IMG/VR virus record: IMGVR_UViG_3300045988_012363
Location: 1-6,152 of that record
Reading direction: 5' to 3' (one strand)
DNA from: a virus
Length of the DNA stretch: 6,152 nt
In this document: in pieces, positions 1 through 6,152 of the stretch
How the letters are laid out: each line of letters opens with the position of its first letter
Numbering within the stretch: the stretch's first letter is position 1
Translations under genes and position numbers: made by a program
The notes under the pieces: generated by a model
What the model was told of the DNA's origin: nothing
Databases searched by the model: none
What the model saw: the letters and a program-made list of their open reading frames with translations, nothing else

Positions 1-501
1 ATCTACGTTTTCATCCCTAAAAAATTCGTTCCAGATTTTTACATACGCTCTAATAGGCAGCGCGTTGACTTCGAATTTTCCTTTTACTTTTGTCGGCACT
101 CCCATGTAGTCTAAAATTGAGCCTTCGTTTGGGAGGCTTGTTTCTTTTGTACCGTTTATTTTGATCTGTGGCACTTTATATGTCTTTGTTGGCATCCATG
201 GCGTTTCCTCTACTTCTCCCATGAATTGCTTGAAATTATCCCATAGGATACGGTTTGGACAATAGAAATAGTAGAAGTCAATGAATGCATCGTCCATCAC
301 TGGATACTTCGGTGTACTCATTCGAATGATTGCTGCTGTATTTACGTTGAAGGTATCGCCCGGTAATACCTCGTCAACATAGAATGGAATCAGCTTGCCG
401 GAATCGAACGTTGTTAAAATTGTCTGGTCGCGGTTAAACCTCGTTCGACTTGCTTTCATTTCTGGAATCTGATTAAAGTGTCTTTCGTTGTTTCGATTCA
501 C
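1..501 (-). CDS. VP1: Major capsid protein (VP1 / phiX174 F-like), N-terminal 167 codons. The gene wraps the circular junction and continues at 6053 down to 4881.
   Basis: GTG at 501-499 lies 7 nt downstream of AAGGAGG (complement of 509-515). Hand translation gives VNRNNERHFNQIPEMKASRTRFNRDQTILTTFDSGKLIPFYVDEVLPGDTFNVNTAAIIRMSTPKYPVMDDAFIDFYYFYCPNRILWDNFKQFMGE..., the classic microvirus capsid N-terminus. The frame stays open to base 1 and is in frame with the 4881..6152 ORF (501-99 = 402, a multiple of 3). It is absent from the ORF track only because it has no stop inside the window. An alternative in-frame ATG at 459 has no comparable RBS. Confidence 0.9.
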   Translation of the reverse strand, partial: MNRNNERHFNQIPEMKASRTRFNRDQTILTTFDSGKLIPFYVDEVLPGDTFNVNTAAIIRMSTPKYPVMDDAFIDFYYFYCPNRILWDNFKQFMGEVEETPWMPTKTYKVPQIKINGTKETSLPNEGSILDYMGVPTKVKGKFEVNALPIRAYVKIWNEFFRDENVD

Positions 502-503
502 TT

Positions 504-896
504 TTATTCCTCCTTTGCTTCCGGTTCTGTTTTTGTTTCTGCTGCTGCCATTTTTTGCAGTTCTTCAAGTTTCATGGCGTTTGCCTGTGCGGTCGCTACC
601 ATTCGATGATACTCGTGAATGTTCTGCGGAAATTCCGTAATATCCGTGTATGTATCGTTTAATGCTCCCTCCGACAGACTTTTCAGAAACTGTGGGTCAA
701 AACTTGCTTTTCGGACAATGCTTTTGATATCACATTCATCCGCATAGCTTTCAATTTCCTGTTGGATGTCGATTGGTGCAGTTTCTTGCAGTACTTCTTG
801 CCCTTTTTCGTCCTTTGTCCAGACGTATTGTTTCTGGAATTTTTCTCCGCTTTCAGAAAAGAAGGGCTCTCGCCCTTCTTCATATCGTTTATTCAT
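504..896 (-). CDS. VP3: Internal scaffolding protein (VP3-like), 130 aa
   Basis: This is the in-frame ATG at 896 inside track ORF 504..1016, preceded by GGGAGGG. It overlaps the stop of the upstream gene by 8 nt (889-896), which suggests translational coupling. The product MNKRYEEGREPFF...ECDIKSIVRKASFDPQFLKSL...DITEFPQNIHEYHRM... has an acidic tail. Its position directly upstream of VP1 and the pattern of conserved residues fit gokushovirus VP3 as I recall it. The AAGGAGG for VP1 lies in its last codons. Confidence 0.7.
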   Translation of the reverse strand: MNKRYEEGREPFFSESGEKFQKQYVWTKDEKGQEVLQETAPIDIQQEIESYADECDIKSIVRKASFDPQFLKSLSEGALNDTYTDITEFPQNIHEYHRMVATAQANAMKLEELQKMAAAETKTEPEAKEE

Positions 897-1128
897 TCGG
901 CTTGCCCTCCCACACCTTTTTCTTGTCGTTGGTAAACTCACCGTTTTCGTCTTCAAACTCTGCCAACTTAAAGCCGGCGTAGTCACCAGGTGCCTGTCCG
1001 ACAAACGTTTTTTCATCCTTCGCCATTACGTTGCACATACGTGCAAAGGTTGCATCGTTCTTGCTCTCGCCTACCCATGCATAGCACTTTGCTACACTGT
1101 CCCACAGGCCAAAATATTCATGCTTCAT
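889..1128 (-). CDS. Small conserved non-structural protein (gokushovirus VP5-like), 79 aa
   Basis: ATG at 1128 follows GAAGGAGAG (complement of 1137-1145). The product is MKHEYFGLWDSVAKCYAWVGESKNDATFARMC...PGDYAGFKLAEFEDENGEF. This follows the pattern aromatic-x-x-D-x-x-A...N-D-x-x-A/F-x-R-M...P-x-D-Y...F-D/E-D-x-x-G that I recall for the small conserved protein of gut gokushoviruses. The family assignment is from memory and is not verified. Confidence 0.65.
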   Translation of the reverse strand: MKHEYFGLWDSVAKCYAWVGESKNDATFARMCNVMAKDEKTFVGQAPGDYAGFKLAEFEDENGEFTNDKKKVWEGKPNE

Positions 1129-1145
1129 GATGTTTACTCTCCTTC

Positions 1146-1247
1146 TTACAGCCGGATGCCACCGCGCATAGGTTTCTGGCTAAGGTTGATGGTTTTGGTT
1201 TTTCGTGCGGTTACGTTGAACATCCGGCGATCTTTTGCGCCGCTCAT
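1146..1247 (-). CDS. 33-aa highly basic peptide, putative DNA-condensing/packaging protein (phiX174 J / Chlamydia-phage ORF8 analogue)
   Basis: Hand translated as MSGAKDRRMFNVTARKTKTINLSQKPMRGGIRL, with stop TAA at 1146-1148. The ATG at 1247 lies 4 nt after the upstream stop (1252-1254), so translation may be coupled; there is no strong SD. It exactly fills the only gap between two genes. The K/R-rich sequence with a C-terminal RGGIRL matches my recollection of small basic microvirus peptides. It is too short for the ORF track. Confidence 0.6.
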   Translation of the reverse strand: MSGAKDRRMFNVTARKTKTINLSQKPMRGGIRL

Positions 1248-1251
1248 TACT

Positions 1252-1479
1252 TTACGATGTCTCGCCATTGTTGTACTCCCTTCTCATTAGTTCTAGTTCG
1301 ATGGCATTTGCAAAGTTTTTCATTTGCCAAATTTCTTCTGCTAGCTTTTTAGCGTCTTCGATGTTTGATACTTTTTTAAGCATCTTGTATTCGCCGTCAA
1401 TTTCTTTGTACTTTCGTTCGAGCAGGATTTCCAATGCTTCTTTGGTCTGGTCTCTTACGTTCCATGTTTTGTGCATCAT
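1252..1479 (-). CDS. Hypothetical protein, 75 aa, predicted mostly helical
   Basis: ATGATG at 1479-1474 lies within track ORF 1252..1548 and is preceded by AAGGAG (in the last codons of the upstream gene) with a 7-nt spacer. The product is MMHKTWNVRDQTKEALEILLERKYKEIDGEYKMLKKVSNIEDAKKLAEEIWQMKNFANAIELELMRREYNNGETS. I recognise no family. Confidence 0.6.
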   Translation of the reverse strand: MMHKTWNVRDQTKEALEILLERKYKEIDGEYKMLKKVSNIEDAKKLAEEIWQMKNFANAIELELMRREYNNGETS

Positions 1480-1483
1480 GGCT

Positions 1484-1606
1484 TTACTCCTTTTCGTTTT
1501 CGTTGATGCTATCATGCAGTGCGTGATAGATCTCGTCAAGCTTTTCAAGAATCTGCATCATGATGCGGATCGCCTGCTTGACATCCTTAATGGAAATCAG
1601 TGCCAT
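1484..1606 (-). CDS. Hypothetical protein, 40 aa
   Basis: The internal ATG at 1606 of track ORF 1484..1681 lies 1 nt after the peptidase stop (1608-1610). It is preceded by AAAGGGGG (complement of 1613-1620). The product is MALISIKDVKQAIRIMMQILEKLDEIYHALHDSINENEKE. Using the longer track start would force a 74-nt overlap with the peptidase gene and has no RBS. Confidence 0.5.
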   Translation of the reverse strand: MALISIKDVKQAIRIMMQILEKLDEIYHALHDSINENEKE

Positions 1607-1607
1607 T

Positions 1608-2000
1608 TTATACCCCCTTTCTGTATTTTTCATTTCGTGTGTCGAAATGTACCCAGTTGTCATATACGATGATACCGCCACTGTTTGGTACGATGCTGTT
1701 TAGCACTTTTGCAAGTTCCTTTGGCGTCACTCCGTTCGCTCTGATGTCTGCTGCCATGCCTCTTGTATGGTAGCTGTATTTTGCTCCTCCTACTTTTTGG
1801 TTGTGGCTTACTGTGCGGTATCCGCTTGTGATTACAATCGGTTTATTGATTTTTTTTCTTGCGATCTCTAGAATGATTGCCAAATAATCGTCAATGAATA
1901 CGATCGGTGTTCCGTCTTTGCATGCGAACTCTTTTACCTTGAAGTGGTCTGTAACTTGTTCGTTTCCTTGCTCTCCTGCTAGATATGCTTTGATTTCCAT
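1608..2000 (-). CDS. Peptidase M15A-type (Peptidase_M15_3, LAS-fold zinc D,D- or L,D-peptidase) cell-wall hydrolase, 130 aa
   Basis: The product contains ...KEFACKDG...PIVITSGYRTVSHNQKVGGAKYSYHTRGMAADI...WVHFD. This is the SGYR...N...GG...S-x-H-x-x-G-x-A-x-D plus distal H pattern of the M15A/LAS zinc peptidases. The putative Zn ligands are H78 (1767-1769), D85 (1746-1748) and H118 (1647-1649). No N-terminal signal peptide or transmembrane segment is visible. Confidence 0.85.
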   Translation of the reverse strand: MEIKAYLAGEQGNEQVTDHFKVKEFACKDGTPIVFIDDYLAIILEIARKKINKPIVITSGYRTVSHNQKVGGAKYSYHTRGMAADIRANGVTPKELAKVLNSIVPNSGGIIVYDNWVHFDTRNEKYRKGV

Positions 2001-2023
2001 GTTTTATTCTCTCTTTCGTCTTT

Positions 2024-2051
2024 ATTTTATCATGTTTTTGATTTTTGTCAA
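2024..2051 (-). promoter_or_regulatory. Putative internal sigma70/sigmaA promoter upstream of the peptidase gene
   Basis: On the minus strand the sequence reads TTGACA (2051-2046), a 16-nt spacer ending in TGA, then TAAAAT (2029-2024). That is a consensus -35, an extended -10 TGn and a 5/6 -10. It sits in the 55-nt gap between the upstream stop (2056-2058) and the ATG at 2000. Confidence 0.55.
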
Positions 2052-2055
2052 TTTT

Positions 2056-2226
2056 TTAAAACTCGAATGTTTGGTCTATTCTGTAAAGCGTTACTTTTGT
2101 TACGTTTGCTTCCTCTCTGCATTTTTTTGCTTTTTCCTTGGCGTCTTTGGTTGTCTCTATCCACGTTCTTTGTTCTTTTGTACCGTTTTTGAAATATACT
2201 CTCACCAAAAATTTGTACTCTTTCAT
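2056..2226 (-). CDS. Hypothetical protein, 56 aa
   Basis: Hand translated as MKEYKFLVRVYFKNGTKEQRTWIETTKDAKEKAKKCREEANVTKVTLYRIDQTFEF, with stop TAA at 2056-2058. The ATG at 2226 is preceded by GAGAGG. The sequence looks like a natural small beta-alpha-beta protein. It is below the ORF-track length cutoff. It competes with the alternative-frame track ORF 2048..2317. Confidence 0.55.
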   Translation of the reverse strand: MKEYKFLVRVYFKNGTKEQRTWIETTKDAKEKAKKCREEANVTKVTLYRIDQTFEF

Positions 2227-2238
2227 ATTGCTTACCTC

Positions 2239-2418
2239 TCAAAACCATGCTATTTTTTTCTCTTTGTCCAATTGATTGATTCTTTGTCTTGTGAGTTGCC
2301 CCGATCGGCTCTCCCACTCGCCCGTTTTTTTGTTTGTGGTGTATGGTTCTCTCATGAATCCACCTATACTAGGTGTGTATCCGATCACCTTTCCTTTTTC
2401 GTTGTATTTGTATGGCAT
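2239..2418 (-). CDS. Hypothetical protein, 59 aa, first gene after the main promoter
   Basis: The internal ATG at 2418 of track ORF 2239..2472 is preceded by AAGGGGG (complement of 2427-2433) with an 8-nt spacer. The longer track start would lie inside the promoter itself. The product is MPYKYNEKGKVIGYTPSIGGFMREPYTTNKKTGEWESRSGQLTRQRINQLDKEKKIAWF. Confidence 0.55.
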   Translation of the reverse strand: MPYKYNEKGKVIGYTPSIGGFMREPYTTNKKTGEWESRSGQLTRQRINQLDKEKKIAWF

Positions 2419-2443
2419 AATGTTTGCCCCCTTTCTATGATCT

Positions 2444-2486
2444 ATTATATCACAGAATTTTACATTTGTCAAGTTTTTATTTTTTG
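2444..2486 (-). promoter_or_regulatory. Consensus sigma70/sigmaA promoter with extended -10 and an A/T-rich UP-like tract; likely the main phage promoter
   Basis: On the minus strand the sequence reads AAAAAATAAAAAC-TTGACA (2472-2467), a 17-nt spacer ending in TGA, then TATAAT (2449-2444). Both hexamers are perfect, the spacing is optimal and a TGn extension is present. It lies at the boundary between the gene-free region and the first gene of the co-oriented gene string. Confidence 0.75.
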
Positions 2487-2587
2487 CGCAGGTCTTGCTC
2501 CTTTGTTTTGAATGGCGCTTTAGCGCCTTGCCGTGCGTAGCGTATGCGGAGCTCGGCTAATCCATTCCTTGTTAGCGCTGTGCGCGT

Positions 2588-2699
2588 TTTCAACACTTTC
2601 AACACTTTCAACAGGTTTTCCACAAAATGTTGCACAATGATTTTCGGCATTTTGACGAACTTTCAACATTTCAACAATTTTTCAACAAATCTTTCAACA
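2588..2699. repeat. Array of seven exact TTTCAACA octamers (TGTTGAAA on the gene strand), all in the same orientation, in two clusters
   Basis: Exact copies lie at 2588-2595, 2597-2604 and 2606-2613 (period 9). Four more lie at 2661-2668, 2669-2676, 2680-2687 and 2692-2699 (periods 8, 11 and 12). Degenerate copies are TTTTCCACA at 2616-2624, TTTCAACT at 2746-2753 and TTTTCCACT at 2753-2761. Confidence 0.9.
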
Positions 2700-2842
2700 G
2701 TGTTTTTTGCTTTTTATTTACGCTTTAGCGTTAAATTTTAGTACTTTTCAACTTTTCCACTACCTCTACTACTACTCCTACAACAAGTTATATATTATAC
2801 AGCGCTTGTGAGCTTGCGAACAATAGCGCTAGCGCTCTATAG

Positions 2843-2885
2843 CGCGCGTGCGCGCGTGCGCGTTTCGCGCGCGTGCGCACGCGCG
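2843..2885. repeat. GC-rich inverted repeat forming a hairpin of alternating purine-pyrimidine sequence
   Basis: The sequence is cgcgcgtgcgcgcgtgcgcg-ttt-cgcgcgcgtgcgcacgcgcg. The stem has 20 paired positions (2843-2862 with 2866-2885): 18 Watson-Crick pairs and two G-T appositions (2854/2874 and 2857/2871). The loop is 3 nt. Both arms alternate purine and pyrimidine without interruption. Confidence 0.9.
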
Positions 2886-2903
2886 ATAAAGTATATCTAC
2901 TTG

Positions 2904-2921
2904 ATAGACTGAATAGACTGA
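2904..2921. repeat. Perfect tandem duplication of the 9-mer ATAGACTGA
   Basis: The copies are at 2904-2912 and 2913-2921. They overlap the 3' end of the first copy of the decamer TACTTGATAG (2898-2907). Confidence 0.9.
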
Positions 2922-2944
2922 TACATGGTGTCTTTAGACGACAA

Positions 2945-2978
2945 TAGCCCAGTACCTTACTTGATAGGTACTGGGCTA
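2945..2978 (-). terminator. 13-bp perfect hairpin with an 8-nt loop just downstream of the VP4 stop; candidate transcription terminator and/or replication-origin hairpin
   Basis: The stem pairs tagcccagtacct (2945-2957) with aggtactgggcta (2966-2978). The loop is tacttgat (2958-2965). On the gene strand it starts 11 nt after the VP4 stop and is followed by TTGTCGTCT, which is only a weak U-tract. The terminator call is therefore tentative. Confidence 0.45.
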
Positions 2979-2988
2979 GGTGACACCG

Positions 2989-4008
2989 TTAGAGTGTCCC
3001 TTTCTTTTTCATCTGCTTCTTGATCACTCTCTCTTTTGTTTTACACTGTTCTGCAAAGTCTGTGTTTTCGTACTTTAGTCTGTTTTCTGCAATTGCTGCT
3101 GCTTGTCTGTTCTGTTTAATTTTCCACAACCTTTGTGGGTTTTCAGCTTCCATCATTTTTTCATAATAACGTGGAATTTGTGCGTGCTTGCCGTTTGTGC
3201 ATTGGATATATCCTTGCCGCCAGATCTCTGCTTTGTGCTCTTGATAATAGTGATCGCCTAAACCCGGTTTGAGGCTCATACATGCGAATGGTTTTGTTTG
3301 CCCTAGCTCGTAGTATGCGTTTGCTTTTTGACCGTCTATCTCATACATTTTTTTTGTGACGTATCCTGCAACATATCTATATGTTTCTGGCACTGCTTGC
3401 GCTATCTGTATTTGACCCATGCCCCATAGGTCTTCTAGCCATTTACTTGTAAAGTATCCGTTGTGTTGTATCTTGTATAGGTGTTCTAGATCTGTTGGTT
3501 GCCATCCATACAGTATCATGTGATAGTGCGGTCTTGCTGTCTGTTCTCCGTATTCTCCCGCTACAAAATAGCGTAATTTGCCCCCATAAGCCTTCCTGAG
3601 ACGTTTTAAGAATTTTTGAATGTCAGTATATAGCAACGTTTGGACGCTTTCAGGGCGCTTCTCTCCCGGTTTCCAGACGTATTGTACTTTTCGCATGATT
3701 TCGCCTGTGTTTATTATCATGCCCGGTACATGATCATCATCATAGGTTAATGTTATAAACCAAACTTCTTCTTTTGGATAATCTCGTGCTTCTAATTCTA
3801 TTCGTGTTGTCCAATCCTCCCTTTGTCTGATTCTACATCCGATACATTGTCCACATGGTATCAACATGACATTTTTTTTGTACATCAGGTCTTCATATTT
3901 TAGCTGTTTTCCCGCTAACTGAGAAAAGCGGGAGAGTGAGTACACCCTCCCGCTAATGTTTTTGTCGTTAGGGTTGTACAGCCTTATTAATGGCTTGTAA
4001 CAACTCAT
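2989..4008 (-). CDS. VP4: Rolling-circle replication initiation protein (VP4 / phiX174 A-like HUH endonuclease), 339 aa
   Basis: The three microvirus Rep motifs are present. They are FITLTY, the HUH motif PHYHMILYG (H-Y-H at 3520-3528), and the double-tyrosine motif YVAGYVTKK (Y212 at 3373-3375, Y216 at 3361-3363; compare phiX174 A YVAKYVNKK). There is also an N-terminal CGQCIGC cysteine cluster. Its ATG overlaps the VP2 stop as ATGA (4005-4008). Confidence 0.95.
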   Translation of the reverse strand: MSCYKPLIRLYNPNDKNISGRVYSLSRFSQLAGKQLKYEDLMYKKNVMLIPCGQCIGCRIRQREDWTTRIELEARDYPKEEVWFITLTYDDDHVPGMIINTGEIMRKVQYVWKPGEKRPESVQTLLYTDIQKFLKRLRKAYGGKLRYFVAGEYGEQTARPHYHMILYGWQPTDLEHLYKIQHNGYFTSKWLEDLWGMGQIQIAQAVPETYRYVAGYVTKKMYEIDGQKANAYYELGQTKPFACMSLKPGLGDHYYQEHKAEIWRQGYIQCTNGKHAQIPRYYEKMMEAENPQRLWKIKQNRQAAAIAENRLKYENTDFAEQCKTKERVIKKQMKKKGTL

Positions 4009-4841
4009 TTTTTAATATCACCGCCTTTTCCGCCGTGCGTTGCTCCGGCTTTACTTTTGTGTGTTTTGCTTCCCTTTGGTACGTTTTTTTCAATTGCTTT
4101 GCTTGTGTCGTCTCCGATTCCGGTTAGTGCTTTCATCAGTCCGTAGGGTGTCATTTGCGTTGTGCTTAGCATTTGTTGCCAGCTTTGTGCCGCGTTGTAC
4201 CAGTCGCTTTTGCTCCAGCTGCTGCTTTCGTATGCGTTAGGTACAAATCCTCCGCTTCGGCTTACTCCTAGTGCGCTGCTGCTTGCAAGTCCCATACTTG
4301 CCCCACTGATTGTTCCTGCACTTCCTCCCGGTGTGCTTGCGCCGCCGTTTGCGAATGCTAAGATAGGGTTAATCCCTGCTTTTTTCATGTCCTCAACGGC
4401 TCGCTGGTACGCTGTGTTTGACATGTGCTCTTGCCATTCACGGTTTGCTAGTGCTTCTGCGCTGTTGTAGTTCATTGCTACACTGTTTTCGATGTGGTTG
4501 TATACGCCTTGCATGATTGCTTGTAGCGTGTTATAGCCCATCTGTTTTAACATACTCTGGCTGTTGTATTTGCCTTGCATGGCTCCTTCTTGTCCTTGGT
4601 ATGCGTATGCCTGTTTTAGCCAGTCGTTGACTTGCTGCACGTTGGTGCCCGCTTGACTTCCGCTTTCGGAGTGTCCGCCGCCTTGGCTTGTGCTGCCGCC
4701 GCTACTTTGGCTATTGCCTGTCTGTCCCCATCCGCCTAACGATCCGGCGATCTGTTTACCAGCGTTTGCAAATGTTCCAATTGTGTTTGCAATGTTTCCA
4801 GCTACGTTGAGCGCTGTTAAGAATCCTGAAAGTCCTGCCAT
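4005..4841 (-). CDS. VP2: Minor capsid / DNA pilot protein (VP2 / phiX174 H-like), 278 aa
   Basis: It contains the conserved gokushovirus VP2 core ...NREWQEHMSNTAYQRAVEDMKKAGINPILAF.... It has a hydrophobic glycine-rich N-terminus (MAGLSGFLTALNVAGNIANTIG) and two G/S-rich low-complexity stretches. It sits between VP1 and VP4. Confidence 0.9.
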   Translation of the reverse strand: MAGLSGFLTALNVAGNIANTIGTFANAGKQIAGSLGGWGQTGNSQSSGGSTSQGGGHSESGSQAGTNVQQVNDWLKQAYAYQGQEGAMQGKYNSQSMLKQMGYNTLQAIMQGVYNHIENSVAMNYNSAEALANREWQEHMSNTAYQRAVEDMKKAGINPILAFANGGASTPGGSAGTISGASMGLASSSALGVSRSGGFVPNAYESSSWSKSDWYNAAQSWQQMLSTTQMTPYGLMKALTGIGDDTSKAIEKNVPKGSKTHKSKAGATHGGKGGDIKK

Positions 4842-4870
4842 TTTAAAAATAGCCCGGATTTCTCCGGGCT
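4842..4870 (-). terminator. Intrinsic-terminator-like hairpin between VP1 and VP2
   Basis: On the gene strand the sequence is AGCCCGGA-GAAA-TCCGGGCT (4870-4851): an 8-bp stem with 6 GC pairs and a GNRA-type tetraloop. It is followed by ATTTTTAAA (4850-4842) and then the VP2 ATG at 4841. Confidence 0.55.
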
Positions 4871-4880
4871 TCCTCCTTTC

Positions 4881-6152
4881 TTACAGTTTGTACAAGCCCG
4901 GTACACTGTATAGTGGCATCCGTCTTGTGGTTTTGTTTGCTACGCGGATAGCTCCGAAAAATTGCGGCTCATTCTGTATGACGAGTGTTCGCGCAATTTC
5001 GTTTTTGCCTTCTTCCATCCAGCCTTGCGATAGTGTTGGTGCGGTTGTATAATTGTCTGCGTAGTGCCAGAAATCCAACGTGCCTGTTGCGTTGCTTCGC
5101 ATGAGGCCGCTTACCCGGTTTGGTTTCATTCGGTAGTCCGCCCAGGCCTCCTGGTAGCCGAACGTTTCTTCGTCCGTTTCCGTGCCGGTCAACATGATTT
5201 CCTTTTTCTTTACGGGCTGTTCGCCTAGATTTGCAAACTGCGGTACATAGTAGTCCAGTCTGTCTTCTCGGCTCCAGAAACGTTCCAAGCCTTGCTGATA
5301 ACTGCGATTGTGTCGCACACAACAGACACCAATTACAAATCCATGCTCTTCAAAAGATTTGGTAAAAGAGCTTTCGTTTATCGGCGTCACTGACATTGCA
5401 CCAGTTTCGCCCAGCGGTGTATTATCGTTTTCCGCTGTCTGCACGATTTGGTTGATATTGATGTGATATCTGCCGCCGCCCAGGTATTCTGGAATCTGTA
5501 CTGTTTTGTCGCTGATAGTTACATTCCACAGTGCTTGTACCTGTTCACGGTATCGGCTGCCGCCTCTAGCTAGTGCCTCGTAGTACTGCTGTACTGCTAC
5601 GGCTTTTCTCAAGTCGTTGATGGTTGTTGCGGTTACTGTGCTGAGGTCTGCGCCTAGATATGCTGCGTCTATTTCTGTGAGGTCTTTTTCGTAGGCGATT
5701 GATTTACCATTCAGCTGTACTGGAAATTTTCCATTAGCTGATACCATTCCGTTCAGCACGTTTTTTGTTGAGCTTTGTCCGTTTTGACTGAATCCAAGTA
5801 CGTTTAGATTTACTTCGTTTTTATTTTCCGCAGCTCCGCTGTATGCCTTTACCTCTGCGTTTCCTGTCATTGGAATTGTCACTGCCGGCCCGCGCTGAGG
5901 ATACGGTAAGCAGCTGGTAAAATAGTCATGGAATTTGTTTACTGGTAAGCACCTTCCGCCTTTATATGCTATTTTCAGCACTTGATCGATGCTTTCGGTG
6001 CTTGAGTCTTCGTATGTTACGTCAGCATCATCCGTTTTAATTACTGCTGCATTATCTACGTTTTCATCCCTAAAAAATTCGTTCCAGATTTTTACATACG
6101 CTCTAATAGGCAGCGCGTTGACTTCGAATTTTCCTTTTACTTTTGTCGGCAC
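4881..6152 (-). CDS. VP1: Major capsid protein (VP1 / F-like), C-terminal part. Bases 6054-6152 duplicate bases 1-99.
   Basis: The 423-aa track ORF contains ALPIRAYVKIWNEFFRDENV, GGSRYREQVQALWNV, IPEYLGGG and FVIGVCCVRH, and ends in FFGAIRVANKTTRRMPLYSVPGL. These are all typical microvirus capsid blocks. The M at 6152 in the track is an internal GTG (Val), not the start. The full gene runs 501..1 plus 6053..4881, which is 1674 nt and 557 aa. Confidence 0.93.
   Translation of the reverse strand: MPTKVKGKFEVNALPIRAYVKIWNEFFRDENVDNAAVIKTDDADVTYEDSSTESIDQVLKIAYKGGRCLPVNKFHDYFTSCLPYPQRGPAVTIPMTGNAEVKAYSGAAENKNEVNLNVLGFSQNGQSSTKNVLNGMVSANGKFPVQLNGKSIAYEKDLTEIDAAYLGADLSTVTATTINDLRKAVAVQQYYEALARGGSRYREQVQALWNVTISDKTVQIPEYLGGGRYHININQIVQTAENDNTPLGETGAMSVTPINESSFTKSFEEHGFVIGVCCVRHNRSYQQGLERFWSREDRLDYYVPQFANLGEQPVKKKEIMLTGTETDEETFGYQEAWADYRMKPNRVSGLMRSNATGTLDFWHYADNYTTAPTLSQGWMEEGKNEIARTLVIQNEPQFFGAIRVANKTTRRMPLYSVPGLYKL
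6054..6152. repeat. 99-nt exact direct terminal repeat (identical to 1-99), the overlap signature of a circular contig
   Basis: A base-by-base comparison shows 1-99 and 6054-6152 are identical. The repeat lies inside the capsid reading frame and preserves the frame across the junction. Confidence 0.95.

Follow-up and report, generated by a model that had tools for sequence, protein, structure and literature searches.

The locus examined here raises the question of what a cell wall hydrolase does in a microvirus, and by what route such an enzyme could reach the wall. In phiX174, the lysis protein E inhibits MraY. An initial annotation of a 6,152-nt viral DNA (the whole stretch analysed, referred to below as the window) described a compact zinc peptidase of the LAS fold, which was headed by a promoter of its own and had no visible export route, and it left the role of the enzyme open.

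Bases 1-99 of the window are a repeat of bases 6054-6152, and this 99-nt terminal overlap indicates a circular genome with a unit length of 6,053 nt. The genome is complete, and all of its genes lie on the minus strand of the window (Table 1). Pfam and PHROG profiles revealed a Gokushovirinae-type set (VP1 with Phage_F, VP2, VP4, VP3, and VP5) on one strand of a circle of about 6 kb. The order on the coding strand, whose composition is 38% A and 18% T, is VP1, the VP2 pilot protein, the VP4 Rep protein, about 340 nt of non-coding DNA, small accessory ORFs, and the peptidase gene (M15), followed by orf40, a 98-aa ORF, an Arg-rich 40-aa ORF, VP5, and VP3 (a Chlamydia-phage-type scaffold). An Rfam scan of the window found nothing. 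The GenBank record KX513868, a 'Human gut gokushovirus', is 90% identical to the window genome over 93% of its length. Among the accessory ORFs, orf56 matched no family in Pfam, PHROGs, or NCBIfam, and only about three relatives carry a counterpart. The amphipathic orf40, which is translationally coupled to M15 and whose GGGGG Shine-Dalgarno sequence sits within the 3' end of M15, was considered as a dedicated chaperone or membrane-active partner of the peptidase. It is found in nearly all relatives, however, including three that lack M15 (L098, L099, and L100), and was therefore ruled out as M15-specific. It is a core gene of the clade with no special tie to M15, and may have a general role.

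Table 1. Features of the window that bear on the peptidase gene and its transcription
Feature	Coordinates	Strand	Remarks
M15A / Peptidase_M15_3 gene (M15)	1608..2000	-	ATG start; 130 aa, 14.6 kDa, pI 9.3; free-standing catalytic domain
Weak Shine-Dalgarno-like sequence AAAGAGAG	2009..2016	-	upstream of the M15 ATG
Promoter P2	2024..2051	-	-35 TTGACA (2051-2046), 16-nt spacer, TG at 2032-2031, -10 TAAAAT (2029-2024)
orf56, hydrophilic accessory ORF	2056..2226	-	variable slot just upstream of P2 and M15
orf59 (MPYKYNEKGK...), accessory ORF	2239..2418	-	first ORF past promoter P1; GGGGG Shine-Dalgarno
Promoter P1	2444..2472	-	perfect TTGACA-17 nt-TATAAT, TG extension
orf40 (MALISIKDVKQAIRIMMQILEKL...), amphipathic, 40 aa	1484..1606	-	starts 1 nt past the M15 stop; muH 0.70
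VP2 pilot protein	4005..4841	-	Gly/Ala-rich N-terminus MAGLSGFLTALNVAG...; overlaps VP4
Intrinsic-terminator-like hairpin and T-run	4851..4870	-	just past the VP1 stop; 8 pairs, 6 of them G-C
VP1 major capsid gene, C-terminal 423 codons	4881..6152	-	Pfam Phage_F E=1.9e-100
VP1, 5' part	1..459	-	start ATG at 459; VP1 N-terminal part is 459..100 once circularised

The assignment of M15 as a peptidase was examined by profile searches. Its product matched Pfam PF08291 (Peptidase_M15_3; E=4.9e-22, 78.5 bits against a cut-off of 23.2) over profile positions 2-108 of 108, and PHROG 894 'endolysin' (4.8e-41). A match to PF05951 lay at the cut-off (27.2 versus 27) and concerned the catalytic core of M15 only. 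The NCBIfam equivalog of MepK-type L,D-endopeptidases, NF053624, was not reached (42.7 bits versus a cut-off of 185), and M15 has no Tat signal. The H, D, H motif named in the initial annotation is intact at residues 78, 85, and 118. These three residues are invariant among 38 microvirus sequences and, together with S59, R62, and D120, in 59 sequences comprising microvirus and tailed-phage-type homologs.

The top match among solved structures was 1LBU, the zinc D-Ala-D-Ala carboxypeptidase of Streptomyces albus G and an M15A-type enzyme (profile E=1.7e-8, fold probability 1.0). H78, D85, and R62 of M15 align with H154, D161, and R138 of 1LBU, where the first two serve as zinc ligands and the third as the substrate arginine; the SxHxxGxAxD zinc motif and the substrate arginine are thus shared in the alignment. 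By this comparison, M15 appears to possess the zinc-ligand set of LAS enzymes (H-x6-D plus a C-terminal His) as well as the substrate-binding arginine of an SGYR motif. In contrast to M15, 1LBU is secreted, is 213 aa long, and carries an additional N-terminal peptidoglycan-binding domain. The catalytic cores are only 21-27% identical, and therefore the bond specificity of 1LBU is not transferable to M15.

Structure prediction led to the same family. An AF2 model from a more diverse, A2-based alignment (pLDDT 97.2, pTM 0.90) superseded an earlier one from a shallow alignment, which had a pLDDT of 67.5 and gave weak fold matches. A Foldseek search with the better model retrieved 1LBU, VanY, Ply500, ChiX, LysB4, and the Hedgehog N-domain (Shh-N), which together constitute the LAS fold set, at probabilities of 0.96-1.0. 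VanXYc was also among the structural neighbours, and tailed-phage peptidases superposed on the model with TM scores of 0.92-0.96. Both termini lie within the compact fold, with pLDDT above 93 from residue 1 and a beta-strand at residues 3-7. Pairwise dN/dS of M15 against 56 relatives ranged from 0.07 to 0.25 (median about 0.16), and the gene is therefore under purifying selection. The earlier description of a compact LAS zinc peptidase in a gokushovirus-type microvirus is borne out by both the profile search and the structure prediction, and the ORF at 1608-2000 is predicted with good agreement to encode a soluble LAS-fold zinc peptidase of MEROPS family M15A.

Homologs of M15 were present in more than 50 microvirus records of the GenBank phage collection, in 216 of IMG/VR, and in more than 1,200 of the protein database. 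The closest ones outside microviruses are single-domain endolysins of Faecalibacterium phages (47% identity). In FP_Toutatis, two ORFs come after M15: the first encodes 131 aa with a TM segment at the N-terminus, the second 105 aa with one at the C-terminus. Around the protein P0200 (50% identity), in human-gut prophage contigs, the order is a CmpB-like membrane protein, M15, a 106-aa ORF, and Holin_SPP1 (PF04688). Since these homologs stand beside membrane proteins or a holin, the donor lineage is likely to use the enzyme as a holin-dependent endolysin. The endolysins of FP_Toutatis, Lelie, and Aster and the prophage protein P0200 resemble the microvirus protein: they are single domains of 130-140 aa, are 47-50% identical to it along their entire length, share its invariant catalytic residues, and have a basic pI. 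They differ in that their genes are flanked by membrane proteins or Holin_SPP1, whereas the microvirus gene is not, and in a 7-residue loop (PVKAGRP) preceding the last zinc-ligand strand, which the microvirus protein lacks.

In tailed phages, M15A domains are also built into large proteins of the tail or virion (800-1190 aa; Gp5-OB fusions), and a choice between exit and entry cannot be made from the fold alone. As an entry enzyme, M15 would be packaged in or on the virion and would digest the monoderm wall locally for DNA delivery by the VP2 pilot tube. Such an enzyme could do without a holin, so that the lack of an export route would be accounted for, and the wall of a monoderm host, the likely one here, would be a real obstacle to a T=1 phage without a tail. 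A precedent is offered by the microvirus Ebor, whose Gp7 was detected in virions in trace amounts (PMC11980548). Several properties of M15 argue against this role, however. The enzyme is free-standing with both termini in the fold, which leaves no extension for anchoring to the capsid, and VP1, VP2, and VP3 contain no hydrolase domain according to Pfam and PHROG profiles. Its nearest relatives are endolysins in lysis cassettes and not structural fusions, and one relative (L019, see below) pairs M15 with a holin-like ORF. Members of the clade that lack M15 presumably enter similar hosts, and M15-bearing genomes are larger (5.6-6.05 kb versus 5.2-5.3 kb), leaving less room inside the T=1 capsid. 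We regard a function in entry as decidedly unlikely.

Inspection of the region upstream of M15 showed that the promoter reported in the initial annotation, P2, is indeed a near-consensus one with an extended -10. It matches the sigma-70 consensus at 11 of 12 positions, has the TG extension, and ends 23 nt before the M15 ATG. P2 is one of only two sites with at least 10 of 12 matches on the coding strand of the window. When the window and its 79 relatives were scanned together, sites with at least 11 of 12 matches numbered 75 on the coding strands of the 80 genomes and none on the antisense strands, compared with about 3.5 in shuffled sequences; nearly half of them (37 of 75) end within 60 nt of an M15 start codon. 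P2 is thus a real element that recurs in relatives.

What did not hold was the idea that this promoter is private to M15. In the window, M15 is separated from the genes that follow by neither a promoter nor a terminator, and sigma-70-like promoters also occur in the corresponding spacer of relatives without M15, which makes M15 the first gene of an operon extending to VP3 and VP1. P2 heads this whole M15-to-VP1 operon, and the notion of M15-specific regulation from an 'own promoter' was dropped in favour of an operon promoter. Downstream of P1 and P2, the coding strand has no strong terminator-like site other than the hairpin behind VP1, where the transcripts from both promoters are likely to end; a weaker one of 6 pairs, at 989-974, falls within the coding region of VP3/VP5. 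The Shine-Dalgarno sequence of M15 in relatives is mostly AGGAG or GAGG.

We then examined by what means M15 might cross the membrane. By a heuristic test, residues 1-40 of M15 contain no hydrophobic h-region, twin-arginine motif, or lipobox, in agreement with the initial annotation, and the same test found neither a Sec signal peptide nor a SAR domain, the N-terminus being a beta-strand of the domain. The earlier remark that no minus-strand ORF spans the membrane was likewise upheld. In none of the three frames of the window's coding strand did a 19-residue segment reach a Kyte-Doolittle value of 1.6. The best value, 1.32, belongs to a 35-aa alternative-frame ORF inside VP1 (5332-5225), and the most hydrophobic segment among the real proteins of the genome is the VP2 N-terminus, at about 1.0-1.3. 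About 66 of the 79 relatives likewise have no window of at least 1.6 on the coding strand, a scarcity that fits the A-rich and T-poor composition of that strand. The missing export route is thus genuine and common to the clade.

Set against the canonical holin-endolysin system, the endolysin is represented by M15, as judged from PHROG 894 and from the homologs of 47-50% identity in lysis cassettes, and the small membrane protein that would serve as holin is found in L019 only. No TM-grade segment that could belong to a single-gene lysis protein of the phiX174 E type ('amurin') was seen in the coding-strand frames, overlapping ones included. With holin, signal peptide, and SAR domain missing here and in about 66 of 79 relatives, the defining second component of endolysin lysis is absent, which speaks against the lysis role favoured below, and the access step is conjectural.

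The exception, L019, is informative. Its M15 (78% identity) is accompanied by an ORF of 46 aa, which is preceded by the Shine-Dalgarno sequence GAGG and encodes one TM helix and a charged C-terminus. The 3' end of this ORF overlaps the start of M15, and its slot corresponds to that of orf56 in the window; it lies within an insertion that the nearest kin lack. Neither this ORF nor the small TM ORFs of related prophages (see below) had matches in Pfam, PHROGs, or the GenBank phage collection, so they are holin-like by topology and position only. The L019 ORF together with M15 has the appearance of a classic holin-endolysin arrangement, and lends contextual support to a lysis role.

Ordinary two-component lysis could still operate in the window if the membrane partner were hidden, either as an antisense or overprinted protein or as a very weakly hydrophobic holin. 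A very hydrophobic 205-aa ORF does run antisense across the M15 start (1894-2511, plus strand), a complementary-strand ORF adjoins one of the peptidases described by Roux et al. in 2012 (PMC3394797), and the VP1-internal ORF has the top hydrophobicity of the coding strand. The antisense ORF, however, is not conserved: the median open frame at this place in relatives is 75 codons, and frames of at least 150 codons occur in 3 of 80 genomes. Shuffled sequences give at least 205 codons 6% of the time, the antisense strands of the 80 genomes bear no strong promoter, and the hydrophobicity is a by-product of a T-rich strand. We rejected this ORF as a membrane partner, as its length is at chance level for a stop-poor, T-rich strand. 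The start codon of the VP1-internal ORF is TTG, and its weakly hydrophobic part covers only some 16 residues, and the TM ORF of L019 lies in an insertion absent from relatives. A hidden partner is accordingly highly improbable.

Relatives without M15 provide a further clue. L098 and L100 are without a TM ORF as well as without M15, and therefore the clade must have a core exit mechanism that needs neither. A small TM-grade peptide at position 3972 of L099, which also lacks M15, was discarded, as the 25-aa ORF scan gave no start-codon ORF of at least 25 aa there. Also discarded was a conserved hydrophobic stretch, 'LLYGHILLLCAVPSAVGAL', in the subgroup L037, L038, L044, L056, and L070; it is in an alternative frame of the VP1 5' region with no ORF defined by a start codon, and it has no equivalent in the window.

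The host was approached by a VP1 search with one genome per species, which found gokushovirus-type prophages inside Bacillota contigs of 76-317 kb. The prophage-bearing genomes include the isolates Oscillibacter sp. PC13 and Muriventricola aceti, both of the Oscillospiraceae, the family of Faecalibacterium. The Oscillibacter sp. PC13 prophage, 5,225 nt long, has 32-nt direct repeats with a dif-like inverted core at its borders, and its genes are ordered VP4, Arg-rich ORF, M15 (48% identity), VP5, VP3, VP1, and VP2. Single-TM ORFs of 32-42 aa with good Shine-Dalgarno sequences come directly after VP2 in the Oscillospiraceae prophages, a slot that does not exist in the window since VP2 overlaps VP4. 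The difference between 44% GC and the 56-57% GC of Faecalibacterium-like hosts might be raised as an objection to an Oscillospiraceae host, but the integrated Oscillibacter prophage shows the same mismatch (44% GC against 56% for the chromosome around it). A Bacillota host would also be in keeping with the GGAG-type Shine-Dalgarno sequences and with the TG extension of the sigma-70 promoters. VP1 of the prophage relatives is only 40-46% identical to that of the window, so the host can be placed at the family or order level only. From these relationships, we infer a monoderm, Oscillospiraceae-type (Clostridia) host.

We lean towards regarding M15 as a captured endolysin that helps to lyse a monoderm host, while some other function provides passage through the membrane; the reservation of the initial annotation about its role stands, with endolysin-type lysis now the favoured possibility. 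A gut gokushovirus lineage would have acquired M15 from tailed phages of Oscillospiraceae, in which it acts as the endolysin of a holin-endolysin cassette. Because M15 belongs to the P2 unit along with VP genes, it would be made together with the structural proteins, in the cytoplasm, from the P2 transcript that runs through orf40, VP5, VP3, and VP1. At the end of infection, the enzyme would cleave the peptide moiety of the host peptidoglycan, and wall cleavage would permit or speed virion release through the monoderm wall. Since M15 has no signal peptide or SAR domain and no holin-type protein is encoded, its access to the wall would depend on a membrane lesion from elsewhere. The source of the lesion would most likely be the core lysis function of gokushoviruses, because relatives without M15 and TM ORFs must also exit their hosts, and M15 would then be an accessory that improves release. 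The weak Shine-Dalgarno sequence of M15 in the window counts against a lysis role.

The enzyme might also dispense with export altogether, as a protein antibiotic acting by catalysis. Cytoplasmic M15 would then cleave wall precursors (UDP-MurNAc-pentapeptide or lipid II) in the manner of VanX and VanY, wall synthesis would be starved, and the cell would lyse without any passage of the enzyme through the membrane. The structural neighbours 1LBU, VanY, and VanXYc act on D-Ala-D-Ala termini of precursors, and such activity would explain the presence of M15 without a membrane protein in most genomes of the clade. It would also parallel the logic of small-phage lysis, in which phiX174 E, Qbeta A2, and M Lys target the precursor pathway. 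On the other hand, tailed-phage homologs of 47-50% identity are kept beside holins, an arrangement implying that in the cytoplasm, before release, they do no harm, and L019 adds a holin-like ORF. Nothing in the M15 sequence separates precursor from polymer specificity, and we know of no experimental precedent for an endolysin-family enzyme that lyses cells via cytoplasmic precursors. Lysis by precursor cleavage is very unlikely in our estimation.

A broader proposition is that the whole clade, infecting monoderm Oscillospiraceae, practises endolysin lysis without a holin, through either moonlighting of VP2 or the cytoplasmic attack on precursors. The candidate membrane route would be VP2 itself, whose weakly hydrophobic, Gly/Ala-rich N-terminus resembles a segment of the SAR or pinholin type. 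We consider this proposition unlikely. If true, it would amount to a third phage lysis strategy, between 'amurin' and holin-endolysin lysis, and would give the first handle on the lysis mechanism of gokushoviruses. The question can now be tested, since Oscillibacter sp. PC13, a lysogen available in culture, contains a related prophage with an M15 gene.

Under the favoured reading of a captured endolysin, the remaining interest lies in a cytoplasmic endolysin without a coding-strand TM helix, which bears on the long-standing problem of gokushovirus lysis. M15 would be a textbook case of rare horizontal gene capture in microviruses and may serve as a host marker. Together with the Oscillospiraceae prophages, it supports the view that abundant gokushoviruses of the human and pig gut infect Gram-positive Clostridia, including relatives of Faecalibacterium. 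A further use would be as an enzybiotic against Oscillospiraceae, for which this compact protein is a candidate.

Genes of this class were described as early as 2012, and the very protein encoded here is on record as well: the 'peptidase M15' product of KX513868 is 100% identical to M15 in amino acid sequence. The initial annotation was thus right to suspect that the gene is not new, but it understated the record in calling such genes sporadically noted, as Roux et al. devoted a full section to them (PMC3394797). Five gut Gokushovirinae and six Alpavirinae in that study had M15_3 peptidases, which were shown to be acquired horizontally, with the closest source in Faecalibacterium prausnitzii; the authors suggested that the enzymes act as endolysins and considered Gram-positive hosts on a speculative basis (PMC3394797). 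Kirchberger et al. (2022) name peptidases as the main lysis-associated accessory genes of microviruses (PMC9239249). New here are the clade-wide absence of TM ORFs, the holin-like ORF of L019, the Oscillospiraceae prophages, and the promoter statistics.

Among known systems, the human-gut Gokushovirinae of Roux et al. and KX513868 are the closest, with peptidases of the same Pfam family, the same affinity to Faecalibacterium, and the same proposed endolysin role. Nothing material sets the window apart from the KX513868 virus group, of which it is another isolate. Gp7 of Ebor, a member of the 'Tainavirinae', degrades peptidoglycan experimentally (PMC11980548), and is, like M15 by prediction, an accessory peptidoglycan hydrolase of a microvirus. 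Ebor differs in its diderm alphaproteobacterial host, in the match of Gp7 to template 6SSC, and in a 45-aa predicted membrane protein, Gp1. phiX174 E is a non-enzymatic, overprinted TM protein, whereas the window genome has no coding-strand TM segment and encodes what is predicted to be a true hydrolase. What the window genome has in common with phiX174 E and the other single-gene lysis proteins is the setting of a small ssDNA or ssRNA phage that must breach the wall with minimal coding capacity.

The coding strand of the window and of its relatives (L003-L082) has an extreme base skew, with 38% A and 18% T. No TM-grade hydrophobic stretch (a 19-residue Kyte-Doolittle window of at least 1.6) was found in any coding-strand frame of the window, and the same was true of about 66 of the 79 relatives. 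The antisense strand of the window contains 99-107 TM-grade windows, and the hydrophobic ORFs that abound there are spurious. A holin-like ORF overlaps the start of the Peptidase_M15_3 gene (M15) in the related genome L019. It lies within an insertion that is missing from the relatives L012 and L018, and database homologs of it were not found. One subgroup (L037, L038, L044, L056 and L070) conserves a hydrophobic stretch, 'LLYGHILLLCAVPSAVGAL' (e.g. L038:5377), in an alternative frame within the 5' part of the major capsid gene VP1. No start-codon-defined ORF was found for this stretch, and its conservation may merely reflect that of VP1.

Two small ORFs of the window are widely conserved. Strongly amphipathic (muH 0.70), orf40 is kept in nearly all relatives, including those that lack M15; it matched no family, and GenBank records carry no annotation for it. 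The Arg/Lys-rich ORF is conserved throughout the clade and in the Bacillota prophages, and probably encodes a DNA-condensing protein of the J/VP8 type.

The large region that follows the Rep gene VP4 is possibly an origin or a regulatory region; Rfam gave no match within it. Its TGTTGAAA repeats are overlapped by orf57 (2477-2650), whose conservation is unusually high in distant relatives and may be due to a cis-element rather than to a protein. The accessory ORFs orf59 and orf56 lie downstream of the perfect consensus promoter. Across the clade, coding strands are about 20-fold enriched in strong promoters, and none occurs on the antisense strands. An exact direct repeat of 99 nt is present at the window ends (1-99 = 6054-6152); the window represents a circular genome unit of 6,053 nt whose assembled ends overlap, and VP1 runs across the junction.

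Coordinates of features in the window and in related loci
Feature	Location	Strand	Details
VP1	459..1 then 6053..4881		543 aa
Arg/Lys-rich ORF	1146-1268	minus	40 aa; 12 basic, 1 acidic residues
orf40	1484-1606	minus	40 aa; MALISIKDVKQAIRIMMQILEKLDEIYHAL...
Sigma-70 promoter, perfect consensus	2444-2472	minus	TTGACA-17 nt-TATAAT, TG extension
Large non-coding region 3' of VP4	2590-2988	minus	contains the next three features
Iteron-like repeats	2700-2590		7 x TGTTGAAA
GC-rich palindromic tract	2885-2840		alternating CG/CA
Hairpin	2976-2943		12-bp stem, TAGCCCAGTACC-N9-GGTACTGGGCTA
Holin-like ORF	L019:2802-2942		46 aa, GAGG Shine-Dalgarno; METLAAVGIIIAIIGMTAATASLIILMVQMVKDMKGESKKWKSNHM
Gokushovirus-type prophage, integrated	L087:5307-10563		5.2 kb; Oscillibacter sp. 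PC13, NZ_FOXE01000003.1
Gokushovirus-type prophage without M15	L096:5868-11192		Muriventricola aceti H5_61

Both prophages carry a short TM ORF next to the pilot protein gene VP2. That of L096 encodes 32 aa between VP2 and VP4, with an AAGGAGG Shine-Dalgarno sequence. VP4 of this prophage appears to be split into a C-terminal part (6167-6499) and an N-terminal part (10518-11192), and a run of N occupies about 5868-6212. The L087 prophage, flanked by dif-like direct repeats of 32 nt, has M15 together with a 42-aa TM ORF 3' of VP2 (10207-10335). Its host is a cultured Oscillospiraceae isolate, and with this prophage the lysis of a Gram-positive host by a gokushovirus could be studied experimentally.

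Follow-up and report, generated by a model that had tools for sequence, protein, structure and literature searches.

The window, a stretch of 6,152 nucleotides of viral DNA (IMG/VR record IMGVR_UViG_3300045988_012363), raises the question of what a small phage does with a long DNA region that encodes no protein. Because the window carries a terminal redundancy of 99 nt (1-99 = 6054-6152), its genome is a 6053-nt circle, that of a gokushovirus, a small gut phage. All recognisable genes are carried by the minus strand: VP1, VP2 (4005-4841), VP4/Rep (2989-4008), VP3 (504-1016), VP5 (889-1128, annotated as DNA-binding), a peptidase M15 gene (1608-2000) and a first small gene. A sequence-only reading had described 2473-2988 as gene-free, and no credible ORF was indeed found in this interval. 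The right edge of the region, 2988, was confirmed, whereas the left edge had to be moved. The TTG start of the ORF 2239-2472 was rejected, because this TTG belongs to the -35 hexamer of a sigma-70 promoter scoring 12/12. The first small gene actually starts with the ATG at 2418, placed after a GGGGG (AGGGGG) Shine-Dalgarno sequence, so that the non-coding region, 2419-2988, covers 570 of the 6053 nt (9.4%).

Within this region, the longest ORF on the gene strand (2477-2650, 57 aa) was judged to be non-coding, from the following lines of evidence. First, its variability by codon position (3.97/3.80/3.02) is without third-position excess. Second, the conserved nucleotides lie in another frame in MG945136, as seen by manual translation. 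Third, the ORF is broken up in the genomes where the module M described below is inverted. Fourth, it has no match in Pfam and PHROG. Since the frame is not conserved, no family is matched and no third-position excess occurs, a hidden protein gene in the interval was rejected. The search for Rfam-type RNA families returned a single match (Termite-leu), located elsewhere in the genome and at chance level (E = 0.48), and the tRNA search found none. The swing in composition pointed out by the sequence-only reading is real, the GC content ranging from 0.26 to 0.61 across the region, and the repeat and palindrome systems that it listed are all present, beyond chance as judged from shuffles and from the ssDNA folding z-scores of both strands (plus, -6.8; minus, -4.7). 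Furthermore, comparing the intergenic regions of relatives showed that the non-coding region is conserved.

That same reading had suspected the presence of cis elements. This view is upheld by a consensus promoter at the left edge and by a conserved hairpin with a phiX174-like nick motif next to Rep, whereas no evidence emerged for the packaging cues; what it did not foresee is that the T-rich repeats, which make up the largest conserved block, look like a host origin. These repeats belong to a module of ~215 bp, hereafter M (2588-2800, plus strand), which comprises boxes, a 4-bp spacer, CTA repeats and an AT-rich end. The box part (2588-2761, plus strand) contains ten TTTCAACA-type 8-mers, TTTC[A/C]AC[A/T], all in the same orientation and grouped in clusters of 4 + 4 + 2; eight of the ten read TTTC[A/C]ACA. 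Of the ten, TTTTCCACA at 2616-2624 and TTTTCCACT at 2753-2761 are exact relaxed DnaA boxes, the latter being an exact 1-mismatch match to TTWTNCACA that adjoins TTTCAACT. The motif TGTKGAAA occurs nine times against 0.54 expected, a number reached in none of 200 shuffles; the nine sites are all on one strand, and eight of them fall in 2588-2699. Over 125 modules, the PWM is T-G-T-[T.90/G.10]-G-A-A-[A.91], with 9.2 sites per module and 1149 sites on the same strand versus 18 on the opposite one. Spo0A boxes (TGTCGAA) were considered and rejected, since none of the 1149 sites has C at position 4, which is T in 90% and G in 10%. Scanning the genome for E. coli-type DnaA boxes was uninformative, as they are not enriched (16 found for 15 expected).

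The box part is followed by the unwinding core (2762-2786, plus strand), i.e. the spacer ACCT and then CTA CTA CTA CTC CTA CAA CAA. The complement of 2766-2780, written 3'->5', is GAT GAT GAT GAG GAT, which corresponds to the DnaA-trio motif 3'-GAT-5'; the C. difficile trio has been published as CACCTACTACTATTACTACTATGA (PMC7561715). The spacer is 4 bp long in the window and in 98 of the 125 modules, with GCCC as the clade consensus. The AT-rich end (2787-2800, plus strand; GTTATATATTATAC, with 2 G/C in 14 positions) is a candidate DNA-unwinding element (DUE). It is short in this genome (~14 nt) and longer in MG945136 (~27 nt), and the 20 nt past the trio run have a mean A+T content of 75% over the 125 modules. 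According to the published search rule, a basal unwinding system (BUS) comprises a box, a spacer of at most 16 bp and at least three NAN trios (PMC8287927). This combination was found in 123 of the 125 modules, with 3-6 NAN trios that are mostly exact, a count that is biased because a trio-containing pattern was used to collect some of the modules; in the 70 modules collected via Rep alone, the trio core is almost invariant. Thus, with its boxes, 4-bp spacer, trios and AT-rich end, M is arranged like the unwinding system of a bacterial oriC.

Are there bacterial origins built in this way? Many Oscillospiraceae/Ruminococcus genomes came up in a genome-wide scan for three TGTTGAAA copies. The genes neighbouring the box array were identified with Pfam and tblastn in nine Ruminococcus/Oscillospiraceae/Clostridia genomes; the array lies between dnaA and dnaN in eight of them and beside dnaA in the ninth. 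Five of these nine host-type genomes share the AT-rich - (TAG)n - GGGG/GGGC-type spacer - box core. In addition, a profile of the phage modules is collinear with host origins over ~180 nt, with nhmmer E values of 2e-16, 2e-12 and 8e-11 for loci that had been pre-selected for three boxes. As the same arrays and layout occur at the dnaA-dnaN loci of the hosts, M copies or mimics the host origin. From its position and number only, we infer TTTTCAACA to be the DnaA box that these bacteria use. The DNA-reading helix of the host DnaA has S for T in all nine genomes (DHST; NYST in one), and seven of the nine read RDHSTIVY where B. subtilis has RDHTTVIH; judging from the sequences, these changes would fit a shifted box specificity.

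The order of parts in M is that of the bacterial BUS (B. subtilis incC, with DnaA-boxes 6/7, DnaA-trios and DUE; C. difficile oriC2; the Ruminococcus/Oscillospiraceae dnaA-dnaN spacers), with tandem boxes, a ~4-bp G/C spacer, at least three 3'-GAT-5' trios and an AT-rich element, and, as at bacterial origins, more box clusters in the same orientation upstream. Unlike the BUS, M is compact (215 bp), stands beside a candidate rolling-circle origin hairpin, and lies on the 6-kb genome of an ssDNA phage, between Rep and the first small gene. As it is not at dnaA/dnaN, it works like oriC or derives from it, but is no chromosomal origin. Host origins, for their part, are without the GC-rich alternating tract that neighbours M in most phage genomes. 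Mobile replicons with DnaA boxes are well known: the P1 oriR, pSC101, F and RK2 origins possess one to few of them, which aid an iteron-bound plasmid initiator. M resembles these origins in that a mobile replicon carries DnaA boxes in its own origin, with a predicted use of the host DnaA; it differs from them by its ~10 boxes, trios and DUE, without a plasmid-type initiator gene. Searching PLSDB for plasmid relatives of M gave no match. A DnaA-box hairpin, the 'A site', is also known to assemble the ABC primosome on ssDNA; this mechanism does not apply here, since the boxes of M are not part of any hairpin stem.

The distribution of M among phages bears on the nature of its partner. M is at least 75% identical among phages whose Reps are 37-96% identical, and its conservation across Reps that are only 37-40% identical to the present one speaks for a host partner, not a Rep-specific one. 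For this reason we regard as very improbable the proposal that a phage protein (VP4, VP5 or the product of a small ORF) uses the repeats as iterons, in the manner of rolling-circle plasmids and geminiviruses, and that the likeness to oriC is coincidental. Loci bound by Rep typically have direct repeats close to the Rep gene and to a nick-site hairpin, and VP5 is annotated as DNA-binding; against this, M can be inverted, stands at 26 to 268 nt from the hairpin, and has the same motif, spacer and trio layout as the bacterial dnaA-dnaN loci examined, which are without microvirus genes. M is in the forward orientation in 105 of the 125 modules and in the reverse orientation in 20, and it is largely unpaired in ssDNA folds; both features fit a function at the dsDNA level. 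Its orientation is a lineage trait, not an active switch. An invertible switch (inverton) was rejected, because the reverse alleles have diverged (they form a separate cluster, ~78% identical to the forward alleles) and no inverted repeat longer than 5-6 nt was found at the boundaries of M. Finally, none of 15 further gokushoviruses that were examined, among them the isolates Chp2, SpV4 and phiMH2K, has M, which is thus an accessory module found in certain gut lineages and not something that the family requires.

A host partner could also be bound for another purpose. M could act only as a DnaA sink or sensor, in which many RF copies with ~10 boxes each titrate DnaA to block re-initiation by the host, or couple phage transcription to the DnaA level, without unwinding or firing as an origin. 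The array is dense (~9 boxes per module) and lies ~115 nt upstream of the main promoter, and titrating DnaA-box clusters exist in bacteria (datA, the B. subtilis DnaA-box clusters). However, titration alone needs no trios, 4-bp spacer or AT-rich end, and yet the trio core hardly varies in the 70 Rep-retrieved modules and the AT-rich end is turned to the hairpin in 109 of the 125 genomes, while among relatives M is neither at a fixed distance from the promoter nor in a fixed orientation to it. We thus consider this explanation unlikely.

The resemblance between M and a host locus could in principle serve lysogeny, with M being a region of homology for integration at or near oriC, or a dif/att-type site. 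Some gokushoviruses do have dif-like motifs in their non-coding regions and integrate by means of XerCD (PMC7062461). The data at hand leave this with very little probability. First, VP1 or VP4 was found in none of 120 bacterial box-array loci. Second, most of the 80 metagenome contigs encoding close Rep relatives are free units of ~5.5-6.1 kb. Third, the few long contigs are joined to foreign DNA inside VP1, VP2 or VP3, not in the non-coding region, and therefore look like assembly chimeras. Fourth, outside the motifs M and the host oriC are not similar enough for homologous recombination to be efficient. Fifth, looking by eye for a dif-like 28-mer revealed nothing convincing. The long metagenome and viral contigs turned out to be chimeras or dimers: one contig carries a tailed-phage portal and terminase (L023), one has bacterial LarC/CbiMQO genes joined inside VP3 (L469), two are joined inside VP1 and VP2 (L418 and L420), and one is a dimer of two phages (L479).

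Next to Rep lies the origin-like hairpin element (2945-2988, plus strand), which consists of a perfect 13-bp stem (2945-2957/2966-2978) and an 8-nt loop, TACTTGAT. TACTTGATAG, at 2958-2967, corresponds to the loop and the first two stem bases, while ACTTGATA, at 2959-2966, corresponds to the loop and the first stem base and is the nick core of phiX174 and pC194. The stem is followed by GGTGACAC (2979-2986), which takes part in a second small hairpin (2982-2998) spanning the Rep stop codon. The translation of Rep shows the HUH motif HYHMILY and the two-tyrosine motif YVAGYVTKK (Y-x-x-x-Y), and it matches PF23343 with E = 1.6e-17. The phiX174 gene-A origin and the double-strand origins of the pC194/pUB110 family have the nick core CTTG|ATA, and the phiX174 origin is without a long hairpin. 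The window is similar to phiX174 and pC194 with respect to the ACTTGATA core, the HUH Rep with two tyrosines and the position of the nick element adjoining rep; it differs from phiX174 in that the motif is in the loop of a long perfect hairpin, intergenic and antisense to the genes.

The element always adjoins the Rep gene. Its loop motif is kept, with a variant that follows the Rep clade, and its stems are wholly different between clades, with compensatory changes. This pattern bears on the more ordinary possibility that the 13-bp hairpin does no more than terminate transcription of the VP1-VP2-VP4 operon, and that the hairpin, the GC-rich tract and the element B described below have no role in replication. 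In the window the hairpin comes directly after the Rep stop codon, and several relatives (L004, L012, L094 and L101) have a T-run after it. Nevertheless, no T-run comes after it in the window, where the minus-strand tail is ATTGTCGTCT, and the terminator scan did not list 2945-2978 on the gene strand; the loop is kept and the stems are replaced; the element is upstream of Rep, in the Rep leader, in the Rep~38% clade; and homologous CTTGAT-loop hairpins precede Rep in Chp2-like phages. Hence, a mere terminator appears quite unlikely. We favor the proposal that the hairpin is probably the phage's own rolling-circle origin and that, as deduced from the motif, VP4 most likely nicks in the loop, with CTTG|ATA as the candidate site.

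Which strand would then be packaged? The nick-like motif is antisense to all genes here, whereas the homologous hairpins of Chp2, SpV4 and 52 of 74 other gokushoviruses, with the loop (T)ACTTGAT, carry it on the gene strand. This does not agree with the plus-sense picture that was implicit in the sequence-only reading, and the simple analogy with phiX174 would hold only if the packaged strand is the antisense one. The third-codon-position T/A skew, compared with the hairpin strand, was promising on 15 genomes. In the larger set, 11 of the 52 genomes with a gene-strand hairpin show A>T, and host genes themselves have A3 >= T3 and C3 > G3. The skew does not track the hairpin strand reliably and was dropped as an indicator of the packaged strand.

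At the other end of the region, the promoter P1 (2472..2444, minus strand) comprises TTGACA, a 17-nt spacing and TGnTATAAT, i.e. an extended -10, and scores 12/12 in the sigma-70 scan; relatives have TTGACA...TATAAT promoters at the equivalent position. Directly upstream of P1 in all cases is the element B (2505-2587, minus strand), which is structured and non-coding. It includes hairpins at 2576-2586, 2530-2557 (GCCG-x-NN...NN-x-CGGC) and 2514-2527 (GGCGC-TTTA-GCGCC). An alignment of 23 variants revealed 17 pairs, four of which show compensatory changes (e.g. GC:12/AU:11 and UA:14/CG:9). The orientation of B relative to the genes is constant in all clades, and in the Rep~38% clade B comes directly after the Rep stop codon. 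We regard B as a candidate signal acting at the single-strand level, e.g. a complementary-strand origin. Like the ssoA-type single-strand origins, B is strand-specific, structured, non-coding and near a rolling-circle origin, in this case a probable one; unlike them, it is only ~83 nt long. The CS-6 hexamer TAGCGT is in the loop of its central hairpin (2530-2557, plus strand) in this genome, and reading the 23 aligned variants, without tabulation, showed it to be kept in only some of them. No RSB-like element was identified in B.

The motif content, the layout, the match to the host oriC, the conservation, the behaviour of the orientation and the non-coding nature of the region were all directly seen. 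We propose that the non-coding region is probably a replication-control region of the phage, which combines two origins, the oriC-like M and the VP4 hairpin. The module would copy or closely mimic the oriC (dnaA-dnaN spacer) of a Ruminococcus/Oscillospiraceae host. On the double-stranded replicative form (RF), the host DnaA would bind the boxes of M (TTTTCAACA/TTTTCCACA), then spread over the trios as an oligomer and thereby open the AT-rich end. Opened in this way, M would give the phage access to the DnaA-dependent helicase loading and priming machinery of the host. VP4 would nick the hairpin loop, ~145 nt from the AT-rich end, for rolling-circle replication; as the hairpin is on the unwinding side of M in the 109 genomes mentioned above, the DnaA-driven opening may help to expose the nick site. 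Element B and P1 would complete the control region. The binding of DnaA to the boxes, the unwinding of M and the replication step that is served are predicted here from sequence. A bolder version, which we find rather doubtful, holds that the phage has two modes of replication: a DnaA-fired theta origin, by which the RF would replicate with the initiation machinery of the host and be kept as an episome while Oscillospiraceae cells divide (a carrier state that needs no integration), and an inverted rolling-circle origin with negative-sense packaging, unlike that of every characterised Microviridae member.

Our literature search returned no paper linking Microviridae with DnaA boxes, and we found no earlier description in this family of an oriC look-alike beside a rolling-circle hairpin. 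If true, the proposal would assign widespread uncultured microviruses of the human and animal gut to Ruminococcus/Oscillospiraceae hosts, on the basis of a cis element instead of CRISPR spacers or prophages. It would also mean that a chromosome-type origin can be part of a minimal ssDNA phage, which would thereby tap DnaA-dependent helicase loading, and would offer an explanation for the replication, and perhaps the persistence, of such phages in Firmicutes, where the phiX174 route via PriA and the Rep helicase may not apply. For a major family of gut bacteria, it would define a divergent DnaA box (TTTTCAACA, the canonical one being TTATCCACA) that matches the changes in the DNA-reading helix of DnaA. 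With the CTTGAT-loop hairpin kept across most of the sampled subfamily, the long-open question of where the gokushovirus origin is located would become directly testable.

The region comprises additional repeats. The GC-rich tract (2840-2886, no strand assigned) consists of two ~20-nt alternating purine/pyrimidine runs of the CG/CA type around AAA/TTT. In ssDNA it folds into an imperfect but very stable hairpin, and supercoiling of the dsDNA could turn it into Z-DNA or a cruciform. In 93 of the 125 genomes, M has such a tract on its DUE side; the absence of the tract from others, e.g. L004 and the Rep~38% clade, shows that it is dispensable. TACTTGATAG occurs twice, at 2958 in the hairpin and at 2898 (2898-2907, plus strand), where it overlaps a tandem of two ATAGACTGA (2904-2921); these repeats of 2898-2921 are poorly conserved, not being kept in L012 or L004. 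Lastly, a GCGCTTTAGCG-like repeat is present in two copies in the region.

The sequence-only reading had suspected that the gene-free region holds the cis elements of this single-stranded DNA (ssDNA) rolling-circle phage, and this stood in part: the region was confirmed and is conserved, but its main content, judged from its sequence, is a look-alike of a host replication origin, which had not been foreseen and of which we found no earlier description for Microviridae (a literature search returned no paper linking this family with DnaA boxes). This look-alike, module M (2588-2800), repeats a single 8-mer about nine times (nine observed in the window versus 0.54 expected); the 8-mer reads T-G-T-[T/G]-G-A-A-A on the gene strand and TTTC[A/C]ACA on the plus strand of the window, and its direction is uniform (1149 same-strand versus 18 opposite-strand sites). 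The G variant, TTTTCCACA, matches the relaxed DnaA box exactly, and the T variant, TTTTCAACA, lies one mismatch from it. One end of M has, on the plus strand, TTTTCAAC-TTTTCCACT, ACCT, CTA CTA CTA CTC CTA CAA CAA and GTTATATATTATAC, i.e., boxes in tandem, a spacer of 4 bp (clade consensus GCCC), trinucleotides (complement 3'-GAT-5') and an AT-rich end. The bacterial basal unwinding system (BUS) has the same published architecture, with DnaA boxes, a brief gap of G/C, three or more DnaA-trios and an AT-rich DNA-unwinding element (PMC8287927); the trio element of C. difficile is CACCTACTACTATTACTACTATGA (PMC7561715). The published BUS rule (PMC8287927) holds in 123 of 125 distinct phage modules; 98 have the 4-bp spacer, and the trios number three to six. 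Uniformly directed repeats could also be read as iterons for a phage protein, a reading which appears highly improbable.

When 185,579 species genomes were scanned for three copies of TGTTGAAA lying close together, many Oscillospiraceae, Ruminococcus and Ruminococcaceae genomes matched. The array lies between dnaA and dnaN, the classical oriC position of Firmicutes, in eight matched genomes and beside dnaA in a ninth (Pfam; tblastn), with 14-20 boxes per locus in the four host loci examined in full. A core composed of an AT-rich stretch, (TAG)n, a spacer (GGGG, GGGC or similar) and TGTTGAAAC TGTTGAAAA occurs in five of these nine genomes, and three phage modules are only a few bases away from host cores between trios and box. 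Furthermore, a hidden Markov model (HMM) of the phage modules aligns collinearly with host origins over about 180 nt, in the order trios, spacer, box pair, spacer, box cluster, spacer and box cluster (E-values of 2e-16, 2e-12 and 8e-11, computed against pre-selected loci). All nine DnaA proteins adjoining the TGTTGAAA arrays (loci L209, L215, L219, L231, L254, L257, L265, L282 and L303) carry a Thr to Ser change in the DNA-reading helix, which reads DHST, or NYST in L219; seven of the nine have RDHSTIVY, versus RDHTTVIH in B. subtilis. The changed positions are base-contacting ones in the E. coli DnaA-DNA structure (T435 and H439). The altered helix suggests a shifted, family-specific box preference (TTTTCAACA) in Oscillospiraceae/Ruminococcus. 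Beyond these bacteria, the profile of the phage module hit box arrays (E about 1e-10) in genomes of two unrelated phyla, Thermotogota (L248, L313) and Anaerolineae (L205, L258).

The interval is kept in 59 phage records and in 80 IMG/VR relatives with a Rep at least 90% identical, and in six of these 80 a block of about 212 bp (2586-2797 in the window) is inverted between two flanks of unchanged orientation. Searching microvirus contigs with a pattern from the most conserved part of M returned many further M-bearing contigs, the Rep of which is only 37-57% identical to that of the window. Of the 125 modules, 105 have the forward orientation and 20 the reverse one; the latter group in sequence clusters of their own, so that the orientation of M is a stable lineage trait and an active invertible switch is ruled out. 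Since M is at least 75% identical across all 125 modules, it is better conserved than the proteins. Its length is constant and its boundaries are sharp. M might also be an integration element, which we hold to be very doubtful; it had no match in plasmids. Nor was it found in the 15 other gokushoviruses examined, including Chp2, SpV4 and phiMH2K.

M has neither ssDNA structure nor coding capacity. Considering its composition and layout, the likeness to host oriC, the conservation irrespective of Rep and the freedom of orientation, we propose that M is likely an oriC-type origin that depends on DnaA, carried by an ssDNA rolling-circle phage. Host DnaA would bind the boxes of M on the double-stranded replicative form (RF) and spread onto the trios, thereby opening the AT-rich end, which would recruit the host helicase-loading and priming machinery. 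Such opening would serve the replication of the RF or the priming of lagging strands, and might also expose the adjacent nick hairpin to VP4. A box array might instead act only as a DnaA sink, which is rather unlikely for a module that retains spacer, trios and AT-rich end along with its boxes. If this reading is right, the region assigns a host, gives a replication mechanism that is open to test and supplies a candidate origin hairpin for the whole family.

This hairpin, a perfect 13-bp stem (2945-2957/2966-2978), adjoins the Rep stop codon, is preceded by GTGTCAC on the gene strand and has the loop CTATCAAGTAA on that strand, i.e., TTACTTGATAG on the plus strand. The stems are wholly different between clades (tagcccagtacc, gtgggcctaatcc, cactcagccaagta, ccggcacaag), with compensatory changes within clades, and the loop is retained as (T)ATCAAG(T/A)A or GACAAG(G/T)AA, the variant following the Rep clade. 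The plus-strand loop contains ACTTGATA, which is the core of the phiX174 origin (CAACTTG|ATA) and, in the pC194 plasmid family, of the nick site. A similar long intergenic hairpin with the loop (T)ACTTGAT(GT) occurs in Chp2 (L317, about 2903-2940) and SpV4 (L318, about 511-543), and hairpins with the (T)ACTTGAT loop in 8 of 12 other GenBank gokushoviruses and 52 of 74 IMG/VR relatives of Chp2, hence in most gokushoviruses sampled (L320-L411). It lies on the gene strand in Chp2, SpV4 and those others; an antisense-strand hairpin was seen only in the clades of the window and in one bee (Apis)-associated genome, L330. Because of this kept and shared loop with the phiX174/pC194 core, we read the candidate hairpin as probably a conserved gokushovirus rolling-circle origin. 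Its place at the Rep stop codon would suit a terminator and nothing more, which is improbable; in the clade with a Rep about 38% identical to that of the window, the hairpin lies upstream, not downstream, of Rep, still adjoining Rep and the AT-rich end of M. Codon-position skew proved unreliable as a guide to the nicked and packaged strand, which in the clade of the window may be the antisense one.

Of 125 genomes, 109 have the hairpin beyond the AT-rich (unwinding) end of M (median 116 nt) and only six have it on the box side. Between the two, 93 of the 125 genomes have a GC-rich alternating purine/pyrimidine tract (2840-2886 in the window), which is dispensable, since the relative L004 and the Rep~38% clade are devoid of it.

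The claim that 2473-2988 is gene-free was borne out, no credible ORF being present, and the gap proved larger than claimed. Indeed, the TTG "start" of the listed 77-aa ORF (2239-2472, minus) is the -35 hexamer of the perfect main promoter P1 (TTGACA-17-TGnTATAAT, 2472..2444, minus), and the true gene there encodes 59 aa from an ATG at 2418 preceded by an AGGGGG ribosome-binding site, so that the non-coding region is 2419-2988 (570 nt, 9.4% of the genome). Every repeat or palindrome system that had been described was found, the composition does swing (GC content 0.26-0.61), and ssDNA folding is far beyond shuffled controls on both strands (z = -6.8 plus, -4.7 minus). The longest gene-strand ORF of the interval (2477-2650, 57 aa) was rejected on four grounds. 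First, its variation by codon position is 3.97/3.80/3.02, without third-position excess. Second, the same conserved nucleotides stand in another frame in MG945136 (hand translation). Third, its frame is split wherever M is inverted. Fourth, it had no Pfam or PHROG match.

Element B (2505-2587) is always directly upstream of P1 in a fixed orientation, and its fold has covariation support (compensatory changes in 4 of 17 pairs); it is a candidate single-strand-level signal, e.g., a complementary-strand origin. In L004 and another relative, L060, an insertion of about 26 nt adds a further perfect hairpin (GCCATTTTCGGGAGTTCCCGAAAATGG) to the otherwise unchanged element.

The window begins and ends with the same 99 nt, which makes it a circular genome of 6053 nt. 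Every recognisable gene is on the minus strand: VP4/Rep (2989-4008; PF23343, phrog_942), VP2 pilot protein (4005-4841), VP1 (spanning the window ends), VP3 scaffold protein (504-1016), VP5 (889-1128) and M15 peptidase (1608-2000); several small ORFs had no family match. The closest GenBank records are gokushoviruses from human and pig gut, KX513868 and MG945514 being 89% identical over 96% of the genome. The gene strand is extremely rich in A and poor in T (A 38%, T 18%; A.38-.45 and T.10-.17 at third codon positions), a coding-strand bias exceeding that of host dnaA and dnaN. A near-consensus promoter (2024-2051, minus; TTGACA-16-TAAAAT with TG, 11/12) lies upstream of the M15 peptidase gene, in a gap of 55 nt, and a terminator-like hairpin (4851-4870, minus; AGCCCGGAGAAATCCGGGCT + ATTTTT) between VP1 and VP2 may attenuate transcription after the capsid gene. 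A Termite-leu RNA hit inside the Rep gene (3871-3958, minus) scored 21 bits versus a gathering score of 51 (E = 0.48) and is most likely due to chance.

Long contigs with a window-type Rep proved chimeric or dimeric: L023 continues into tailed-phage sequence with portal and terminase, L469 has a junction inside VP3 with bacterial LarC/CbiMQO genes, L418 and L420 have junctions inside VP1 and VP2, and L479 holds two different microviruses in tandem. Some relatives (contigs L432 and L471) show, in what are apparently human-gut metagenome assemblies, an unnormalised coverage of 450-950x which, if the libraries were standard dsDNA ones, hints at abundant RF in cells.

Follow-up and report, generated by a model that had tools for sequence, protein, structure and literature searches.

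A portable cassette in gut gokushoviruses that resembles a bacterial replication origin and is predicted to recruit host DnaA

Textbooks present the Microviridae as the standard example of phages that replicate by a rolling circle with an initiator of their own, DnaA playing no part. Indeed, phiX174 and other classical microviruses need no DnaA, and a requirement for a DnaA origin in such a phage is therefore not obvious. Other mobile replicons do use the host protein: at the origins of pSC101, F, RK2, R6K and P1 oriR, one to four DnaA boxes assist a replicon initiator acting on its own 17-22-bp iterons, while oriC plasmids or minichromosomes, such as the Spiroplasma and Mycoplasma vectors, are small circles with an oriC segment that replicate on host DnaA. 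The iterons of geminiviruses and circoviruses and the dso bind sites of rolling-circle plasmids co-vary with Rep and keep a constant distance to the nick hairpin. For bacterial chromosomal origins, the rules of the basal unwinding system (BUS) ask for a DnaA box with at most two mismatches, a spacer of no more than 16 nt and at least three NAN trios with the consensus 3'-GAT-5' (PMC8287927), and a DnaA-box cluster has been defined as at least three TTWTNCACA boxes with at most one mismatch and a mean spacing below 100 bp (PMC7561715).

The window analyzed here, a stretch of 6152 nt, is a complete gokushovirus genome given as the reverse complement of the coding strand. Among deposited genomes, Human gut gokushovirus KX513868 comes closest to it; there, the array region described below carries no annotation. 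Some GenBank records place a 'hypothetical protein' at the array. In this 6.15-kb microvirus, VP4 and a small ORF flank a cassette (Table 1) that matches host oriC in architecture, is conserved among related phages, and is independent of orientation, position and VP4. We propose that this cassette is probably a portable mimic of the BUS of a host oriC, which would recruit host DnaA onto the double-stranded RF.

Table 1 Features of the cassette and its surroundings in the 6152-nt window
Feature	Position	Strand	Remarks
Sigma-70 promoter, 12/12 consensus + TG extended -10	2444..2472	-	TTGACA 2472-2467, TATAAT 2449-2444
GTGCGCGT sequence, related to the 2837..2891 palindrome	2580-2587		Borders the opposite cassette end
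Whole oriC-like cassette (DnaA-box array, spacer, DnaA-trios, A/T tract)	2586..2799	+	~212 bp
Boxes 1-3: TTTTCAACA, CTTTCAACA, CTTTCAACA	2587..2613	+	9-nt period; column conservation ~90-100%
Box 4: TTTTCCACA	2616..2624	+	0 mismatches to classical DnaA-box consensus TTWTNCACA
TGTTGCACA, possible weak box, moderately conserved linker	2628..2636	+	1 mismatch to TTWTNCACA
Linker palindrome TTCGGCA-ttt-TGACGAA	2643..2659	.	Both halves fit TGNCGAA
Boxes 5-8: CTTTCAACA, ATTTCAACA, TTTTCAACA, CTTTCAACA	2660..2699	+	Spacings 8, 11, 12 nt
Trio-proximal tandem boxes TTTTCAACT + TTTTCCACT	2745..2761	+	At BUS box-pair position
Spacer ACCT	2762..2765	+	4 nt, 2/4 G/C
DnaA-trio run CTA CTA CTA CTC CTA (n=5, in phase)	2766..2780	-	3'-GAT GAT GAT GAG GAT-5' = 5'-TAG repeats on - strand
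CAACAAG, then A/T tract TTATATATTATA (2788-2799, 12 nt)	2781..2799	.	Candidate unwinding element
G/C-rich alternating purine-pyrimidine palindrome	2837..2891	.	Borders the A/T end of the cassette
Hairpin TAGCCCAGTACCT-tacttgat-AGGTACTGGGCTA + GGTGACACC	2945..2987	+	Strand-locked, separate from the cassette
VP4	2989-4008	-	
Peptidase M15, VP5-like and VP3-like genes		-	

The cassette contains seven exact copies of TTTCAACA, all on the + strand, with starts at 2588, 2597, 2606, 2661, 2669, 2680 and 2692 (span 2588-2699). Start-to-start spacings are 9, 9, 55, 8, 11 and 12 nt, the two clusters being separated by a gap of 47 nt, and three variants accompany them (TTTCCACA at 2617, TTTCAACT at 2746 and TTTCCACT at 2754). 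No copy of TTTCAACA was found beyond the array when both strands of the window were scanned, and dinucleotide-preserving shuffles gave an expectation of 0.32 copies and a maximum of 3, with seven or more in 0/200. The original prediction, made from the letters alone, of seven exact co-oriented octamers with three variants, in two clusters about 47 nt apart and far beyond chance, is confirmed by these counts. A compositional artefact, which it had named as a possible refutation, is ruled out as the source of the array, as is chance, by the shuffles together with the absence of the octamer elsewhere in the genome.

The octamers are most likely clade-specific DnaA boxes of the form (T/C)TTTC[A/C]ACA, as in the origins of Ruminococcus and Oscillospiraceae. 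The cassette holds about 11 co-oriented DnaA-type boxes, a perfect TTTTCCACA among them. In 120 genomes, classical TTWTNCACA boxes are 141-fold enriched within cassettes and run in the same orientation as the octamers, and perfect TTATCCACA was counted 13 times inside cassettes versus 0 times outside on the same strand; this enrichment of canonical boxes is independent of the motif by which the contigs were found. Over the whole genome of the window, TTWTNCACA with at most one mismatch occurs 16 times against 15.1 expected. This is chance level, so the case rests on the clade-specific box variant. The cluster of five co-oriented matches to the generic consensus (2587, 2616, 2628, 2679 and 2753) is likewise weak when taken alone.

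The elements downstream of the array follow the BUS rules. The first box, TTTTCCACT at 2753-2761, has two mismatches to TTATCCACA and one to TTWTNCACA and is followed by a 4-nt spacer; its tandem partner, TTTTCAACT at 2745-2753, for which up to four mismatches are allowed, has three to TTATCCACA and one to the clade box TTTTCAACA. Five trios, where at least three are asked for, lie at 2766-2780, opposite the strand on which the boxes are read, and an A/T-rich element, TTATATATTATA, lies downstream of them after CAACAAG. A G/C cluster between box and trios is less regular: ACCT is 2/4 G/C in the window, and in relatives the spacer is variable (0-4 nt, missing from some) and G/C-rich (CTCC, GCCC, CCCC, TTGC). 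The final box alternates between TTTCAACA and TTTCCACA among relatives, as it does in host oriCs. The trio run CTACTACTA occurs once in the window and is ~100% conserved, and the box-spacer-trio junction pattern likewise has a single instance in the window, with 0/200 shuffles containing it. The trios match the C. difficile oriC2 trio CACCTACTACTATTACTACTATGA, and the layout is the same as in oriC2, for which unwinding has been demonstrated by experiment. Past the trios, CAACAAGTT is invariant in relatives, while the A/T tract varies in sequence yet stays A/T-rich; at 12 nt it is short, and other stretches of the genome are more A/T-rich. A chromosomal oriC belongs to a bacterial chromosome and typically lies beside dnaA/dnaN. 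The cassette, which has a small phage ORF on one side and VP4 on the other, would be BUS-like in its working, yet it is no chromosomal origin.

Several other identities were considered for the region and set aside. A structured ssDNA element is not indicated, as folding was no better than for shuffled controls on either strand (z of +0.51 for the - strand and -1.60 for the + strand), and Rfam returned no credible match to a known RNA family. A protein-coding repeat was also rejected, despite ORFs at 2544-2741 (+), 2477-2650 (-) and 2520-2669 (-) that overlap the array: the 8/11/12-nt spacing of the second cluster, and an inter-cluster spacing that differs by 1-8 nt among relatives, leave no conserved reading frame. 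That the A/T tract might be a dif site for XerCD integration was dismissed, since the tract varies in relatives and its arms are unlike those of B. subtilis dif.

When 185,579 species genomes were scanned for three octamers close together, at least 120 loci were returned. Among the matches listed, 11 loci have the array in the intergenic region between dnaA and dnaN, and the identifiable dnaA-dnaN loci belong to Clostridia (Oscillospiraceae, Ruminococcus, Eubacteriales); at four of them the neighboring genes were confirmed as DnaA or DnaN by Pfam. Of the 120 bacterial loci listed, none yielded microvirus genes. In these host oriCs the octamer is interspersed with canonical TTTTCCACA and TTATCCACA boxes, and the arrays end in the order box(es), (c)ccc, CTACTACTACTA and A/T, matching window positions 2745-2799. 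The host spacer between box and trios is (c)ccc or tacc, and junctions past the trios read 'CTACTACAACAAtatatatat' (L501) and 'CTACGACTGTTAATATAT' (L176). The cassette sub-architecture 'TTTCAACA-n-TTTCAACA-GG-TTTTCCACA' comes up again twice in one Ruminococcus oriC (L143). Box logos built from 129 host and 690 phage sites cannot be told apart, with A:C ratios at the variable position of 86:14 and 88:12, respectively. It should be noted that the dense host arrays were located through the motif search itself. When Ruminococcus oriCs were retrieved via DnaA alone, the octamer was still enriched in both dnaA-flanking intergenic regions and 'CTACTACAACAA-tatatat' junctions were present, with exact octamers far sparser in the three motif-unbiased oriCs (2-4 per intergenic region).

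The DnaA of hosts with octamer-type boxes carries DHST..(Y/T) in the recognition helix, versus DHTTVIH in B. subtilis and Aquifex. As a precedent for the variant, TT(T/A)TCAACA has been put forward as a mollicute DnaA-box consensus; the review that cites this proposal also questions it. Recent capture of a sampled host oriC was rejected, as the only multi-box matches are of at most 31 nt and show no collinear homology, a pattern that fits mimicry or ancient capture.

Among phages, the cassette is both conserved and mobile, and more than 300 microvirus contigs carry it. In three gokushovirus clades whose relatives were picked by VP4 alone, at least three octamers were found in 60/66, 23/26 and 43/44 genomes, and the cassette is retained down to ~37% VP4 and ~40% VP1 identity. 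Absence from close relatives, which the original prediction had offered as a refutation, can thus be dismissed, the array being kept in essentially all of them. Two apparently array-less relatives were discarded from this comparison, one (L257) being a chimeric or concatemeric contig and the other (L265) a contig that ends inside the cassette. In 76 unique cassettes, conservation is 90-100% in the boxes and in the trio block, and the linkers and flanks are variable. The most frequent 8-mer is TTTCAACA in every VP4 clade, from at least 90% to below 43% identity, and also in motif-unbiased clade samples. The cassette is inverted in ~17% of genomes; in four of them (L240, L247, L270 and L282), exactly the window segment 2586-2797/2804 is inverted and the flanks keep their orientation. 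One clade carries the cassette in a different intergenic region, which makes two genomic positions overall. The cassette behaves as a dsDNA unit: it flips as a block, relocates and has no strand-specific fold. Where the cassette has the orientation seen in most genomes, its 5'-TAG repeats (the trio strand) are on the gene-sense strand. Tracts like the palindrome at 2837..2891 border the cassettes of relatives, inverted ones included. Arrays of TTTCAACA were also found in unrelated larger viral contigs without VP4, where the neighboring genes were uninformative except for one Lin1244_N domain; no plasmid counterpart of the cassette was found in PLSDB.

The hairpin between the cassette and VP4 behaves differently. 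With a conserved loop and co-varying stems, it is present in 122/153 loci (123 hairpins, essentially one per genome), and its orientation relative to the genes is constant even where the cassette is flipped. Counterparts were seen in Chp2, in L450 and in Ciona and Apis microviruses. It is a candidate for the rolling-circle origin of the phage itself. In the phage family of the window, this pan-gokushovirus ACTTGAT-loop hairpin is on the strand opposite to the sense of every gene, and these phages may package the antisense strand if it is the VP4 nick site. Base composition was abandoned as a clue to the packaged strand, as Chp2 and phiMH2K disagree. A phage-specific VP4 nick site at CAACAAGTT was downgraded, the same block being found at Ruminococcus oriC junctions.

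From these comparisons we consider it very probable that host DnaA binds the cassette boxes, because the same octamer is found in host origins and is identical across clades whose VP4 proteins are ~37% identical. DnaA-dependent unwinding and origin firing at the cassette are somewhat favored. In the mechanism that we propose, host DnaA-ATP would fill the ~11 co-oriented boxes on the double-stranded RF and, from the last two boxes, would polymerize along the strand with the 5'-TAG repeats. This polymerization would melt the neighboring A/T tract, which would then serve as the entry point for the host helicase-loading machinery, and the RF would be replicated or maintained like a mini-chromosome beside VP4-driven rolling-circle synthesis. 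A stronger form of the proposal, which we regard as doubtful, is that the RF of these abundant gut gokushoviruses is replicated or maintained in Ruminococcus/Oscillospiraceae as a DnaA-driven mini-chromosome in theta mode, with VP4 rolling-circle synthesis reserved for progeny ssDNA. If this were true, the phages would have a plasmid-like carrier state that needs no integrase and takes its timing from the cell cycle of the host.

Among other readings of the array, some keep DnaA as the binding protein and deny the cassette a replication start. The boxes might act as a decoy, by titration as at datA, or might put a strong promoter next to them under the influence of DnaA. With about 11 boxes in each genome, many RF copies would indeed be a large DnaA sink, a consensus promoter adjoins the cassette in several clades, and DnaA-box repeats of phage T5 are reported to have a non-origin role (bioRxiv 10.1101/866236). 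However, this reading leaves unexplained the near-invariant phased trios and the A/T tract, placed as in host modules, and it sits poorly with the promoters. The original prediction had put the array upstream of the main promoter. Its position and distance stand (116-289 nt, with transcription directed away from the cassette), but the functional link does not, since some clades have the cassette inverted or shifted with respect to promoters; in L008 and L017, comparable promoters come after the cassette. A cassette that can be inverted and, in one clade, lies in another intergenic region also argues against an operator array, which had been put forward as an option, or a UP-type role with fixed geometry. 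The promoter at 2444..2472 is context outside the cassette, and we judge a decoy or regulator unlikely.

HUH endonucleases require single-stranded DNA, and melting or bending by DnaA at the cassette might therefore aid VP4 nicking, at the ACTTGAT-loop hairpin or at the trio/A-T junction, with replication remaining purely rolling-circle. The cassette always lies in an intergenic region that also carries the conserved hairpin, and in Chp2 a pair of DnaA-type boxes lies ~70 nt away from the hairpin. Against this helper role, which seems improbable to us, cassette and hairpin keep neither a constant distance nor a constant relative orientation, the L086 clade has no such hairpin by the criteria applied, and the seemingly phage-specific 'CTACAACAAGTTA' block falls within host-oriC variation, which makes it a poor nick-site candidate.

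Other readings assign the array to a different protein or to a different strand state. It is very unlikely that the array binds another host protein, such as Spo0A or an OmpR/PhoB-type regulator, and couples the phage to a sporulation or stress signal, for which phage phi29 is a precedent. The Spo0A 0A-box consensus is TGNCGAA; TGTTGAA is one base off TGTCGAA, the 11-12-nt spacings of the second cluster would suit tandem response-regulator sites, and a strict inverted TGNCGAA pair in the linker was counted in 25/120 cassettes and 0 times outside cassettes. Yet the octamer core TGTTGAA breaks the CG of the consensus, the 0A-like palindrome is missing from most cassettes and showed no enrichment in host oriCs, and the octamer sits at BUS box positions beside the trios and, in hosts, marks the dnaA-dnaN origin, where it replaces or mixes with canonical DnaA boxes. 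Iterons for VP4 or another phage protein are extremely unlikely. Direct repeats near a candidate Rep hairpin, confined to the main intergenic region, do recall CRESS-DNA viruses and rolling-circle plasmids, but the octamer stays the same across clades with VP4 proteins 37-100% identical and so does not co-vary with this initiator, it keeps no fixed geometry to VP4 or to the strand-locked hairpin, and octamer arrays also occur in bacterial oriCs and in the larger viral contigs. Of the original suggestion of iterons for a replication initiator, an array of initiator sites is therefore retained, with host DnaA as the best-supported protein rather than one of the phage's own; VP4 and the small phage proteins, also named as possible binders, are disfavored by an octamer that fills Ruminococcus/Oscillospiraceae origins and is constant across divergent VP4 clades. 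Finally, ssDNA phages need a signal for complementary-strand priming, and the array might be such a single-strand origin acting on incoming ssDNA, for example a DnaA-dependent 'ABC primosome' site; that the trio strand is the gene-sense strand in most genomes would suit it. This is barely conceivable to us: a stable strand-specific structure was not found on either strand, the copies are all co-oriented and so are unable to pair into double-stranded boxes, and the cassette is flipped in part of the genomes while the strand-locked hairpin is not.

A putative DnaA-recruiting cassette suggests a replication strategy not described for gokushoviruses; a search of the literature found no earlier description of such an element in Microviridae, in agreement with the original remark that no equivalent was known. 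A conserved, portable mini-oriC in many human and animal gut gokushoviruses would imply a second layer of replication or persistence that depends on the host initiator. For gut gokushoviruses, of which hardly any hosts are known, the cassette yields a testable host prediction, namely Oscillospiraceae/Ruminococcus-type Clostridia, which we consider likely. If the stronger, mini-chromosome form of the proposal were true, the type of DnaA box in a phage could predict its host from sequence alone. The box variant TTTC(A/C)ACA correlates with the DHST helix and would be useful for origin prediction in uncultured Clostridia, and a natural 212-bp unit of boxes, trios and unwinding tract could be a minimal origin for tools in hard-to-transform gut anaerobes.

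Compared with known systems, the array is like Rep iterons in that a small ssDNA replicon carries short repeats in direct orientation in its main intergenic region, but it differs in having neither co-variation with VP4 nor a fixed geometry. E. coli datA and the first-step-transfer repeats of phage T5 are, like the cassette, DnaA-box clusters outside the chromosomal origin; neither is described as having an adjoining trio run and unwinding tract, and T5 is a large dsDNA phage. With pSC101, F, RK2, R6K and P1 oriR, the cassette has in common that a mobile replicon would borrow host DnaA via boxes at its origin. None of these is an ssDNA rolling-circle phage, however, and the cassette has no separate iterons, its boxes being the array, and has a complete trio/DUE module. 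The box proposed for mollicutes, TT(T/A)TCAACA, is the same variant as the phage boxes, but oriC plasmids are laboratory constructs or chromosome fragments, whereas the cassette is a natural viral element for which replication is predicted. The closest likeness is to the BUS itself, represented by B. subtilis incC (boxes #6/#7, trios and DUE) and C. difficile oriC2, with which the cassette shares the order of elements and their strands (PMC8287927, PMC6669920, PMC7561715): tandem boxes, a short, variably G/C-rich spacer, in-phase trios and an A/T tract, with further co-oriented boxes upstream. Unlike these, the cassette lies in a 6-kb ssDNA phage with its own HUH initiator, is compressed to ~212 bp, moves between two intergenic positions in both orientations, has mostly the variant box TTTCAACA and has an A/T tract of ~12 nt, while its junction is nearly identical to that of Oscillospiraceae/Ruminococcus oriCs.

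Displayed as the reverse complement of its coding strand, the window is a complete gokushovirus genome whose VP4 (Rep), VP1, VP2, peptidase M15, VP5-like and VP3-like genes are all on the minus strand; among deposited genomes, Human gut gokushovirus KX513868 is the closest. The original prediction had described seven exact, co-oriented copies of TTTCAACA with three variants, which their positions confirm: 0.32 copies are expected, seven were reached in 0/200 shuffles, and none lies elsewhere in the window, as the proposed check of octamer density showed. The consensus promoter it had cited was also recovered (12/12 consensus, TG extended -10) and is directed away from the array. A generic DnaA-box criterion by itself gave no excess over chance in the T-rich strand of the window.

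Features of the window and counterparts in other microviruses
Genome	Position	Strand	Feature
Window	2472-2444	-	promoter
Window	2575-2587		GTGCGCGT sequence, related to the palindrome at 2837-2891
Window	2588, 2597, 2606, 2661, 2669, 2680, 2692	+	exact TTTCAACA
Window	2617		variant TTTCCACA
Window	2643-2659		linker palindrome TTCGGCA-ttt-TGACGAA
Window	2745-2761		tandem boxes TTTTCAAC-TTTTCCACT, then spacer ACCT
Window	2746		variant TTTCAACT
Window	2754		variant TTTCCACT
Window	2766-2780		DnaA-trios CTA CTA CTA CTC CTA
Window	2788-2799		A/T tract TTATATATTATA, preceded by CAACAAG
Window	2837-2891		palindrome (GCGCGCGTGCGC)n
Window	2898-2925		second TACTTGATAG copy
Window	2945-2987	+	ACTTGAT-loop hairpin
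Window	2982-2998	+	terminator-like hairpin and T-run, antisense to genes, overlapping VP4 end
Window	2989-4008	-	VP4 (Rep)
Window	3120-3128	+	second perfect TTTTCCACA, within VP4 coding region, oriented as cassette
Chp2 (L499)	2820-2840		two boxes, TTTTGCACA/TGTGCAAAA
Chp2 (L499)	2908-2950		hairpin counterpart
L497	2501-2542		hairpin counterpart
L498	2501-2542		hairpin counterpart
L450	~3725		hairpin counterpart
L390	2458-2488		perfect TTATCCACA x3 (TTATCCACAgg)

Arrays of TTTCAACA also occur in some viral contigs that are not microviruses. Their spacings do not follow multiples of three, and in L082 the octamer is interspersed with TTTTCCACA/TGTGGAAAA, a pattern that pointed to a host factor. 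A bacterial scan with one genome per species returned at least 120 loci; many of those listed are trivial tandem repeats, and none is a microvirus within a bacterial contig. Among the matches listed, irregular octamer arrays occupy the dnaA-dnaN intergenic region in 11 loci (L137, L143, L148, L161, L162, L176, L192, L195, L198, L206 and L226), whose named members are Oscillospiraceae, Ruminococcus, Eubacteriales or Clostridia MAGs; DnaA or DnaN flanks were Pfam-confirmed in 4/11. Since this region makes up ~0.03% of a genome, the co-location is not due to chance. In these origins TTTCAACA is interspersed with canonical TTTTCCACA and TTATCCACA boxes, and the logo of 129 host sites (from the loci listed) cannot be told apart from that of 690 phage sites, each reading (a/n)(t/c)TTTC[A/C]ACA with an A:C ratio of 86:14 in hosts and 88:12 in phages. 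In a test that does not rely on the motif searched for, TTWTNCACA boxes of the classical type were 141-fold enriched in phage cassettes, co-oriented with the octamers, and perfect TTATCCACA occurred 13 times in cassettes and 0 times outside on that strand. The dense host arrays were found via the motif search itself; in three Ruminococcus oriCs sampled without the motif, exact octamers are enriched, with 17 copies per 4.1 kb against 3 per 15 kb, but are much sparser than in motif-found arrays and are joined by many degenerate variants. A mollicute DnaA box has been proposed as TT(T/A)TCAACA, a consensus whose validity the review citing it calls into question.

The DnaA proteins of these hosts have DHST..(Y/T) in common in the recognition helix, compared with DHTTVIH in B. 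subtilis (8btg) and Aquifex. DHST(I/V/M)(V/T)(Y/T) was seen in DnaA C-termini from the dnaA-dnaN loci other than L148 and from the bacterial loci L501-L503. As a correlation, not proof, the DHST-type helix may determine the altered box preference in hosts with TTTCAACA-type oriCs. Host DnaA very probably binds the cassette boxes, and the host is probably a member of Oscillospiraceae/Ruminococcus. Irregular (a)gtTTTCAACA arrays were also observed in viral contigs that are not microviruses and reach 77 kb (L058, L113, L072, L078/L084, L108, L069 and L082), none with dnaA or dnaN nearby; L069 has the junction box-ccc-CTACTACTA-A/T, and the 34 box copies of L082 point both ways, with TGTGGAAAA among them. 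Such arrays probably serve other mobile elements that share these hosts as DnaA-dependent origins.

Towards dnaN, all host arrays among the loci listed finish in the order box(es), (c)ccc, CTACTACTACTA..., A/T-rich DNA. The published rules for the basal unwinding system (BUS) of chromosomal origins (PMC8287927) call for a box of at most 2 mismatches with another in tandem, a spacer of ≤16 nt and ≥3 NAN trios with the consensus 3'-GAT-5', and each of these features is present at the window junction 2745-2780. The trio run parallels 5'-CACCTACTACTATTACTACTATGA-3' of C. difficile oriC2, which has been unwound experimentally. CTACTACTA occurs once in the window, and no shuffled sequence contains the box-spacer-trio junction. 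The invariant CAACAAGTT was considered as a phage-specific site and downgraded, as a comparable block is found at Ruminococcus oriC junctions: the phage junction falls within host variation, given 'CTACTACAACAAtatatat' in L501 (motif-unbiased Ruminococcus oriCs obtained via DnaA homologues) and 'CTACTACTACGACTGTTAATATAT' in L176.

Among deposited phage genomes, the intergenic region matched 48 gokushovirus records by blastn, from human, pig, monkey, dog, mink and raccoon samples. Of this region, the array (window ~2584-2810) is shared most widely and is nearly always unannotated. Pig-faeces Microviridae records (MG945233, MG945334, MG945447, MG945162, MG945136 and others) annotate a 'hypothetical protein' over the cassette, probably a spurious ORF call because spacing varies among relatives. 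An IMG/VR pattern scan for three close octamers gave at least 119 loci; among the matches listed, ~90 microvirus-sized contigs have the two-cluster architecture of the window (spacings 9, 9, (11), ~44-56, then 8, 11, 12), with strictly co-oriented octamers and none elsewhere in each genome. Three clade samples picked via VP4 protein only, blind to the motif, had ≥3 octamers in 60/66, 23/26 and 43/44 contigs, so that the array is indeed conserved in related microviruses; the exceptions were truncated, chimeric or very distant microviruses, and in the very distant L450 and L451 the element is entirely absent. The cassette is retained at only ~37-45% VP4/VP1 identity, so that the conservation of this non-coding element far exceeds that of the proteins. 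Across 76 unique cassettes, boxes and the trio/CAACAAGTT block show 90-100% conservation, the spacer and A/T tract vary in sequence while keeping their character, and the DNA around the cassette varies.

The cassette also behaves as a self-contained unit of double-stranded DNA. Exactly window 2586-2797/2804 is inverted, with flank orientation kept, in the relatives L240, L247, L270 and L282, the VP4 of L240 being 98% identical to that of the window; in total, the cassette is oriented as in the window in 119 genomes and the other way round in 24. In the L086 clade the cassette lies between VP2 and VP4, not after VP4. The G/C-rich, perfectly alternating purine-pyrimidine palindrome (GCGCGCGTGCGC)n adjoins its A/T end and the related GTGCGCGT sequence its other end; similar tracts border cassettes in relatives, inverted ones included, and could be recombination/inversion substrates, cruciform/Z-DNA formers or an unwinding-limiting clamp. 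Each half of the linker palindrome fits TGNCGAA, the Spo0A 0A-box consensus.

The hairpin has a conserved loop, (T)TACTTGAT, and co-varying stems followed by (A)GGTGA(CACC), and its orientation relative to the genes is constant in 122/122 genomes possessing it. It appears to be pan-gokushovirus. ACTTGAT reads in the sense of the genes in Chp2, in L450 and in the microviruses of Ciona and Apis, and antisense to all genes in the window's family (122/122 genomes). The loop's ACTTG/AT resembles the phiX174/pC194 nick site; should VP4 nick at the hairpin, the strand packaged in this family would be the antisense one. At 60 nt upstream of the loop copy of TACTTGATAG is the second copy, with short repeats (ACTGAATAGACTGATA) after it.

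The sequences show directly that the cassette has the architecture of host oriC unwinding modules, is conserved, and depends on neither orientation, position nor VP4; that it has a true origin/unwinding function is a reading we slightly favor. Host DnaA-ATP would load onto the co-oriented boxes of the double-stranded replicative form and extend from the two proximal boxes along the TAG-repeat strand, and the A/T tract would open for host helicase loading. The replicative form would thus be copied or maintained as a mini-chromosome, in parallel with VP4-driven rolling-circle synthesis. From established origin biology, the adjacent strong promoter, transcribing away, could aid opening through negative supercoiling behind the polymerase.

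The main rival, a DnaA sink or regulator, would also use the boxes but leaves the conserved trios and A/T tract unexplained, and we consider it unlikely; DnaA as a helper of VP4 nicking seems rather improbable. Binding of the array by another host regulator such as Spo0A is very doubtful; the strict linker-palindrome pair occurs in 25/120 cassettes, never outside the cassette, and shows no enrichment in host oriCs. Taken together, the flips and relocation, folding no better than in shuffled controls, the absence of a conserved reading frame across the cassette among relatives, the strand-locked hairpin and the VP4-independent octamer speak against VP4 iterons, a promoter-locked operator, an RNA signal or a viral-strand ssDNA signal. 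Of the suggestion of iterons for a replication initiator, the initiator-type array stands, as very probable DnaA boxes, but VP4 as their ligand is highly improbable, the octamer being unchanged across VP4 clades and the cassette flipped or moved. The inversion or relocation of the cassette in relatives argues against the suggested operator array. A single-strand origin hardly merits consideration, since neither cassette strand folds better than shuffled controls.

In the full-text literature available without subscription, no DnaA boxes or oriC-like modules were found tied to Microviridae or gokushoviruses, in line with the earlier statement that no described equivalent in Microviridae was known. 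The divergent, high-GC microvirus L390 has three intergenic boxes with 11-bp phasing and no trios, and the intergenic boxes of Chp2 lie ~70 nt from its hairpin without a trio run. These are canonical-type boxes. DnaA-box use in the family may therefore be older and wider than these gut clades, to which the complete module appears specific. Unlike the cassette, plasmid and phage origins with DnaA boxes have just one to four of them beside iterons of their own, and datA and T5-type box clusters lack the trios that it has. Being located in a phage, the cassette is not a chromosomal origin; it probably works like the chromosomal BUS/oriC2, with which sequence-level membership tests place it.

Follow-up and report, generated by a model that had tools for sequence, protein, structure and literature searches.

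What does an almost purely alternating GC hairpin do beside the replication gene of a small gut virus, and on which DNA strand does it act? The window (the whole stretch of 6,152 nt that was analysed, IMG/VR record IMGVR_UViG_3300045988_012363) has identical ends, positions 1–98 being equal to 6055–6152; it is a circular genome of ~6054 nt, and the end identity is the terminal redundancy of a circular assembly. Megablast matches were gut gokushoviruses of human and pig (76–90% identity). The genes identified with Pfam, encoding the VP4 replication initiator, an F-type capsid protein, a Chp2-type scaffold, ORF5 and a peptidase M15, all lie on the − strand, and the sole sizeable non-coding stretch (~2473–2988) contains the GC hairpin. 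The rolling-circle replication initiator, called VP4 in annotated relatives (2989–4008, − strand; Pfam REP_ORF2-G2P, 1.6e-17), has its gene on the other strand from the nick-type motif described below. A preliminary description of this DNA had proposed that the hairpin is a complementary-strand origin or, equally, a packaging or recombination signal.

Two consensus sigma-70-type promoters were found on the coding (−) strand at 2472–2444 and 2051–2024, upstream of small ORFs and the peptidase M15 gene. Their forms, TTGACA-17-TATAAT (12/12, with TG) and TTGACA-16-TAAAAT, are near-perfect for sigma-70/sigma-A and would be compatible with a Bacillota host; the promoter scan found no good promoter on the + strand. 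A search of 185,579 bacterial genomes for an exact match to the nick hairpin gave none, and no prophage from the window's own clade was found. Distant relatives (VP1 identity 39–46%) were prophages in contigs of Oscillibacter, Muriventricola and other Clostridia; the integrated gokushoviruses (L272, L281, L268, L271, L274 and L279) lay on large contigs that included Oscillibacter sp. PC13 and Muriventricola aceti. Judged from these distant prophages only, the host is probably a member of the Clostridia.

Structure and composition of the GC hairpin

The sequence at 2842–2885 reads GCGCGCGTGCGCGCGTGCGCG-TTT-CGCGCGCGTGCGCACGCGCG. Folding placed the alternating-GC hairpin at 2843–2885 on the + strand, as an inverted repeat with a 20-bp stem (left arm 2843–2862, right arm 2866–2885) and a TTT loop (2863–2865). 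The stem has 18 Watson–Crick pairs, including an A-T pair at 2849/2879, and two G·T wobbles at 2854/2874 and 2857/2871, which reproduced the stem given in the preliminary description. When both strands were folded as DNA, as that description had advised, the energies were −31.0 kcal/mol (+) and −25.9 kcal/mol (−). The hairpin was the most stable 50-nt window genome-wide on both strands (−31.1 and −26.4), far below the genome background of −3.4 ± 2.8 and the runner-up at −14.5. The claim that its composition is unmatched in the window was also borne out: the alternation-plus-GC score was 77 compared with at most 57 elsewhere, and the 44-nt element contained 16 CpG where 2.26 were expected.

Dinucleotide-preserving shuffles of the 44-mer folded to −23.9 ± 2.5 (z = −2.9 for the + strand and −1.5 for the − strand). 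Since the shuffles stayed near −24, much of the stability is due to the alternating CG/TG composition. Taken alone, the window sequence is evidence of an unusual composition and not of a specific fold; the evidence for the register comes from relatives. No T-tract followed the hairpin on either strand and the terminator scan was empty at this position, in agreement with the earlier remark that it is not a canonical intrinsic terminator. An Rfam scan of the whole window gave no match in the region, its sole match being a sub-threshold chance match elsewhere. The hairpin had also been called Z-DNA-prone. The sequence potential is present, as two perfectly alternating purine–pyrimidine blocks of 21 and 20 nt, but Z-DNA is unnecessary to explain why the alternation persists, as the stem changes described below indicate.

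Conservation and pairing in related genomes

The same place in 12 GenBank relatives held a two-part alternating CG/TG element of ~44 nt. IMG/VR was scanned with a conserved 15-mer from nearby and then searched via VP4, which together yielded 57 distinct variants from the window's clade; additional GC elements occurred in clades with only 38–55% VP4 identity. Since GenBank genomes of human and pig faecal origin and many IMG/VR contigs contain equivalent elements, the GC hairpin is not an assembly artefact. According to the preliminary description, relatives lacking a hairpin here would refute a complementary-strand origin. Among 97 distinct genomes with the flanking CTA box and the nick hairpin, ~87 carried a bipartite alternating-GC element between them, and ~10, from at least two lineages, had no such hairpin at this position or elsewhere in the genome. 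The latter included L097 and L100 (VP4 90% identical to that of the window), L098 (same clade) and the L169 group; in these genomes the conserved CTA box directly abutted the nick hairpin. The element is long-lived but dispensable, and its absence from ~10 of the 97 means that it is not the sole essential complementary-strand origin. The loop was not conserved among relatives (TTT, CTT, CTA and others), and no priming-related sequence was found within the GC hairpin itself. The hairpin sequence varied freely among genomes with nearly identical VP4, and its distance to the nick hairpin ranged from 16 to ~190 nt across variants.

Alternating GC can pair with itself in many registers, so information on pairing comes only from the interruptions by T and A. 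On the + strand, the 57 stems (mean 20.4 bp) contained 826 G-C, 97 A-T, 222 G·T and 15 A·C appositions. A stems-only null, in which bases were permuted within each arm and the purine/pyrimidine skeleton was kept, expected 34 A-T and 78 A·C. Of the 112 stem A residues, 97 faced T; the 15 A·C lay mostly at the outermost stem position, and the A-T pairs occupied differing stem positions in different lineages. The compensatory changes that the preliminary description had proposed to look for in relatives were strongly evident. When pairs were counted in 38 aligned variants, 99.7% of cells were paired on the + strand and 8 of the 18 pairs had changed on both sides, in 40 cells compared with 8.2 ± 4.9 after shuffling; none of 500 shuffles reached 40. 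Registers shifted by two columns kept 90–95% of the pairing and showed little or no covariation.

The pairing depended on the strand. G·T-type cells numbered 147 of 684, which leaves ~78% of cells able to pair on the coding (−) strand and turns ~21% into C·A. The + strand was the more stable in 56 of the 57 variants, and against a composition-matched null the mean z was −1.24 for the + strand and +0.06 for the − strand. Selection thus maintains the pairing on the window + strand, the one antisense to all the genes; such strand specificity is what a structure acting in single-stranded DNA would show. All stem changes were transitions, as would be predicted if stems evolve via G·T intermediates, and this accounts for the lasting alternation with no need of Z-DNA. 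Selection on pairing does not account for one feature, namely that in L004, L028, L079 and L122 the arms are perfect direct repeats of 22–23 nt, each arm being quasi-palindromic. Direct and inverted symmetry of the arms were inseparable by match scores (z 1.18 vs 1.21), since each arm is itself quasi-palindromic.

The nick-type hairpin and the packaged strand

A 13-bp nick-type hairpin lies at 2945–2978 on the + strand (arms 2945–2957 and 2966–2978), directly after the VP4 stop and ~60 nt 3′ of the GC hairpin. Its arms are 100% complementary (z ~ −6) and its stems covary in relatives. The loop (2958–2965), TACTTGAT, holds ACTTGATA, which is identical to the phiX174 cleavage core, and the predicted nick site of Rep (VP4) is TACTTG^ATAG, between G2963 and A2964. 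The phiX174 record places the viral-strand origin at the A in CAACTTG/ATA, on the strand that is both viral and coding. The nick hairpin thus resembles the phiX174 gene A site CAACTTG^ATA in having the same core beside a homologous Rep gene; unlike the phiX174 origin, which lies inside the Rep gene, the motif here is in a hairpin loop, in non-coding DNA and antisense to all genes. Directly 3′ of the hairpin, the flank GGTGACACC (2979–2987, + strand) aligned with Chp2, SpV4 and other clades and was kept as (G)GTGAYA or TGACAC across gokushovirus clades. The cultured Chp2, SpV4 and phiMH2K carried the same type of element, with unrelated stems, a TACTTG(A/T)T loop and a GTGAYA-like 3′ flank. No experimentally mapped nick site for any gokushovirus was found in the literature searched. 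In the window's closest subclade only, TACTTGATAG occurs once more outside a hairpin, with ACTGAATAGACTGATAC after it, as a direct repeat at 2898–2907 on the + strand (to 2924 with the follow-on). In the prophages L272 and L268, the VP4-to-nick-hairpin block terminated at the nick hairpin; attP may lie between the nick hairpin and VP4 in these two.

The element was on the coding strand in all three cultured gokushoviruses and antisense to the genes in the window and several gut clades. Among 217 microvirus-sized loci oriented by VP4, in counts biased by sampling, the motif hairpin was antisense in 135, sense in 29, on both strands in none and undetected under strict criteria in 53. In the antisense class were the window's clade and three or more further gut clades (5.3–6.1 kb); the sense class was mostly environmental genomes of 4–5 kb, together with the cultured phages. 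In the antisense clades, the nick-hairpin stems had 13 G·T and 1 A·C on the motif strand; the sense-type hairpins had 2 G·T and 3 A·C, too few for a wobble test.

Rolling-circle replication displaces the nicked strand, which is then packaged, and the textbook rule for Microviridae is that the packaged strand is the coding strand. With the nick motif on the non-coding strand and the nicked strand packaged, these gut lineages are predicted to package the non-coding strand. The GC elements agreed with this orientation: in 67 of 67 distinct elements, the T-rich, wobble-tolerant strand was the nick-motif strand, and 66 of the 67 lay 5′ of the nick hairpin. The coupling also held in the sense-oriented Clostridia prophage L274 and its relative L283, where the wobbles were on the coding strand; for sense-oriented genomes, this comparison covers one lineage.

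The virion strand of ssDNA viruses is expected to show a strand-specific substitution bias (PMC9810213). At four-fold VP1 sites, the coding-strand ratio of C>T to G>A, after normalisation, was 0.48–0.76 in five antisense-motif clusters, 2.2–2.3 in two sense-motif clusters and 3.1 in a cluster whose orientation is unknown. Relative to the motif-bearing strand, each of the seven clusters of known orientation thus had normalised C>T above G>A, an asymmetry that agrees weakly with packaging of the motif strand. The G/C skews did not fit a simple deamination model. Base composition was treated as a weak marker of polarity: the four-fold A/T skew was −0.78 to −0.22 in antisense-motif genomes and ranged from −0.52 to +0.63 in sense-motif genomes, with phiMH2K, which we take to be positive-sense, as a counter-example at −0.26.

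The preliminary description had regarded the hairpin as very stable in packaged or entering ssDNA. This reading fails if the − strand is packaged according to the textbook rule, as 21% of the pairs would become C·A, and it stands only if the + strand is packaged, which the other evidence supports. From the nick motif, the wobble-tolerant strand and the substitution asymmetry, we infer that the + strand is the packaged one. We therefore lean slightly towards the view that a large gut gokushovirus lineage, with probable Clostridia hosts, packages the strand complementary to its mRNAs and so would be negative-sense Microviridae. Held jointly with this view, and with the same slight preference, the non-coding region would be a compact modular origin that is read entirely on that strand.

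Teaching and annotation treat Microviridae as positive-sense ssDNA phages, and the prediction runs contrary to this. It draws on three converging results: the antisense nick motif, two hairpins that tolerate wobbles only on that strand, and the substitution asymmetry. If true, it would change genome orientation and annotation, the reading of strand-specific virome data and the place where origin functions are sought. Gokushoviruses have no mapped origins; for them it would also supply a testable origin architecture, with the first candidate for a complementary-strand origin module. Should the predicted polarity prove wrong, the GC hairpin still stands as a clear example of structural selection on one strand of phage DNA. 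A 2012 survey considered even one complementary-strand gene in Microviridae "highly unusual" (PMC3394797), and the literature searched contained no description of a gokushovirus origin, an origin hairpin, this GC hairpin or negative polarity.

Possible role of the GC hairpin and the elements around it

In clades down to 46% VP4 identity, the + strand has the same order from 5′ to 3′: repeats, CTA box, GC hairpin, inserts, nick hairpin, TGACAC and the end of VP4. The inserts before the nick hairpin are variable, and small hairpins beside the GC hairpin are optional. The box, CTACTACTACTCCTACAACAAGTTATATA with 4–5 CTA, lies at 2766–2794 on the + strand, 5′ of the GC hairpin, and is a candidate priming site. 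Across 99 distinct variants, its core was near-invariant (in the form CTACTACTAC..CTACAACAAGTTATATA across clades) and 91 of the 99 had 4–5 CTA. It reached clades at 46% VP4 identity, including genomes without a GC hairpin. Most Firmicute primases initiate at 5′-CTA (PMC5204125).

We propose, with a probability of about 0.5, that the GC hairpin is an accessory module of the complementary-strand origin, similar to a plasmid single-strand origin (sso), on the nicked, displaced and packaged strand. The hairpin would fold in single-stranded DNA of + polarity, the same strand as the predicted Rep nick site. As it lies ~80 nt 5′ of the nick, it would be among the last DNA made single-stranded in each round, and it would also be present in the entering virion DNA. 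A duplex island of such stability may withstand coating by single-strand binding protein and so mark a place, at or close to the CTA box, from which the priming machinery of the host begins the second strand. Candidate machineries are primase acting at the adjacent CTA-rich box, or a PriA-type or RNA-polymerase-type system of the Clostridia host. In genomes without the GC hairpin, the nick hairpin abutting the box could substitute for it. The priming role is our inference. The complementary-strand origin suggested in the preliminary description thus gains from the compensatory and strand-specific pairing, and its stronger form, a sole essential origin, is lost with the ~10 of 97 genomes that lack the hairpin.

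The closest analogy is to the sso of Firmicute plasmids, which acts only on the displaced strand, is orientation-specific and flexible in position, and is required only to make lagging-strand synthesis efficient (PMC5703833). The GC hairpin likewise is non-coding and orientation-specific, has extensive structure only on the displaced strand and lies upstream of the nick (66 of 67 elements, at 16–190 nt). It is also modular, variably present and dispensable for replication as such. Whereas a plasmid sso is an imperfect structure of ~160 nt, the GC hairpin is a 43-nt stem of pure alternating GC, in a phage. Of the conserved ssoA elements, RSB and CS-6 (TAGCGT in a terminal loop), the comparison covered CS-6; such a loop was absent from the GC hairpin, and loops containing TAGCG were found only in the neighbouring small hairpins.

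Phage origins offer further comparisons. The complementary-strand origin of phage G4 consists of primase-recognised hairpins with CTG on their 3′ side. The GC hairpin would resemble it as a stable hairpin on what would be the virion strand, beside the primase trinucleotide of the presumed host group (CTA, Firmicutes). It differs from G4 in that the CTA box is 5′ of the hairpin, in being a single hairpin with small modules and in having no sequence similarity. Like the PriA (n′) site of phiX174, it is an intergenic hairpin on the inferred virion strand that would nucleate complementary-strand synthesis (PMC9865509). Unlike that site, which is far from the viral-strand origin, the GC hairpin lies within ~100 nt of it, and the two have no sequence resemblance. 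In other microvirus clades, hairpins have been proposed as possible complementary-strand origins, without assignment (PMC9865509).

Several other explanations were weighed against the evidence on pairing and position. The hairpin could act on the packaged or displaced single strand without priming, as a packaging or condensation signal or as a pause or termination enhancer for re-cleavage by Rep. The strand specificity and the place just 5′ of the nick would fit such a role equally well, and dispensability suits an enhancer; the loose distance to the nick hairpin argues against a termination device, and Microviridae are not known to have a packaging signal of this type. We consider this explanation unlikely. 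A double-stranded element, either a Z-DNA or cruciform tract that tunes origin supercoiling or direct-repeat iterons bound by Rep or a host protein, would explain why each arm strictly alternates purine and pyrimidine, why some lineages have perfect direct-repeat arms and why, like the iterons of other rolling-circle replicons, the element adjoins the nick hairpin. It predicts equal numbers of G·T and A·C, however, and 222 and 15 were observed. The T/A interruptions covary in an antiparallel register, the sequence is free to vary at near-identical VP4 and is absent from genomes with 90%-identical VP4, and the evolution of stems through G·T intermediates, by transitions only, can explain the alternation. 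A duplex role is thus rather unlikely. It is improbable, too, that the hairpin has no function and is a quasi-palindrome maintaining itself via intrastrand template switching, with G·T produced by C-to-T deamination. Its dispensability, the perfect repeats and palindromes in several lineages and a composition like that of an expanded simple repeat are all in keeping with such an origin. Yet it has kept one position across clades of 38–100% VP4 identity, and its 15-fold excess of G·T over A·C far exceeds the 1.3–2-fold mutational asymmetry at four-fold sites. Even this explanation requires the + strand as the single-stranded form.

Two further explanations concern RNA and recombination. The location downstream of the last gene of the transcription unit, and the fact that G·U pairs are normal in RNA, would allow the hairpin to terminate or stabilise the VP4 transcript, or to be a fold within an antisense RNA. 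In the mRNA sense, however, the wobbles are C·A mismatches, and there was no U-tract on either strand, no good + strand promoter and no Rfam match, which makes an RNA-level element very improbable. For a recombination or integration site, whether Xer/dif-like or a folded ssDNA attachment site of the CTX-phage type, the related gokushoviruses that are prophages in Clostridia speak in favour, and GTGCGCA is similar to part of a XerC arm. Such a site is nonetheless the least probable of these explanations: prophage L274 carries an intact GC hairpin in its interior rather than at a junction, there is no AT-rich spacer or XerD-type arm, and no prophage of the window's own clade was found. The recombination signal offered as an alternative in the preliminary description is disfavoured on these grounds. 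Hairpin attachment sites in ssDNA are known in other phages, according to work cited in PMC3091885.

Apart from the proposed priming module, the non-coding region contains repeats and smaller hairpins. An array of TTCAACA / TTTTCCACA repeats, resembling DnaA boxes, lies at 2587–2761 on the + strand, 5′ of the CTA box. Exact TTCAACA occurred seven times, all on the + strand, compared with 1.28 expected. Relatives had 4–12 copies of the repeat on the motif-array strand and 0–1 on the other, and in sister clades the array contained exact TTATCCACA. The relaxed DnaA-box pattern TTWTNCACA was not enriched genome-wide (16 vs 15 expected). A small hairpin, AGCGC-TTGTGAGCTTGCGAACAATA-GCGCT, occupies 2801–2830 on the + strand, between the CTA box and the GC hairpin, and was also present in relatives. 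In 12 variants of it, the stems (AGCGC, GGCGC, GGCAC or CCCC) covaried and the loop was kept or was TTGAAGCGTAGCGAATA. Two other small hairpins, GGCGC-TTTA-GCGCC (2513–2526, + strand) and ACGC-TTTA-GCGT (2721–2732, + strand), lie within a repeated unit, TTTT.A..GCGCTTTAGCG.
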